Source: an uncultured Actinomycetes bacterium
GTDB taxonomy: Bacteria > Actinomycetota > Thermoleophilia > UBA2241
NCBI GenBank assembly: GCA_963783865.1
Contig: CAWAPD010000006.1
Coordinates: forward strand, 103,199-167,198
Length of the DNA stretch: 64,000 bases
Direction: 5' to 3'
How positions within the stretch are numbered: the first letter of the stretch is position 1; the number at the start of each line of letters is the position of its first letter. Shown here piece by piece: positions 1-64,000 of the stretch. A model generated the notes under the pieces. That model was not told where the DNA came from and made no database searches. It was given only the letters and a program-made list of their open reading frames with translations. Made by a program: the position numbers and the translations under genes.

Positions 1-1
1 G

Positions 2-367
2 GAACCGGGCGCCTGGGGCCTGCTGCTGCAGCGCTACTTCGCGGGCGAGCTGGTGGTGTTTCCGCTCGACGTCGACGCCTACGCGGCGGCCATCGCGGCC
101 ACCTCCTTCGAGACGGCCGTGCTCCGCGCGCTGCACGCGGTGCCCTACGGCGAGGTCCTGAGCTACAGGGACCTCGCCGTCCGCGCCGGTCACCCCAACG
201 CCTACCGGGCGGTCGGCAGCGTGATGGCCGGCAACCGGCTGCCGGTGATCCTGCCCTGCCACCGCGTGATCCGCAACGACGGCACGCTGGGCAACTACGG
301 GGACGACCCGGCCTGGAAGCGGCGCCTGCTCGAGCTCGAGGGCGCCGACCTGGGGAGGTCCGCGTGA
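2..367 (+). CDS. ogt: Methylated-DNA--protein-cysteine methyltransferase (5' partial)
   Basis: VPYGEVLSY..RAVG..N..PVILPCHRVI active-site motif; frame open to the window edge. Confidence 0.92.
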   Translation, partial: EPGAWGLLLQRYFAGELVVFPLDVDAYAAAIAATSFETAVLRALHAVPYGEVLSYRDLAVRAGHPNAYRAVGSVMAGNRLPVILPCHRVIRNDGTLGNYGDDPAWKRRLLELEGADLGRSA

Positions 368-1233
368 GCGGTCCCATGCCCTTCGTGATCGTCACCGGCC
401 TCTCCGGGGCCGGCAAGACGCTGGCCATGGACGTCTTCGAGGACGCGGGCTACTTCTGCGTCGACAATCTGCCGCCGCAGCTGCTCTCGACGCTCGTGGA
501 CCTGGTCCGCCTCGAGGGCAGCAAGGTCAGCAAGGTCGCCGTCGTCTCCGACGTGCGCGGCGGCGAGTACTTCGCCGAGCTCTCGCGCGTCCTCGACGAT
601 CTGCACGACCACGGTCTCGAGTACTCGCTCGTGTTCCTCGAGGCGTCCGACGACGTGCTGGTGCGGCGCTTCAAGGAGACTCGCCGCCGCCACCCGCTGG
701 CCGAGCACGGCACCGTGCTCGAGGGCATCCTCCGCGAACGCGACCTGCTCGGACCGCTGCGCGAGCGCGCCCACCACGTCGTCGACACGAGCTCGCTGAC
801 GGGACAGGAGCTGAAGAGCCTGCTGAGCGACGAGGTCATCCACCGCGGCCGGCGCCAGAGCCTCGTGTTCACCTTCGTGTCGTTCGGCTACAAGTTCGGC
901 GTACCGCTCGACGCCGACCTGCTGCTCGACGTGCGTTTCCTGCCGAACCCCTTCTACGACGCCGAGATGCGGCCCTTGACGGGCCTGGACGACCCGGTGC
1001 GCGACTACGTGCTCGGGTCGGTCGACTGCACCGAGTTCTTCGCGGTGCTGGTGCCCCTGCTCGATTACCTCTTCCCGCGCTACGTGGCCGAGGGCAAGGC
1101 GCACCTGACCGTCGGCATCGGCTGCACCGGCGGACGGCACCGTTCGGTGACGATCTCGGCGTGGCTGGCCGAGCACTTCGCGGCCAAGGGGTTTCAGACG
1201 ACCGTGCGGCACCGGGACATGCTGCGCGACTGA
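364..1233 (+). CDS. rapZ: RNase adapter RapZ/YvcJ P-loop protein
   Basis: VTGLSGAGKT, GYFCVDNLP, SFGYKFG, DVRFLPNP, GCTGGRHRSV motifs. Confidence 0.95.
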   Translation: MSGPMPFVIVTGLSGAGKTLAMDVFEDAGYFCVDNLPPQLLSTLVDLVRLEGSKVSKVAVVSDVRGGEYFAELSRVLDDLHDHGLEYSLVFLEASDDVLVRRFKETRRRHPLAEHGTVLEGILRERDLLGPLRERAHHVVDTSSLTGQELKSLLSDEVIHRGRRQSLVFTFVSFGYKFGVPLDADLLLDVRFLPNPFYDAEMRPLTGLDDPVRDYVLGSVDCTEFFAVLVPLLDYLFPRYVAEGKAHLTVGIGCTGGRHRSVTISAWLAEHFAAKGFQTTVRHRDMLRD

Positions 1234-1235
1234 CG

Positions 1236-2486
1236 ATGCAGCGCTCACGCCTCCAGTGGCTGTATCCGGGGGTCGGCGTCAAACGGTGGGTGCTGCTGAT
1301 CGTCGTCGGGGCGGCCGTGGCCGGCTACTCGGCCGTCGTCCTGCTGGGGCTCGTCGCCTCGCAGCACGTCCGCGACCAGCTCGGCGTCGGCTGGGCGGCC
1401 GGACACCCGCTGCGGGTGGCGGCGGTCGCCGCGCTGGCGCTGGCTCTGGGGGGCGCCGCCCTCGGGATCGGCCTCGTGCGCCTCTTCCGCTTCAGCCGTC
1501 CCGAGGGCGGCGCCCGGGAGATCCGCGACGTCGCCCGCCTGGCGCGCGGCCCCCGGGTCGTCGCCATCGGCGGCGGCACCGGCCTGGCGGCCCTGCTCAG
1601 CGGGCTCAAGCACGAGACGAGCAACCTGACGGCGGTGGTCACCGTCGCCGACGACGGCGGCAGTTCCGGCCTGCTGCGGCGCGAGATCGGCGTGCTGCCC
1701 CCCGGCGACATCCGTAACTGCCTCGTGGCGCTGGCCGACGACGAGTCGCTGATGAGCCGGCTGTTCCAGTACCGGTTCGCCGACGGTGGGCTGCAGGGCC
1801 ACAGCTTCGGCAACCTGTTCGTCACGGCCCTGGCCGAGGTCACCGGAGACTTCGACCGTGCCGTCCGGGAGTCGACCCACGTGCTCAAGGTCAGCGGCCG
1901 GGTGCTGCCGGCGACGCTGGAGGACGTCGTGCTGCACGCCGAGCTCCAGGGCGGCGAACGGGTCGCGGGCGAGAGCACGATCACCGCCGCCGACCGCCTG
2001 CCGCAGCGTGTCTGGCTCGAGCCCGGGAGGCCGGCGGCCCTGCCGCAGGCGCTCGAGGCGATCACCGCCGCCGACCTCGTCGTGCTCGGGCCCGGGAGCG
2101 TCTACACCAGCATCGTGCCCAACCTGCTGATCCCGGACGTGCGCGAGGCCATCAGGCGCACGCGCGCCCGCGTCGTGTACGTCTGCAACGTCATGACCCA
2201 GCCGGGAGAGACCGACGGCTACACGGCGGCCGACCACCTGAACGCGGTCTACCGCCACGGGGCCGCCGGCCTGGTCGACGCTGTCCTCGTGAACGACGCG
2301 CCCCCGTCGGCCGCCGTGGTGGCGAGCTACGAGCGCACGGGAGCGCGGCCCGTGCTCGTCGACGACGAGCAGCTGGCCGCGCTCGGCGTGCGCGTGGTCC
2401 ACGCCACGGTGGCGGCCGAGAGCGACGTGTTCCGCCACGACCCGGGGCGCCTGGCGGCGGCGCTGATCCGTCTCGCCGGGCGGTGA
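1236..2486 (+). CDS. yvcK: YvcK/CofD-like gluconeogenesis factor with N-terminal TM helices
   Basis: IGGGTGL, VADDGGSSG, PPGDIRNC, GHSFGNL; rapZ-yvcK-whiA synteny. Confidence 0.92.
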   Translation: MQRSRLQWLYPGVGVKRWVLLIVVGAAVAGYSAVVLLGLVASQHVRDQLGVGWAAGHPLRVAAVAALALALGGAALGIGLVRLFRFSRPEGGAREIRDVARLARGPRVVAIGGGTGLAALLSGLKHETSNLTAVVTVADDGGSSGLLRREIGVLPPGDIRNCLVALADDESLMSRLFQYRFADGGLQGHSFGNLFVTALAEVTGDFDRAVRESTHVLKVSGRVLPATLEDVVLHAELQGGERVAGESTITAADRLPQRVWLEPGRPAALPQALEAITAADLVVLGPGSVYTSIVPNLLIPDVREAIRRTRARVVYVCNVMTQPGETDGYTAADHLNAVYRHGAAGLVDAVLVNDAPPSAAVVASYERTGARPVLVDDEQLAALGVRVVHATVAAESDVFRHDPGRLAAALIRLAGR

Positions 2487-2490
2487 CCGG

Positions 2491-3438
2491 GTGAGCTTCA
2501 CGCAGGAGGTCAAGCGCGAGCTCGCGGCGATCCTGCCGGCGGAGCAGCATTGCCGGCTGGCCCAGGTCTCCGGCCTGGTGTTCGGCGCCGGCACCTTCGA
2601 GATCGCCGCCGGTGGCCAGTACACGCTGCGCGTGTCGCTGGCGCTGCCGTCGGTCGCCCGGTCCCTGCTGTCGCTGCTCAAGCCGCTCGGCGTGCAAGCG
2701 CAGCTGCGGACCGCCCGTACGCCTCCGACCGGCCTCCGCTACGAGGTCGTCCTGGGCGACGAGGGCCGCAACCTGCAGGTCCTGAACGAGGCCGGCGTGC
2801 TGAGCGACTCGTTCCGGCTGCAGACGGTCGTGCCTCGTCGCCTGGTCGCCCGCCACTGCTGCCAGGTCAGCCTGCTGCGCGGCCTGTTCCTCGGCTGCGG
2901 GTCGATCTCGAGCCCGGGAACGCCGGTCCACGCCGAGTTCACCGTCGAGAGCGAGGAGCTGGCCGAGGAGGCTGCGGGCCTGCTCGAACGGCTGGGGATG
3001 GAGTTCCACGTCGCGTCGCGCGGGCGCAACGTCGCCTGCTACACGAAGCGCGGCGAGACGGCGGCCGACCTGCTGGCGACGCTCGGCGCCCACGGGGCCC
3101 GGCTGCGCTGGGAGGAGAAGCTCGTGATCGGCGAGGTCCGCGGGCGGGCCAACCGGCTGGCGAACTGCGACCAGGCCAATGCCGGACGGGCCGCCGGGGC
3201 CGCGCGCCGGCAAGTCGAGGCCGCGCGGGAGCTGCTTGGCAGCCCCCGCGCGGCCTCGCTGCCGCCGGCGCTGCGCGCGGCGGCCGAGCTGCGCGTGGCC
3301 AACCCCTGGCTCAGCCTCGGCGAGCTGGCCGCGGCGGCGCGCCCGCCGCTGTCCAAGTCGGCCCTGAACCACCGTCTGCGTCGCCTCGAAGCCCTCGCGG
3401 GCCTGGGCGACAGGACCGGATCCGGCGCTGCGCGTTAG
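2491..3438 (+). CDS. whiA: DNA-binding protein WhiA
   Basis: MSFTQEVKREL, LRGLFLGCGSIS, ANRLANCDQAN, SKSALNHRLRRL. Confidence 0.93.
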   Translation: MSFTQEVKRELAAILPAEQHCRLAQVSGLVFGAGTFEIAAGGQYTLRVSLALPSVARSLLSLLKPLGVQAQLRTARTPPTGLRYEVVLGDEGRNLQVLNEAGVLSDSFRLQTVVPRRLVARHCCQVSLLRGLFLGCGSISSPGTPVHAEFTVESEELAEEAAGLLERLGMEFHVASRGRNVACYTKRGETAADLLATLGAHGARLRWEEKLVIGEVRGRANRLANCDQANAGRAAGAARRQVEAARELLGSPRAASLPPALRAAAELRVANPWLSLGELAAAARPPLSKSALNHRLRRLEALAGLGDRTGSGAAR

Positions 3439-3466
3439 CCTCTTGCGGCGCGCGGGAACGAGCTAG

Positions 3467-4552
<1,086 letters not shown>

Positions 4553-4580
4553 GCGCCTGACCGCGGAGGAGGGGAGAGGC

Positions 4581-5765
4581 GTGGCGAAGCTATCGATCGC
4601 CGACTATCCCGTGCGGGGCAAGCGCGTCTTCTTGCGCGTCGACTTCAACGTGCCGCTCGAGGGCGGCGCGGTGGCCGACGACACGCGCATCCGGGCCGCC
4701 CTGCCGACGATCCGCCGGCTGGTCGAGCAGGACTGCGCCGTCGTGATCGCCTCGCACCTGGGGCGGCCCAAGGGCCAGGTGGTCCCCGGGATGAGCCTGG
4801 CGCCGGCCGCCGCTCGTCTCTCGGAGCTGCTCGAACGGCCGGTCGCCATGGCCGGCGACTGCGTGGGTCCGGAGGTGGAGGCGGCGGCCGGCGCCCTCGG
4901 CCCCGGCGAGCTGCTCCTGCTCGAGAACCTGCGCTTCCACGCCGAGGAGACGGCGAACGATCCGGCCTTCGCGGCCCGGCTCGCCGCGCAAGCCGAGGTC
5001 TACGTCAACGACGCCTTCGGCACGGCCCACCGGGCCCACGCGTCGACCGTCGGCGTGCCGCGGATCCTGCCCGGCGTCGCCGGCCTGCTGATGGCCCGCG
5101 AGCTCGAGGTGCTCGGGCGCCTGCTGGCCGAGCCGCGGCGCCCGTTCGTCGTGATCCTCGGCGGCGCCAAGGTCTCCGACAAGATCGGCGTGATCGAGAA
5201 GATGCTGACCCTGGCCGACGCCATCCTGGTGGGCGGCGCCATGTGCTTCCCGCTGCTGTCGGCGCAGGGCGTCGAGGTCGGGCGTTCGAAGGTCGAAGAG
5301 GGCACGTCGGACGTCGCCCGGCACGTGGTCGAGGCCGCCGGGCGCGCCCGGTGCGAGTTCCTGCTGCCGACCGACATCGTGGTCGCCGCCGCGGCAGCGC
5401 AGGGAGCGGCCAAGCGCACGGTGGCCGTCGACGAGATCCCGACCGCGGAGATGGGACTCGACGTCGGGCCGCGGACGCTCGACACGTTCGCCTCCCGCAT
5501 CGGCGGCGCCGGCACGGTGTTCTGGAACGGGCCCATGGGCCTGTTCGAGATCGACGAGTTCGCCGGCGGCACGCGGGCGATCGCCCAGGCCGTGGCCGGA
5601 TGTCCCGGGGTCACGGTCGTCGGCGGCGGCGACACGGTCAGCGCGATCCGCAGGTTCGGGGTCGAGGACCGGATCACCCACGTCTCGACCGGCGGCGGCG
5701 CCTCGATGGAGTTCCTCGAAGGCAAGCCGCTGCCCGGGGTCGAGGCGCTTCTGGACCGGAAGTGA
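4581..5765 (+). CDS. pgk: Phosphoglycerate kinase
   Basis: RVDFNVP, LLENLRF, DAFGTAHRAH, STGGGASMEFLEG. Confidence 0.97.
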   Translation: MAKLSIADYPVRGKRVFLRVDFNVPLEGGAVADDTRIRAALPTIRRLVEQDCAVVIASHLGRPKGQVVPGMSLAPAAARLSELLERPVAMAGDCVGPEVEAAAGALGPGELLLLENLRFHAEETANDPAFAARLAAQAEVYVNDAFGTAHRAHASTVGVPRILPGVAGLLMARELEVLGRLLAEPRRPFVVILGGAKVSDKIGVIEKMLTLADAILVGGAMCFPLLSAQGVEVGRSKVEEGTSDVARHVVEAAGRARCEFLLPTDIVVAAAAAQGAAKRTVAVDEIPTAEMGLDVGPRTLDTFASRIGGAGTVFWNGPMGLFEIDEFAGGTRAIAQAVAGCPGVTVVGGGDTVSAIRRFGVEDRITHVSTGGGASMEFLEGKPLPGVEALLDRK

Positions 5766-5805
5766 CGCCGCGCCCGCCGGGCGCGGCGAGAAAGGAACGG
5801 GGACG

Positions 5806-6570
5806 ATGAGCGCACGCCGGCCGCTGATGGCGGGCAACTGGAAGATGTACAAGACCTCGGCCGAGGCGGTCGCGTTCGCCGAGGCGTTCGCGCCGCTGGT
5901 CGCGGGGGTCGACGACCGCGACGTCCTGTTGTGCGCCCCGTTCACCTCGCTGGCGGCGCTGGTCGGCGCGACCCGCGCCAGCGGCATCATGGTGGGCGCC
6001 CAGACCATGCACCACGAGCCCGAGGGCGCCTACACCGGCGAGGTGGCGGCGGGCATGCTCCTCGAGACCGGCGTCGCTGCGGTCGTGCTGGGCCATTCCG
6101 AGCGGCGCCAGTACTTCGCCGAGAACGACACCGACCTCGCGCAGAAGGTCCGGGTCGCCCTCGACGCGGGCTTGCTGCCCGTGCTCTGCTGCGGTGAGAC
6201 CGACGCCGAGCGCGTGGCCGGTCGCACCGAGGAGAAGGTCGGCGGCCAGCTCGACCGCGACCTCGGGGCGCTCAAGGCCGACGAGCTCGGCCGCCTGGCG
6301 ATCGCCTACGAACCCATCTGGGCGATCGGCACCGGCAAGACGGCCACGCCGGAGATGGCGCAGGAGACGGTCGCGTTCGTGCGCTCGCGCGTGCGCCGGG
6401 CGTTCGGTCCCGCCGCCGATCAGGTGCGGGTGCTGTACGGCGGCAGCGTCAAGGCAGCGAACATCGACGACCTGATGGCGCAGCCCGACATCGACGGCGT
6501 CCTGGTCGGCGGGGCCAGCCTCGACCCGCAGGAGTTCGCCCGCATCGTGCGGTTCCAGGCGGCCTCGTGA
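5806..6570 (+). CDS. tpiA: Triose-phosphate isomerase
   Basis: GNWKM, GHSERR, AYEPIWAIGTG, YGGSV. Confidence 0.97.
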   Translation: MSARRPLMAGNWKMYKTSAEAVAFAEAFAPLVAGVDDRDVLLCAPFTSLAALVGATRASGIMVGAQTMHHEPEGAYTGEVAAGMLLETGVAAVVLGHSERRQYFAENDTDLAQKVRVALDAGLLPVLCCGETDAERVAGRTEEKVGGQLDRDLGALKADELGRLAIAYEPIWAIGTGKTATPEMAQETVAFVRSRVRRAFGPAADQVRVLYGGSVKAANIDDLMAQPDIDGVLVGGASLDPQEFARIVRFQAAS

Positions 6571-8177
6571 GCACGACGGGAGAGGGCGGCCGGCCGGGGG
6601 CCACGGCCTCCGGACCGGACGCCGCGCTCTCGCCGGCCGGCCGCCTCTACCGGCCCGTCGTGCTCATGGTGCTCGACGGGTGGGGTTCGACGCGGCCCGG
6701 GCCGGGCAACGCCGTCACGCTGGCCGACACGCCCGACTTCGACCGGCTATGGGCCACGTGCCCGCACGGCATCCTCGAAGCGTCGGGGCCCGCTGTAGGC
6801 CTGCCGGCGGGCCAGATGGGCAACTCCGAGGTCGGCCACCTGAACATCGGCGCCGGCCGCGTCGTCTACCAGGACCTCACGCGCATCACCAAGGCGATCG
6901 AGGACGGGTCGTTCTTCGAGAACCCGATGCTGGTCGAGGCGTTCGACGCGGCCGCCCATGCGGGGACCACGCTGCACCTGATGGGGCTCGTCTCCGACGG
7001 TGGCGTGCACGCCGACATGGGCCACCTCAAGGCGTGCATCGACCTGGCCGTGCGGCAGGGTGTCGCGCACCTCGTCCTGCACGCCTTCCTCGACGGGCGC
7101 GACACGGGTCCGAAGAGCTCGCCGGGGTACCTGGCCGAGATCCAGGCGCACATGGACGCGGTCGGCCTCGGCCGCTACGGCACGGTCAGCGGGCGCTACT
7201 ACGCCATGGACCGCGACACACGGTGGGACCGGGTCAAGCTCGCCTACGACGCGCTGGCGTACGGCGACGGCCTCCAGGCGGCGAGCGCCGCCGAGGCCGT
7301 CGCCGCGGCCTACGCGCGCGGCGAGACCGACGAGTTCGTCAAGCCGACGGTGATCGGGGCGCGCGACGAGGGTCGCGTGCGCGATCGTGACGTCTGCCTG
7401 TTCTTCAACTTCCGTCCCGATCGCGCCCGCGAGCTCACGCGCGCCTTCACCGAGCAGCCGTTCGACTGCTTCGACCGGGGCGCCCACCCGCCTGCGGCGC
7501 GCTTCGTCACGTTGACCCAGTACAAGAAGGAGTTCCCCCTGCCCAAAGCGTTCCCACCCCAGCGCGTCGCCAACGTGCTGGCCGAGGTCCTCGCCGGGCA
7601 CGGGCTGCGGCAGCTGCACATCGCCGAGACCGAGAAGTACGCCCACGTCACGTTCTTCTTCAACGGCGGCGTCGAGCGCGAGCTCCCCGGCGAGACACGC
7701 ATCCTGGTGCCCAGCCCTCGCGACGTGCCGACCTACGACAAGAAGCCGGAGATGAGCGCCTTCACGGTCACCGACGAGCTCCTCGGGCAGCTCGACACCG
7801 GTGCCTTCGACTTCGTCGTCGTCAACTACGCGAACGCCGACATGGTCGGCCACTCCGGCGTGCTGAAGGCGGCGATCGCGGCCTGCGAGGCGGTCGACCG
7901 GTGCGTCGGGCGCGTCGTCGAGCGCGTGCGCGCTCTCGGAGGCGCCTGCCTGATCACGGCCGACCACGGCAACTCCGACAACATGGTCGAGCCCGACGGA
8001 GGGCCGAACACGGCGCACAGCACGAACCCCGTCCCCTTCATCGCCACGGTCGACGGCGTCGCCGTCCGCGAAGGGGGGATCCTCGCCGACCTGGCGCCGA
8101 CCGTCCTGCACCTGCTGGGACTGCCCGCGGCCTCCGAGATGACGGGGCGCGACCTGCTCGTACGCCGAGGGGACTAG
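6567..8177 (+). CDS. gpmI: 2,3-bisphosphoglycerate-independent phosphoglycerate mutase
   Basis: LDGWG, GQMGNSEVGH, GRYYAMDRD, AETEKYAHVTFFFNGG, TADHGN. Confidence 0.96.
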   Translation: MSTTGEGGRPGATASGPDAALSPAGRLYRPVVLMVLDGWGSTRPGPGNAVTLADTPDFDRLWATCPHGILEASGPAVGLPAGQMGNSEVGHLNIGAGRVVYQDLTRITKAIEDGSFFENPMLVEAFDAAAHAGTTLHLMGLVSDGGVHADMGHLKACIDLAVRQGVAHLVLHAFLDGRDTGPKSSPGYLAEIQAHMDAVGLGRYGTVSGRYYAMDRDTRWDRVKLAYDALAYGDGLQAASAAEAVAAAYARGETDEFVKPTVIGARDEGRVRDRDVCLFFNFRPDRARELTRAFTEQPFDCFDRGAHPPAARFVTLTQYKKEFPLPKAFPPQRVANVLAEVLAGHGLRQLHIAETEKYAHVTFFFNGGVERELPGETRILVPSPRDVPTYDKKPEMSAFTVTDELLGQLDTGAFDFVVVNYANADMVGHSGVLKAAIAACEAVDRCVGRVVERVRALGGACLITADHGNSDNMVEPDGGPNTAHSTNPVPFIATVDGVAVREGGILADLAPTVLHLLGLPAASEMTGRDLLVRRGD

Positions 8178-8280
8178 GCGCCGTCGGCGACGGCATGGCC
8201 GTCCGTCGCCGGGACCTGCGGCTCGGGGTTGTGTGCCTGCATACGTGAGCCTATTCTGATACAGTACCCGCCAAACTGGC

Positions 8281-8520
8281 ATGGCGACTACAAGGAGCAC
8301 AGTGCTCAACCTCATCCTCATCATGGTCTATCTCGCGTGCTGCGCGCTGCTGGTGGCGCTGGTCCTCATGCATTCCGGCAAGGACGCCGGCATGAGCAGC
8401 TCCTCCGGCTTCTCCTTCGCCGCGCAGGCGAGCGTCATGGAAAAGAACCTGACCCGCTACACGATCGCGACCGGGATCGTCTACTTCGTCCTCAGCTTCG
8501 TCCTCGCGTGGCGGTTGTGA
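8281..8520 (+). CDS. secG: Preprotein translocase subunit SecG
   Basis: 79 aa, two TM segments, VLMHSGK..G...EKNLTRYT; typical position after tpiA/gpmI. Confidence 0.88.
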   Translation: MATTRSTVLNLILIMVYLACCALLVALVLMHSGKDAGMSSSSGFSFAAQASVMEKNLTRYTIATGIVYFVLSFVLAWRL

Positions 8521-8688
8521 ATGCGTCCTAGCGTCAGCACCGACGGGACCGCCGGCGCCGCCGGCAGGGGAAAGGGGGGTGCGACCAGCGACAGACGATG
8601 ATTCGGCCCGACCTGGGGCAGGGTCCGGCCACCGGGGAACCCCGAGGGGGTGTTCCTCGTGTCCCTTGAGTGTTCGAAGGAGGCAACA

Positions 8689-10353
8689 TTGAACAACCTC
8701 AACACGAGGTCGCGGGTCATCCTGATCGTGGCCGTGCTCGTTGTGGCGCTCACGCTCGTGCTCGCCGGCTGCGGCAGTAGCAACCAGGGGAGCTCCGGCA
8801 CGACCACCACCGGCGGCACGCCCAAGGCCGGCGGCACCTACAACTTCCCGCTCGACGGCGAGCCGGTCGGCATCGCGCCGGTCACCCAGCAGGAGAGCAT
8901 CGGCTGGAACGTGGCCCATCAGATGTTCGAGGGCCTGTTTACCTACGACCTGCAGCCCGACGGCATCATGAAGACCGTGCCGAGCCTCTGCGAGAGCTTC
9001 ACGGTGAGCTCCGACGCGAAGACCTATACCTTCAAGATCAAGCACGGCGTCATGTTCCAAGCCCCGGTCAACCGCGAGGTCAAGGCGCAGGATTTCGTCG
9101 CCTCGTGGAACGCCGTCACCGACCCGGCGAACTGGGTCAGCGGCACACCGGCCTACATCATGGAGCCGATCGTGGGCACCGACGACTCGGGAGGGGCCAA
9201 GAACGGCCTCACCGGCGTCAAGGCGCTCGACGACTACACGCTCCAGGTCAAGCTCAAGTACCCGTTCGCCGACTTCCCGACGAGCCTCGGTCACCCGATC
9301 GCCTCGGTCTGGCCGGTCGACTACGCGACGAAGGAAGGCCTCTCGAAGTTCAATGCGGCCCCCGTCGGCACCGGCCCGTTCGTCTTCAAGAAGTGGGTCC
9401 ACAACCAGTACATCGACCTGGTCAAGAACCCGAACTGGTGGAGCAAGACCGGTGGTCCGTACGTCGACTCGGTCCACATGCCGATGTTCTCCGACCCCTC
9501 GACCGAGTGGCTGTCGTTCCAGAAGGGCACGATCGACTGGACGGCAGTGCCGGTCGGCCAGGTCGCCTCATCCCAGACGATGGCCAAGTCGAAGGGTTGG
9601 AGCTACAACATGTGGCCGCAGCTCGCCGTCTACTACATCTGCTTCAACTGGAAGGACCCGGTCGTCGGCGGCACGGCCAACCTGCCGCTGCGCCAGGCCC
9701 TGTCGTACGCCACCGACCGTGACGCTGTCATCAACACGGTGCAGGAGGGCGTCGACCTGCAGCCGACCGGCGTGGTGCCGCACGGCATCCCCGGCTCGGA
9801 GAAGTCGACCCTCGCGTACCCGTACGACCCGGCTAAGGCCAAGGACATCGTCGCTCAACTCGGCACCGTGCCGACGCTCAAGCTCTGGTACAACACCGCC
9901 GCCGACCACGACAAGATCCTGGCGCCGGTGCAGGCCGGCTGGAAGTCCGTGGGCCTCAACGCCACGATGACCGGCCTCGAGTGGGGCACGTACCTCACGA
10001 AGATCCAGAAGAACCAGGGCGACCAGATCTACCGCCTCGGCTGGCTTGCCGACTACCCGGCGATGGACAACTTCCTGTTCCCACTGTTCACAACGGGCGT
10101 CTCTGGCATCAACTTGGGCACGTACTACTCCAACCCTCAGGTCGATGCCCTGGTGAAGCAGGCCCGCGGCACGACCGACGACACGCAGCGTGAGAACACC
10201 TACCTGGAGGCCGAGAAGATCATCCTGGCCGACGCTCCGGTGATCCCGCTGTACGACTACCGTGACTACCGCATCGCGAACCCGCGTGTGGCGAACCAGG
10301 TCTACAGCCCCCTGTCCACGGTCGACATGTGGAAGGTATGGGTGGCCCAGTAA
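8689..10353 (+). CDS. Peptide ABC transporter substrate-binding lipoprotein (family 5, OppA/DppA-like)
   Basis: TTG start after AAGGAGG; LAGC lipobox; PVGTGPF, GWLADYP motifs. Confidence 0.92.
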   Translation: MNNLNTRSRVILIVAVLVVALTLVLAGCGSSNQGSSGTTTTGGTPKAGGTYNFPLDGEPVGIAPVTQQESIGWNVAHQMFEGLFTYDLQPDGIMKTVPSLCESFTVSSDAKTYTFKIKHGVMFQAPVNREVKAQDFVASWNAVTDPANWVSGTPAYIMEPIVGTDDSGGAKNGLTGVKALDDYTLQVKLKYPFADFPTSLGHPIASVWPVDYATKEGLSKFNAAPVGTGPFVFKKWVHNQYIDLVKNPNWWSKTGGPYVDSVHMPMFSDPSTEWLSFQKGTIDWTAVPVGQVASSQTMAKSKGWSYNMWPQLAVYYICFNWKDPVVGGTANLPLRQALSYATDRDAVINTVQEGVDLQPTGVVPHGIPGSEKSTLAYPYDPAKAKDIVAQLGTVPTLKLWYNTAADHDKILAPVQAGWKSVGLNATMTGLEWGTYLTKIQKNQGDQIYRLGWLADYPAMDNFLFPLFTTGVSGINLGTYYSNPQVDALVKQARGTTDDTQRENTYLEAEKIILADAPVIPLYDYRDYRIANPRVANQVYSPLSTVDMWKVWVAQ

Positions 10354-10414
10354 GGGAGAAAACGCTCGTTTGCAGGCGGTTGTCCCGAAGGGAGTGACCG
10401 CGTAGACTGCACGA

Positions 10415-10452
10415 GGGCGGCGCGCCGGCGCATTCGCGCCGGCGCGCCGCCC
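10415..10452 (+). terminator. Perfect 17-bp GC hairpin after the binding-protein gene (mRNA stabiliser or partial terminator)
   Basis: GGGCGGCGCGCCGGCGC-ATTC-GCGCCGGCGCGCCGCCC followed by ACCTTT. Confidence 0.6.
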
Positions 10453-10489
10453 ACCTTTGGAGGCGTTGGACGGAGAGTAGTCATCTAGC

Positions 10490-11464
10490 ATGCTCGGCTA
10501 CATCGGCAGACGACTGATACAGCTGGTGATCGTCCTCATCGGGGTCACGATCATCACCTTCCTGATCATGTTCCTCATCCCCGGCGACCCCGCCTACCTG
10601 CTGGCGGGCAAGAACGCCACGCCGCAGCGCGTCGCCGAGGTCCGGCACAACCTCGGCCTCGACCAGCCGATCTACAGGCAGTACGTGAGTTTCGTGAACA
10701 GGCTGGTGCACGGCGACTTCGGCGAGTCGTACCAGTTCGAGCGCCCGGTGCGTGACATGCTCCTCCAGGCGATCCCGGTCACGGCCCAGCTCGCCATCGC
10801 GGCGGTACTGATGGAATTGCTGGGGATTCCGCTCGGCGTGTACTCCGCGCTGCGCCAGTACACGTTCTGGGACACCGCCCTGACCACGGTGGCGCTGCTC
10901 ATCTGGGGCATTCCCGTGTTCGTGCTGGCGATCTTCCTGCAGTGGTTCTTCGGGTTGAAGCTGGGCGAGTGGACCGGGCTCAACATCTTCCCCATCGTGG
11001 GGATCGGCGGGAACACGTTCCTGTGGGTGATACCGCGCGACTGGGCCAACCTGTCGGCCCTGATCCTGCCGGCGATCGCGGTGGGCCTCGTCGAGATCGC
11101 CTACATCTCCTACATGCAGCGCGCCTCGATGCTCGAGGTCATCCGTACCGACTACGTGCGCACGGCGCGCGCCAAGGGACTCAGCGAGCGGTCGGTCGTG
11201 CTCAAGCACAGCCTCAAGAACGCCATGATCCCGGTGTTGACGATCGCCGGCATCGACCTCGGCGCCCTGCTCGGCGGCGCGATCATCACGGAGACGGTGT
11301 TCGCGCGACCCGGCGTGGGCCTGATGATCTACCGCGCCATCACCGCGCGCGACCTGCCGGTCGTGGCGGCCGGCGTGCTGTTCGCCACGTTCGCCTACGT
11401 GATCGCGAACCTCGTCGTCGACATCGCCTACGCGTACGTCGACCCGCGGATCAGGTACGAGTAG
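10490..11464 (+). CDS. Peptide ABC permease OppB/DppB-like
   Basis: PGDPA, GLDQP, DYVRTARAKGL, ETVFARPGVG, DPRI. Confidence 0.93.
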   Translation: MLGYIGRRLIQLVIVLIGVTIITFLIMFLIPGDPAYLLAGKNATPQRVAEVRHNLGLDQPIYRQYVSFVNRLVHGDFGESYQFERPVRDMLLQAIPVTAQLAIAAVLMELLGIPLGVYSALRQYTFWDTALTTVALLIWGIPVFVLAIFLQWFFGLKLGEWTGLNIFPIVGIGGNTFLWVIPRDWANLSALILPAIAVGLVEIAYISYMQRASMLEVIRTDYVRTARAKGLSERSVVLKHSLKNAMIPVLTIAGIDLGALLGGAIITETVFARPGVGLMIYRAITARDLPVVAAGVLFATFAYVIANLVVDIAYAYVDPRIRYE

Positions 11465-11467
11465 CCG

Positions 11468-12454
11468 GTGGCGTTCGTCCCCCCAGGGCAGGCTCAACCC
11501 GGCATGACGGCCGCGGTGCAGGACGCCGCGCTCGAGTCGACCCCCGGCACGTCGATCCCCGAGATGGTGTCGACCAAGCCGCTCGGACTCTGGGCCGACA
11601 CCTGGCGGCGCCTCAAGCGCAACAAGCTCGCCCTGGTGGGCCTCGGCATCATCGTGGTGTTCATGACCATCGGCATCCTGCAGATCGTGTTCTGGGTGAC
11701 GGGCATCCACGGCGGTTACCTCGCGCCGTACGACCCCGACGGCGTCAACTACCACATCGCCAAGCAGGCGCCGTCGCTGGCGCACCCGTTCGGCACCGAC
11801 TACATCGGCCGTGACGTGCTGTCGCGGGTGCTCGTCGCTTCGCGCATCTCGCTGCTCGTGGGCGTGATCGCGGTCAGCATCGGCCTCGTCATCGGGCTCG
11901 CGCTCGGACCGGTGTCGGGGTACTACGGCGGCGCGGTCGACGCGGTGATCATGCGCGTCGCCGACGTGTTCTTCGCCTTCCCGTACATCCTGTTCGTGCT
12001 GCTGCTGCTGGTGGTGCTCGGTCCGGGGTTCAGGAACGTGTTCATCGCCATCGGCATCCTCGGCTGGGCGAGCTACGCGCGTCTCGTGCGCGGCACCGTG
12101 CTGAGCGTGAAGACGCAGGAGTACGTCGAGGCGGCCAAGGCCGCCGGCGGCACCGACCTGCGCATCATCTTCGGGCACGTGCTGCCCAACAGCATGGCCC
12201 CCGTCTACGTCGCCACTGCCATGGGGGTGGGCGGCGCCATCGTGACTGAGGCTGCCCTGAGCTTTCTCGGCATCGGCGTGCAGCCGCCTCAGGCGAGCTG
12301 GGGAAACATGATCGCCGACTACACGAGCTACCTCATGGCCGGCCAGTGGTGGATGATGGCCTTCCCGTCCATCGCTCTGGTCGTCACGGTCTTCGGCTTC
12401 ATCTCGTTCGGCAACGGCCTGCGCGACGCCACCGACCCGAAGCTCAAGGAATAG
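11468..12454 (+). CDS. Peptide ABC permease OppC/DppC-like
   Basis: HPFGTDYIGRD, EYVEAAKAAG, EAALSFLGIG. Confidence 0.93.
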   Translation: MAFVPPGQAQPGMTAAVQDAALESTPGTSIPEMVSTKPLGLWADTWRRLKRNKLALVGLGIIVVFMTIGILQIVFWVTGIHGGYLAPYDPDGVNYHIAKQAPSLAHPFGTDYIGRDVLSRVLVASRISLLVGVIAVSIGLVIGLALGPVSGYYGGAVDAVIMRVADVFFAFPYILFVLLLLVVLGPGFRNVFIAIGILGWASYARLVRGTVLSVKTQEYVEAAKAAGGTDLRIIFGHVLPNSMAPVYVATAMGVGGAIVTEAALSFLGIGVQPPQASWGNMIADYTSYLMAGQWWMMAFPSIALVVTVFGFISFGNGLRDATDPKLKE

Positions 12455-12457
12455 CGG

Positions 12458-13483
12458 ATGGCCGAGCGTCTCCTCGAAGTCACCGACTTGACCACGCACT
12501 TCTTCACGTACGCAGGCATCGTCAAGGCGGTCAACGGCGTGAGCTTCACGCTGGATCGTGACGAGACCCTGGGCATCGTGGGCGAGTCCGGGTCGGGCAA
12601 GACCGTGGCCGCCCTGTCGGTCATGCGCCTTGTGCCCGACCCGCCCGGCAAGATCGTCGCCGGCACGATCACCCTCATGGGACGCGACCTTCTGGCCCTC
12701 AAGCCCGACGAGATGCGCCACGTCCGCGGCAACGACATCGCGATGATCTTCCAGGACCCGATGACCAGCCTCAATCCCGTGTTCAAGGTGGGCGACCAGA
12801 TCGCCGAGGTCATCCGTCTCCATCAGGGAAAGTCCAAGCGCGAGGCCTGGACGATGGCGACCGAGCTGCTGGCCAAAGTCGGCATACCCGACCCCGAACA
12901 GCGCGTCGACCAGTACCCGTTCGAGTACTCCGGCGGCATGCGCCAGCGCGCGATGATCGCCATGGCGATCTCGTGCAATCCGCACATCCTCATCGCCGAC
13001 GAGCCGACGACCGCGCTCGACGTCACGATCCAGGCGCAGATCATGGACGTGATCCGCGAGATGCAGGCGCAGTACCACTCGGGTGTCATCATGATCACGC
13101 ACGACCTGGGCGTCGTCGCCCAGATGGCCCAGAAGGTGATGGTCATGTACGGCGGGCGCACGGTCGAGTTCGGCCCCGTCGACGAGGTGTACTACGACCC
13201 GCACCAGCCCTACACGTGGGGCCTGCTCGGGTCGCTGCCGAGGCTGCATGTGAGCGAGCACGAACGGCTCACGCCGATCAAGGGACAGCCGCCGAACCTG
13301 CTGCTTCTGCCGGCGGGCTGCCCGTTCTCGGGGCGCTGCCCTTACGAACTGGGGCAGTGCGCGGGTGAGTTCCCGGAGCTCGAGATGATCGGCGAGCAGC
13401 ACGGCGTGCACTGCTGGATCCCGTTCGAGGAGCGCGAGGCCATCAGGGCGTCGTTGCCGAGGTTCAGGTCGGAAGCGGTATGA
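12458..13483 (+). CDS. Peptide ABC ATP-binding protein OppD/DppD-like
   Basis: [25 protein letters not shown], Cys-rich C-terminus. Confidence 0.94.
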
Positions 13484-14496
13484 GCATCCTCGAAGTCAGC
13501 GACCTGAAGAAGCATTTCCCGATCAAGACCGGGGTGCTCAGGCGAACCAGCGGCTACGTGTACGCGGTCGACGGCGTGTCGTTCACGATCGACGAGGGTG
13601 AGACCCTGGGCATGGTCGGAGAGAGCGGCTGCGGCAAGTCGACCACCGGTCGTGTGGTCCTGCGGCTCCTGCCGGCGACCGGCGGCAGGGTCGTGTTCGA
13701 TGGCGTCGACGTGATGGCCGCGTCGCGGGTCGAGGTCCAGCGCCTGCGCCGCGACATGCAGATCGTCTTCCAGGACCCCTACGCGTCGCTGAACCCGCGC
13801 AAGAAGGTGAAGGACATCATCGCCGAACCGCTGCGCATCCACCAGATCGGCAGCGAGGCCGAGCGCAAGCGCCGCGTGCTCGACCTGCTGGAGATCGTCG
13901 GCCTCACGGCCGAGCACGCCGAACGCTACCCGCACGAGTTCTCGGGCGGTCAGCGCCAGCGCATCGGCGTCGCCCGGGCGCTGGCCCTCAACCCGCGCCT
14001 GATCATCTGCGATGAGCCGGTGAGCGCGCTGGACGTCTCGATCCAGGCCCAGATGATCAACCTGCTCGAGGACCTGCAAGAGCAGCTCAAGCTCACGTAC
14101 CTGTTCATCGCGCACGACCTGTCGGTCGTCAAGCACCTCTCCGACCGCGTCGTGGTGATGTACCTGGGAAAGGTCATGGAGATCGCCGACAGCTCGCTGC
14201 TCTACGTGCAGCCGCAGCATCCGTACACGGAGGCGCTGCTCTCGGCGGTGCCGATCCCCGACCCCAAGGCTGAGCGCGAGCGCAGGCGGCTGATCCTGGA
14301 GGGCGACGTGCCGAGCCCGGCCAACCCTCCGTCCGGGTGCGTCTTCCACCCGCGCTGTCCCCGCATGCAGCCCGATCCGTGCACCACGCAGGTGCCTCCG
14401 CTGGCCGTGACCGGCGAGGCGGGTGCGCGGCACCAGGTCGCCTGCTTCTTCCCGACGCGGTACGGTCCGCCCGCCGCCGCGCCGGCCGACTCCTGA
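13480..14496 (+). CDS. Peptide ABC ATP-binding protein OppF/DppF-like
   Basis: [37 protein letters not shown]. Confidence 0.94.
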
Positions 14497-14513
14497 GAGG
14501 GTCAGTCCGCACG

Positions 14514-15506
14514 ATGCTGCGCCGGGCCCCGAGCCCCGACCCTCCGTCATCGTCGTCGCGTCCTGCCGCTGCGCGTTGGCGGCGATCGGTCGTCGCCATG
14601 GGCGTCGGCGCGACGCTCGCGGGCGTCGTCGCCTGCTTGTTGCTGGCGGCCGGTTGCGGGAGCTCGCCGTCGCCCAAGCCCTCGGCGACGACTTCCGTCG
14701 CCGCCCGCGTCAACGGCGAGCCGGTCGGCCGCGACGAGGTCGACCGGGTGGTGGCCCTTTCGAAGCTCGGCAGCAAACCCCTGAGCGACGATCAGGCGCT
14801 CGAAGCCGTCGTCCGCCGCCACCTGCTGCAGCGCGAGGCCGCTCGCCTCGGGGTGGCGGTCGACGATGCGGCCGTGGAGAAGCGCCTCGCCGACGTGGCG
14901 AGCGGGGCTGGGGGGACCGACGCCCTGCAGCAGTCGCTGGCAAGCGTCGGCGTGACGCTCGACGACTACCGAGCGGAGCTGCGCGCGGCGCTTCTCGCCG
15001 AGTTGCTCGCCGCGCGCAAGTTCCCCGGGACGGTGGCGACGACCGCCGACGCGCTGGCGTACTTCGGCGCGCATCGGACGCAGCTCGCGGTGCCGGCCGC
15101 CGTGAGGCTGCAGGAGATCGTGACCAAGACCAAGGGTCAGGCGGCCCAGGCCCTGCGGCGGCTGCGCAAGGGAGACAAGTTCAGCGCCGTCGCCCGCGTC
15201 CTGAGCACCGATCCTCAGGCGAAGGAGGCCGGAGGCGACCTGGGCTGGGTCCTGGTCGCGTCGCTGCCGCAGGGGCTCACGCGCCCCATCCGGCAGGCCC
15301 GGACCGGGACGATCATCGGTCCGCTGCAGGCCCTGGGCGGCTGGCACATCGACCGCGTCCTGGGGCGCCGGGCCGCGCGCCAACGGAGCTTCGCGGAGGT
15401 GCGGTCGGCGCTCGTCCACGACCTCACCGTCAAGGCGCAGACGGCGGCGCTGTCGCGGTGGCTGGCCCGCGAGCGGGCGGCGGCCGACGTCGTGAAGGGG
15501 TCGTGA
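14514..15506 (+). CDS. PrsA/SurA-like parvulin peptidyl-prolyl isomerase lipoprotein
   Basis: LAAGC lipobox, VAARVNGEP, FSAVARVLSTD..GGDLGW; start uncertain. Confidence 0.8.
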   Translation: MLRRAPSPDPPSSSSRPAAARWRRSVVAMGVGATLAGVVACLLLAAGCGSSPSPKPSATTSVAARVNGEPVGRDEVDRVVALSKLGSKPLSDDQALEAVVRRHLLQREAARLGVAVDDAAVEKRLADVASGAGGTDALQQSLASVGVTLDDYRAELRAALLAELLAARKFPGTVATTADALAYFGAHRTQLAVPAAVRLQEIVTKTKGQAAQALRRLRKGDKFSAVARVLSTDPQAKEAGGDLGWVLVASLPQGLTRPIRQARTGTIIGPLQALGGWHIDRVLGRRAARQRSFAEVRSALVHDLTVKAQTAALSRWLARERAAADVVKGS

Positions 15507-15582
15507 CCGCGGAGGCCGTGAACGCCCGGCCGGCCGGACCGGTTGCTATACTGCCGCCGGACCCCGAGCAAGGCTGACCGCC

Positions 15583-16008
15583 GTGAAAGACACCGTCCTC
15601 ATCGTGCTGCTCGTCATCGCCGCGGTGCTGCTCGTGCTGGCAGTCGCCAACCACGGCGTGCCGGTCGCGTTCGACCTCATCGTGACGACATGGCACCTCG
15701 CACTTGCCTGGCTGCTCGTCATCGCCGCCGGTCTCGTGGTCGTCATCGGGCTGGGCGCGACGCTCGCAGCCGACCTGCGGGCGGCCGATCAGCGTCGCGC
15801 CCTCGAGACCGAGCTCGAGTCCACCTACACCCGGCTGCGCGAGGCGCAGGCGGCTGCCGGTCTCAAGGCGCCCGCCGCTGCCGCGTCGCCATGTCGAGGC
15901 GGCGCGTCGCACGGCGAGGCGCGCGTCGCCGGCGACCGGCGCAACCACCCCACCGCCTGCCGACACATCCATGTCGCCGCCGGCCGCCGACGCTCCACCC
16001 CCGGCTGA
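15583..16008 (+). CDS. LapA-domain-like membrane protein; C-terminus possibly frameshifted
   Basis: Two TM helices plus coiled coil, upstream of recJ; TGCTATACT extended -10 upstream; tail reads better in the frame ending at 16042. Confidence 0.6.
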   Translation: MKDTVLIVLLVIAAVLLVLAVANHGVPVAFDLIVTTWHLALAWLLVIAAGLVVVIGLGATLAADLRAADQRRALETELESTYTRLREAQAAAGLKAPAAAASPCRGGASHGEARVAGDRRNHPTACRHIHVAAGRRRSTPG

Positions 16009-16046
16009 CGCCGCGCCTCCTGCCGGACCAGACGACGCCTGATCGC

Positions 16047-16472
16047 GTGCCCGACGAGGAGGCGCCACCGCTCTGGCGGCTCGTGCTGGCGGTCGTCCTG
16101 GGCCTGCTCGCCGGCCTGACCCTCGAGATGCTGTCGCTGGCGCTCGTCGCCGTGGTGAGGCACCTGGCCGGCGACGTCTCCAACGCTCTCGCCACGGTCC
16201 TGCTCGACGCCGCTTCGGCCGGGGCCTGGCTGGTCGCCGGCGGGGTGGGCTACGAGGCCGGCCGCGGCCGCGTCGCGACGATCGCCGTGGCGAGCCTGCC
16301 GCCGCTCGCCGGGCTGGCGCTTGCGCTCGGCCTGGTCGTGGGCGAGCGTCACGGATACGGCGGCCGTCTCGTCGGCGCCCTCGCGTTCGGGTGCGTCCTC
16401 GGCGCCTGCGCCTACGCCGGCGGCCGCCTCTGGGAGCGTCACATCCGTCGCGCGCGTGCGGTACAGTCGTAG
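16047..16472 (+). CDS. Hypothetical 4-TM membrane protein
   Basis: GTG start; four hydrophobic Ala/Gly/Leu segments. Confidence 0.6.
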   Translation: MPDEEAPPLWRLVLAVVLGLLAGLTLEMLSLALVAVVRHLAGDVSNALATVLLDAASAGAWLVAGGVGYEAGRGRVATIAVASLPPLAGLALALGLVVGERHGYGGRLVGALAFGCVLGACAYAGGRLWERHIRRARAVQS

Positions 16473-16474
16473 GG

Positions 16475-19075
16475 ATGATGGCTGAAGACTGGTCGATCGC
16501 CCCCGTCGATCTCGCGCGCGCGCGCCTGCTGGCCGGCGAGCTCGGCGTGAGCCCGCTGACCGGCGAGATCCTCGCCCGGCGCGGGTTCACCGACCCCGCC
16601 GAGGCCGAGGCGTTCCTCCGTCCCGACTACCTGGTCCACAGCCCCTGGCTGCTGCCGGGCATGGCCGAGGCCCGCAGCCGTCTCGACCGGGCGCTCGGTC
16701 GCGGTGAGCGCATCGCCGTCTACGGCGACTACGACGCCGACGGCGTCACCGCCACGTTCCTGCTCTGCGACGCGCTGCGCGACCTGGGCGCCGACGTCGT
16801 GTGGCGGCTGCCCAATCGCTTCACCGAGGGATACGGTCTCTCATTACAGGCGATCGAGGAGCTCGCCGCCACGGGGGCGACGCTGCTGGTCACCGTCGAC
16901 TGCGGCATCGGCGCCCACGACGCCGTCGCGCGAGCCCGCGAGCTGGGCCTCGACGTGATCGTCACCGACCACCACGAGCCGCTGGGGCCGCCGCCCGACT
17001 GCATCTGCGTCGACCCCAAGCTCGACGGCGCGCCGTTCCCCCACCTTGCCGGCGTGGGGGTCGCCCTCAAGGTCGCCCACGCCCTGATGCAGGAGCGCGG
17101 CGCCGACAAGGTCGAGTTGCCCCTGAGCCTGCGGCCGTATGTCGACGTGGTCGCCGTCGGCACGGTCGCCGACGTCGTGCCCCTGGTCGACGAGAACCGC
17201 GCCCTCGTGGCGATGGGCATCGGCCGGCTGCGCAGCAACCCGCGGCCCGGCCTCGCCGCCCTCATGGAGGTCGCCGGCGTCGACCCGCTGCGGCTCGACG
17301 CCACCTCGATCGCCTTCCGGCTGGCGCCGCGTCTCAACGCCGCCGGACGCCTCGACGACGCCTCTCCGGCGGTCGACCTGCTGGCCGCCGCCGACCGCGA
17401 GACGGCGTTGCCGCTGGCCCAGCGCCTGGCCGAGCTCAACGCCGACCGCCAGGCGCTCGAGGCCACGATCCTGCGCGAGGCGCTGGCGATGGTGCCCGAG
17501 CCCCTGCCGCCGGCCGTCGTCCTGTCGTCGCCGGGGTGGCACGAGGGCGTGGTCGGCATCGTCGCCGCGCGCGTCGTCGAGCAGGTCTCGCGGCCGGCGA
17601 TCCTGCTGGCCGAGAACGACGGCGTAGCCAAGGGCTCGGGGCGCAGCATCCCCGCGTTCGACCTGCTTGCGGCGGTCTCCGCGTGCTCGCAGCCACTCCT
17701 GGCCTACGGCGGCCACAAGGCGGCGTGCGGCCTCAGGCTGCACGCCGCCGACGTGCCCGCGTTCCGCGCCGCGCTGCAGAAGTTCGCCGGGGAGCGCCTC
17801 ACCGAGGCCGACTTCCGGCGGCTGCTGCGCGTCGACGCCATCGTGGCCGGCGACGAGCTCACCCTGCCGGTCGCCGAAGAGCTCGAGCTGTTCGCGCCGC
17901 ACGGCCTGGGCAACCCGGCGATCACCCTGCTCGCCCACGGCGCCGAGGTGCGCTCGTGCCGGCTCACGCGCGATCGCCGTCACCTGCAGTGCGACGTGCG
18001 CGTCGACGGGGTGACGGCGCCGGCGATCCGCTTCGGGTTCGACAAGATCGCCGAGCTCCAGGGCGAGGTCCGCTTCGACGTGCCGCTGCGCCTCACGCGC
18101 AACCAGTACAACGGCGTCACCAGCGCCCAGGTGCAGCTCAAGGGGATCAGCCCGGTGGCGACGGCGGCCGACGACCTCTGCGCCACGCCGTGCGCGGCGG
18201 CGTGCCCGTCGCGCTGGTCGGGAGAGAAGCTGTGGGAGCTGCTCGAGAGCGGCGAGCTGGCCGGCGGCGATGCTGGGGACGGGGCGGCAGCGGCGGTCGG
18301 CGAGCTGCGGCGCCAGGGCCGCCTCGCCGACCGCCGCGGCCGCCCCGTCGCCTCCACGCTGGCCGCGCTGGCGGGCGCCGGCGGGCGTCTGCTGGTGCTG
18401 GTCGCCGACGTCGCCCGCCGGCGCCCGCTGCTCACGCGCGACCTGTGGCTGCCCCAGCTGGGCGCCGGGTGCCTGTACCTGAACGCCGCCTGCGCCCACG
18501 AACGCCTTGGGGAGGCCATCGGTGGGGGGGAGGGCGGCGGCGACGCCGCGCCCGCCATCGTGATGGCGAGCGCGGCCACCGCCGCCGCCTCGCCCGCGCT
18601 CGTCGCCGCCTTCGACCACGTCGCCTTCGTCGACCCGCCGCTCGACGGCGGCCTGTTCGCGGCCGTGCTCGCGGCGCTCGGGCCGGAGGCCGACGCGCAT
18701 TTCGTCTGGGGACGGGCGGAGGTACACTTCACGCAGCAGGTCGTCGCGACCGACTACGACCTGCAGGCCGCGTGCCGCCGCCTCTACCGGGCCCTGGGGG
18801 GCCCGGGTGAGCGGGCGGCGGCCGAGGTCGAAGAGGGCGTCGTGGGCGGCGGCGACGGCCTGCTGGCGAAGCCGGCGGCCGTCGCCGCCGCCTGGCGCAC
18901 GCTGACCGAGGCCGGTTTGGTGGCTTCCGAGCGCGGCAAGAAGGGAGACAGGCGGGTCGTCGTGACCGCGGTCGACGGCAAGGTCGACCTCACGACCACC
19001 GCCACGTTCAGCGCATGGCACGCACGCTTCACACGCACGAGGTTCCTGCAGAGCTGTCTCTCGATGCGGCTCTAG
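16475..19075 (+). CDS. recJ: Single-stranded-DNA exonuclease RecJ with C-terminal extension
   Basis: YGDYDADG, TVDCG, TDHH, GTVADVVPL, PRLNAAGR, GSGRS, GGHKAACG. Confidence 0.94.
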   Translation: MMAEDWSIAPVDLARARLLAGELGVSPLTGEILARRGFTDPAEAEAFLRPDYLVHSPWLLPGMAEARSRLDRALGRGERIAVYGDYDADGVTATFLLCDALRDLGADVVWRLPNRFTEGYGLSLQAIEELAATGATLLVTVDCGIGAHDAVARARELGLDVIVTDHHEPLGPPPDCICVDPKLDGAPFPHLAGVGVALKVAHALMQERGADKVELPLSLRPYVDVVAVGTVADVVPLVDENRALVAMGIGRLRSNPRPGLAALMEVAGVDPLRLDATSIAFRLAPRLNAAGRLDDASPAVDLLAAADRETALPLAQRLAELNADRQALEATILREALAMVPEPLPPAVVLSSPGWHEGVVGIVAARVVEQVSRPAILLAENDGVAKGSGRSIPAFDLLAAVSACSQPLLAYGGHKAACGLRLHAADVPAFRAALQKFAGERLTEADFRRLLRVDAIVAGDELTLPVAEELELFAPHGLGNPAITLLAHGAEVRSCRLTRDRRHLQCDVRVDGVTAPAIRFGFDKIAELQGEVRFDVPLRLTRNQYNGVTSAQVQLKGISPVATAADDLCATPCAAACPSRWSGEKLWELLESGELAGGDAGDGAAAAVGELRRQGRLADRRGRPVASTLAALAGAGGRLLVLVADVARRRPLLTRDLWLPQLGAGCLYLNAACAHERLGEAIGGGEGGGDAAPAIVMASAATAAASPALVAAFDHVAFVDPPLDGGLFAAVLAALGPEADAHFVWGRAEVHFTQQVVATDYDLQAACRRLYRALGGPGERAAAEVEEGVVGGGDGLLAKPAAVAAAWRTLTEAGLVASERGKKGDRRVVVTAVDGKVDLTTTATFSAWHARFTRTRFLQSCLSMRL

Positions 19076-19080
19076 CGGAG

Positions 19081-21270
19081 GTGCCGGCCAAGCACCGGCT
19101 CCTCCTCGACATGCTGCTCGACGCCGTCTCGTCGTACAACCCCGAGCCCGACCGCGAGCTCATCACCCGCGCCTTCGTGACCGCCGGCGCCAAGCACCGC
19201 GACCAGGTGCGCAAGAGCGGCGAGGACTTCATCAACCACCCGGTCGGGACGGCGATGCTCTGCGCCGAGCTGAAGCTCGACGAGACGACCATCGCCGCCG
19301 CCCTGCTCCACGACGTCGTCGAAGACACCGGCACGAGCATCGAGTTCATCCGCGAGCGGTTCGGCGACGAGATCGCCATGCTCGTCGACGGCGTCACGAA
19401 GCTGACCAAGATGAGCTTCAACTCGCAGGAAGAGGAGCAGGCCGAGAACTACCGCAAGATGATCGTGGCGATGGCCGAGGACATCCGCGTCATCCTGATC
19501 AAGCTCGCCGACCGCCTGAACAACATGCGCACGGTGTGCTACCTGGGCCGCCAGAAGCAGATCCAGAAGGCCAAGGAGACGCTCGAGGTCTACGCGCCGC
19601 TGGCCCACCGCCTGGGCATCAACAGCGTCAAGTGGCAGCTCGAGGACCTCTCCTTCCAGGCCCTGCACCCGCGCAAGTACGCCGAGATCGAGCGCATGGT
19701 CTCGCAGCGCCGCGCCGATCGCGAGGACTACGTCGCCGACGCGGCCCGGTATCTCGAGGACGAGCTCGCCACCGTCGGCATCCGCTCCGAGATCCAGGGC
19801 CGCGCCAAGCACTTCTACTCCATCTACGTGAAGATGAGCCGCCGCGGCAAGGAGTTCAACGAGATCTTCGACCTCACCGGCCTGCGCGTGCTCGTCGAGA
19901 CGGTCAAGGACTGCTACGGCGCGGTCGGCGTCATCCACGCGCTCTGGAAGCCCATCCCGGGCCGCTTCAAGGACTACGTCGCGATGCCCAAGTTCAACAT
20001 GTACCAGTCGCTGCACACGACGGTCATCGGGCCCAGCGGCAAGCCGCTCGAGATCCAGATCCGCACGTTCGACCAACACCAGACGGCCGAGTTCGGCATC
20101 GCCGCCCACTGGCTCTACAAGGCGAAGAGCGACGGGGTGCGGCCGGCCGACAAGCTGGCCTGGCTGCGGCAGATGATGGAGTGGCAGTCCGAGACCGGCG
20201 ACCCGCGCGAGTTCATGGACACGCTGCGTATCGACCTCTTCGAGGACGAGGTGTTCGTGTTCACCCCCAAGGGCGACGTCAAGAGCCTGGCCGCCGGGTC
20301 CACCCCGATCGACCTCGCCTACGCCGTGCACACCGACGTCGGCGCCCGCTGCGTGGGGGCCAAGGTCAACGGACGCATCGTACCGCTGCACCACCGCCTG
20401 CGGTCGGGCGACATCGTCGAGATCATCACCTCCAAGTCCAGCCGCGGGCCGTCGCGAGACTGGCTCGGCATCGCCGCCACGCCGCGCGCCCGGCAGAAGA
20501 TCCGCCAGTACTTCCGCCGCGAGGAGCGCGAAGACTCCGAGCACTCGGGCCGCGACCTGCTGCAGGAGGCGATGCGCCGCCAGGGCCTGCCGGCCCAGAA
20601 GCTGCTGTCGTCCGACGCGTTCACGCCCGTCGTCAAGGACCTCGGCTACCAGCGCGCCGACGACCTCTACGCGGCGCTGGGCAGCGGTCGTGTGCCGGTA
20701 CGGACCGTGGTCAACCGGGCGCTCAAGCTGACCGGCGGCGAGAAGGTCGCCGTGCCCGAGGTCGCGATGCTGCCGACCGAGCCGGCGGCCTCGGCCCCCG
20801 CGACGGCCGTGTCGAGCGAGTTCGGCATCGCCGTCGAGGGCATGCGCGACATCGTCGTGCGCATGGCCAAGTGCTGCAAGCCGATCCCCGGCGACGAGAT
20901 CCTGGGCTACATCTCGCTCGGCAAGGGCGTGACCATCCACCGCTCGGAGTGCAAGAACGCCCGCGCCCTGCTGGCCAAGAACCGGGAGCGGTTCACCAAG
21001 GTCAGCTGGGAGGGTCTCGGCGCCCAGGCGTTCCGGGTCGAGATCCAGGTCGAGGCGCTCGACCGCAACCACCTGCTCGAGGACATCGCCCGCACGCTGT
21101 CCGACTCGGGCGTCAACATCCTCGGCGCCTCCGTGCAGACGCTGTCCGACGGGGTGGTGCGCGACCGTTTCACGCTCGAGATCGGCGACGTACACCAGCT
21201 CGCGACGGTGCTCGCCAACATCAAGGCGATCGGCACCGTCTACGACGCCTACCGGGTGGTGTCGAGCTGA
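19081..21270 (+). CDS. relA: Bifunctional (p)ppGpp synthetase/hydrolase Rel
   Basis: LLHDVVED, IKLADRL, YQSLHTT, TGS (FTPKG), CC and ACT domains; exact start uncertain (ORF open from 19015). Confidence 0.95.
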   Translation: MPAKHRLLLDMLLDAVSSYNPEPDRELITRAFVTAGAKHRDQVRKSGEDFINHPVGTAMLCAELKLDETTIAAALLHDVVEDTGTSIEFIRERFGDEIAMLVDGVTKLTKMSFNSQEEEQAENYRKMIVAMAEDIRVILIKLADRLNNMRTVCYLGRQKQIQKAKETLEVYAPLAHRLGINSVKWQLEDLSFQALHPRKYAEIERMVSQRRADREDYVADAARYLEDELATVGIRSEIQGRAKHFYSIYVKMSRRGKEFNEIFDLTGLRVLVETVKDCYGAVGVIHALWKPIPGRFKDYVAMPKFNMYQSLHTTVIGPSGKPLEIQIRTFDQHQTAEFGIAAHWLYKAKSDGVRPADKLAWLRQMMEWQSETGDPREFMDTLRIDLFEDEVFVFTPKGDVKSLAAGSTPIDLAYAVHTDVGARCVGAKVNGRIVPLHHRLRSGDIVEIITSKSSRGPSRDWLGIAATPRARQKIRQYFRREEREDSEHSGRDLLQEAMRRQGLPAQKLLSSDAFTPVVKDLGYQRADDLYAALGSGRVPVRTVVNRALKLTGGEKVAVPEVAMLPTEPAASAPATAVSSEFGIAVEGMRDIVVRMAKCCKPIPGDEILGYISLGKGVTIHRSECKNARALLAKNRERFTKVSWEGLGAQAFRVEIQVEALDRNHLLEDIARTLSDSGVNILGASVQTLSDGVVRDRFTLEIGDVHQLATVLANIKAIGTVYDAYRVVSS

Positions 21271-21354
21271 CGCGCGCGGGCGGCCGCGCCGGCTCGACTG
21301 GCGGCGCGGCGGGCTGATAGCGTTACCGGGCGCAAACGACCCGAAGGCGACCTC

Positions 21355-22005
21355 ATGACCGACACGATCGAAGTCTTCCAGCTCACGCTCGGCCCCCTGG
21401 GGGCCAACTGCTTCCTCATCGTCCGCGACAGCCGGGCGCTCGTCATCGACCCCGGCGACGAGGCCGACGTCGTGGCGGGGGCGCTCGACGAAGTCGAAGC
21501 GACCCCGCAGGCGATCCTCGTCACCCACGGCCACTTCGACCACTTCGGCGCCGTCGAGGCCGTTGCGCAGCGCTATGCCACGCCGGTCTATCTGGGCGCC
21601 GCCGACGCGCCCCAGGTGACCGATCCCGGACGCGGCCCGCTGGCCGGGTTCCCGGTCGAGGCCGTGTCGGCCGAGCTCGACCTGCTCGACGGCGAGCGCG
21701 AGCTCGACCTGGTCGTGCCGCTGACCGCCATCCCGACGCCGGGCCACTCGCCGGGCTCGTTCACCTTCGCGCTGCCCGGCCACCTCTTCTCGGGCGACCT
21801 GCTGTTCCAGGGCAGCGTGGGCCGCACCGACCTTCCGGGTGGATCGTCGGACGAGCTGCTGAACTCGATCGCCGCCCTGGTCCGCCGGTTCCCGCCCGAC
21901 ACCATGGTCCACTGCGGACACGGTCCCGACACCTCGCTCGGCCGCGAGCTGGCGCTGAACCCGTTCCTGGCGCCGCTGCGCTACGACCCGGAGCACCGCT
22001 GGTGA
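21355..22005 (+). CDS. MBL-fold metallo-hydrolase (glyoxalase II-like)
   Basis: THGHFDH, TPGHSPG, FSGDLLF, GRTDLPGG, GHG. Confidence 0.92.
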   Translation: MTDTIEVFQLTLGPLGANCFLIVRDSRALVIDPGDEADVVAGALDEVEATPQAILVTHGHFDHFGAVEAVAQRYATPVYLGAADAPQVTDPGRGPLAGFPVEAVSAELDLLDGERELDLVVPLTAIPTPGHSPGSFTFALPGHLFSGDLLFQGSVGRTDLPGGSSDELLNSIAALVRRFPPDTMVHCGHGPDTSLGRELALNPFLAPLRYDPEHRW

Positions 22006-23351
22006 GCGCGCCGCGCGCCCCCAAGGGCACCTACGACCTGCTGCCCGACGGCGCCGAGCGGCGCGAGCTGATCGTGGCCACGGCGGCCGACGTGTTCGAG
22101 TCCTACGGCTACCGGCGCATCGTCACTCCCGAGCTCGAGGAGACGGGGCTGTTCGAGCGCGGGGTCGGCGACGCCACCGACATCGTCCGCAAGGAGATGT
22201 ACACGTTCGACGACCGCGGCGGACGCTCGCTGACGCTGCGCCCCGAGGGCACCGCACCGATCTGCCGCGCGTACCTCGAGCACGGCATGCGCAAGCTGCC
22301 GCAGCCGGTCAAGCTCTGGTACCACGCCGCGATGTTCCGCTACGAGCGTCCCCAGTCGGGCCGCTACCGCGAGCACTACCAGCTCGGTGCCGAAGCGATC
22401 GGCTCGGCCGAGCCGCTGGTCGACGCCGAGATCATCGCCATGCTGGCCACGATCTACGACGAGCTCGAGGTCGGGGAGCTGCGCCTGGCCGTCAACAGCA
22501 TGGGCGACCCGACGTGCCGGCCGGCCTACATCGCGCGCCTGAAGGCCTACCTCGAGGAGCACGCCGACGCGCTCTGCGACGAATGCCGCGTGCGCACCCA
22601 GCTCAACCCGCTGCGCACCTTCGACTGCAAGGTGCCCGGGTGCCAGGCGGTGCTGGCGGGGGCGCCGCACCTGGTCGACCACCTGTGCCCCGAGTGCGCG
22701 CGCCACTTCGAGACCGTGGTCGAGCTGGTGCGGCGCGTCGGCCTGCAGCCGCGCGTCGACTTCACGCTCGTCCGCGGGCTCGACTACTACACGCGCACCA
22801 CGTTCGAGTTCAGCTCGACGTCGCTCGGCGCCCAGAGCGGTGTCGGCGGCGGCGGCCGCTACGACGGCCTGATCGAGCAGATCGGCGGGACGCCGACGCC
22901 GGGCGTCGGCTTCGGCACCGGCCTCGAGCGCATCACGCTGGTGACCGGCATGGCCGAAGAGGAGCCGCCGCGGCCGCTGGCATACGTGGTCTGCTTCGAT
23001 GAGGACCGCCGCGGCGACGCCTTCGCCATCACCCAGAGCCTGCGCGACGAGTGGCTGCTCGACGCCGAGTGCGACCTCGCCGGCCGCGGCGCCAAGGGGC
23101 AGCTGCGTCAAGCCTCGCGCAGCGGCGCCGACGTCGCGGTGCTGGTCGGCCTGGACGACGTCGCCGACGACGCCGTGCGCCTGCGCGACCTCGGCAACGG
23201 CGAGGAGGAGGACGTTCCCGTGGCCGAGGTCGGCGAGTGGTTCGACGACTGGCTCGCCGAGGAGGAGTTCCACGAGAGTGTCGACGAGCCGGGCGGCAAC
23301 GGCCATCCCGACGGGAACGGCAACGGCAGCCCACGCGGGGAAGAGACGTGA
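22002..23351 (+). CDS. hisS: Histidine--tRNA ligase
   Basis: [41 protein letters not shown]. Confidence 0.96.
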
Positions 23352-25123
23352 GTCCGTCTCCCGAGCGCGACGCGCTGCCCGGCGAGCTGCGCGCGGCCGA
23401 CGTCGGCCGCGCGGTCGTGCTCGCCGGCTGGGTCGCCGTCCGCCGCGACCTCGGCAGCCTGATCTTCATCCACCTGCGCGACCGCAGCGGCGTCGTCCAG
23501 CTCGTCTTCAACCCCGAAGTCAGCGCCGATGCCCACCGTGTGGCCGAGACACTCCGCTCCGAGTACGTGATCGTCGCCGAGGGCCGCGTCGTCGCGCGGT
23601 CGCCCGAGACGGTGAACCCGGCCCTCGCGACCGGCGAGGTCGAGGTCTCGGTCGACCGTGTCGAGGTGCTCAACCCGGCCAGGACCCCGCCGTTCGCCGT
23701 CGAGGGCGACGAGGGCGGCGACGTCGACGAGACCTTGCGATTGAAGTACCGCTACCTCGACCTGCGCCGCCAGGTCATGACCGCCAACCTCGAGCTGCGT
23801 CACGCCGTGGTGACGGCCACCCGCCGGTACCTGAACGCCCACCGCTTCCTCGAGATCGAGACGGCGCAGCTGACCAGGTCGTCGCCCGAGGGCGCGCGCG
23901 ACTTCCTCGTGCCGGTGCGGCTGCAGCCGGGCACCTTCTACGCGCTGCCCCAGTCGCCGCAGATGTTCAAGCAGATCCTGATGTGCGCCGGCCAGGACCG
24001 CTACTACCAGATCGCGCGCTGCTTCCGCGACGAGGACCTGCGCGCCGACCGCCAGCCTGAGCACACGCAGATCGACGTCGAGATGTCGTTCATGACCGCG
24101 GCGGCCATACGCGAGCTGCTCGAGCGGATGCTGGCGGCGATCTTCGACGCCGTGGGAGAAGGGCCGCTGCCGCTGCCGCTGCCCACGCTGACCTATGACG
24201 AGGCGATGGCGCGCTACGGCAGCGACAAGCCGGACCTGCGCTACGGCCTCGGGATCGTCGACCTCAGCGGCCTCTTCGCCGGCAGCGGCTTCCAAGTGTT
24301 CCGGGGCGCGGTCGAGGCCGGCGGGGTGGTCCGCGCCCTGCGGGCGCCCGGCGGGGCCGCGCTCTCTCGCGCCCGCATCGACGCCCTCACCGAGCTCGCC
24401 AAGGACCAGGGCGCGAAGGGCATGGCCTACGTGTACGTCGAGGACGGGCGCGCGCTGCGCGGCCCGATCGTCAAGTTCCTCAGCGAGGCCGAGCAGGCCG
24501 GCCTGCTCGAGGCCGCGGGCGCCGAGCCCGGCGACCTCGTGGTGTTCGCGGCCGACGCGGCGCCGGTCGCGGCCGCCGTGCTCGGCGCCCTCCGCCTCGC
24601 CTTCGTCGACCTGCTCGGCCTGCAGCCGACGACCCCCTGGTCGGCCCTGTGGGTCGTGGAGTTCCCCCTCTTCGAGATCGACACCGAGAGCGGCGAGCTC
24701 ACCTACGGGCACAACCCGTTCAGCCTGCCGACCGACGCGACCATCGGCTACCTGGAGACCGAGCCGCTGAAGGTGTACGGCGCCCAGTACGACCTCGTCC
24801 TGAACGGGACCGAGTTGGGCTCCGGCTCGCTGCGCAACCACCGGGCCGACGTCCAGCGGCGCATCCTGCACACGCTCGGGTACAGCGACGAGCGCATCGA
24901 CGACGCTTTCGGCTGGTTCCTCGAGGCCCTCGAGTATGGCGCGCCGCCTCACGGCGGCATCGGCATCGGTCTCGACCGGCTGGTCATGCGTCTCGCCGGT
25001 GAGAGCTCGATCCGCGACGTGATCGCGTTCCCCAAGACGGCCTCGGGATCCGACCCCATGACGCACGCTCCCGCCTCCGTCGCGGGGCGCCAATTGAAGG
25101 ACTTGCACCTCCGACCGGCGTAA
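23348..25123 (+). CDS. aspS: Aspartate--tRNA ligase
   Basis: [55 protein letters not shown]. Confidence 0.96.
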
Positions 25124-25140
25124 TACCTTTCCGCCGGGGC

Positions 25141-25167
25141 TCAAGCATCCGGTCAGGATGCCGACAC
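25141..25167 (+). promoter_or_regulatory. Sigma28/WhiG-like promoter upstream of 6S RNA
   Basis: TCAA-N15-GCCGACAC; same pattern recurs in the pil locus. Confidence 0.55.
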
Positions 25168-25185
25168 AACTGTTGGCGCAATGTC

Positions 25186-25194
25186 TGGTACGAT
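25186..25194 (+). promoter_or_regulatory. Extended -10 (primary sigma) promoter of 6S RNA
   Basis: TGGTACGAT, 6 nt before the predicted 5' end; the same 9-mer precedes the Rrf2 gene. Confidence 0.6.
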
Positions 25195-25200
25195 GCCAGA

Positions 25201-25346
25201 GCTCGACCTTGTGCGTGATTTGTGGCTTTGTTGAGCCAACATCAGAGCCACGGGAGCCTGGTCTTCGCCCCGCTCTCAGGAGCGGCGAGAGGGCACCCAC
25301 CTGCTAGAGCAGGTTCAACACGAGGACAAACACGGCAAGGTGGAGC
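25201..25346 (+). ncRNA. ssrS: 6S RNA (compact, ~146 nt)
   Basis: Closing stem GCTCGACCTTG/CAAGGTGGAGC; blocks TTGAGCCAACA, GGGAGCC, GAGGGCACCCACCTGCTAGAGCAGGTTCAA, CACGGCA resemble Bacillus 6S-1; sits directly after aspS as in Bacillus. Confidence 0.88.
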
Positions 25347-25375
25347 GCTTGAACCCTGAGGGGCGGAGGGCGGAC

Positions 25376-25945
25376 ATGAACGGGCAGACCGGTACGAGCA
25401 GGTCGTTCCTGGTGAGGGTCGGGGTGGTGCTCCTGGGCGGTCTGGCCATCATGGCCGTCGTCACGCCCCTGTACGTGTGGGCGCGTGCTACAAACCCGTC
25501 CCCCGCCGTGTCGGTGGCCGCCGACAACAACTGGATCGGCAGCTACGGCCTCGCCGGCGGCGCCATCGCCCAGCCGATGATGAAGAGCGGCGGCACCTAC
25601 ACCGTGATGAAGGTCCAGCCGGGCCCGAACACGCCGCAGTACGTTTCGGATCCCCTCAAGGACAAGCGCGGCGTCGTGCTGCTGGTCTACGTCAAGGGCG
25701 CCAGCGACGACGAGGCGATGCTCGCCAACTTCGAGAAGCTCAAGGCCAAGTTCGAGGCACAGGGATCGTTCTTCTCGTACGAGGCGGCCGACGTCTCCAA
25801 GACCGGCGACCTGCTCGCCCAGCTGAAGGTCAGCCAACCACCGGTGCTGGCAGTGATCAGCGGCGACGGCAGCGTGTACCAGGAGTACACGGGCTGGATC
25901 GACTATCAGACGATGTCGCAGGTGATGGCCAACGCCCTGCGCTGA
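25376..25945 (+). CDS. Membrane-anchored thioredoxin-like-fold protein lacking CxxC
   Basis: N-terminal TM; VVLLVY..helix..PPVLAVISGDG..YTGWID pattern; no Cys; GGAGG SD. Confidence 0.6.
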   Translation: MNGQTGTSRSFLVRVGVVLLGGLAIMAVVTPLYVWARATNPSPAVSVAADNNWIGSYGLAGGAIAQPMMKSGGTYTVMKVQPGPNTPQYVSDPLKDKRGVVLLVYVKGASDDEAMLANFEKLKAKFEAQGSFFSYEAADVSKTGDLLAQLKVSQPPVLAVISGDGSVYQEYTGWIDYQTMSQVMANALR

Positions 25946-26101
25946 GCGTCTGACGCCAGAGCCCTCCGCGCACCACCGCAACCACCGCAACCATCGCCGC
26001 CCCCCGGCCGGCGGCTGACGCTCGACGCCGGCCGCCGCGGTCCCTGCGGGACGCGTCTCCCACCAGCTTCGGCCGCGCACGTTTCGCCACGCACCCGCCT
26101 G

Positions 26102-26135
26102 TGGTACGATAATCCCGACCTGTAGTGTCGGTTAT
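26102..26135 (+). promoter_or_regulatory. Extended -10 plus IscR type-1-like operator
   Basis: TGGTACGAT then AATCCCGAC-CTGTAGT-GTCGGTTAT inverted repeat. Confidence 0.65.
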
Positions 26136-26150
26136 CGACGGAGGCCGTGG

Positions 26151-26564
26151 GTGCGTATCTCCTCACGCTGCGAATACGGCTTGAGAGCCATGATCTACCT
26201 CGCCCGCCGCGAGCACGACGGGCCCGTGCCGCTGCCCGAGATCGCCGCCGGTGAAGGTCTGCCGACCGCGTTCCTCGAGCGCATCCTGGCGCGCCTGCGC
26301 GACGGGGGCCTCGTCAGCACGACCAGGGGCGCGAGCGGCGGCTACGAGCTCGCACGGTCCGCCGGCGACATCTCGGTCGCCGACATCATGTCGGCCATCG
26401 AGGGGCCGCTCTCGCTGGTTGGGTGCCTGCCCGACGCCGAGACGTGCGACCGCGCCCAGGGCTGCGCATCTCGGCGAGTGTGGCGCCGGCTCGACGACGC
26501 GATCGCCGGCGCCCTCGGCGACATCGACCTGGACGAACTGGCCGTGGAGGCGGTCGCGACATGA
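26151..26564 (+). CDS. Rrf2-family regulator (IscR-like, three Cys)
   Basis: YGLRAM, LERILARL, RGASGGY, IEGPL, C-x6-C-x5-C. Confidence 0.9.
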   Translation: MRISSRCEYGLRAMIYLARREHDGPVPLPEIAAGEGLPTAFLERILARLRDGGLVSTTRGASGGYELARSAGDISVADIMSAIEGPLSLVGCLPDAETCDRAQGCASRRVWRRLDDAIAGALGDIDLDELAVEAVAT

Positions 26565-27718
26565 GGACGATCTACTTCGACCACGCGGCGACCACGGCGG
26601 TCGATCCGCGCGTCTTCGAGCGCATGATGCCGTACTTCGTGGAGCGGTACGGCAACCCGTCAGAGATCCACGCGCTCGGCCGTGAGGGGCGCGACGCCGT
26701 CGAGCGGGCGCGGGCCCAGGTCGCCGGCGCCCTCGGGGCCGCCGACAAGGAGATCGTCTTCACCAGCGGCGGGACCGAGTCCGACAACATGGCCCTGACC
26801 GGGTTCCTGCAGCGGTTCGAACCGGCCCACCTGATCGTCAGCGCGGTCGAGCACCCCGCCGTCATGGAGACGGCCCGCGCCCTGATGCGCACCGGGTGGG
26901 AGGTCACCTTCGCGCCGGTCGACTCGTTCGGCATGATCGACCTCGAGGCCTACACGGCCGCCTTCCGCGACGACACCAAGCTCGCCTCGGTCATGTACGC
27001 GAACAACGTCGTCGGCACCATCCAGCCCGTCGCCGAGCTGGCGCGCATCGCGCACGAGCACGGCGCGGCCTTCCACACCGACGCTGTCCAAGCCGTCGGG
27101 GCAGTGCCGATCGACGTGCGCGAGCTCGGGGTCGACATGCTGTCGCTCTCGGGCCACAAGCTGTACGGCCCCAAGGGGATCGGCGCCCTGTACATCCGTC
27201 GCGGCACGCGCGTCGGGCCGATCCTGCACGGCGGCGGTCACGAGCGGCGGCTGCGCTCGGGGACCGAGAACGTGCCGGGCATCGTCGGGCTCGGCGCGGC
27301 CCTCGAGCTGGGCCAACAGGAGATGGGCGCGCAGCTCCCGCGGCTGGAGAAGCTGCGCGACCGCCTCGCCCAGGGCTGGCTCGAGCTCATCGACGACACC
27401 GTCTACCTGGGTCACGCGACCGAGAGGCTCCCGGGCAACGTCTGCGTGTCGGTGCGCTACATCGAGGGCGAATCGATGGTGCTGCAGCTCGACGCCAAGG
27501 GCATCGCGGTCTCGAGTGGCTCCGCCTGTGCGTCCGGCTCGCTCGAACCGTCGCACGTGATCCTCGCCATGGGCTACGGCGCCGAAGAGGCCCACGGCAG
27601 CGTGCGCCTGACCCTCGGCCGCGAGAACACCGACGCCGACGTCGACGAGTTCCTGAAGGTCTTCCCGCCCATCGTCGCCCGACTGCGCGACATGAGCCCG
27701 CTCTACGTGAAGAGGTAA
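26561..27718 (+). CDS. iscS: Cysteine desulfurase (IscS/NifS)
   Basis: YFDHAATT, FTSGGTE, HTDAVQ, SGHKLYGPKG, SSGSACAS. Confidence 0.95.
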   Translation: MRTIYFDHAATTAVDPRVFERMMPYFVERYGNPSEIHALGREGRDAVERARAQVAGALGAADKEIVFTSGGTESDNMALTGFLQRFEPAHLIVSAVEHPAVMETARALMRTGWEVTFAPVDSFGMIDLEAYTAAFRDDTKLASVMYANNVVGTIQPVAELARIAHEHGAAFHTDAVQAVGAVPIDVRELGVDMLSLSGHKLYGPKGIGALYIRRGTRVGPILHGGGHERRLRSGTENVPGIVGLGAALELGQQEMGAQLPRLEKLRDRLAQGWLELIDDTVYLGHATERLPGNVCVSVRYIEGESMVLQLDAKGIAVSSGSACASGSLEPSHVILAMGYGAEEAHGSVRLTLGRENTDADVDEFLKVFPPIVARLRDMSPLYVKR

Positions 27719-27721
27719 AGC

Positions 27722-28135
27722 ATGTACACCGATCTTGTGATGGACCACTTCAGCAACCCGCGCAACGTGGGCGAGGTCGACGACCCCGACGGGGCCGGCC
27801 AGATCGGCAACCCGGTGTGCGGCGACGTGATGCGCATGACGATCAAGGTCGAGGACGACCACATCACCGACGTCAAGTTCAAGACGTTCGGGTGCGGCGC
27901 CGCCGTGGCGACCTCGAGCATAGTGACCGAGATGGTCATGGGAAAGACGCTCGACGAAGCGGCGGAGATCTCGAACCGCGCCGTGGCCGAGGCGCTGGGC
28001 GGCCTGCCGGCCCAGAAGATGCACTGCTCCAACCTGGCGGCCGACGCGCTGCACCTGGCGATCGAGGACTACCTCAGCAAGCAGGGACGGGGCGACGAGA
28101 TCCCCAAGGTGTTGCGAAAAAAAGAGTCCTCGTAG
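27722..28135 (+). CDS. iscU: Fe-S cluster scaffold IscU/NifU-N
   Basis: DHFSNPRNVG, GNPVCGD, FGCGAAVA, KMHCS. Confidence 0.94.
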   Translation: MYTDLVMDHFSNPRNVGEVDDPDGAGQIGNPVCGDVMRMTIKVEDDHITDVKFKTFGCGAAVATSSIVTEMVMGKTLDEAAEISNRAVAEALGGLPAQKMHCSNLAADALHLAIEDYLSKQGRGDEIPKVLRKKESS

Positions 28136-29166
28136 GCCTGAGCGGCGGCGTCGACAGCGCGGTCGCGGCCCTGGCTCTGCGAGAGTCGGGGTACGAGGTC
28201 GCGGGCGTCACGCTCGAGCTCTGGCCCGGCGATGACCAGCGCAGCTGCTGCTCTCCGGCGGCCGTGGCGCGCGCGCGCGACAGCGCCCACTCGATGGGCC
28301 TGCCGCACTACACGATCGACGACGTCGAGGAGTTCGCCGAGGGCGTGGTCGCGCCGTTCGTCGCCTCGTATGCGGCGGGCGAGACGCCCAACCCCTGCGC
28401 CGACTGCAACCCCCTGCGCTTCCGCCGGCTGCTTCGCCTGGCCGACCGGCTGGGGGCGCGCTGGGTGGCCACCGGCCACTACGCGCGCGCCCCGCTGGTC
28501 GACGGCCGGCGGATGCTGGCCCGGGGTAGGGACCGCGCCAAGGACCAGTCGTACATGCTCTGGCGGCTCGACCAGGGGGTGCTCGACCGCCTGCTGCTGC
28601 CGCTGGGCGAGTCCTCCAAGAGCGACGTGCGCGAGCGCGCCGCCGCCGAGGGTCTGCCGGTGGCGGGCGAGCCGGAGAGCCAGGACGTCTGCTTCGCGCC
28701 GGGCGACCACACCGCCTTCCTGGCCGCCCGCGGGCTGGCGGCCCGCGAGGGCGACGTCGTCGACCGCGCGGGCCGCGTCATCGGGCGGCACCGGGGCGCC
28801 TGGCGCTTCACCGTGGGACAGCGGCGCGGTCTCGGCCTGAGCGCGCCCGAGCCCCTGTACGTGCTGGCGGTCGACGCAGCCGCGAACCGGGTGGTCGCGG
28901 GACCTTATGAGGAGCTGCTGACGCGCGAGGTGGCGCTGCGCGGCCTGGTGGACCGCGGCCTGGGCGACGCCGACGGCCTCGAGGTGCAGCTGCGCTACCG
29001 GAGCGGCGCGATCGGCGTGGCCCGCCTGAGGCGGGCCGGAGCCGATCGCGCCGCCGTCACCCTGACGGAACCGTTCGCGGGTGTGGCACCGGGGCAGTCC
29101 GCCGTCTTCTACCGCGGCGACGTGGTGGTCGGCGGCGGGGTCATCGACGGGTGCTGCATACGCTGA
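28111..29166 (+). CDS. mnmA: tRNA 2-thiouridine(34) synthase MnmA (no canonical start; probably reached from iscU by a -1 shift)
   Basis: SGGVDS PP-loop, NPCADCN, ATGHYAR, KDQSY, ESQDVCF, FTVGQRRGLG, PGQSAVFY. Confidence 0.93.
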   Translation, partial: VAKKRVLVGLSGGVDSAVAALALRESGYEVAGVTLELWPGDDQRSCCSPAAVARARDSAHSMGLPHYTIDDVEEFAEGVVAPFVASYAAGETPNPCADCNPLRFRRLLRLADRLGARWVATGHYARAPLVDGRRMLARGRDRAKDQSYMLWRLDQGVLDRLLLPLGESSKSDVRERAAAEGLPVAGEPESQDVCFAPGDHTAFLAARGLAAREGDVVDRAGRVIGRHRGAWRFTVGQRRGLGLSAPEPLYVLAVDAAANRVVAGPYEELLTREVALRGLVDRGLGDADGLEVQLRYRSGAIGVARLRRAGADRAAVTLTEPFAGVAPGQSAVFYRGDVVVGGGVIDGCCIR

Positions 29167-29231
29167 CCGGCTTCGGGGGAGTGTGATAAGGTGGCGGCGC
29201 ACGACCGTCCCACCGGGCACAGACAGTCGAC

Positions 29232-29834
29232 ATGGAGGCGTCCATGAACCTTCCCCTCGCCATCGTCGCCCTGAGCACGCCTTCAGTGGTGTTGCGGTTT
29301 GCAGCAGCTTTCTTCCTGGTCGTCGTCGGCATCGGGCTCATCTACGCGTGCATCCGCCTGGGGACCGCTCTGAGCGCGGCCGAGAAGCTCCTCGGCGACG
29401 TCGACACCGAGGTCGTGCCGCTCCTCAAGGAGGCGACGGAGACGCTCGACGGCGTCAACACCGAGCTCGACAAGGTCGATGCCGTGATGAAGACCGTGGT
29501 CGACGCGACCGAGAAGGTCGACGCCACGACCCGCGCGGTCGAGGCGGCGATCTCGGTGCCGGCCAAGAAGGCCGCCGCGTTCGGCGCCGGTGTCTCCCAG
29601 GCCGTGTCGAGCTTCTTCAGCCGGCGTGAGCCGGGCGACGACTGGGACGACGGCGACGCCTGGCAGGCGGCGGCGCCGCCTTCGGCGGCGTGGTCGAAGC
29701 CGGCCGAGCCCGGCCCGGCCGGTGAAGCGACGCCGGACGCAGCCGCAACCGACACGGCGTCGGGTGTGGCCACCGACACGACGTCCCCGGCCGACGCGGC
29801 CGCTCCGGTGACACCCGAGGAGCCGACGGAGTGA
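29232..29834 (+). CDS. DUF948/YtxG-like membrane-anchored coiled-coil protein
   Basis: TM helix, heptad region, low-complexity Ala/Pro tail; family call tentative. Confidence 0.6.
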   Translation: MEASMNLPLAIVALSTPSVVLRFAAAFFLVVVGIGLIYACIRLGTALSAAEKLLGDVDTEVVPLLKEATETLDGVNTELDKVDAVMKTVVDATEKVDATTRAVEAAISVPAKKAAAFGAGVSQAVSSFFSRREPGDDWDDGDAWQAAAPPSAAWSKPAEPGPAGEATPDAAATDTASGVATDTTSPADAAAPVTPEEPTE

Positions 29835-30091
29835 GGCTCGTCGGTACGCTGGTCTTCGGCAGCGTGCTGGCCAGCGCGGGTCTCGCCTACTTCGTCCATC
29901 AACGGAGCACTGCCACCGGTCAGAGCTACTCCGAGATCCTCCTGCAACTTCCCGGCGAGGCCCGTCGCGCCTACGAGAGCGCCCGCAAGCATGCGGCCCT
30001 CGCGCTCGAGGACGGGTTGACCGCCGCCCGGCGTCGCGAGGAGCAGGTCGTGAAGGACCTGCTGTCGGTCGCCGACCGTCAGGCGGGCTAG
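29831..30091 (+). CDS. Small membrane-anchored hypothetical protein (YtxH-like)
   Basis: GTGA overlap with previous gene; N-terminal TM plus charged helix. Confidence 0.55.
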   Translation: MRLVGTLVFGSVLASAGLAYFVHQRSTATGQSYSEILLQLPGEARRAYESARKHAALALEDGLTAARRREEQVVKDLLSVADRQAG

Positions 30092-30096
30092 TCGTC

Positions 30097-30495
30097 GTGA
30101 GCGGGCCGGACACCATCCGTCTCGACGTGGCGGCGTCCGCCGATGCCGTGCCCGTGGTACGCATGATCCTGGGGGGCGTCGCGGCCCGGGTCGGCCTGTC
30201 GTTCGAGGAGCTCGAGGACCTGGGGCTCGCCGTCGAGGAGCTGTTCGCAGCGGTGGTGCGCTGCGGCGACGGCCCGCGCTGCGGGTTCGTCGTCGCCGTC
30301 GGCGACGACGGCCTCCAGGTGAAGGCCGGTCCGTTCCACACCCAAGCCCTGCGCGAAGCGATGGAGACGCCGTCGGCGCCGGGCACGTTCACCACGCGGC
30401 TGGTCATGGACACCGTCGTCCAGACGTTCACCGTCTGCGAGGCCGCCGACGGCTGCTTCGCGGTCGAGTTCAGCAAGCGGCACGAGGGCCGGTGA
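30097..30495 (+). CDS. RsbW/UsfX-like anti-sigma factor (degenerate HATPase)
   Basis: VVRMILGGVAARVGLSFEELEDLGLAVEE; directly upstream of a SigB-type sigma. Confidence 0.75.
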   Translation: MSGPDTIRLDVAASADAVPVVRMILGGVAARVGLSFEELEDLGLAVEELFAAVVRCGDGPRCGFVVAVGDDGLQVKAGPFHTQALREAMETPSAPGTFTTRLVMDTVVQTFTVCEAADGCFAVEFSKRHEGR

Positions 30496-30501
30496 GGCTC
30501 G

Positions 30502-31443
30502 ATGACGCGGGGTGACCCAGCCGACGGCCGGCGCTGGCTCGACGACGAGTCCGGCGACGTGACCGACGACGCGGCGGTCGAGGCCGACGGCAAAGAGGAC
30601 GAGGACGAGGACGAGTCCGGGAGTGAGGCCGACGAGGTCGACGAGCCCGCCGGGGTGCCGGGCGTGCGGGGACGCGCCGCCGAGGGTCGCGACGAGTCGG
30701 AGAAGCTCGACCAGTACCTCCTGCGCCGCTACCACCTGTACGGCGACACGCGGGCCCGCGACCAGCTGATCACCATGTACCTGCCGCTCGTGCGCTCGCT
30801 GGCGCGACGGTACTCGTCACGCGGCGAGCACTTCGACGACCTGGTGCAGGTGGGGTCGATCGGCCTGATCAAGGCGATCGACCGCTTCGACCTGAACCGC
30901 GGCGTCGAGCTGACGACGTACGCCACGCCGAACATCATCGGCGAGATCAAGCGCTACTTCCGGGACAAGGGCTGGTCGGTGCGCGTCCCACGCGGCCTTC
31001 AGGAGCTGAACATCCGCCTGAACAAGGTGATCGACGAGCTCGTGCCCAAGCTGCAGCGCTCGCCCACGATCAACGAGATCGCCGAGGCCGCCGGAGCGAC
31101 GCCCGAGGAGGTCCTCGAGGCGCTCGAGACGAGCCAGGCCTACAACGCGGTCTCGCTCCAGGCGACGCCCAACGGCGAGTCGGGCGACGACGAGGGCGGC
31201 CTGATCGACTACGTCGGCGTCGACGAGGACGCCTACGACACGATGGAGGACCGCACCCTGCTGGCCCCGGGTTTCGCCAACCTCGACCAGCGCGAGCGAT
31301 ACATCCTCCACCTGCGCTTCTTCGAGGGGCTCACGCAGTCGCAGATCGCGTCGCGGGTGGGTATCTCCCAGATGCACGTCTCGCGCCTCATCCGGCGGGC
31401 CCTCGAGAAGCTGCGGGCCGACATCGGCGAGGACGTGCTGTAG
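30502..31443 (+). CDS. SigB/SigF-family RNA polymerase sigma factor
   Basis: DDLVQVGSIGLIKAIDRFD, GEIKRYFRDKGWSVRVPR, TQSQIASRVGISQMHVSRL. Confidence 0.94.
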   Translation: MTRGDPADGRRWLDDESGDVTDDAAVEADGKEDEDEDESGSEADEVDEPAGVPGVRGRAAEGRDESEKLDQYLLRRYHLYGDTRARDQLITMYLPLVRSLARRYSSRGEHFDDLVQVGSIGLIKAIDRFDLNRGVELTTYATPNIIGEIKRYFRDKGWSVRVPRGLQELNIRLNKVIDELVPKLQRSPTINEIAEAAGATPEEVLEALETSQAYNAVSLQATPNGESGDDEGGLIDYVGVDEDAYDTMEDRTLLAPGFANLDQRERYILHLRFFEGLTQSQIASRVGISQMHVSRLIRRALEKLRADIGEDVL

Positions 31444-31486
31444 AGTCGTCAGCGGGCCCAGCGGCGCCCGCGACTACACGACCGAG

Positions 31487-34138
31487 GTGACTGTGGACCG
31501 AGAACCGGGCGGCGGCGTGCCGGCCGCCGAGATCAGACGCGCCTTCCAGGACTTCTTCGTGGCGCACGGCCACGCCACGCCGCCGCCCGCCTCGCTGGTG
31601 CCGGCCGGCGACCCCAGCGTGCTGTTCACCACCGCCGGCATGCAGCAGTTCAAACCGTACTACCTGGGCGTCGAGACGCCGCCGGCGGGCCGGCTCACCA
31701 CCTGCCAGCGGTGCTTCCGCACCTCGGACATCGAGAACGTCGGCCGCACGGCGCGGCACCTGACCTTCTTCGAGATGCTCGGCAACTTCTCGATCGGCGA
31801 CTACTTCAAGGCCGAGGCCATCGACTGGGCGCTCGAGCTGTCGGCGCAACTCGGCGTCGATCGGTCCCGGGTCAAGGTGAGCGTGTTCGGCGGCGACGAC
31901 CAGGTTCCCGCCGACGACGAGGCGATCGAGCTGTGGCGGGCGCGCGGGTTCGGCGACGACGAGATCGTGCGCCTTGGCCGGGCCGACAACTTCTGGGGTC
32001 CGGCAGGGCCGACCGGTCCCTGTGGGCCGTGCTCCGAGCTGTACTTCGACATGGGTGCCGAGGTCGGCTGCGGCCGGCCCGACTGCGCCCCCGGCTGCGA
32101 CTGCGACCGCTGGATGGAGTACTGGAACCTCGTCTTCGTGCAGTACGAGATGGGGGAGAGGGGCGAGCTCGCGGTGTTGCCGGCCAAGAGCATCGACACC
32201 GGCATGGGCCTCGAACGGGTCAGCGCCGTCAGCCAGGGCGTGGCGACCGTCTACGAGACCGACCTGTTCCGCCCGCTCATCGCCCTCGGCGAGCGGCTGT
32301 CGGGCGTCGACTACGGGTCGAGCGACGCCTCGGTGCGGGCGCTGCGCACCATGGCGGAGCACGCGCGCGGCGTCGCCTTCCTGGTCATGGACGGCGTGCT
32401 GCCGGGCAACGAGGGGCGCGACTACGTGCTGCGCCGGATCATCCGGCGGGCCGTGCAGCAGGCCGTCTCGATCGGCCTCGAGAAGCCGTTCCTGGCCGAG
32501 ATGTGCGGCCAGGTCTGCGAGCTCATGGGCGAGGCGTACCCGGCGCTGGCCGCCAGCCGCGATGCCGTCGTCGAGATCGCCCGCGACGAGGAGGTCCGGT
32601 TCCGGCGCACGATCGAGCAGGGCATGGGCACGCTCGACGAGGCGCTGCGCCGGGCGCGCGACTCCGGCAGCGAGCTGCCGCCCGGGGTCGCCTTCGAGCT
32701 CCACGACACTTACGGGTTCCCCTTCGACCTGACGCGCGAGATCGTCCAGGACGCCGGCATGAGCGTCGACGAGGAGGGGTTCGAGCGGCTCATGGCCGCG
32801 CAGCGCGAGCGCGCCCGCTCCGCGCAGCGCGCCGGCGAGACGGGCCCGGGCGAGATCGAGGCTTTCCAGCGCGAGACCGCCGACCGGGTCACGACTTTCG
32901 TCGGCTACGAGCGGCTCGAGCTCTACACGATGATCCGGGCGCTGCGCGAGCTGGGCGACGGGCGCGTGGCTCTCAAGCTCGAGGAGTCGCCGTTCTACGC
33001 CGAGGGCGGCGGCCAGGTCGCCGACGCCGGATGGATCCACACCGACGCCGGCAAGCTCGACGTGGTCGACGTCGTCCGGTTCGAGGGCGACCAGGTCATC
33101 GTGGCCCGGGTCACGGAAGGCGCGGTCGCCGAAGGCGACCGCGCCAAGGCGATGGTCAACGCGGTGCGCCGCCACCAGACGGCCTGCAACCACACGGCCA
33201 CTCACCTGCTGCACAACGCGCTGCGCATCGTGATCGGCGACGACGTGCGCCAGGGAGGCTCGCTGGTGAGTCCCGACAAGCTGCGCTTCGACTACAAGAC
33301 GCGCCGGGCGCCGACCGCGGCGGAGTTGCGGCAGATCGAGGACCTGGTCAACCGACGCATCGTCGAGAACCACCCCGTGCGGCCGTTCGTGACCACCCGC
33401 GAGTACGCGGCCGAGATCGGCGCCCTCGCCTTCTTCGAGGAGAAGTACGGCGAGTTCGTGCGCGTGCTCGAGATCGACGAGTTCAGCCGCGAGCTGTGCG
33501 GCGGCACCCACGTGTCGTCGACGTCGCAGATCGGCCCGTTCAAGATCACCGCCAGCACCTCGGTGGGGGCCAACACGCGGCGTGTCGAGGCGGTCACCTC
33601 CGCCGCCGCGATCGAGTACTACCGCACGGCCGACCGGCGCCTCGAGGCTCTGGCCGGTACGCTCGGCGTCGCCCGCGACCGCGTCGAGGCGGCGCTCGAG
33701 CGGCGGCTCGGCGAGATCGACGAGCTCCGCCGCAAGGCCACGGCCGTAGAGAGCGGCGAGGCCGCCGGTCAGCTCGAGGCGCTGCTCGCGACGGCGCAGA
33801 CGGTCGCCGGCGTGCCCGTCGTCGCCGGCAGTCCCAGCGTCGAGGCGCCCGACGACCTGCTGACGCTCGCCGACCAGGTGCGCGAGCGTCGGGCCGACGC
33901 GATCGTGATCCTCGCCAGCGACGTCGGCGGCCGGGTCGCGGCCGTGGTGGCCGTCGGCGACGGGGCCGTCGGTCGTGGCGTGCGGGCCGGCGACCTGCTC
34001 GCCGACATGCTGCCCCACATCGACGGCAAAGGCGGCGGCAAGCCGACGCTGGCGCGCGGCGGCGGGCCCGGCGTGACCGGCATCGCCGCCGCGCTCGAAG
34101 CCGGCGGCGCGAAGGTCCAGAGCCTGCTCGGAGGCTAG
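31487..34138 (+). CDS. alaS: Alanine--tRNA ligase
   Basis: LFTTAGMQQFK, HLTFFEMLGNFS, DTGMGLER, NHTATHLLH, ELCGGTH, GKGGGKP. Confidence 0.97.
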   Translation: MTVDREPGGGVPAAEIRRAFQDFFVAHGHATPPPASLVPAGDPSVLFTTAGMQQFKPYYLGVETPPAGRLTTCQRCFRTSDIENVGRTARHLTFFEMLGNFSIGDYFKAEAIDWALELSAQLGVDRSRVKVSVFGGDDQVPADDEAIELWRARGFGDDEIVRLGRADNFWGPAGPTGPCGPCSELYFDMGAEVGCGRPDCAPGCDCDRWMEYWNLVFVQYEMGERGELAVLPAKSIDTGMGLERVSAVSQGVATVYETDLFRPLIALGERLSGVDYGSSDASVRALRTMAEHARGVAFLVMDGVLPGNEGRDYVLRRIIRRAVQQAVSIGLEKPFLAEMCGQVCELMGEAYPALAASRDAVVEIARDEEVRFRRTIEQGMGTLDEALRRARDSGSELPPGVAFELHDTYGFPFDLTREIVQDAGMSVDEEGFERLMAAQRERARSAQRAGETGPGEIEAFQRETADRVTTFVGYERLELYTMIRALRELGDGRVALKLEESPFYAEGGGQVADAGWIHTDAGKLDVVDVVRFEGDQVIVARVTEGAVAEGDRAKAMVNAVRRHQTACNHTATHLLHNALRIVIGDDVRQGGSLVSPDKLRFDYKTRRAPTAAELRQIEDLVNRRIVENHPVRPFVTTREYAAEIGALAFFEEKYGEFVRVLEIDEFSRELCGGTHVSSTSQIGPFKITASTSVGANTRRVEAVTSAAAIEYYRTADRRLEALAGTLGVARDRVEAALERRLGEIDELRRKATAVESGEAAGQLEALLATAQTVAGVPVVAGSPSVEAPDDLLTLADQVRERRADAIVILASDVGGRVAAVVAVGDGAVGRGVRAGDLLADMLPHIDGKGGGKPTLARGGGPGVTGIAAALEAGGAKVQSLLGG

Positions 34139-34540
34139 GTGCGGCTGCTCGCGCTCGATTACGGAGCCGCGCGCACGGGGGTGGCCGTGTGCGACGCGAC
34201 CGGCACGATCGCGCGCCCCCTCGCGGTCGTGGAGCGGGCGGGCACGCCCCAAGGGCTCGCGCGCGTCGCCGCCATCGTGGCCGAGCAGCGGCCCGAGCGG
34301 GTCGTCGTCGGTCTGCCGGTTTCGCTGGACGGCGCCGAGCATGCCCAGGCGAGGGAGGTGCGCGGCTTCGTCGCCCGGCTGAGCGCCGCCGTCGACGTGC
34401 CGGTCGTGACCTTCGACGAGCGCTTCACGACCACGATCGCGCAACAGAAGGGAGGCCGCCGCCCGCTCGACGCGCGGGCGGCGGCCCAGATCCTGCAGGA
34501 CTACCTCGACAGCCATGGACCGGGGCCCGGTCATGCCTGA
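34139..34540 (+). CDS. ruvX: YqgF/RuvX pre-16S rRNA nuclease
   Basis: LALDYG..RTGVA.CD, VVGLP, DERFTT, AAAQILQDYLD. Confidence 0.92.
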   Translation: MRLLALDYGAARTGVAVCDATGTIARPLAVVERAGTPQGLARVAAIVAEQRPERVVVGLPVSLDGAEHAQAREVRGFVARLSAAVDVPVVTFDERFTTTIAQQKGGRRPLDARAAAQILQDYLDSHGPGPGHA

Positions 34541-35720
34541 GCCGCCACAGTCGCCGTCGCCCGGCGAGAGCGCCGCCGAGCGGCGCGCCCGCGAGCGCGC
34601 CGCGCGTGAGGGGCGCCGCACGGCGGCGCAGCAGCCGCGGCGCAGGAAGCCTCGCCGCCGACGGGGAGAGGTGCCGGACCCGGCCGCTCGCAGCGCGGCC
34701 GCCCGCCGGCGCCGCCGCACGCTGGCGGCGATCGTGATCGCGGCCTTCGTGTTCCTCGTGATCGTCGGCGTCGGCGCGCTGCTCGTGTCGATCTACTTCT
34801 CGACCGGCTCGCCGGGCCCGCCGGTGACGGTCACCATCCCTGAGGGGTCCTCGCTGCACGACGTCGCGGTGCTGCTCGAACAGGCGGGGGTGGTCAAACG
34901 GGCTCGCGCCTTCGAGATCCGGGTGGAGACCGACGGGCACGCCGGCGACCTCAAGTCGGGCACGTACCGGCTCCATACGAACGAGCCCTACGACTCGCTG
35001 GTCGCCACCCTGCTCAAGGGAGGGACCGTCGTCACCCTGAAGGTCACGCTGCCCGAGGGCCTGACGGCCCGCCAGATGGCGGCCTCGATCGCCCGGCAGG
35101 TGCCGGGGTTCGACGCCAGGTCCTACGTCGACGAGACGCTCGTGCACCCGTTGTCGTTCCACGTGCAGGGCTTCCACAGCGGCGGGCCGCTCGAGGGCTT
35201 CCTGTTCCCCGCGACCTACTCCGTGGGCCCCGCCGTGACCGCCCGCCAGTTCATCCGGCTGCAGCTGACGGCGTTCCGCCGGACCATGGCCGGCATCGAC
35301 CTGGCGCACGCGCGGTCCAGGAACCTGACCACCTACGACGTCGTGACCATCGCCTCCATGGTCGAGCGCGAGGTCCGGGTAGCCGCCGAGCGGCCGCTCG
35401 CGGCGGCCGTCATGTGGAACCGGCTGCACCGGCGCATGCCGCTGCAGATCGACGCCACCGTCGAATACGCGCTGCCGCACTACAAGACGCAGCTGACCTA
35501 CCAGGACCTGAGGGTCCGGTCGCCCTACAACACGTACCTTCACGCCGGGCTGCCGCCGACGCCGATCGCCAACCCGGGGGCGGCGGCGCTGCGCGCCGCC
35601 GCCCACCCTGCCGCCGTCGGTTACCTGTACTACGTGGCCCGCAGCGACGGCAGCGGGCGGCACTACTGGTCGTCCACGTACGCCCGGTTCCTCCAGGACA
35701 AGGCGCGCGCCCAGCAGTGA
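34533..35720 (+). CDS. mltG: Endolytic transglycosylase MltG
   Basis: N-terminal TM, LEGFLFPATY, ASMVERE, LQIDAT, SPYNTY..GLPPTPIANPG. Confidence 0.93.
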   Translation: MPEPPQSPSPGESAAERRARERAAREGRRTAAQQPRRRKPRRRRGEVPDPAARSAAARRRRRTLAAIVIAAFVFLVIVGVGALLVSIYFSTGSPGPPVTVTIPEGSSLHDVAVLLEQAGVVKRARAFEIRVETDGHAGDLKSGTYRLHTNEPYDSLVATLLKGGTVVTLKVTLPEGLTARQMAASIARQVPGFDARSYVDETLVHPLSFHVQGFHSGGPLEGFLFPATYSVGPAVTARQFIRLQLTAFRRTMAGIDLAHARSRNLTTYDVVTIASMVEREVRVAAERPLAAAVMWNRLHRRMPLQIDATVEYALPHYKTQLTYQDLRVRSPYNTYLHAGLPPTPIANPGAAALRAAAHPAAVGYLYYVARSDGSGRHYWSSTYARFLQDKARAQQ

Positions 35721-35799
35721 CTCCGCCGGGTTGCAGGAGGTCGCCGCCCGACGCGAAAGCTAGGCAGCACGTCCGACGGGCTGCGGGAAGGAGACCCTG

Positions 35800-36651
35800 C
35801 TGAGGATCACCGGCACCACCGGCGTCGTCGGGATCATCGGCGATCCCGTCGCGCAGTCGCGGTCGCCTGCCATCCACAACGCCGCCTTCGCCGCCCTCGG
35901 GATCGACATGGTCTACGTGACGTTTCCGGTGGCGGCCGCGACGGTCGCCGAGGCGGTGCGGGGCGTGCGCGCGCTCGGGCTGCGCGGCGTCAACGTGACG
36001 ATGCCGCACAAGCAAAGCTTCGTCGCTGGGCTCGACACGCTGAGCGACGACGCCCGCCTGCTCGACGCCGTGAACACGATCGTCGTCGACGACGGCCGGC
36101 TCGCCGGCCACAACACCGACGTGACGGGGTTCCGCGACGCGCTGCGCGACGTCGTGGCCGACCCCGTCGCGGGCCTGTCGGCCGTGGTCCTGGGCACCGG
36201 CGGCGCGGGCCGCGCCGCCGCCGTGGCGCTGCTGCGCGAGGGCGTGCGGGAGCTGACGCTCGTCGCCCGCACGCCCGCCCACGGCGAGGCGGCGGCGGCG
36301 CGCGTCCGCGCCGCCGGGCCTGAGGCGAGCGTGCGCGTGGTCGCGCTCGCCGGGCTCGACGCGGGAGTCGTGTCGGGTGCCGACATCCTGGTCAACGCGA
36401 CACCCCTCGGCATGCACGCGGGCGGTAAAGTGCCCGGGGTTTTGGTCGATAACATACGTCGGACCCACATAGTCTGTGATGTGGTCTACGCAGAACGGCC
36501 GACGCACCTTCTGGAACAGGCCCGGGCGCACGAGGCGCGGGCGATGGACGGCGTGGACATGCTCGTGTGGCAGGCAGCCGCCTCGTTCGCCCTGTGGACC
36601 GGTCGGGCCGCGCCGCTCGACGTGATGCGAGCGGCGGCAAGGCAGGCGTGA
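35800..36651 (+). CDS. aroE: Shikimate dehydrogenase (probable CTG start)
   Basis: IGDPVAQSRSPAIHN, NVTMPHK, AVNT, NTDVTG, GTGGAGRA, NATPLGM. Confidence 0.92.
   Translation: MRITGTTGVVGIIGDPVAQSRSPAIHNAAFAALGIDMVYVTFPVAAATVAEAVRGVRALGLRGVNVTMPHKQSFVAGLDTLSDDARLLDAVNTIVVDDGRLAGHNTDVTGFRDALRDVVADPVAGLSAVVLGTGGAGRAAAVALLREGVRELTLVARTPAHGEAAAARVRAAGPEASVRVVALAGLDAGVVSGADILVNATPLGMHAGGKVPGVLVDNIRRTHIVCDVVYAERPTHLLEQARAHEARAMDGVDMLVWQAAASFALWTGRAAPLDVMRAAARQA
36426..36452 (+). promoter_or_regulatory. Sigma28/WhiG-like promoter inside aroE, upstream of pilB
   Basis: TAAA-N15-GTCGATAA in a local AT-rich, rare-codon patch. Confidence 0.72.
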
Positions 36652-36663
36652 GGACAAGCTGCG

Positions 36664-38733
36664 ATGAAGATCGACGACAGCGGGCTGCTCGACGAGATCC
36701 TCGACGCCGGGGACGCGGACGACGGATCCGGCGACGGTGACGCGCGCGCCGCATCGGGTCGGGCCAAGAAGCGACGGAAGGACGGAGGGGCGCTGGACGA
36801 CATCGACGGCATGGTGCTCGATCCTCTGGCGGGGCTGGACGAGGGCGACGACACATCGGGGGTGATGCCGATCCCCGAGGTCGACACGACCATCGAGATC
36901 GTCGGCGGCTCGATCGAGGATGCGCTCGAGCCCGATGCAGACGAAGAGGGGGATGACGGCGCATCGGCCGAGAAGAGCGGCGTGACCTCGGTCCTCGAGC
37001 GCCTCGAGGCGGCCGATGCCGCCGCCGCGGCCGGTAGCCCGGTCCCCCTCAAGGCCTCGAAGAAGCGCCTGGGCGAGATCCTCGCCGACATGGGACTGGT
37101 GACCGAGGAGCAGGTCGAGAGCGCCCTGGGGCGGCAGAAGGAGACCCGCAAGCGCCTGGGCCAGCTCCTGCTCGAGGACGGCGTCGTCAGCGAGCTCGAC
37201 CTCGCCAAGGCACTGGCCGCCAAGTTCGGGATCGAGTACCTCGACCTCACCGCCACCCAGGTCGACATGCAGGCGGCCAGCCTGATCTCCGAGAAGCTCT
37301 GCCGGCGCTACTCCGTCATGCCCATCCGCTTCGTCGACTCCAACACGCTGCAGGTCGCCATGGTCGACCCGGCCAACGTGCTGGCGATCGACGACCTGCG
37401 GATCATGACCGGCTACGACATCACGCCCGCGATCGCCAGCGAAGAAGACGTCTTCGGGGCGATCGGCAAGGTCAACCGCCTCGACGACCACGTGACCGAG
37501 AACGCCGAAGAGAACGCCGCGCTCAAGGACATCGTGGATGACGTCCACGACATCCGCGAACAGACCGAAGAGGCCCCCATCGTCAAGCTCGTGAACTCGG
37601 TCATCGCCCAGTCGGTCGACGACGGAGCCAGCGACATCCACTTCGAGCCCCAGGCCAAAGACCTCGTCGTGCGGTTCCGCATGGACGGCGTGCTGCACGA
37701 GATCATGTCGGTGCCGCGCCGCATGCAGAGCGGCGTTCTCAGCCGCCTGAAGATCATGGCCGAGCTGGACATCGCCGAGCGGCGCATCCCGCAGGACGGG
37801 CGCATCGGTCTGGTGGTCGGCGGCAAGCCGATCGACATGCGCGTGGCGACGCTGCCGACCGTGTACGGCGAGAAGATCGTCATGCGCCTCCTGGACAAGT
37901 CGAACGTCATGCTCAACCTGACCGACCTGGGCTTCTCGGAGAAGTCGCTCAAACGCTTCCAGCGCTCGTTCACGAAGCCGTACGGCGCCATCCTGGTCAC
38001 GGGGCCGACCGGCTCGGGCAAGTCGACCACGCTGTACGCGGCGCTGAACATCCTGAACTCGACCGAGAAGAACATCATCACCGTCGAGGACCCGGTGGAG
38101 TACCGGCTCGGCGGCATCAACCAGGTGCAGGTGAACATGAAGGCCGGCATGACGTTCGCCGCGGCCCTGCGCTCGATCCTGCGCTGCGACCCGGACATCG
38201 TGATGATCGGTGAGATCCGCGACCGCGAGACGGCTTCCATCGCCGTGGAGTCGGCCCTCACCGGCCACCTCGTCCTCAGCACGCTCCACACAAACGACGC
38301 GCCGGGCGCGTTGTCTCGCCTGACCGAGATGGGCATCGAACCCTTCCTCACCTCGTCGGCCGTGGACTGCGTTCTCGCCCAGCGCCTGGCGCGTCGTTTG
38401 TGTAAGGAGTGCAAGGAGGCCTACGAGCCGAGCCAGGAGATGCTGAAGAAGAACGACTTCCCGCCGGAGGTCTTCGAGATGGACAAGGTCGTCCTCTACA
38501 AGCCCAAGGGCTGCAGCCGCTGCAACAACACCGGCTACAAGGGAAGGCTCGGCCTCTACGAGGTCATGATCGTCAGCGAAGCCATCCGAAGGCTCACGGT
38601 CGAACGCAAAAGTGCCGATGAGATCGCACGAGTAGCGCAGGCCGAGGGCATGAAGTCGTTGCGCGAGGACGGGATCGAGAAGGTCCTTCAGGGGATGACC
38701 TCGGTCGAAGAGATCGCCAGGGTCATCATCTGA
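36664..38733 (+). CDS. pilB: Type IV pilus assembly ATPase PilB with MshEN c-di-GMP-binding domain
   Basis: RLGEILADMGLVTEEQVESALGRQ and RLGQLLLEDG motifs; ASDIHFEP, GPTGSGKSTT, LSTLHTN, CxxC..CxxC. Confidence 0.95.
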   Translation: MKIDDSGLLDEILDAGDADDGSGDGDARAASGRAKKRRKDGGALDDIDGMVLDPLAGLDEGDDTSGVMPIPEVDTTIEIVGGSIEDALEPDADEEGDDGASAEKSGVTSVLERLEAADAAAAAGSPVPLKASKKRLGEILADMGLVTEEQVESALGRQKETRKRLGQLLLEDGVVSELDLAKALAAKFGIEYLDLTATQVDMQAASLISEKLCRRYSVMPIRFVDSNTLQVAMVDPANVLAIDDLRIMTGYDITPAIASEEDVFGAIGKVNRLDDHVTENAEENAALKDIVDDVHDIREQTEEAPIVKLVNSVIAQSVDDGASDIHFEPQAKDLVVRFRMDGVLHEIMSVPRRMQSGVLSRLKIMAELDIAERRIPQDGRIGLVVGGKPIDMRVATLPTVYGEKIVMRLLDKSNVMLNLTDLGFSEKSLKRFQRSFTKPYGAILVTGPTGSGKSTTLYAALNILNSTEKNIITVEDPVEYRLGGINQVQVNMKAGMTFAAALRSILRCDPDIVMIGEIRDRETASIAVESALTGHLVLSTLHTNDAPGALSRLTEMGIEPFLTSSAVDCVLAQRLARRLCKECKEAYEPSQEMLKKNDFPPEVFEMDKVVLYKPKGCSRCNNTGYKGRLGLYEVMIVSEAIRRLTVERKSADEIARVAQAEGMKSLREDGIEKVLQGMTSVEEIARVII

Positions 38734-38758
38734 CGAGACCGGCAAGGGGACGAGGGAC

Positions 38759-39838
38759 ATGGATCTGGTCGACATTCTGCTGGAAGTGCTCGAGAGGGAC
38801 GCGAGCGACCTGCACCTCACCGTGGGGGCGCCGCCGATCATCCGCACCAACGGCGTGCTCGAACGCCTCGACTACCCCCGACTCGGCGCCAACGACACGC
38901 GCGAGCTCATCTACAGCATCCTGTCGCAGGACCAGCGGCAGCGCCTCGAGAACGAGTGGGAGATGGACTTCTCGTACTCGGTGCCGGGCCGCGCCCGGTT
39001 CCGCGTCAACGCGTACTTCCAGCGCAACAGCCTCGGCGCCGCCTTCCGTCTGATCCCGGTGCAGATCAAGAAGCTCGACGAGCTGGGGCTGCCCAAGGCG
39101 CTGCATCAATTGACCACCAAGCCACGCGGATTCGTCGTCGTGACCGGGCCGACCGGCTCTGGCAAGTCGACCAGCCTGGCCGCGATGATCGACGAGATCA
39201 ACGAGGTCCGCGAAGAGCACATCATGACGATCGAGGACCCGATCGAGTTCCTGCATCGCCACAAGAAGTGCATGGTCAACCAGCGCGAGGTGGGCGCGGA
39301 CACGAAGTCTTTCAACCGCGCCCTCAAGAGCGTGCTGCGCCAGGACCCGGACGTGATCCTCGTGGGCGAGATGCGCGACACCGAGACGATGGCGACCGCG
39401 CTGACGGCGGCCGAGACCGGCCACCTCGTGTTCGCGACGCTGCACACGCAGGACGCCCCGCAGACGATCGACCGCATCATCGACGTGTTCCCGCCGCATC
39501 AGCAGGAGCAGATCAGGGTGCAGCTCTCGACGACCCTGATGGGCGTCTGCACCCAGCAGCTGCTGCCGACCCGCGACGGCCGCGGCCGCTGCGTCGCCTG
39601 CGAGCTGCTGATCCCCACGCCGGCCGTCCGCAACCTGATCCGCGAAGGCAAGACCCATCAGATCTACTCGGTGATGCAGACCGGCACCCAGTACGGCATG
39701 GTGACCATGGACGCCGCGCTGGCCGACCTCGTGCGGCGCGGCGTCATCTCGCGCGAGCTCGCCGAACGCCGGTCGAGCACGCCCGAAGACCTCCGCCGCC
39801 TGCTCGGCGTAGGCGGTCAGACCGCCCGCACGGCCTAA
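38759..39838 (+). CDS. pilT: Type IV pilus retraction ATPase PilT
   Basis: ASDLHL, GPTGSGKSTS, LRQDPDVILVGEMRD, AVRNLIRE. Confidence 0.95.
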   Translation: MDLVDILLEVLERDASDLHLTVGAPPIIRTNGVLERLDYPRLGANDTRELIYSILSQDQRQRLENEWEMDFSYSVPGRARFRVNAYFQRNSLGAAFRLIPVQIKKLDELGLPKALHQLTTKPRGFVVVTGPTGSGKSTSLAAMIDEINEVREEHIMTIEDPIEFLHRHKKCMVNQREVGADTKSFNRALKSVLRQDPDVILVGEMRDTETMATALTAAETGHLVFATLHTQDAPQTIDRIIDVFPPHQQEQIRVQLSTTLMGVCTQQLLPTRDGRGRCVACELLIPTPAVRNLIREGKTHQIYSVMQTGTQYGMVTMDAALADLVRRGVISRELAERRSSTPEDLRRLLGVGGQTARTA

Positions 39839-39862
39839 AGGTATGGGCCGAGATGGCGAAGA
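39836..39862 (+). promoter_or_regulatory. Possible sigma28/WhiG-like promoter upstream of pilC
   Basis: TAAA (overlapping the pilT TAA stop)-N15-GGCGAAGA; -10 is degenerate. Confidence 0.4.
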
Positions 39863-39931
39863 AGAAGCTGTGACAGCAGCACGGACGTCAGTCCCGGCTC
39901 GTCCGGGCCGAGCGAAGGAGCACTGAGGGCG

Positions 39932-41155
39932 ATGGCAACGTTCGCATACAAGGCTCTCGATGCGAAGGGCGCCTCGATGAGCGGGCAGGTCGACGGCTCC
40001 AGCAAGGCTGAGGTCGCCGCCACGCTGCGCAACAAAGGACTGACCGTCGTCGACCTGAACGAGGTCAAGAAGGGCCTGGCCTCGATCGACATCTTCGCCG
40101 GCATGCAGCGCGTCAAGTCCAAGGACCTGACGGTCTTCTCCCGCCAGTTCGCGACGATGATCAACTCGGGCCTGTCCATGCTGCGCGCGCTGTCGGTCCT
40201 CGAGGAGCAGACCGAGAACAAGAAGCTCGCCGAGGTGATCTCTGCGGTCCGGGCCGACGTCGAGGCCGGCATCTCCCTGTCCGACGCGCTCGAGAAGCAT
40301 CCCAAAGTCTTCAGCCGCCTGTACGTCAGCATGGTCCGCGCCGGCGAGATCGGCGGTATCCTCGATGAGGTCCTCAACCGTCTTGCCGCGCAGCTCGAGA
40401 AGGACGACAGCATCAAGCGCGCGGTCAAGTCGGCGATGGTCTACCCGATCATGATCGGCGCTTTCGCCATCATCGTGCTCATCGGCATGGTGCTGTTCCT
40501 GATCCCCATCTTCGCCGGCATGTACAAGTCGATGGGCAACGCCAAGTTGCCGATGCTGACGCGGATCATGGTCGGGGCCTCGAACGTGATGAAGAGCTGG
40601 CGCGGAGCGATCGTGCTGGCCGTGATCATCGGGGTCGTGATCGTCGTCCGCAGGGTCAAGGCGACGCCGCAGGGCACGATGGCCTGGGACCGCTTCAAGC
40701 TGAACATCCCGATGGGCATCGGCGAGATCATGCGCAAGATGGCCGTGGCGCGCTTCTCGCGCACCCTGGGCACCCTGATCTCCAGCGGCGTGCCGATCCT
40801 GCAGGCGCTCGAGATCACCGGCAAGGCCGCCGGCAACGCCCTGATCGAGAAGGTCATGATGGACGTGCAGACGAACGTCAAGGAAGGCCAGACGATCTCC
40901 GAACCGCTCCAGGGTGTCAGCGTCTTCCCCGAGATGGTCGTGCAGATGATCGCCGTCGGCGAGGAGACCGGCTCGCTCGACCAGATGCTCCAGAAGGTCG
41001 CCGACTTCTACGAGGACGAGGTGAACGCGGCCGTGAAGTCGCTGACCTCGATCCTCGAGCCGATCATGATGCTCGGGGTGGGCGCGCTGGTGGGCACGGT
41101 CGTCATCTCGATGTACCTGCCGATCTTCAACATGATGAACGTCGTGAAGCAGTGA
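39932..41155 (+). CDS. pilC: Type IV pilus platform protein PilC (GspF family)
   Basis: FSRQFATMINSG, AGEIGG, SAMVYP, GEETGSLD, LEPIMM, MYLPIF. Confidence 0.94.
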   Translation: MATFAYKALDAKGASMSGQVDGSSKAEVAATLRNKGLTVVDLNEVKKGLASIDIFAGMQRVKSKDLTVFSRQFATMINSGLSMLRALSVLEEQTENKKLAEVISAVRADVEAGISLSDALEKHPKVFSRLYVSMVRAGEIGGILDEVLNRLAAQLEKDDSIKRAVKSAMVYPIMIGAFAIIVLIGMVLFLIPIFAGMYKSMGNAKLPMLTRIMVGASNVMKSWRGAIVLAVIIGVVIVVRRVKATPQGTMAWDRFKLNIPMGIGEIMRKMAVARFSRTLGTLISSGVPILQALEITGKAAGNALIEKVMMDVQTNVKEGQTISEPLQGVSVFPEMVVQMIAVGEETGSLDQMLQKVADFYEDEVNAAVKSLTSILEPIMMLGVGALVGTVVISMYLPIFNMMNVVKQ

Positions 41156-41181
41156 CGCGCTAAGCGTCACACGGGGAGCGC

Positions 41182-41922
41182 ATGGACAACGAGCAGCTGG
41201 TGGCCGAGTATGCGGCGTCGCGCTCGGCGGCCACGCTCGACACGCTCGTCCGTCGCAACCAGGCCCTGCTCCACCACGTGCTCAAGCGGTTCGCCACCGC
41301 AGACGAGCCGTACGAGGACCTGCTCCAGGTCGCGAACCTCGGCCTCATCAAGGCGGTGCAGCGCTTCGACCCCCTGAGGGGCGTCAAGTTCTCGACCTAC
41401 GCCGTGCCGGTCGTGGAGGGCGAGATCCGCCACCACCTGCGTGACTCTCTGCTGTTGCGCCAGCCGCGCTGGGTCAAGAAGGTGTACGCGCAGATCGAAG
41501 AGTCGTCGGCCAAGTTGACGCGTCAGCTCGGCAGAGCTCCCCACCTGAGCGAGATCGCCGATGACCTGAACATCAGCGAGGCCGGTATCCTCGAGGTGCT
41601 GGGCCTGTACGCGCGCATCGATCTCCACGGTCTGCCCGACTCGTTCGCCGGCGACGACGGGCAGGCGACCATCGATCGCGAGCGGCTGCACTCGTTGCGC
41701 AGGACGTCCTTCTCGCTGCCGATCGAGGACCGCATCACGCTCTACGACGCCCTGGACCATCTGGACGCCTTCCAGCGCAAGCTGATCTACCTGCTGTTCT
41801 TCAGGGAGTTCACGCAGCACGAGGTCGCGGCGGCGCTCGGCCTGACCCAGAAGAAGGTCTCGCGCGAATCGATCAAGGCGCTTTCGAAGCTCAAGCTGGT
41901 CCTCACGAAGAAAGTGATCTGA
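41182..41922 (+). CDS. Group-3 (SigB/F/G-like) sigma-70 factor embedded in the pilus operon
   Basis: YEDLLQVANLGLIKAVQRFDP..FSTYAVP..GEIRHHLRD; region-4 HTH FTQHEVAAALGLTQKKVSR. Confidence 0.88.
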   Translation: MDNEQLVAEYAASRSAATLDTLVRRNQALLHHVLKRFATADEPYEDLLQVANLGLIKAVQRFDPLRGVKFSTYAVPVVEGEIRHHLRDSLLLRQPRWVKKVYAQIEESSAKLTRQLGRAPHLSEIADDLNISEAGILEVLGLYARIDLHGLPDSFAGDDGQATIDRERLHSLRRTSFSLPIEDRITLYDALDHLDAFQRKLIYLLFFREFTQHEVAAALGLTQKKVSRESIKALSKLKLVLTKKVI

Positions 41923-42121
41923 CCGCTCACGCGAGACGGTCCGGCGACCATCGGCTCCGCCTGGCGGCGATCGCCCACGCCGATCCGCTGCGAGGGTTCT
42001 GAGATCCGTGCGCACGGGGGAGCCGTGGCGCCAACGCGAGGACCGTCGTTTGCACACCAAGGCATTCGCCCCAGGAGAAGTTCTGTCTAGAGTCCCGGCG
42101 CTCGGGCAGGCTAGTTGCGAA

Positions 42122-42197
42122 GGTGAGAAAGGCAAACCGCTCGTGAGGGCGGGGCGCAAAGCCACAGGACTCGAGCAGAGTCGGCTGGGTTGCCGCC
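42122..42197 (+). ncRNA. c-di-GMP-I (GEMM) riboswitch aptamer, copy 1
   Basis: GGCAAAC-CGCTC-GTGA-GGGCG-GGGCGCAAAGCC...GGCTGGGTTGCC; G at the position-20 equivalent indicates c-di-GMP rather than cGAMP. Confidence 0.9.
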
Positions 42198-42213
42198 ACA
42201 GCGGAGTGCTCGA

Positions 42214-42248
42214 GGTCTGTGGCCAGCGAAGGCGCCACAGGCCTTTTT
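42214..42248 (+). terminator. Riboswitch expression-platform intrinsic terminator, copy 1
   Basis: GGTCTGTGGC-10 nt-GCCACAGGCC-TTTTT. Confidence 0.8.
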
Positions 42249-42302
42249 CGCCGTCAAGAGGTTGTGCAGTTTCGATCTCATGTGGAGGGAGGTGACACAG
42301 AA

Positions 42303-42719
42303 ATGAAGCGGTTCACCAAGCAGGGTGGTTTCACCCTCATCGAGCTCCTCATCGTGATCATCATCATCGGTATCCTCGCGGCGATCGCGATCCCGATGTT
42401 CCTCAACCAGAGGGACAAGGCGAAGGCCTCGGCCGTCAAGGAGGGCATCCACTCGATCCAGGTGGGTATCCAGAGTTGGGCCGTCGACCAGCAGGACGTC
42501 TACCCGAACGCGGTGGCGGACAAGGACACGGCGCCGACCAACGGTACCGCCCCGCAGCCCCTGGGGTCCTACGTCGACAACTGGCCCAAGGACCCGTGGG
42601 CGAATGTCTACATGGTGGGCGACGGTTCGCTGGGGAACTACACGTACACGTCAGCATCCCCCTACAGCACGTTCTCCCTTACTGGCTTCTACCACGGCGG
42701 TTCGTTCAAGGTTCCGTGA
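42303..42719 (+). CDS. pilA: Major type IV pilin, copy 1 (138 aa)
   Basis: GGAGGTG SD; KQGG|FTLIELLIVIIIIGILAAIAIP; GspG-like PKDPW motif. Confidence 0.9.
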   Translation: MKRFTKQGGFTLIELLIVIIIIGILAAIAIPMFLNQRDKAKASAVKEGIHSIQVGIQSWAVDQQDVYPNAVADKDTAPTNGTAPQPLGSYVDNWPKDPWANVYMVGDGSLGNYTYTSASPYSTFSLTGFYHGGSFKVP

Positions 42720-42743
42720 TCTGACCGCACAGTGAGCAGGGTT

Positions 42744-42775
42744 CGGGGCGGGGCCGCGCAAGCGGCCCCGCCCCG
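42744..42775 (+). terminator. GC hairpin after pilin copy 1
   Basis: CGGGGCGGGGCCGC-GCAA-GCGGCCCCGCCCCG followed by TCTT. Confidence 0.75.
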
Positions 42776-42930
42776 TCTTGCGTCCCAGGACGTGCCACGT
42801 GGGGCCGGGTCGCGCGCCAGAAGGTTGGTGATCGGGCGCGCCTCGCCGCGCGGGCTGACCCGCCGCGGCAGGACTGGCGTCCAAGGTACTCGACCTGTGC
42901 GTCAAGGAGCGCGGGGCAAGACGGTCACTC

Positions 42931-42958
42931 TCAAGGAAACGCTACCGTCAACCGATAC
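42931..42958 (+). promoter_or_regulatory. Sigma28/WhiG-like promoter unique to pilin copy 2
   Basis: TCAA-N16-ACCGATAC in the 201-bp non-repeated spacer. Confidence 0.6.
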
Positions 42959-43028
42959 CGGACGTCAGTGGCTGGAAGAGTACGGAAAAGTGTCTAGGGT
43001 CTGAGCAGGTGGGCAGGCTAGTTGCGAA

Positions 43029-43104
43029 GGTGAGAAAGGCAAACCGCTCGTGAGGGCGGGGCGCAAAGCCACAGGACTCGAGCAGAGTCGGCTGGGTTGC
43101 CGCC
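43029..43104 (+). ncRNA. c-di-GMP-I (GEMM) riboswitch aptamer, copy 2
   Basis: Identical to copy 1. Confidence 0.9.
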
Positions 43105-43120
43105 ACAGCGGAGTGCTCGA

Positions 43121-43155
43121 GGTCTGTGGCCAGCGAAGGCGCCACAGGCCTTTTT
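43121..43155 (+). terminator. Riboswitch expression-platform terminator, copy 2
   Basis: Same hairpin plus T5 as copy 1. Confidence 0.8.
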
Positions 43156-43209
43156 CGCCGTCAAGAGGTTGTGCAGTTTCGATCTCATGTGGAGGGAGGT
43201 GACACAGAA

Positions 43210-43626
43210 ATGAAGCGGTTCACCAAGCAGGGTGGTTTCACCCTCATCGAGCTCCTCATCGTGATCATCATCATCGGTATCCTCGCGGCGATCGCGATCC
43301 CGATGTTCCTCAACCAGAGGGACAAGGCGAAGGCCTCGGCCGTCAAGGAGGGCATCCACTCGATCCAGGTGGGTATCCAGAGTTGGGCCGTCGACCAGCA
43401 GGACGTCTACCCGAACGCGGTGGCGGACAAGGACACGGCGCCGACCAACGGTACCGCCCCGCAGCCCCTGGGGTCCTACGTCGACAACTGGCCCAAGGAC
43501 CCGTGGGCGAATGTCTACATGGTGGGCGACGGTTCGCTGGGGAACTACACGTACACGTCAGCATCCCCCTACAGCACGTTCTCCCTTACTGGCTTCTACC
43601 ACGGCGGTTCGTTCAAGGTTCCGTGA
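43210..43626 (+). CDS. pilA: Major type IV pilin, copy 2 (identical to copy 1)
   Basis: Identical protein; G|FTLIE prepilin site. Confidence 0.9.
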   Translation: MKRFTKQGGFTLIELLIVIIIIGILAAIAIPMFLNQRDKAKASAVKEGIHSIQVGIQSWAVDQQDVYPNAVADKDTAPTNGTAPQPLGSYVDNWPKDPWANVYMVGDGSLGNYTYTSASPYSTFSLTGFYHGGSFKVP

Positions 43627-43650
43627 TCTGACCGCACAGTGAGCAGGGTT

Positions 43651-43682
43651 CGGGGCGGGGCCGCGCAAGCGGCCCCGCCCCG
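43651..43682 (+). terminator. GC hairpin after pilin copy 2
   Basis: Same GCAA-tetraloop hairpin. Confidence 0.75.
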
Positions 43683-43816
43683 TCTTGCGTCCCAGGACGT
43701 GCCACGTGGGGCCGGGACCTGTGTCGAAGATGGGATGTCCAGCCGCGGGACCTTTGGGCAGACTGTTGAGTGAAGGGAAGCACATACACACAGAGAAAGC
43801 GCGGGGAGGCGCGATC

Positions 43817-44221
43817 ATGATCCGCCGCAGGACACAGTCGGGGTTCACGCTCATCGAGCTCCTCATCGTGATCATCATCATCGGTATCCTCGCGGCGATC
43901 GCGATCCCGCTGTTCCTCAATCAGAGGGACAAGGCCAAGGCAGCCGCGGTGAAGGGCGGCGTGCACGACATCGAGCTCGGCGTGGCCAGCTACGCGGTGG
44001 ACCATCAAGACCAGTATCCCGTGGCAGTCCCGAACGCGGCGTCCCTGGTCGACCTGAACGGGGACCCCTACGTGGACAACTGGCCGAACAACCCCTGGAC
44101 GAACGATCCGATGGCGGACTCCCTGGCGGTCGGTGACTACACCTATACCCAACTCGCTTCAGGGAGCTCGTGCCGGATCGTGGGGCATCTGACCGACGGA
44201 GGCAGTTTCTCCGTCCCGTGA
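43817..44221 (+). CDS. Third, divergent type IV pilin paralog (134 aa)
   Basis: QSG|FTLIELLIVIIIIGILAAIAIP; YVDNWPNNPW; GGAGG SD; no riboswitch. Confidence 0.9.
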   Translation: MIRRRTQSGFTLIELLIVIIIIGILAAIAIPLFLNQRDKAKAAAVKGGVHDIELGVASYAVDHQDQYPVAVPNAASLVDLNGDPYVDNWPNNPWTNDPMADSLAVGDYTYTQLASGSSCRIVGHLTDGGSFSVP

Positions 44222-44427
44222 CGCCTTCCGATGTGGCGGGGACGGGCCCCGCCGCGTCGGGACTCATCTTCCTCCCCCACCGATCCATCCTGGTAGTGAC
44301 CGGGCCGAGTGCGCGGTCGCGGGCAAACGCGCTAGAGTACGCATGATCCGCCCGGTCCACCCGGCGCGGACGGCACGATGACGAGGAGTGGAGACTGAGC
44401 GCAGCGCCTGAAGCCCCGCCGGCGGCG

Positions 44428-45138
44428 ATGCTGGAGATCTGCGACCTGCACAAGACGGTCGCGGTCGGGTTCCGCCGCCGGAAGGTCCGGATACTCAACG
44501 GCGTCGACCTCGTCGTGCGCGAGGGCGACGTGTTCGGTCTCCTCGGCCCCAACGGGGCGGGAAAGACCACGACACTCAAGGTCGCGCTCGGCCTCATGCG
44601 GCCCACGAGCGGCTCGACTCGACTCGGCGTCGCCGGCCTGCACGAGCTCGGGTACCTGCCCGAGAACCCGTACTTCTACGACTACCTGACCGGGGCTGAG
44701 TTCCTGCGGCTCTGCGACCGCTTGCACGGACTCGACGGCGAGGGCCGCAGAGGGCGCGTGCTCTCGATCCTGGACGACGTCGGCCTGAGCGACGCCGGCC
44801 GGCTGCAGCTGCGCAAGTACTCGAAAGGCATGCTGCAGCGCGTCGGCATCGCTCAGGCCCTCATCAACGATCCGCGCCTGGTGCTCCTCGACGAACCGAT
44901 GACCGGGCTGGACCCCATCGGCCGTGTCGAGGTCAAGGAGATCATCGAACGCCTGCACCGGCGCGGCAAGACGATCCTGTTCAACTCTCACATCCTCGCC
45001 GACGTGGCCGAGCTGTGCACGCGCATCGCCATCATGCGCGGCGGCACGGTCATCTGGCAGGGAGCCGTGGCGGAGGCCCTCGACGGCAGGCCGGCCAGCG
45101 AGCTTGAGACGTTCTTCATGGATGTGGTGCGGGCGTGA
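44428..45138 (+). CDS. ABC transporter ATP-binding protein (Myxococcus PilH-like)
   Basis: GPNGAGKTT, GYLPENPYFYDYLTG, YSKGMLQR, DEPMTGLDP. Confidence 0.88.
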   Translation: MLEICDLHKTVAVGFRRRKVRILNGVDLVVREGDVFGLLGPNGAGKTTTLKVALGLMRPTSGSTRLGVAGLHELGYLPENPYFYDYLTGAEFLRLCDRLHGLDGEGRRGRVLSILDDVGLSDAGRLQLRKYSKGMLQRVGIAQALINDPRLVLLDEPMTGLDPIGRVEVKEIIERLHRRGKTILFNSHILADVAELCTRIAIMRGGTVIWQGAVAEALDGRPASELETFFMDVVRA

Positions 45139-45899
45139 CGCGGCTGGTCGCCATCGCCTTCAACACCTTCCGCGAGACGATCCGCGACCGGATCCTCGCG
45201 GTGATCATCCTCTTCGCCCTCGCCATGATCGCGGCCAGCCTGTGGCTGGCGAGCATCAGCCTCGGGCAGCAGGGCCGCATGATCGAGGACTTCGGTCTCG
45301 TGGCGGTGAGCTTCTTCTCGCTCATCGTCGCGGTGTTCGTGGCCGCGAGCCTCGTGCGCAAAGAGGTCGAGAAGCGCACCGTGTTCGTGATCTTCTCGAA
45401 GCCGGTCACGCGCGGTGAGTTCGTCTGGGGGAAGTTCGCCGGGTTCGCCATGACGATGGCGGCGGTCACGGGCGGGATGGCCCTCTTCCTGTTCGCGCTC
45501 GACTGGATCGTGACGAAGTCCCCCACCGGATCGCTGCTGCTGGCCTCGGCCTTGATCTACCTCGAGGTCCTGGTCGTGATGGCGATCACGATGCTCTTCT
45601 CGACGGTGACGTCGGCCACGCTCGCCAGCGTGCTCGGCATCTGCGTGTTCGCGGCGGGTCAGCTCAGCACGCATGTCTTGTCGCTCAGCCGGCTCAGCCA
45701 CACGGCCGTGCTGCGCTGGGTCTCCGACGCGATCTTCTATCTGATCCCGAACTTCGGCGCGGTCGACCTGCGGGCAGCGGTCGTGGGGGAGAGCGGCTCC
45801 GGGACCTGGAGCGTCCTCGCCTGGTGTGGGTACCTGGTCGCCTACGGCGTGCTGGCGCTGCTGGTCGCGACCCTGATCTTCAGGCGCAAGGAGTTCTGA
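45135..45899 (+). CDS. ABC-2 permease (Myxococcus PilI-like)
   Basis: IAFNTFRETIRDR, KEVEKRT..SKPV.R.EFVWGKF, FRRKEF; ~6 TM. Confidence 0.85.
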   Translation: MTRLVAIAFNTFRETIRDRILAVIILFALAMIAASLWLASISLGQQGRMIEDFGLVAVSFFSLIVAVFVAASLVRKEVEKRTVFVIFSKPVTRGEFVWGKFAGFAMTMAAVTGGMALFLFALDWIVTKSPTGSLLLASALIYLEVLVVMAITMLFSTVTSATLASVLGICVFAAGQLSTHVLSLSRLSHTAVLRWVSDAIFYLIPNFGAVDLRAAVVGESGSGTWSVLAWCGYLVAYGVLALLVATLIFRRKEF

Positions 45900-46651
45900 T
45901 GCGCTGGCTGCGCCGGCTCGGCGTCGGGGTCCTGGCGGCGGTGTGCGTCGCCGGGGTCGTGGCCTTCCAGACGCATCGGCCGGCCGCCGCCGCCTCGAAC
46001 CCCCAGGTCTTCATCCCGTCCCCGGGCATCTTCCGGAACCTCTCGGCCAGCGACCGCGTGACGGTGGCCGACGCCTACTGGCTGTACCTGATCCAGTATT
46101 ACGGCGAACACACGAAGAGCGACCACCGGCTCGACTCCCTCCCGGCGATGGTCGACCTGATCACCGCGCTGAGCCCCCGGTGGTCAACTCCGTACCAGTT
46201 CGGGTCCTTCGCGATGCTCGATCTCGATCCGGCGCGGCCGGACCTCGGCTACGCTCTCCTGAAGAAGGGGTTCGAGGCCGATCCCCACGACTGGCGGCTC
46301 CCGGCCTCTCTCGCGTTCTTCGCCTACACGTTCGGCGGGAAGGACCGCCACCGGCTGGCCGCCTACTGGTACCAGCGCGCCGCCGCCCTTCCCGGCCATC
46401 CCGCGTACATCACCCTGCTGGCCGCCGACCTCGCGCAGCGGGGACACGACAAGGCCAAGGCGGTGGCCCTGTGGGCCCAGGTCTACGGCCAGGGCGACGG
46501 GTACATCCAGGAGAAGGCCGTGAAGGCGCTGGACGCGCTGCTGCCGAACGACAAGACGGCACGCATGAAGGCCGTCGCCCCGCTGCAGCAACTGGTCCCC
46601 GCCGACCGCTGGGAGCAGTTCCTGGCCGACGTCTTCGCGGGGTATCTGTGA
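45899..46651 (+). CDS. Exported TPR-like pilus accessory protein (Myxococcus PilG-like)
   Basis: N-terminal TM; ADAYWL..IQYYG, LLKKG...P.DWRL helical repeats; adjacent to the ABC pair. Confidence 0.65.
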   Translation: MRWLRRLGVGVLAAVCVAGVVAFQTHRPAAAASNPQVFIPSPGIFRNLSASDRVTVADAYWLYLIQYYGEHTKSDHRLDSLPAMVDLITALSPRWSTPYQFGSFAMLDLDPARPDLGYALLKKGFEADPHDWRLPASLAFFAYTFGGKDRHRLAAYWYQRAAALPGHPAYITLLAADLAQRGHDKAKAVALWAQVYGQGDGYIQEKAVKALDALLPNDKTARMKAVAPLQQLVPADRWEQFLADVFAGYL

Positions 46652-46682
46652 GGCGTGTTCGCCAGCGGGGCGATGCGGCGTA

Positions 46683-47453
46683 GTGCCTCTCTGGTTCCTC
46701 ACCGTCGCAGCTTTCGTGTTCGGCCTGCTCATCGGGAGCTTCCTGAACGCGTGCGCGTATCGCGTCCCGCGCGGGATCAGCATCGCGCACGGGCGTTCGT
46801 TCTGCCCGCACTGCCACACGCAGATCCAGGCCCGCGACAACATCCCGCTGGTGAGCTGGCTGCTGCTGCGCGGCCACTGCCGCGCCTGCGGCGCGCCGAT
46901 CAGCGCGCGCTACCCGGTCGTCGAGGCGCTGACCGCCGTGCTGTTCGCCGCGATGGCGGTGCACGACGGCTGGACCTGGGTCCTGGTGCCGAACCTGATC
47001 TTCATCGCCGTCCTGGTGCTGGTGGCCGACATCGACCTCGCTGAGCGGATCATCCCCGACGTCGTCGTGCTGCCGGCCGCCGCCGTGGGGCTCGTGTTGA
47101 TGATCGCGATCGAGCCCAGCCACTGGCTCGAGTGGGTCGTCGCGGGCCTCGCCGCCGCGGGCTTCCTGCTCGCCGCCTCCCTGATCTACGAGCGGGTCCG
47201 AAAGGTCGAGGGGATGGGAATGGGCGACGTGAAGCTCGCCCTCTGCATGGGCGTCTACCTGGGGTCCGCCGTCGTCCCGGCGATGTTCCTCGCCTTCGTG
47301 ATCGGGGCCGTCGTCGGCATCGTCGTGATCCTGCACGGCGGGTCGGCGAAGTCGGCGATCCCGTTCGGGCCGTTCCTGGCGGCCGGGTCGATCATCGCGC
47401 TGTTCGTCGGACAGCCGCTGGTCGAGGGGTACCTGCACACGCTCGGGTACTGA
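46683..47453 (+). CDS. pilD: Prepilin peptidase/N-methyltransferase
   Basis: GSFLN..YRVP, CPHC, DNIP, CRAC, GMGMGDVKL, IPFGPFL. Confidence 0.95.
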   Translation: MPLWFLTVAAFVFGLLIGSFLNACAYRVPRGISIAHGRSFCPHCHTQIQARDNIPLVSWLLLRGHCRACGAPISARYPVVEALTAVLFAAMAVHDGWTWVLVPNLIFIAVLVLVADIDLAERIIPDVVVLPAAAVGLVLMIAIEPSHWLEWVVAGLAAAGFLLAASLIYERVRKVEGMGMGDVKLALCMGVYLGSAVVPAMFLAFVIGAVVGIVVILHGGSAKSAIPFGPFLAAGSIIALFVGQPLVEGYLHTLGY

Positions 47454-47462
47454 GGTGGGGAT

Positions 47463-47489
47463 GGGGCGCGGCGCCAAGCGCCGCGCCCC
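47463..47489 (+). terminator. Hairpin after pilD
   Basis: GGGGCGCGGCGC-CAA-GCGCCGCGCCCC. Confidence 0.55.
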
Positions 47490-47609
47490 GATCATCACTC
47501 CCGTGACCGCGATTCGTGAACCCGGCCGCGCCGCCGCCGGCTGGCGGCGTCGCGGCCGGCTCGCGTAGCATCCTCCCGGGCGGCGGGTTCATGCGATCGG
47601 AGGCCGTCC

Positions 47610-48056
47610 GTGCGCCACGGGTTCACCTTGATCGAGCTGGTCGTGGCTCTGGCCGTCGCCGCCATCCTGGCGGCGGTCGCCGTCCCGGCGCTGGTCCTGG
47701 CCCAGGGTCCATCGGCGGCGGCGGTCGGAGCGCAGCGTCTGGCACTGGTCCTACGCTCGGCTCAGGCGCGCGCCTGCGCCGGCGGCTGCGCCGTCGACGT
47801 GGTCGTCGACCGGCGCGACGCGTCCTACGAGGTGCGTGTCCCGGCCGAAGGCGACGACGGCTGCGTCGCCGAGCGAGGCAGTCTCGCGCCGGCCTCGGTC
47901 GACTCGAACTACCCCGGTGACACGGTCCGCTTCGCAGAGACCGGGTTCCCCTGCGGCGTCAGCGGCAGCGCCCGCGCCGGCACGTTCGCGGTGACCTGCG
48001 GCGGATCGACGCGGACGGTCGTCCTGCAGCTCGCGGGGAGGATCAGATGCGGCTGA
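47610..48056 (+). CDS. Minor pilin, FimT/FimU-like
   Basis: HG|FTLIELVV; LRSAQARA; C-terminal GRIR. Confidence 0.78.
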   Translation: MRHGFTLIELVVALAVAAILAAVAVPALVLAQGPSAAAVGAQRLALVLRSAQARACAGGCAVDVVVDRRDASYEVRVPAEGDDGCVAERGSLAPASVDSNYPGDTVRFAETGFPCGVSGSARAGTFAVTCGGSTRTVVLQLAGRIRCG

Positions 48057-48640
48057 GACGGTCGCCCGGCTTCACGCTGCTGGAGTGCGTCGCCGCGGCC
48101 GCCGTCCTCCTCATCGTGTGGGTCGCGGTCTCGGGCACACTGGTCCTCGCCACGCGCGCCCGCGCCGACGCCGACGACCGAGCCTCGGCCGAGCTCGCCG
48201 TCACCGACCTCGTCGAGCGGCTCCGCTCGCTGCCGCTCGCGGCGGCCGACAAGACGGCCGGTGACGGCGAGGACGTGGTCCGAATCGTGTTCCCTCACTC
48301 GGTCGCGGAGCTCAACATCGAGGCGGCCCGGTTCGAGCCGGAGGCCACGCCGTCCTCGCCGGCCGGCTCTTTCGTGACCCACTCTCGCGTCCGCGCGGTG
48401 GACCTCGAGACGCGCGCCTGGTTCGTCGTCGGCACCCGCGACGGGTGGGCGCCCAGCGACCCAGCCGACGTCGAGGGGCGCCCCTCGATCTGTGCGGACG
48501 ACCTGCCGTCTCCCGACCTCGTCGTGCTCGTCTCGGCGAGCTGGCGGCGGCGCGGCCACACGTCGGTCGTCGAGCAGCGCCTCGTGCTGCATCAGGCATC
48601 GACGGACGACACTCATCTGCTTGCAGCGAGGCGGGCTTGA
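48047..48640 (+). CDS. Minor pilin, PilV-like
   Basis: PG|FTLLEC; position in the minor pilin cluster. Confidence 0.7.
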   Translation: MRLRRSPGFTLLECVAAAAVLLIVWVAVSGTLVLATRARADADDRASAELAVTDLVERLRSLPLAAADKTAGDGEDVVRIVFPHSVAELNIEAARFEPEATPSSPAGSFVTHSRVRAVDLETRAWFVVGTRDGWAPSDPADVEGRPSICADDLPSPDLVVLVSASWRRRGHTSVVEQRLVLHQASTDDTHLLAARRA

Positions 48641-49185
48641 CCGGGGGACGCACGTGTCGTCGACGGGGGGCGAGAGGCTTCTCACTCGTCGAGCTCCTGG
48701 TGGCGGCGTCCCTGGGCGGCCTCGTGCTCGGGCTCGCGTGGCCGTGGTGCTGGCAGGTCTGCCGGTCCTGGCGAGATGCCGCGCCGAAGACCGAAGCGGT
48801 CAGCACGCTGGCGGCGGTGCGCCGCGTGACGCTGAACGAGGTGCCTCAGGCGGTCGGGTTGCTGGACACGCCCGACACCGGGTGCACCCGCACGACCCTG
48901 GCGTTCGCGTCGCCATCCGCGAGCGGGACGGCGACCATCGTCACGTACGTGTGGGACGCGGGCCGGGCCGTGCTCTGGCGCAAGGCCCCGGGGAGCCACC
49001 TGGCCGAGCAGGTGACGGCGTTCGGGATCGAGTACTTCGACGGCCGGGGCCGCCGGCTGGCGCTCGACGGGTCGGGCCGCCTGCCGGCGCCGTCGCTCGC
49101 CGAGGTGCATCGGCTCACGTTCACGACCGAGGTCGCCGGCGCCCCGGCGCTCACCTGGAGCGTCGCCCTGGGCGGTGCGGCGTGA
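48637..49185 (+). CDS. Minor pilin, PilW-like
   Basis: RG|FSLVELLV; LAEQVTAFGIEYFD; TTGA overlap start. Confidence 0.72.
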   Translation: MTGGRTCRRRGARGFSLVELLVAASLGGLVLGLAWPWCWQVCRSWRDAAPKTEAVSTLAAVRRVTLNEVPQAVGLLDTPDTGCTRTTLAFASPSASGTATIVTYVWDAGRAVLWRKAPGSHLAEQVTAFGIEYFDGRGRRLALDGSGRLPAPSLAEVHRLTFTTEVAGAPALTWSVALGGAA

Positions 49186-50342
49186 GGCGGGAGCAGGGCT
49201 TCGTCTTGCCCGCCGTCCTGGTCGTCTCGGCGCTCGTGCTCACCGCCGCGGCCGGATGTCTCGCGCTCGCCTTGTCGGGCGCCACCATCTCACGCGCCGA
49301 CACGCAAGGTGCCGCCGCAAGGGCGGCGGCGCGCGCGGGGACGGCCGACCTGCTCGAGGCCATGAGATGGGGCTGGGTGGGGATCCCCGGTGCCGGCGAG
49401 ACGGTCGAGTGGTCCGAGAGCGTCGACGACGGTCTCGTCGGCGCCACCCTCCGGCCGGAGCCGTCGGTCGACCCGGCGTGGTTGCCCTCAGGGTCGTACG
49501 TCGGTGCGGCGCTGTCCAGGGCGGTGAGCATCTCCGTGCGGGCCACGCGCGGTGATGCGTGTGCGACGAGCTCGTCGATCGTCGTCGACACCGGCGACGG
49601 GCTCCCCCGCGGTCTGGTCGTCGCCGGCGACGTCGACCTCCAGTCGCCGCTGCAGCTGACCGGCTGCGGGCTCGAGGCGGGCGGCGACGTGAGGGGCCGG
49701 GAATGGGTCACGCTCACGTCGCCGCCCGCCTCGCTCTCCTGCCTCCCCGACCTGGCCTACGGTGGCCTGCAGGCGACGGCCGCGGTGCATGCGGCCGGCT
49801 CCATCTTCGTCGCCGGTCACGAGGAGCACGACGGCGGCGCCGGCATCGAGGGCGACGGCGACCGGCACGCCGGTGTGCCGGCGCCGCCCTCCATCGTCGC
49901 CGGACCGGCGGCGGCGACGGTCGCGTCGCTCACCGCACACTCCCAGCAGACGCCGTCCCCCGTGGCGCTCGAGGCGATCTCTCCCGTCGCAGCGGTCTCG
50001 CCGCCCGAAGGGGCGACCCTGCCGGGGCGCGGCCGGCTCATCACTGTGCGAGCGACGGCCGGGCCCTGTCTCGTGCACGGGGAACGACCTCCGCCACCGG
50101 CTGCCTGTCCGGTGACCGTTGTCATATTTGGCGACGCCGAGGTCGACGCGCCGGCCGAGTTCACCGGCGTGCTGGTCGTCGAGGGGCGCCTCGAGGTGCG
50201 GGCGCAGTTGAGGGTCCGCGGGTCGGTGTTCGCCACGGCGCTCGCCGTCTCGGCGCCCCTCTGCGTCGAGGCGGCGGTGGCCTCCGGGCAGGATTCCGCG
50301 CCCGGCATGTCAAACATCCGGAGTGCCCGGGTCAAGGCCTGA
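49182..50342 (+). CDS. Minor pilin, PilX-like
   Basis: QG|FVLPAVL (no E5, typical of PilX); beta-rich C-terminus. Confidence 0.68.
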   Translation: MRREQGFVLPAVLVVSALVLTAAAGCLALALSGATISRADTQGAAARAAARAGTADLLEAMRWGWVGIPGAGETVEWSESVDDGLVGATLRPEPSVDPAWLPSGSYVGAALSRAVSISVRATRGDACATSSSIVVDTGDGLPRGLVVAGDVDLQSPLQLTGCGLEAGGDVRGREWVTLTSPPASLSCLPDLAYGGLQATAAVHAAGSIFVAGHEEHDGGAGIEGDGDRHAGVPAPPSIVAGPAAATVASLTAHSQQTPSPVALEAISPVAAVSPPEGATLPGRGRLITVRATAGPCLVHGERPPPPAACPVTVVIFGDAEVDAPAEFTGVLVVEGRLEVRAQLRVRGSVFATALAVSAPLCVEAAVASGQDSAPGMSNIRSARVKA

Positions 50343-50428
50343 GCAATCTGGTAGTCCTACCACCTTTGTACCCCCTTGCGGGGCAGGGTGTGAGAAGGCG
50401 CTCGGGGGCAGCGGCCGCGACGTAGGTC

Positions 50429-50456
50429 TAAAGGGGTCCTGCAGTCGTGCCGACAA
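50429..50456 (+). promoter_or_regulatory. Sigma28/WhiG-like promoter upstream of pilM
   Basis: TAAA-N16-GCCGACAA. Confidence 0.72.
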
Positions 50457-50492
50457 CCTGCGTGGAAGAGAATCAGGCGAACGGGGAAGCCA

Positions 50493-51599
50493 ATGGCCAA
50501 GACTGCGATACGCGTAGGCCTCGATCTCGAACAGTCGTCGATCGCCGCCGTGCAGATCAAGAGCGGAAAGCAGCAGGTGCTGACCAACGCCGCCGTGCGG
50601 GTCCTTCCCGAAGGACTGGTGTTCGAGGGCGAGGTCGTCGACGCCGATTCCCTCGCCAACGAGATCAAGGCGCTGTGGAAAGAGGGAGGGTTCTCCAAGC
50701 GCGTCGACCTCGGGGTCGCGAATCAGAAGATCGTCGTGCGGACGATGGAGTTCCCGCAGATCGACGAGAAGGAGCTGAAGGCGGCCGTCGAGTTCCAGGC
50801 GCAGGAGCACATCCCGATCCCCGTCGACGAGGCCATCCTCGACTACAAGGTGCTGGCCTCGTACGCCGAGGAGGACGGCACGGTCAAGCAGAAGGTCCTG
50901 CTGGTCGCGGCCCAGCGTGAGATGGTGCGGCAGTTCGTCGCCGTCGCCAAGAAGGCCGGGCTCCTGATCAACGCGATCGACCTGCAAGCCTTCGCCATGA
51001 TCCGCGCACTGGCGCCCAAGCCGAGCTTCATCGACCAGGGAGCGCCTCCCGAGGCCACGGGTACCGAGGTCGTGGCCCTCGTCAACATGGGGTCGGGCAT
51101 CACCAACCTGGTGATCGCGGCCAACGGCGTACCCCAGTTCACGCGCGTCATCAACCTCGGCAGCGACTCGCTCGTCCAGGCGCTGGTCAACCACCGCGCC
51201 GTCCAGCCCGAAGAGGCCGATGCGCTGCGCATCCAGGTCGGCCTGCAGGGTGAGCAGCCCGACGCTCCAAGCGATCTGACCGTCGAGACCCAGGGAGAGA
51301 TCCATCAGGTCCTCGACCAGGCGTGCGAGCCGTTCTCGGACGAGCTTCGCCGGTCCATCGACTACTACCACACGCAGGAGCAGACCAGTGAGATCTCGCG
51401 CCTCGTGTTGACCGGCGAAGGCGCGCTCACCAGGAACATCGCTTACTACCTCTCGCAGGGGCTGCACCTGCCCGTCGAGATCGGGAACCCGCTGCGGGGG
51501 ATCGGCGAGAACAAGACCAAGCTCACCGAGGTCCAGCTCGAGTGGATGGCGCCAAGGCTCGCCATCGCCATCGGGCTGGCTGTGGACGACGAGGGGTAG
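50493..51599 (+). CDS. pilM: Type IV pilus assembly protein PilM
   Basis: VGLDL, actin-like fold, IPIPVDEAILDY, ELRRSIDYY, AIAIGLA. Confidence 0.92.
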   Translation: MAKTAIRVGLDLEQSSIAAVQIKSGKQQVLTNAAVRVLPEGLVFEGEVVDADSLANEIKALWKEGGFSKRVDLGVANQKIVVRTMEFPQIDEKELKAAVEFQAQEHIPIPVDEAILDYKVLASYAEEDGTVKQKVLLVAAQREMVRQFVAVAKKAGLLINAIDLQAFAMIRALAPKPSFIDQGAPPEATGTEVVALVNMGSGITNLVIAANGVPQFTRVINLGSDSLVQALVNHRAVQPEEADALRIQVGLQGEQPDAPSDLTVETQGEIHQVLDQACEPFSDELRRSIDYYHTQEQTSEISRLVLTGEGALTRNIAYYLSQGLHLPVEIGNPLRGIGENKTKLTEVQLEWMAPRLAIAIGLAVDDEG

Positions 51600-51602
51600 G
51601 CG

Positions 51603-52250
51603 ATGACTCGCATCAACCTTCTGCCCAGCGAAGAACGCGCGAAGGCGGCGCGCGAGCAAGGGATCGCGTTCGCCATCCTGGCGCTCGTCGTGATCGTCGC
51701 TCTGCTTGGCGGGCTCTATCTGCTGTCGTACAGGCAGCTCAGCCCGAAGCAGGAGAAGATCGACGAGGCCACCGCCCAGGTGGCGCAGCAGCAGGCCGTG
51801 GTCGCGTCCCTGCAACCGTATGAGACCATGCAGACGCAGAGCCAGGAGATGGCGCAGACGAGCCTGCAGATCTACAACTCGCGCGTGCTCATGTCGAGCA
51901 TCCTCGAAGAGGTGAGCCTGCTTATCCCCGACAACGTGAGCCTGAGCACCATGACGATAACGGTGCCCTCGACGATGATCGCCGGCAGTGCGATCACCGG
52001 GGGCGGCGGCTCGACGACTTCGACGACATCGTCGAGCACCGACCTCAAGCTTCAGGGGAACTGCAAGGACTTCTCCCAGGTCGCCGAGTTCATGACCAGG
52101 CTCGGGCTCATGCCTCAACTGCAGAACATCGCCCTCGCCAACGCGGCGAAGGACAAGAACTCGGGACTCGTGACGTTCGAGATCGACGCGGGCCTGCGTC
52201 CATTCACGACGCCTCCACCGCAGTCGATCAGCTCAGGAGGCGGACAATGA
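51603..52250 (+). CDS. pilN: Type IV pilus assembly protein PilN
   Basis: INLLP motif, TM, coiled coil. Confidence 0.9.
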   Translation: MTRINLLPSEERAKAAREQGIAFAILALVVIVALLGGLYLLSYRQLSPKQEKIDEATAQVAQQQAVVASLQPYETMQTQSQEMAQTSLQIYNSRVLMSSILEEVSLLIPDNVSLSTMTITVPSTMIAGSAITGGGGSTTSTTSSSTDLKLQGNCKDFSQVAEFMTRLGLMPQLQNIALANAAKDKNSGLVTFEIDAGLRPFTTPPPQSISSGGGQ

Positions 52251-52861
52251 GCCGGCTGCGCGGCCGAGAGGTCTACATCATCGTCGGCGTCGTCGGCGTC
52301 GCCGTCTGTCTCCTGTGGTACTTCTTCCTCTACACGCCGCTGCAGAGCAAGCTGCAGAGCAAGGACGACGAGTACCAGGCGGCTCAGTCCCAGCTCACGG
52401 CCCTCCAGAACCAGGCCCACCAGTACGAGGAATACAAGAAGACGGCTCCGCAGGCCGAGGCGGCACTGATCCGCATGAACAAGTTGATCACCGCCGACGG
52501 CGCGCAGCCCGGGTTCATCGTCGAGCTCCAGAAGACCGCCAAGCAGGCGGGGCTCTTCTGGGGTCTGCTGCAGCCGGCGGTCACGACGACGACCGGGGCC
52601 GGGTTCAACGTTCAGACCCTGAGCCTGGGCTTCGACGGCCGCTACTTCGACGTCGAGGACTTCCTGTACCGCCTCGAGAACTACGTCGACTACCGGAACG
52701 ACCAGTTCCTCGTGACGGGGCGCATGTTCGCGGTGACCCAGCTCGTCCTGGGTACGGGCGGTGACCCCTATCCTGCCCTTGGCGCCACCGTCACGATCAA
52801 CGGGTACCAGTGGGTCCCGCCGGGGGCGGGCACGGCTACGACGACGACGGGTGCGCCATGA
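52247..52861 (+). CDS. pilO: Type IV pilus assembly protein PilO
   Basis: TM, coiled coil, FDGRYFDVEDFLYRLE. Confidence 0.85.
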   Translation: MSRLRGREVYIIVGVVGVAVCLLWYFFLYTPLQSKLQSKDDEYQAAQSQLTALQNQAHQYEEYKKTAPQAEAALIRMNKLITADGAQPGFIVELQKTAKQAGLFWGLLQPAVTTTTGAGFNVQTLSLGFDGRYFDVEDFLYRLENYVDYRNDQFLVTGRMFAVTQLVLGTGGDPYPALGATVTINGYQWVPPGAGTATTTTGAP

Positions 52862-53802
52862 GAAACCTGAACCGCTCGACGCTGATCCTCGTGCTGGTCG
52901 CGGTGCTCGGCATGACGCTGGCCGCCATCGCGGCGGCGCGGTCAGGCGGCGGCAACGCCAGCGCGATGGGGACCTACGGACAGGCGACCTCGTCCGGACA
53001 GGTCGGCCTGGCCGACACCACGGCCTCGACGAATCCCGTCAACCCTCTGTCGGTCGATCCGGCGAAGGCGCAGCCGATCCTCGACCAGTTCCATAGCCGC
53101 GATCCGTTCATCCAGGTCACGGCCGCGCCGACGAGCAGCGGAGGCACGGGCGGCGGCACCTCGCCGGCGCCGAGCCCCTCGCCGTCGGCGAGTTCGGTCC
53201 CGACCGGCGCTACGGTCACGATCAAGAATCATGGCACCTTCGCGAACCAGCCCGTCGGCAAGGTGCTGCTGGGCAAGTACCAGATCTCCGACATCACCGC
53301 GAGCTCCGTGAAGTTCACCCTGATCGGGGGCTGGACGCTGGCCGACGAGACCGGCCAGAGCAACGGCGGGACCACGTTCACCGTGCAGACGAACGCGGTG
53401 TCGAAAGTCACGACGGTGAACAGCTCCGGCTCGCACGTGGTCAGTGACTACATGAGCGTCACCATCGTCTTCACCAGCTCCGGTGGAGGCGGCGGCTCGG
53501 GCGGCGGCGGCTCAGGCGGTGGCTCGGGTGGCTCGGGAGGCAGCGGCGGCTCGAGCGGTTCCACCGTGACGCAGTCGGGCCATTCGATCAAGGTCCTGAG
53601 CATCGACACCCAGAACGGCAAGGCCAGCTGCACGATGGTCGTCGACAGCGTCACCTACGCGAACAAACATGTCGGTGACGTGTTCTCCACGGGCTGGGGT
53701 CAGATCAAGGTCCTCGGCATCAACGTGGGCGCGCAGACGGTCACCATCCTCCACGCCGACGCGCAGGCCACGCTCCACGTCGGACAGTCGGTCGGCAAGT
53801 AG
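52858..53802 (+). CDS. Exported Thr/Ser/Gly-rich protein in the PilP position
   Basis: N-terminal TM/signal, RDPF motif, two beta-rich domains joined by a (GGS)n linker. Confidence 0.7.
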   Translation: MRNLNRSTLILVLVAVLGMTLAAIAAARSGGGNASAMGTYGQATSSGQVGLADTTASTNPVNPLSVDPAKAQPILDQFHSRDPFIQVTAAPTSSGGTGGGTSPAPSPSPSASSVPTGATVTIKNHGTFANQPVGKVLLGKYQISDITASSVKFTLIGGWTLADETGQSNGGTTFTVQTNAVSKVTTVNSSGSHVVSDYMSVTIVFTSSGGGGGSGGGGSGGGSGGSGGSGGSSGSTVTQSGHSIKVLSIDTQNGKASCTMVVDSVTYANKHVGDVFSTGWGQIKVLGINVGAQTVTILHADAQATLHVGQSVGK

Positions 53803-53812
53803 ACCACGTACC

Positions 53813-53849
53813 AAGGGGGCGGGCTGCTTTTGCAGCCCGCCCCCTTTTT
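53813..53849 (+). terminator. Intrinsic terminator closing the pil locus
   Basis: AAGGGGGCGGGCTGC-TTTT-GCAGCCCGCCCCCTT-TTT. Confidence 0.88.
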
Positions 53850-53912
53850 CATGCTCCCCCGCCCGTCGCCTGAGCTTTGCCTTGCCCGAAGAGGCTCGTA
53901 TATCGTAGGGGC

Positions 53913-55073
53913 ATGGCAAGTCTGCGTTTCCTGACGGCCGGGGAGTCCCACGGCAAGCAGCTGACCGCCATCCTCGACGGTTGTCCTGCCGGTTTGCGAG
54001 TGGCGGCCGACGACATCGACCGCGACCTGGCTCGGCGGCAGCTCGGCTTCGGGCGTGGCGCGCGCCAGCAGATCGAGCACGACAGGGTCGAGATCGTCGG
54101 CGGCGTGCGGTACGGGCGCACCACGGGCGCGCCGGTCGCGCTGGTCCTCGCCAACCGTGACGCCGCCGCGTGGGGCGACAAGATCGCGGTCGGCGCGGTG
54201 GAAGATCCTGCCGAGCCTCTGAGGGTACCGCGGCCGGGGCACGCCGACCTGGGTGGGCATCTCCTGTACGGGCTGGACGACCTGCGCGACGTCATCGAGC
54301 GGGCAAGCGCGCGCGAGACCGCCGCGCGGGTCGCCTGCGGAGCGGTGGCCCGCCGGCTGCTGAGCGAGGTGGGCTGCACCGTGCACAGCCACGTGGTCGC
54401 GGTCGGCGGCGTGCGCTCGCAGGCCCGGCCGGCGTCGGCCGACGCGTTCGCCGAAGTCGACGCCGACCCCTTGCGGTGTCTCGATCCGGAGGCGTCCGGG
54501 GCGATGAAGGACGCCATCGCCGCCGCCGGGCAGGACGGCGACACGCTCGGAGGGGTGTTCGAGGTCGTTGCCTTCGGCTTCCCGGCCGGCGCCGGCACGT
54601 ACGCTCAACCCGATCGCAGGCTCTGGTCGGCGCTGGCCGGCTCGCTGGCCAGCATCCCCGCCATCAAGGGCGTGGAGATCGGTCTCGGGTTCGCCGGCGC
54701 GGAGCGTCGCGGCTCGGAGGTCCACGATGAGATCGAATGGCGGGACGGTGAGGGTTATCGGCGACCGACCAATCGGGCCGGTGGTGTCGAAGGCGGCATC
54801 TCGACCGGCGAACCGGTCGTCGTGCGCGCCGCCATGAAACCGATCGCGACGCTGATGCAGCCGCTGCGCAGCGTCGACCTGCGGACCCACGAGGCGGTCG
54901 AGGCACACATCGAACGCAGCGACGTCTGTGCCGTGCCGGCGGCCGCGGTCGTCGCCGAGGCCGTCGTCGCCCTGGCGCTCGCCGATGCCGCGCTGGCGCG
55001 GTTCGGCGGCGCCGATGTGGCGACGTTCGTCGCCGCCGTCGCCGCCGCGCGCGAGCGCCAGCGCATGTCGTGA
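53913..55073 (+). CDS. aroC: Chorismate synthase
   Basis: LTAGESHG, PRPGHAD, ERASARETA, NRAGGVEGG, ERSDVCAVP. Confidence 0.96.
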   Translation: MASLRFLTAGESHGKQLTAILDGCPAGLRVAADDIDRDLARRQLGFGRGARQQIEHDRVEIVGGVRYGRTTGAPVALVLANRDAAAWGDKIAVGAVEDPAEPLRVPRPGHADLGGHLLYGLDDLRDVIERASARETAARVACGAVARRLLSEVGCTVHSHVVAVGGVRSQARPASADAFAEVDADPLRCLDPEASGAMKDAIAAAGQDGDTLGGVFEVVAFGFPAGAGTYAQPDRRLWSALAGSLASIPAIKGVEIGLGFAGAERRGSEVHDEIEWRDGEGYRRPTNRAGGVEGGISTGEPVVVRAAMKPIATLMQPLRSVDLRTHEAVEAHIERSDVCAVPAAAVVAEAVVALALADAALARFGGADVATFVAAVAAARERQRMS

Positions 55074-55576
55074 GCGGGAGCGTCGCGCTCGTGGGGTTCA
55101 TGGGCGCCGGCAAGACCCGTGTGGGGACAGCTGTGGCGCGCCGCCTGGGCCTGCCGTTCGTGGACACCGACGAGCTCATCGTGCGCGCTCACGGAGCGGT
55201 GGCCGGGATCTTCGCCGAGCGCGGCGAGGCCGGCTTCCGCGAGATCGAGCGCGAGGTCGTGGCGTTCGAGCTCGACGAGGCGGCACGCAGCGACCGTGTG
55301 GTGTCGCTGGGCGGGGGCGCGGTGACGAGCGACGACGTGCGGGAGGCGCTGAGGCGCCTCCCGCACGTCGTCTGGCTCGACGCGCCCCCGCACATCCTGT
55401 TCCTGCGCTCGCAGTCGGGTACGCGCCCTCTGGCCACCGACGAAGCCGCGTTCCAGGCGCTCTATCGCGAGCGAGCCCCTCTCTACCAGGAGGTGGCCAC
55501 CCACGTGGTGCGCACCGGCGGCAGGACGCGGCTGAAGGCCGCGGTCGAGCAGGTCGTCGAGGCGGTGATCGAGTGA
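55070..55576 (+). CDS. aroK: Shikimate kinase
   Basis: GFMGAGKT, DTD, GEAGFREIE, LGGG, RPL. Confidence 0.93.
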   Translation: MSGSVALVGFMGAGKTRVGTAVARRLGLPFVDTDELIVRAHGAVAGIFAERGEAGFREIEREVVAFELDEAARSDRVVSLGGGAVTSDDVREALRRLPHVVWLDAPPHILFLRSQSGTRPLATDEAAFQALYRERAPLYQEVATHVVRTGGRTRLKAAVEQVVEAVIE

Positions 55577-56658
55577 GCGCCGCCGAGCCGATCCGCGTGG
55601 CCGTCGAGACCAGGCAGCGTGACTACGACGTGCTCGTCGGGCGAGGTCTGCTCGGCCGGCTCGGCGAACTCGTCGAGACGGCGGGGCCGCACGTGGTGGT
55701 CGCCACCGACACCAACGTGGCTCGGCACCATCTCGACCCCTTGGTCGCGGCCCTGACGGCCCGGGGCTCGACGGTGACGCCGGTCGTGGTGCCCGCCGGC
55801 GAGCGCGAGAAGAACCCCGGCCGCCTTGCCGAGCTCTACGAGCGCCTGTACGCGCTCGGCGTGGGCAGAGACGACCTGGTGGTGGCGCTGGGCGGCGGCG
55901 TGGTCGGCGATCTCGCCGGCTACGCCGCCGCCACCTACCTGCGGGGGCTGCGCCTGGTCCAGGCGCCGACGACGCTGCTGGCCATGGTCGACGCGTCGGT
56001 CGGCGGCAAGGTGGCGGTGGACTTCCGCGAGGGCAAGAACCACCTCGGCACCTTCTATCAGCCGTGGCTGGTCGTGGCCGACCTCGACACGCTGCGCACG
56101 CTGCCGGCCGCCGAGCTGCCGAACGGCTGGGCGGAGGCCGTGAAGCACGGGTTCCTGGCGGGCGGCGAGCTCCTGGCGCTCACCGCGTCCACGCTCGAGC
56201 GCGGCGAGCCCACACCCGGCCTGGTGGCCGGCTCGGTACGGTTCAAGGCGGCGGTCGTCGGCGGCGACGAGCGCGAGGAGACGGGCAGGCGCGCCTGGCT
56301 CAACCTGGGCCACACCCTGGGCCACGCCATCGAGGCGGCGGGCGGCTTCGACGCCTACCCGCACGGCGCGGCCGTCGGGCTCGGCCTGCGGGCCGCGCTG
56401 TGGCTGTCGCAGCGCCTGACCGGCCTCGACCCGGCCGACGTCACGCGCGGCCAGGAGCTGCTCACGCGGGCGCGGGCGCCGGAGCGGCTCGAGCACGTCC
56501 CGGTCGATGAGGTCCTGCGCCTCGTGGCCCGGGACAAGAAGGCGGTGGGCGGGCAGGCCCGGTTCGTCCTGCTGCGGGCGTTCGGCGACCCCGTCGGTTC
56601 GGTGGCGGTTCCTGTGGAGACCCAGAGGGAGGTCCTGGCGTGGCTGACGACGCGGTGA
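55573..56658 (+). CDS. aroB: 3-dehydroquinate synthase
   Basis: LGGGVVGDLAG, PTTLLAMVDASVGGK, LNLGHTLGHAIE, HGAAV. Confidence 0.95.
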   Translation: MSAAEPIRVAVETRQRDYDVLVGRGLLGRLGELVETAGPHVVVATDTNVARHHLDPLVAALTARGSTVTPVVVPAGEREKNPGRLAELYERLYALGVGRDDLVVALGGGVVGDLAGYAAATYLRGLRLVQAPTTLLAMVDASVGGKVAVDFREGKNHLGTFYQPWLVVADLDTLRTLPAAELPNGWAEAVKHGFLAGGELLALTASTLERGEPTPGLVAGSVRFKAAVVGGDEREETGRRAWLNLGHTLGHAIEAAGGFDAYPHGAAVGLGLRAALWLSQRLTGLDPADVTRGQELLTRARAPERLEHVPVDEVLRLVARDKKAVGGQARFVLLRAFGDPVGSVAVPVETQREVLAWLTTR

Positions 56659-57104
56659 AGGTGCTGTGGCTGCTGCACGGCGTGAACCTCGACATGCTCG
56701 GCCGCCGCGACCCCGAGCACTATGGGACCTTGACCCTGGCCGAGCTGTGCCGGGCGGTCACCGCCCATGCCCGCGAACGGGACGCCGACGTGCGCTGCTT
56801 CCAGACCAACCACGAGGGGCGCATGGTCGAGCAGCTGCACGCGCTCGCCCGCGGCGACGAGCTCGCCGACGGGGTCGTCTTCAACCCCGGCGCCTGGACC
56901 CACTACAGCTGGGCGATCCACGACGCGCTGGAGCTTCTGGCCGTGCCGGTGGCCGAGGTCCATCTGTCGGACGTGGGCCGGCGCGAGCCGTGGCGGCAGC
57001 AGTCGGTGCTCGCCGACCTGGCGGCCGTGACGGTGTCCGGCAAGGGGCTGGACGGGTATCTCGAGGCCGTGGACGCGCTGTTGGAGATGATCCGTGGCGA
57101 GTGA
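56655..57104 (+). CDS. aroQ: Type II 3-dehydroquinate dehydratase
   Basis: HGVNLDMLGRRDPEHYG, QTNHEG, NPGAWTHYS, EVHLS. Confidence 0.93.
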   Translation: MKVLWLLHGVNLDMLGRRDPEHYGTLTLAELCRAVTAHARERDADVRCFQTNHEGRMVEQLHALARGDELADGVVFNPGAWTHYSWAIHDALELLAVPVAEVHLSDVGRREPWRQQSVLADLAAVTVSGKGLDGYLEAVDALLEMIRGE

Positions 57105-58200
57105 GGCCGCCCCCCGGGAGGGGCCGGCGCGCATCGCCCGCCTGCAGGCGCTGCTGCCCGCGTGGCGGGTGGACGCGGTGCTGGTGAGCGGCGAGGCCGA
57201 CGTGCGGTATCTCTCGGGCTTCCGGGGCGACGACACCGTGCTGCTCATCGGTCGCGAGTGGGCCGCCATCGTCACCGATTCTCGCTACTGGGAGCAGGTG
57301 CGCCGGGAGACGGCCGGCGTCGAGCTGGTCGAGGCGCGCGGACCGTCGCTGATCGGCGACGTGACCGCGGCGCTCGTGGACTCGGCGGGCGCGGACTGCG
57401 CCCTCGGGTGCCAGGGCGGTCACCTGACGCACGCCGGCTACCGGACCCTGCGCCGCCTGCATCGCGGCCCCCTGCGCGACGTGGGCGAGCGCGTGAGCCG
57501 CCTGAGGATGGTCAAGTCGGCGGCCGAGATCGAGGCCGTCCGGACCGCGGCCGCGATCGTCGACCAGTCGCTCGCCGTCGTGCTGGCCGAGGGTCTCGTC
57601 GGGCGCCGTGAGAGCGAGGTGGCCTGGCGGCTCAAGGAGGAGTACCACGCGCGGGGCGCGGAGGGCGAGTCGTTCCCGGCGATCGTGGCGGCAGGGCCCC
57701 GCGGGGCCCTGCCGCACGCGATCGCCGGGAACGACAGGATCCGCGCCGGCCAGCTGGTCGTGATCGACACGGGGGCGCGCGTGGACGGCTATTGCAGCGA
57801 CATGACGCGGACGGTGGCCGCCGGCCGCGTGTCGGCGCAGCAACGCAAGGTGTACGACGTGGTGCTCGCCGCCCAGCTCGCCGGCCTGGCGGCCGTGCGC
57901 GACGGCGCGCGCGGCCGCGAGGACGTGGACGCGGCCGCGCGCGCCGTCGTCGCGGCCGCCGGCCACGGCGACCGCTTCGGCCACGGCACCGGCCACGGTG
58001 TGGGCCTGGAGATCCACGAGGCGCCGGCCCTCGGCCGCCTGCGCGGGGATCGGCTGGCGACGGGCATGCTGTGCACGGTCGAGCCCGGCATCTACCTGGA
58101 GGGCAGGTTCGGGGTGCGCATCGAGGACACCGTGGCGGTCACCGCCGATGCGGGGTTGCCCCTGACCTCGTTCCCGAAGGAGCTCGTCGTCACCGGCTAG
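57094..58200 (+). CDS. Xaa-Pro peptidase (M24)
   Basis: YLSGF, DTGA..GYCSDMTRT, HGTGHGVGLEIHE, TVEPGIY, GVRIED. Confidence 0.93.
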   Translation: MASEAAPREGPARIARLQALLPAWRVDAVLVSGEADVRYLSGFRGDDTVLLIGREWAAIVTDSRYWEQVRRETAGVELVEARGPSLIGDVTAALVDSAGADCALGCQGGHLTHAGYRTLRRLHRGPLRDVGERVSRLRMVKSAAEIEAVRTAAAIVDQSLAVVLAEGLVGRRESEVAWRLKEEYHARGAEGESFPAIVAAGPRGALPHAIAGNDRIRAGQLVVIDTGARVDGYCSDMTRTVAAGRVSAQQRKVYDVVLAAQLAGLAAVRDGARGREDVDAAARAVVAAAGHGDRFGHGTGHGVGLEIHEAPALGRLRGDRLATGMLCTVEPGIYLEGRFGVRIEDTVAVTADAGLPLTSFPKELVVTG

Positions 58201-58305
58201 GACGTTCAACGCCTCCAGGCCTTTCGTGTATCATGGGGAGCCACCGCGCCGGGGAGCGCAGCCAGCCGGGCGCCTCATCCTCAGTCCCGACCCGCAGAGA
58301 GTGAC

Positions 58306-58872
58306 ATGGCCGACGTAGTGTCCACCGCCCAGTTCAAGAACGGCATGGCGATCGAGATCGACGGCGAGAACTTCACGATCGTGGAGTTCCAGCACGTCAA
58401 ACCAGGCAAGGGCGGCGCTTTCGTGCGCACGCGGGTGCGCAACATCGCCACCGGAGCGGTGCTCGACAAGACGTTCCGCTCGGGCGAGAAGTTCAACCGC
58501 GTGCACACACAGTCCCGCGCGATGACCTACCTCTACTCGACCGACGACGAGGTCGTCCTCATGGACCCCGGCAGCTACGAGCAGCTCTCGGTGCGCCCGG
58601 AGATGGCGCGCGAGGCGCTCGAGTGGGTGGTCGAGAACCAGGAGGTCCAGCTGCTGGCGCTCAACGGCGAGCCGGCGGCCGTCGAGGCACCCAACCACGT
58701 CGAGTTGACGATCACCCACACCGAGCCCGGCCTGCGCGGCGACACGGCCCAGGGCGGCACCAAGCCGGCGACGCTCGAAACGGGGGTCACGATCCAGGTG
58801 CCGCTGTTCATCGAGGAGGGCGAGCGCGTGCGCGTCGACACCCGCACGGCCGCCTACATCACCCGGGTCTAG
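58306..58872 (+). CDS. efp: Elongation factor P
   Basis: HVKPGKGGAFVR, PGLRGDT, KPATLETG, VPLFI. Confidence 0.96.
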   Translation: MADVVSTAQFKNGMAIEIDGENFTIVEFQHVKPGKGGAFVRTRVRNIATGAVLDKTFRSGEKFNRVHTQSRAMTYLYSTDDEVVLMDPGSYEQLSVRPEMAREALEWVVENQEVQLLALNGEPAAVEAPNHVELTITHTEPGLRGDTAQGGTKPATLETGVTIQVPLFIEEGERVRVDTRTAAYITRV

Positions 58873-58873
58873 C

Positions 58874-60712
58874 ATGCGCGCGCGCCGCATCAGGATCACC
58901 GACACCACCCTGCGCGACGCCCACCAGTCGCTGTGGGCCACGCGCATGCGCACGGCCGACATGACGCCGATCCTCGAGCAGATGGACGAGGCCGGGTTCC
59001 ACTCGCTCGAGTGCTGGGGCGGCGCCACCTTCGACGCCTGCCTCCGGTTCCTCGACGAGGATCCCTGGGAGCGGCTGCGGACGATCAAGACGCACGTGCA
59101 TCGCACGCCCCTGCAGATGCTGCTGCGCGGCCAGAACCTGGTCGGGTACCGCCACTACGGCGACGACATCGTGCGCCGCTTCGTGTACAAGGCGGCCGAG
59201 AGCGGGATCGACATCTTCCGCGTGTTCGACGCGCTCAACGACACGCGCAACTTCGAGACGGCGGCGGCGGCGATCAAGGAGACCGGCGCCCACTTCCAGG
59301 CGGCGGTCGTCTACACGATCTCGCCCGTGCATTCGCTCGACCACTACATGGACGTCGCCCGCCGCCTGCTCGACATGGGCGCCGACTCGATCTGCATCAA
59401 GGACATGGCGGCGCTGCTGTCGCCCTTCTACGCCGAGCAGCTGATCACGCGGCTGAAGGCCGAGTTCGACGTGCCGGTGCAGCTGCACTGCCATTACATC
59501 GGCGGCCTGGCGCCCATGACCTACCTGAAGGCGATCGAGGCCGGCGTCGACGTGATCGACACGGCGACCGTGCCGATGGCCTTCGGCAACTCGCAGCCGG
59601 CGACCGAGATGGTGGTCACGGCGCTGATCGGCACGCCGTACGACTCCGAGCTCGACCTCGAGAAGCTGTTCGCGATCGCCAAGTACTTCGAGGGCGTGCG
59701 GCTGGCGGGGCGGCACGACCGGGGCGTCACCTCGCTCACCCATATGCAGGTCTACTCGCACCAGGTCCCGGGCGGCATGATCAGCAACCTCGAGAGCCAG
59801 CTCAAGGAGCAGAACGCTCTCGACCGCCTGCCCGAGGTCCTCGAGGAGATCCCGATCGTGCGGGCCGAGGTCGGGTTCCCGCCGCTGGTGACGCCGATGT
59901 CGCAGATCGTCGGCACCCAGGCGGTGCTGAACGTCCTCTCCGGCCGCCGCTGGCACATCGTGCCCGACGAGATGAAGGCGTACCTGCGCGGCAAGTACGG
60001 CGCCGCGCCGGGCCCCGTCTCGCCGGAGATCGTCGAGCTGGTGCTCGACGGCGAGCAGCCGATGCACGAGCGGCCGGCCGAGAAGCTCACCGAGACGCTC
60101 GACGACTTCCGCGGCGACATCGGCGACCTGGCGCGCAACGACGAGGACGTGCTGTCGTACGCGCTCTTCCCGCAGACGGCGCGCGCCTACCTCGAGCGCC
60201 ACCACATCGGGCCCGAGCGCGACGTGTTCGGCACGCAGACGCCGCACTACCTCACCTCGCAGGCGCAGCCGGTCATGGACGAGGCCAGCGCCGACCGTCT
60301 CAGGGACATCCTGGAGCTGGTCGAGACGAGCGACGTGCAGGAGCTGGTGATCGAGGAGGGCGACCTCAAGATCTCGATGCGCAAGTCGGGAGCGGAGGCG
60401 GCAGGGGCGGCGGGCGGCTCCGCCTCGGCGGAGCCGCCCGCCGCCCCGTCGACCCCCGTCGTCAGCGACGGCTACCATGTGGTCCGGGCGCCGATGGTCG
60501 GCACCTTCTTCGCGTCGCCATCGCCTACCGAGGCGCCGTTCGTCGGCGTCGGCGACGAGGTGACCATCGGGCAGACCCTGTGCATCCTCGAGGCGATGAA
60601 GCTCATGAACGAGCTCGGCTCCGACGTCGAAGGGATCGTGCGCCAGGTCCTGGTCGAGAACGGCGCCGCCGTCGAGTACGGTCAGGAGCTGTTCGCGATC
60701 GAGAAGCTCTGA
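58874..60712 (+). CDS. Pyruvate carboxylase subunit B / OadA-like carboxyltransferase fused to an AccB-type biotin carrier
   Basis: LRDAHQSL, WGGATFD, IKDMA, PGGMISN, PLVTP; C-terminal APMVGTFF..EAMKLMNE. Confidence 0.9.
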   Translation: MRARRIRITDTTLRDAHQSLWATRMRTADMTPILEQMDEAGFHSLECWGGATFDACLRFLDEDPWERLRTIKTHVHRTPLQMLLRGQNLVGYRHYGDDIVRRFVYKAAESGIDIFRVFDALNDTRNFETAAAAIKETGAHFQAAVVYTISPVHSLDHYMDVARRLLDMGADSICIKDMAALLSPFYAEQLITRLKAEFDVPVQLHCHYIGGLAPMTYLKAIEAGVDVIDTATVPMAFGNSQPATEMVVTALIGTPYDSELDLEKLFAIAKYFEGVRLAGRHDRGVTSLTHMQVYSHQVPGGMISNLESQLKEQNALDRLPEVLEEIPIVRAEVGFPPLVTPMSQIVGTQAVLNVLSGRRWHIVPDEMKAYLRGKYGAAPGPVSPEIVELVLDGEQPMHERPAEKLTETLDDFRGDIGDLARNDEDVLSYALFPQTARAYLERHHIGPERDVFGTQTPHYLTSQAQPVMDEASADRLRDILELVETSDVQELVIEEGDLKISMRKSGAEAAGAAGGSASAEPPAAPSTPVVSDGYHVVRAPMVGTFFASPSPTEAPFVGVGDEVTIGQTLCILEAMKLMNELGSDVEGIVRQVLVENGAAVEYGQELFAIEKL

Positions 60713-60722
60713 CGCGGCGGCC

Positions 60723-61193
60723 GTGACCGGCGCCCGGCGAGCCAGCCGCAAGCAGGCGCGACGCGACGCGGCGTTCGTCCTCTACCAGCGCGAGCTCACC
60801 GGCTCCCCGGTCGAATCGCTGCTCGCCGACCGGGCGCACAGCGAAGGCTACGTCGCCGACGAGTTCACGGAGCGCACGGTGCAGGGGGTTCTGGCCTCAC
60901 AGGCGCGCCTCGACGCCGAGCTCGGCGCCCACTCGACCGAGTGGCCGCTCTCGCGCATCGCTCCGCTCGAACGCAGTATCCTGCGCCTGGCGCTCTACGA
61001 GATCGACAGCGGCGAGACGCCGCCGGAGGTCGCGATCGACGAGGCCGTGCGGCTGGCGAAGCGATACTCGACCAACGAGGCGGGGAGCCTGGTCAACGGC
61101 ATCCTCGGCGCGATCGCGCGCGATCGCGCCGACGCGGCCGGCGACGCGACCGGCGAGGAGATCGGCGAGGAGACGGGGGAGGAGACCGCATGA
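60723..61193 (+). CDS. nusB: Transcription antitermination factor NusB
   Basis: RKQARR, ILRLALYE, IDEAVRLAKRYS, VNGILG. Confidence 0.93.
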   Translation: MTGARRASRKQARRDAAFVLYQRELTGSPVESLLADRAHSEGYVADEFTERTVQGVLASQARLDAELGAHSTEWPLSRIAPLERSILRLALYEIDSGETPPEVAIDEAVRLAKRYSTNEAGSLVNGILGAIARDRADAAGDATGEEIGEETGEETA

Positions 61194-61375
61194 GTCCGCA
61201 GGAACGTGACGCGGCGCTGGCCCGTGTACGCGAGATCGCGGGGCAGCTCCGTGACCTGGAGGGGCGCGCCGCCGAGGTGAGCTCGCCCGAGATCGCCATG
61301 AGCCTGTTCGAGCGCGCCGCCGAGCTCGCCGACGAGGCGGCGCGCCTGCTCGAAGAGGCAGGCAGGGAGCCGTGA
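61190..61375 (+). CDS. Small helical protein, XseB-like
   Basis: 61 aa; EIAGQL..LE..AMSLFERAAELA..A..LLEEA; directly before ispA. Confidence 0.55.
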   Translation: MSPQERDAALARVREIAGQLRDLEGRAAEVSSPEIAMSLFERAAELADEAARLLEEAGREP

Positions 61376-62289
61376 CCACCGGCGCCTCGGGAGGCGGAGA
61401 AGGCGCGGCCCCGGCGCCGGACCGGGGCTACCCCGAGCACCTGCGGGCGCTGGTCGAGGGCTACCTCGACTCGCTCGACTTCGGGGCCGCGCCTCCTGCC
61501 GCCAGGCTCACCGAGGCGATGCGCTACTCGCTGCTGGCCGGCGGCAAGCGCATCCGCCCGGTGCTGGCGCTGGCCGTGGCCGAGCGTCTCGGGCGGCCGC
61601 CGGCCGAGATCCTGCCGTACGCGGCCGCCCTCGAGCTCGTGCACACCTATTCGCTCATCCACGACGACCTGCCGGCCATGGACGACGACGTGCTGCGCCG
61701 CGGCAAGCCGACCTGCCATGTGGTGTTCGGCGAGGACATCGCCATCCTCGCCGGCGACGGCCTGTTCGCCGAGGCCTACCGGCTCGTGCTCGAGCGCCAG
61801 GCGGGCACGCCCGAGGCCCGGCTCGGGGCCCTGAGCGAGATGGCGCGGGCCGCCGGCGTACCCGGCATGGTCGGCGGGCAGTACATGGACGTGGCGGGGG
61901 TCGCCGAGACGGACGACGTCCTGCGCCTGCTCCACGAATTGAAGACCGGGGCCCTCATCGAGGCCTCGGTGGTGGGCGCGGCCGTCCTCTGCGGCGTCGA
62001 GGGGGGCGACGGCCTGCAGCCGTATCGCGACTTCGCCCGCGAGCTCGGGCTGCTGTTCCAGATCGTCGACGACATCCTCGACGTCGAGGGCGAGGCCGAC
62101 GACCTGGGCAAGAGCGCCGGCAAGGACGCCCTCGCCGACAAGACCACCTACGTGTCGCGGTTCGGGCTCGATGGGGCGCGGGCGCTCGCTCGCGAGAGCC
62201 ACGCCCGCGCCCTCGCCCTGCTCGCGGCGCTCGGCGGCGACGGCAGCCTGCGCGCCGTCACCGACCACATCTTCAGCCGCCGCTCGTAG
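61372..62289 (+). CDS. ispA: Polyprenyl (farnesyl) diphosphate synthase
   Basis: GGKRIRP, SLIHDDLPAMDDD..RRG, KTGAL, FQIVDDILD. Confidence 0.93.
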   Translation: MTTGASGGGEGAAPAPDRGYPEHLRALVEGYLDSLDFGAAPPAARLTEAMRYSLLAGGKRIRPVLALAVAERLGRPPAEILPYAAALELVHTYSLIHDDLPAMDDDVLRRGKPTCHVVFGEDIAILAGDGLFAEAYRLVLERQAGTPEARLGALSEMARAAGVPGMVGGQYMDVAGVAETDDVLRLLHELKTGALIEASVVGAAVLCGVEGGDGLQPYRDFARELGLLFQIVDDILDVEGEADDLGKSAGKDALADKTTYVSRFGLDGARALARESHARALALLAALGGDGSLRAVTDHIFSRRS

Positions 62290-62342
62290 AACGCCACCGC
62301 CGGCCAGGGGGTGGGGGGCGCGGTGTATACTCCGTATCCACG

Positions 62343-64000
62343 ATGAGTCGCCTGAGCCGCATCACGGGACCCCGTGACCTCCACGACCTCTCCGTCGCCG
62401 AGCTGCAGGACGTCGCCGACGAGATCAGGCAGCTGATCCTGTCGTGCGTGAGCGAGACCGGCGGGCACCTGGCCGCCAGCCTCGGCGCCGTCGAGCTCAC
62501 GGTGGCTCTCCACAGCGTGCTCGACAGCCCGCGCGACAAGATCGTCTGGGACGTGGGCCACCAGTCCTACGCCCACAAGATCATCTGCGGCCGGGCCGGG
62601 TGCTTCTCGACCATCCGCCAGCCCGGCGGGCTCTCCGGGTTCCCGTCGCGCTGCGAGTCGGAGCACGACATCGTCGGCACCGGCCACGCCTCGACGTCGG
62701 TGAGCTACGCGCTCGGCCTGGCCGAGGCGGCGCAGCTCGCCGGGCGCAAGGAGGGACACGTCGTCTGCGTGTTGGGCGACGGCGCCTTCAGCGGCGGCGT
62801 CGCCTTCGAAGGGCTGAACCAGGCCGGCCACCTGCGCACGCCGCTGGTCGTCGTGCTGAACGACAACCAGATGTCGATCAAGCCCAACGTCGGCGCCATG
62901 CAGCTGTACTTGAACCGCGTGCGCCTCGACCCGGGTCTGACGCGGCTGCGCGAGGACATGGAGCGCACCATCGCTCGCATCCCCGCCGTCGGCGCCCGGG
63001 CCTACAACCTGGGCAAGGACGTCAAAGAGAGCATGAAGGCCTTCCTCGGGCCGGGGCTGCTCTTCGAGGAGCTCGGCTTTGCCTACATCGGCGTCGTCGA
63101 CGGCCACGACCTCGGGGCGCTGCGCGCGAGCATCCGCCAGGCGATCGAGACCGAACGTCCTGTGGTGGTGCACGTGCGCACCATCAAGGGGAAGGGGTTC
63201 GAGCCGGCCGAGGAGAAGCCGGCCGAGTACCACGGCATCGGGCCGTTCCGGCTGTCCGACGGCGAGCGCCGGTCGCAGCCCGAGGGCACGACCTACACGC
63301 AGGCCTTCGGCGACGCGATCGTCAAGGAGGGGCGCCTCGACCCGCGCGTCGTGGCGATCACGGCGGCCATGACGCAGGGGACCGGGCTCGACCCCTTCGA
63401 GCAGGAGTTCCCCGAGCGGCTGTTCGACGTCGGCATCGCCGAGGAGCACGCCGTGGTGTTCGCGGCCGGCCTGGCGCTGGCCGGGTTCCGGCCCGTCGTC
63501 GCCGTCTACTCGACGTTCCTGCAGCGGGCCTTCGACATGCTCGTGCAGGACGTCGGCCTGCAGAACATCCCGGTCACCTTCGCGCTCGACCGCGCCGGCC
63601 TCGTCGGCGACGACGGGCCGACCCACCACGGCGCCTTCGACCTCTCGTACCTGCGTGTCGTGCCCGGCCTGGTGATCATGGCGCCGTCCAGCCACGAGCA
63701 GCTGCAGCACATGCTGCACACCGCGCTGCGCCACGACGGCCCGGTGGCGATCAGGTACCCGCGCGGCCTGGCGGCGCCGTTCGTGCCGCCTGCGGAGCTG
63801 CGCGAGCTCGAGATCGGCAGGGGAGAGGTGTTGCGCGAAGGGCGCGAGGTCGCGCTCGTCGGCGTCGGCACCGGCGTCGGCCTCGCGCTGGCGGCGGCCG
63901 ACCGGCTGGTCCAGGACGGCGTGCACCCGACCCTGGTCGACGCCCGGTTCGTGAAGCCCTTGGACACCGCGCTCCTGGACGAGCTGGCGCGTACGCACGC
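62343..64000 (+). CDS. dxs: 1-deoxy-D-xylulose-5-phosphate synthase (3' partial)
   Basis: Translated by hand from ATG 62343: GGHLAASLGAVEL, WDVGHQSYAHK, GDGA..N, DVGIAEEH, DRAGLVGDDGPTHHG, RYPRG. Confidence 0.95.
   Translation, partial: MSRLSRITGPRDLHDLSVAELQDVADEIRQLILSCVSETGGHLAASLGAVELTVALHSVLDSPRDKIVWDVGHQSYAHKIICGRAGCFSTIRQPGGLSGFPSRCESEHDIVGTGHASTSVSYALGLAEAAQLAGRKEGHVVCVLGDGAFSGGVAFEGLNQAGHLRTPLVVVLNDNQMSIKPNVGAMQLYLNRVRLDPGLTRLREDMERTIARIPAVGARAYNLGKDVKESMKAFLGPGLLFEELGFAYIGVVDGHDLGALRASIRQAIETERPVVVHVRTIKGKGFEPAEEKPAEYHGIGPFRLSDGERRSQPEGTTYTQAFGDAIVKEGRLDPRVVAITAAMTQGTGLDPFEQEFPERLFDVGIAEEHAVVFAAGLALAGFRPVVAVYSTFLQRAFDMLVQDVGLQNIPVTFALDRAGLVGDDGPTHHGAFDLSYLRVVPGLVIMAPSSHEQLQHMLHTALRHDGPVAIRYPRGLAAPFVPPAELRELEIGRGEVLREGREVALVGVGTGVGLALAAADRLVQDGVHPTLVDARFVKPLDTALLDELARTH

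Follow-up and report, generated by a model that had tools for sequence, protein, structure and literature searches.

Gene content of the putative operon

The window, a 64-kb stretch of DNA from a genome of the class Thermoleophilia, contains four consecutive genes which appear to form one operon, encoding an Rrf2-family regulator, a cysteine desulfurase, the Fe-S scaffold protein IscU and the tRNA-thiolating enzyme MnmA (Table 1). In a scan of positions 25800-29400, a single sigma-70-like promoter match was found (n=1, shuffle mean 0.1), located upstream of the operon, and no such match was present between iscU and mnmA.

Table 1. Features of the operon, with positions counted from the first letter of the window.
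Feature	Position	Strand	Evidence
Promoter-like site upstream of the operon	26084..26113	+	sigma-70-like consensus match only
Rrf2-family regulator (IscR/CymR-like), operon gene 1	26151..26564	+	PF02082, E = 4e-36
Cysteine desulfurase, NifS/IscS-like, class-V aminotransferase	26558..27718	+	PF00266, E = 5.6e-89; start 26558 inferred from profile match
iscU, 0 frame, 137 aa, TAG stop 28133-28135	27722..28135	+	PF01592, E = 8.5e-50
Slippery heptamer A_AAA_AAA (28117-28123) and invariant next G, proposed -1 shift site	28117..28124	+	conservation; sole A7 in the window
mnmA, -1 frame, 347 codons after the shift, TGA 29164-29166	28123..29166	+	PF03054, E = 9.9e-58; PF20259; PF20258
PP-loop SGGVDS of MnmA	28141..28158	+	sequence; invariant in 37 MnmA sequences
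CC pair of the C-type MnmA motif	28246..28251	+	C44, C45 invariant in alignment A2
CxxC of the C-type MnmA motif (Cys codons 28396-28398, 28405-28407)	28396..28407	+	C94, C97 invariant
Third cluster-ligand Cys of the C-type MnmA motif	28690..28692	+	C192 invariant

In IscU, which is identified by its NifU_N domain, the three Cys ligands (C33, C58, C102) and the conserved Asp and His (D35, H101) show no variation among 26 relatives. In MnmA, which has all three Pfam domains of Table 1, the PP-loop residues S9, G10, G11, D13 and S14 are invariant (37 sequences). The motif CC...CxxC...C, which defines the C-type MnmA (PMC7025502), is present (C46-C47, C96, C99 and C194 in MnmA P0002; invariant in alignment A2), and the first-pass annotation of this DNA had named its CxxC and last Cys. 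The protein thus belongs to the C-type and is probably a [4Fe-4S]-dependent tRNA 2-thiouridine-34 synthase.

The iscU-mnmA junction in the source genome

The 3' end of iscU reads GTG TTG CGA AAA AAA GAG TCC TCG TAG, in which the A7 run has the form A_AAA_AAA in the iscU frame, and mnmA lies in the -1 frame (AAA AAA AGA GTC CTC GTA GGC CTG AGC GGC GGC GTC GAC AGC), exactly as first described. Position 1 of the Pfam tRNA_Me_trans profile aligns with the Lys at 28120. The absence of an mnmA start codon near the N-terminus and the position of the next in-frame GTG (28264) had also been given correctly; no ATG, GTG or TTG occurs in the mnmA frame across 83 codons upstream of the PP-loop Ser. This mnmA is full-length, with invariant catalytic residues, and is the single and only copy in the genome.

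The A7 run at the junction exceeds chance. It is the only one in the window, against an expectation of 0.02, and such a run turned up in 2 of 100 shuffles. Over the whole genome (3.11 Mb), four A7/T7 runs including the junction were counted and none was longer; inspection of three-frame translations by eye places the other three between ORFs. The genome has a GC content of 70.7% and the heptamer codons are rare: Lys is almost always AAG, as had been noted (6249 of 6428 sampled codons), AAA accounts for the other 179 (2.8%), and CCA for 2.3% of Pro codons. Genes for both tRNA-Lys species, UUU (single) and CUU, were found. One Logan contig, derived from another run, spans the A-run and shows 0 differences there; positions 28117-28123 have no indel rows. 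A second Logan contig was not counted as bridging, since it starts only 22 nt before the run, and read-level support within the window is thin, consisting of one bridging contig.

Conservation of the slippery site in the family

The family consists of soil and sediment actinobacteria known as metagenome-assembled genomes. Among its 89 genomes, mnmA was present in 82 and 76 iscU-mnmA junctions were readable; indel-bearing assemblies occur (L065, L173, P0174). The same -1 offset, with overlapping iscU and mnmA and an invariant slippery octamer, was observed at 63 of the 76 junctions. The octamer takes the form A_AAA_AAA_G in all 17 unique sequences of the A7 type, which come from seven genera (g1, g2, g3, g4, g5, g9, g11), and C_CCA_AAA_G in all 46 unique sequences of one large genus, g10. 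Both forms are in phase, reading X_XXY_YYZ in the iscU frame (17/17 and 46/46), and the bases flanking the octamer are variable. The first-pass annotation had suggested searching relatives for the A-run and the frame offset; both proved to be conserved, and the second heptamer form came to light.

All three third codon positions within each heptamer are invariant; the invariant nearby iscU third positions are 4 of 50 in g10 and 2 of 50 in the A7 set. The codon preceding the A7 run encodes R, G, L or P, yet it is always a rare A-ending codon (CGA 3.0%, GGA 4.2%, CTA 0.4% and CCA 2.3% of their own amino acid in genome G000). This pattern indicates that selection at the site is on the nucleotides, not on the protein. 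Purifying selection changes frame from iscU to mnmA exactly at the site: upstream of it, variability in the g10 set peaks at iscU third positions (0.225 vs 0.075 and 0.083), and from the first codons past it the maximum moves to the third positions of mnmA codons (overlap 0.228, farther on 0.251). Read in the mnmA frame, the residues that directly follow the site are conserved (A/V-L-V-A/G-L-S-G-G), and the iscU-frame tail is variable.

From 42 to 2 codons upstream of the PP-loop Ser, no ATG, GTG or TTG was found in any of the 46 g10 junctions, and in seven g10 loci (L009, L042, L056, L059, L060, L069, L070) the mnmA frame has stops 19-21 codons before the Ser with no start between. Among the 13 heptamer-less junctions of the family, 12 have an ATG, GTG or TTG 5-25 codons upstream of the Ser, and within genus g10 one locus (L018) has lost the heptamer and gained a TAA-ATG start. 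Three marks of a frameshift site were found, namely a slippery heptamer in phase with the upstream frame, a -1 downstream ORF which overlaps the site and has no initiation codon of its own, and conservation of the site beyond the need of the encoded proteins.

A tree of iscS-3' and iscU DNA was built from 64 of the 76 junction loci, the rest being short of flank or of a full iscU match. Its backbone is unresolved, and the heptamer labels need 4 changes on it, compared with a shuffled mean of 18.8. A single origin per heptamer is compatible with this tree, which does not show it. In 321 other genomes of the class, 4 pattern matches were found, and these are in-frame fusions, not shift sites. 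The comparison as a whole sampled 401 Thermoleophilia genomes.

Proposed mechanism and alternative explanations

Taken together, the comparisons make it very probable that the locus uses programmed -1 ribosomal frameshifting to produce a 137-aa IscU and a 481-aa IscU-MnmA fusion. Most ribosomes on iscU would stop at the TAG at 28133 and release the 137-aa IscU, and some would move backwards by a single base on the heptamer A_AAA_AAA (28117-28123), the tRNA-Lys(UUU) in the P site and that in the A site re-pairing with AAA AAA in the -1 frame. The shifted ribosomes would read on through mnmA, giving IscU residues 1-134 followed by 347 codons (481 aa). Because mnmA has no initiation codon and no second copy in the genome, the frameshift would be the sole route to MnmA. 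A_AAA_AAA is a heptamer type known to shift, and we infer that the shift is ribosomal, that its efficiency is useful and that the fusion is the active enzyme. The first-pass annotation had further proposed that the fusion may carry its own cluster donor; the predicted complex of MnmA with IscU 1-128 scored 0.01 against a mark of 0.32, which speaks neither for nor against such docking.

The programmed -1 shift was the core claim of the first-pass annotation, and it has strong support from the 63 of 76 junctions, the frame switch at the site and the ordinary start codons at nearly all junctions without the site. Literature searches returned no report of an iscU-mnmA frameshift or fusion, and mnmA, IscU, NifU and thiouridylase are unmentioned in the available part of a frameshifting review (PMC5009743).

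The same fusion protein could come from transcriptional slippage, in which the polymerase adds an A on the A7 run and the resulting A8 mRNAs encode it in frame. A homopolymer run is the substrate of this process, the protein would be identical to the frameshift product, and the run is invariant in 17/17 loci of its type. Efficient polymerase slippage needs runs of about 8-9, though, and genus g10 keeps the same arrangement with C_CCA_AAA_G (46/46), whose run of four A is too short; one mechanism for both heptamer groups is more economical. Moreover, the base before the run is kept as A and in the iscU phase, which matters to a ribosome, whereas any A7 would suit the polymerase. Transcriptional slippage is therefore considered unlikely. 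It is still harder to credit that there is no recoding, with MnmA arising from a non-canonical start or reinitiation (for example at CTG 28138, GTT 28111, or the overlaps in L004 and L006) and the A-run kept for some other reason. The distance between the iscU stop and the PP-loop Ser codon is indeed 0-12 nt in every locus, two A7 loci have classical stop-start overlaps near the PP-loop (TAATG in L004, GTGA in L006) at which some reinitiation is possible, and unusual initiation may exist in the family, since a canonical start and a heptamer are both missing from L017 (genus g8). Such initiation would nevertheless give a protein with 0-4 residues ahead of the SGGVDS Ser and without the first beta-strand of the fold. 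Among about 75 MnmA loci of other phyla, the shortest N-termini delimited by an upstream stop begin at a Met 8 codons ahead of the Ser (L097, L153, L161; by eye). The residues between heptamer and Ser are conserved in the mnmA frame and the variation lies at mnmA third positions, indicating that this stretch is translated in the mnmA frame, and two in-phase, invariant, rare-codon heptamers would be left unexplained.

A further explanation would be artefact or decay, that is, a true A8 miscalled as A7, giving a plain in-frame fusion, or an mnmA pseudogene. As the source genome is in only 6 contigs, it may derive from long reads, and the indel-bearing assemblies of the family show that such errors occur in it. 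The A7 run is, however, present in 17/17 independent assemblies of 6 to about 520 contigs, the -1 offset recurs in 46 further genomes whose heptamer contains no long homopolymer, and the bridging contig of another run agrees with the window at every base of the run. These counts exclude the outcome that had been named as refuting the frameshift, a true A8 with no conserved A-run in relatives. Decay is contradicted by the only mnmA copy being full-length with invariant catalytic residues. This explanation is close to refuted, and could be revived only by A8, or an extra base at CCCAAAAG, in the raw reads of many genomes.

Stimulatory elements

Not all bacterial frameshift sites need a stimulator. 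The fold downstream of the site in the window has a free energy of -40.2 kcal/mol (z = -1.6), a stability reached or exceeded by 16 of 200 shuffles. The downstream hairpin that had been put forward in the first-pass annotation was thus not significant, and it is not conserved among relatives; a second pairing proposed there, CCTCGTA with TACGAGG, does belong to the minimum-free-energy fold, but this fold is not unusual. Between the two heptamer groups no shared downstream structure was found with RNAalifold and single-sequence folds; their consensus folds differ and are mostly formed by the PP-loop coding sequence. On these grounds the hairpin was set aside as a demonstrated stimulator, though not as a conceivable one. 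An AAGGTG-like stretch 5 nt upstream of the site is present in the window and in genus g2, and absent in L007, L011, L013 and genus g10; within the A7 group, some loci carry such a stretch and others do not. No Rfam match was obtained for positions 27000-29500 at E values up to 1.

In-frame NifU_N-MnmA fusions in sister families

In sister families of the Thermoleophilia, NifU_N and MnmA occur together in single-ORF proteins of about 490 aa, which make up all 120 clusters among the matches listed. In the database they are annotated simply as MnmA. They resemble the proposed product in domain order, in the C-type MnmA part and in the 24-26-residue linker between the last IscU helix and the PP-loop Ser (by eye). 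They are, in contrast, permanent in-frame fusions, where a shift is proposed here, and their N-terminal domain is 32-34% identical to the IscU of the window and lacks the third Cys (H-G for H-C); L022 also lacks the second Cys. At least one genome with an in-frame fusion also encodes a true IscU as a protein of its own, with 73% identity to the one here. The N-terminal domain of these proteins is a diverged paralogous IscU-like domain, and the single-ORF fusions are an architectural precedent only.

In a search for in-frame fusions of a true IscU with MnmA, both Pfam families were found in 5 of 120 listed proteins. The 4 of these 5 that were examined (P0123, P0174, P0173, P0168) evidently contain out-of-frame stretches and were rejected; with such translation stretches, they look like products of indel-bearing assemblies.

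Comparison with known systems

Programmed -1 frameshifting on A_AAA_AAG-type heptamers occurs in IS3-family orfA-orfB and in E. coli dnaX. In both, as here, a Lys-codon heptamer lies near the end of the upstream frame and the 0-frame stop follows soon after. In IS3 elements the shift gives two products, a short one from the upstream frame and a trans-frame fusion that is the active enzyme, to which IscU and IscU-MnmA would correspond here. The A_AAA_AAG heptamer class is mentioned in PMC5009743. The present case differs from both in its location, a Thermoleophilia housekeeping operon for Fe-S and tRNA modification, and in its A-site codon, AAA instead of AAG, as is consistent with the presence of both tRNA-Lys(UUU) and tRNA-Lys(CUU) in the genome. 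An upstream SD-like stimulator or a downstream hairpin could not be shown here, and in dnaX, unlike here, the shifted product is the shorter one.

The heptamer of E. coli copA is C_CCA_AAG, and this C_CCA_AAN type matches the genus g10 form. The copA -1 frameshift (PMC5009743, PMC6182138) likewise concerns a chromosomal, non-mobile gene and yields a small metal-handling protein and a larger enzyme. The shift in copA truncates the product to a 70-aa chaperone, whereas here it would extend and fuse, and copA has a downstream pseudoknot stimulator, of which none was found here. In lambda G/GT, where less thiolation of tRNA-Lys U34 was concluded to cause more frameshifting (PMC3296357), the shift is also -1 with an A-site Lys read by tRNA-Lys(UUU). 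There, modification enzyme and shifted gene are unrelated (host and phage), whereas here one gene would be both.

Dedicated cysteine desulfurase-MnmA pairs are known, for example B. subtilis YrvO-MnmA (PMC13066941), and iscS-iscU-mnmA clusters were found in Clostridia metagenome-assembled genomes (L094, L095, L101). These share with the present operon the neighbourhood of desulfurase, (IscU) and mnmA, here with an Rrf2 regulator upstream, but their mnmA has its own start and is separate from the upstream gene.

A possible feedback loop and significance

The frameshift could, as a tentative idea, be a sensor and not only a fixed-ratio device, forming a product-sensing recoding loop that would couple Fe-S status to tRNA thiolation. 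AAA occupies the A site in both heptamer forms, and in the A7 form also the P site. In this genome one single tRNA-Lys(UUU) decodes AAA, and the wobble U34 of this tRNA is the substrate of MnmA thiolation. A feedback loop is conceivable because the A-site tRNA would be the enzyme's own substrate. A lower level of s2U34 in E. coli increased -1 shifting at a Lys heptamer (PMC3296357), so that a shortage of MnmA activity would increase both shifting and MnmA synthesis; low Fe-S or sulfur supply would act likewise, since MnmA is of the C-type. The logic of this loop is comparable to that of RF2 and antizyme. The IscU moiety may dock the fusion onto the cysteine desulfurase, which is compatible with the sensor idea. 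Most bacterial -1 sites use Lys codons, and the coincidence of tRNA-Lys(UUU) alone is for this reason weak evidence.

To our knowledge, conserved programmed -1 frameshifts in chromosomal, non-mobile genes of bacteria are few: dnaX, copA and a handful more. The iscU-mnmA junction would be a newly recognised, conserved instance of programmed frameshifting within a housekeeping operon of bacteria, and an unusually clean comparative one, since it covers 63 genomes, eight genera and two interchangeable heptamers. It corrects annotation, in that mnmA in such genomes will be called truncated, mis-started or missing, and it draws attention to a database-wide and unremarked NifU_N-MnmA fusion architecture. 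For the family, Fe-S scaffold synthesis and tRNA wobble thiolation would be joined in one translational event, with a testable possible loop in which a tRNA-modifying enzyme would be made via slippage of the very tRNA it modifies.

Organization of the iscU-mnmA junction

The iscU-mnmA junction is very probably a conserved programmed -1 frameshift site, at which the expression of mnmA would depend on iscU translation and an IscU-MnmA fusion would result. The four genes of the apparent operon lie head to tail, and the promoter scan of the operon gave one promoter-like match, upstream of the Rrf2-family regulator, and none directly before mnmA.

Genes of the operon, with coordinates in the window and Pfam matches
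Gene	Coordinates	Strand	Pfam match
Rrf2-family regulator	26151-26564	+	PF02082, E = 4e-36
Class-V cysteine desulfurase	26558-27718	+	PF00266, E = 5.6e-89
iscU	27722-28135	+	PF01592, E = 8.5e-50
mnmA	to 29166	+	PF03054, E = 9.9e-58; also PF20259, PF20258

The 3' end of iscU reads CGA AAA AAA GAG TCC TCG TAG, and mnmA follows in the -1 frame (AAA AAA AGA GTC CTC GTA GGC CTG AGC GGC GGC GTC GAC AGC). The MnmA fold starts within the A-run, since position 1 of the Pfam profile is the Lys codon at 28120. No ATG, GTG or TTG was found in the mnmA frame of the window over 83 codons upstream of the first Ser of the PP-loop (SGGVDS), and the genome (3.11 Mb, 6 contigs, 94.9% complete) holds one mnmA copy. 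The first-pass annotation of this junction was right in all details checked, including product lengths of 137 aa and 481 aa, the latter made up of 134 iscU codons up to 28123 and 347 codons at 28123-29163. At the read level, the A-run is bridged by one contig.

The A7 run is the only one in the window (0.02 expected). In the whole genome (GC 70.7%), where AAA accounts for 179/6428 sampled Lys codons (2.8%), four A7/T7 runs were found, the iscU-mnmA run among them, and none longer; the other three lie between ORFs according to by-eye reading of three-frame translations. Two of these three, at G000:C1:570001 and G000:C1:582586, share a common context, GAAAAAAAGGGGG, in AT-richer stretches between ORFs; they are ~12.6 kb apart on opposite strands and may mark the two ends of a single element or represent a recurring signal.

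Conservation of the junction in relatives

Among 89 genomes of the family searched, all metagenome bins (MAGs), mnmA was found in 82, and 76 junctions were fetched and classified; L082 (no match in the stretch taken) and L088 (no PP-loop near the match) were left unclassified. The octamer N-N-A AAA AAA G was present at the same junction position in 17/76 (the window, 12 genomes of genus g2, and one each of g3, g4, g5, g9 and g11), and C CCA AAA G in 46/76, all of genus g10, in phase as X_XXY_YYZ in the iscU frame. mnmA was at -1 in 63/63 heptamer-bearing junctions, which make up 63 of the 76. In the gene tree, the relation between the two heptamer forms came out without resolution.

The 13 junctions with neither heptamer belong to genera g6, g7 and g8, plus one locus of g10 (L018), and in 12 of them an ATG, GTG or TTG lies 5-25 codons ahead of the Ser, in many cases with a normal stop-to-start distance. 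We consider L018 the most telling, its genus otherwise always having C_CCA_AAA_G: its heptamer is broken (CCAGAAG), and mnmA has gained a TAA-ATG start 12 codons before the Ser.

In a g8 locus (L017:1440-1520, genome G007), mnmA has no ATG, GTG or TTG for 42 codons upstream of the Ser, the slippery heptamer is absent and the iscU stop lies 54 nt ahead of the Ser. mnmA might start non-canonically there, at an ATC codon located 8 nt downstream of an AGGAG stretch. The same junction was observed in L090. In the copies of the iscU-mnmA junction in L173 (G065:C20), L065 (G090) and P0174, additional 1-nt indels fall within iscU or directly behind CCCAAAAG; they are probably assembly errors and show that indels occur among these MAGs.

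In 401 sampled genomes of the class that were scanned for the pattern, the frameshift signature was found in 61/79 family genomes besides the window and in 4/321 genomes of other families. These four were rejected as shift sites, being in-frame fusions with Lys-Lys or Gln-Lys in the linker. The iscU-mnmA neighbourhood exists outside Actinomycetota too, since three Clostridia MAG loci (L094, L095, L101) encode an IscU 59% identical to that of the window directly upstream of mnmA, which has an ordinary ATG start.

Selection on the slippery site and switch of reading frame

The octamers were conserved at 100% (A7 form 17/17, g10 form 46/46 unique sequences), while the flanking bases vary. All three iscU third-codon positions within each heptamer are invariant, compared with 4/50 neighbouring third positions in g10 and 2/50 in the A7 set (11 sequences, those with enough flank). 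Four amino acids are represented at the codon preceding the A7 run, yet it is always a rare A-ending one, namely GGA (Gly, 4.2% of that amino acid's codons in the window's genome; 12 loci), CCA (Pro, 2.3%; 3 loci), CGA (Arg, 3.0%; 1 locus) or CTA (Leu, 0.4%; 1 locus). In g10, the P-site codon is CCA and the A-site codon AAA in 46/46. Judged from these alignments, selection at the site is acting on nucleotides.

In g10, variability upstream of the site was highest at iscU third positions (0.225 vs 0.075 and 0.083), and from the heptamer to the PP-loop it was highest at mnmA third positions (0.228 vs 0.130 and 0.030), as it still was further downstream (0.251). The same flip was observed in the A7 set. 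The overlap peptide is conserved in the mnmA frame (K-K-S-V-V-V-G-L-S-G-G and P-K-x-x-x-A-L-V-A-L-S), and the tail read in the iscU frame is short and varies. The mnmA frame must therefore be translated from no later than the first codons that follow the heptamer.

No start codon for mnmA lies in the region where this translation would have to begin. The 46/46 g10 loci lack ATG, GTG and TTG from 42 to 2 codons ahead of the Ser, and in seven of them the mnmA frame is closed by stops 19-21 codons upstream of that Ser, with no start between stop and Ser. Near starts in the A7 set were observed only in L004 (an ATG 4 codons upstream of the Ser) and L006 (a GTG 5 codons upstream). Initiation at either would leave a shorter N-terminus than any bounded one read by eye among ~75 MnmA loci from other phyla, whose Met stands at least 8 codons ahead of the Ser.

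Mechanism of the proposed frameshift

The programmed -1 frameshift proposed at the A-run is supported by the invariant octamers, the frame flip and the absent start codons, and ribosomal frameshifting by tandem slippage would be the simplest account. In the A site, tRNA-Lys(UUU) would shift from AAA to AAA; in the P site, the same shift would be made by tRNA-Lys(UUU) in the A7 form, and tRNA-Pro(UGG) would shift from CCA to CCC in the g10 form. The genome encodes tRNA-Lys(UUU), tRNA-Lys(CUU) and tRNA-Pro(UGG), one gene each. That the heptamers carry AAA and not AAG would fit an organism whose AAG codons are read by this separate CUU tRNA, which probably could not re-pair after a slip. Polymerase slippage could contribute on A7, but it cannot explain an A4-containing heptamer with the same job in 46 genomes.

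The downstream hairpin proposed as stimulator is not supported: it is within the minimum-free-energy fold, yet 16/200 shuffles fold as well. No conserved stimulator structure was common to both groups, the consensus structures differing between A7 and g10, and the junction region had no Rfam match.

Bacterial -1 sites use Lys heptamers as a rule, so a feedback in which low MnmA activity raises MnmA synthesis through more shifting is rated as possible but less likely than not. The A-site tRNA, tRNA-Lys(UUU), is MnmA's own substrate, and Maynard et al. (PMC3296357) concluded that less thiolation of this tRNA gives more -1 shifting on the lambda G/GT heptamer; because of these two points, low MnmA activity could raise MnmA synthesis. 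Both systems involve tRNA-Lys(UUU), whereas here mnmA itself would be the shifted gene.

Possible role of the fusion and its parts

The window MnmA carries the CC...CxxC...C motif of C-type enzymes, for which a [4Fe-4S] cluster was shown to be needed in Thermus (PMC7025502). The five motif Cys and the PP-loop show no variation across 37 sequences, and the window IscU has a complete ligand set.

In sister families of the class, NifU_N and MnmA form one permanent ORF of ~490 aa, in contrast to the frameshift proposed here for the same pairing. All 120 clusters among the database matches listed have this architecture, those named being simply MnmA. The fused NifU_N domain, 32-34% identical to the window IscU and with its third Cys replaced by Gly, is on sequence grounds a diverged paralogue of IscU; G034 keeps a separate IscU 73% identical to that of the window. 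Because the sister fusions carry a diverged paralogue, we consider that the IscU part may serve in docking or sulfur delivery, which seems at least as likely as service as a cluster donor.

In an alignment (A3) of 31 in-frame fusions of family f2 and L022 of f6, with L030 also examined, Cys35 of NifU_N is invariant, Cys60 nearly so and Arg-Arg-His is kept; Ser replaces the second Cys in L022. The fused domain resembles a degenerate scaffold that has been co-opted as an adaptor. In two loci of genus g21 (L170 of G213, L171 of G144), a ~15-residue peptide in the linker of the in-frame NifU_N-MnmA fusion, GSDPHGGQSLCQKRV, is tandemly duplicated with an insert between, ~130 nt upstream of the PP-loop; L172 has a single copy.

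Other large IscU homologues were also observed. P0124-P0127 and ~30 more matches (~500-540 aa) contain PF14528, with or without PF14890, which we take to be LAGLIDADG/intein-type domains; these are intein-containing IscU, mostly archaeal by source names. In a further large group, of ~444 aa and from Methanoperedens and relatives, IscU is joined to pyridine-nucleotide disulfide oxidoreductase domains.

Outside the window, at G000:C1:159300-167700, a second cysteine desulfurase (373 aa) adjoins an IscU-like protein (269 aa in total, with a C-terminal extension of ~140 aa); neighbouring ORFs are TusA-like (CPEPL motif) and DsrE-like, named by eye from translations. Since this second NifS and IscU-like locus exists elsewhere in the genome, the Rrf2-desulfurase-iscU-mnmA operon may be dedicated to tRNA thiolation, a possible likeness to the YrvO-MnmA pair of Bacillus, which is so dedicated and is named in PMC13066941. 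Full-text searches and part of one frameshifting review gave no description of an iscU-mnmA frameshift; the site is apparently undescribed so far and would add to a known kind of recoding.
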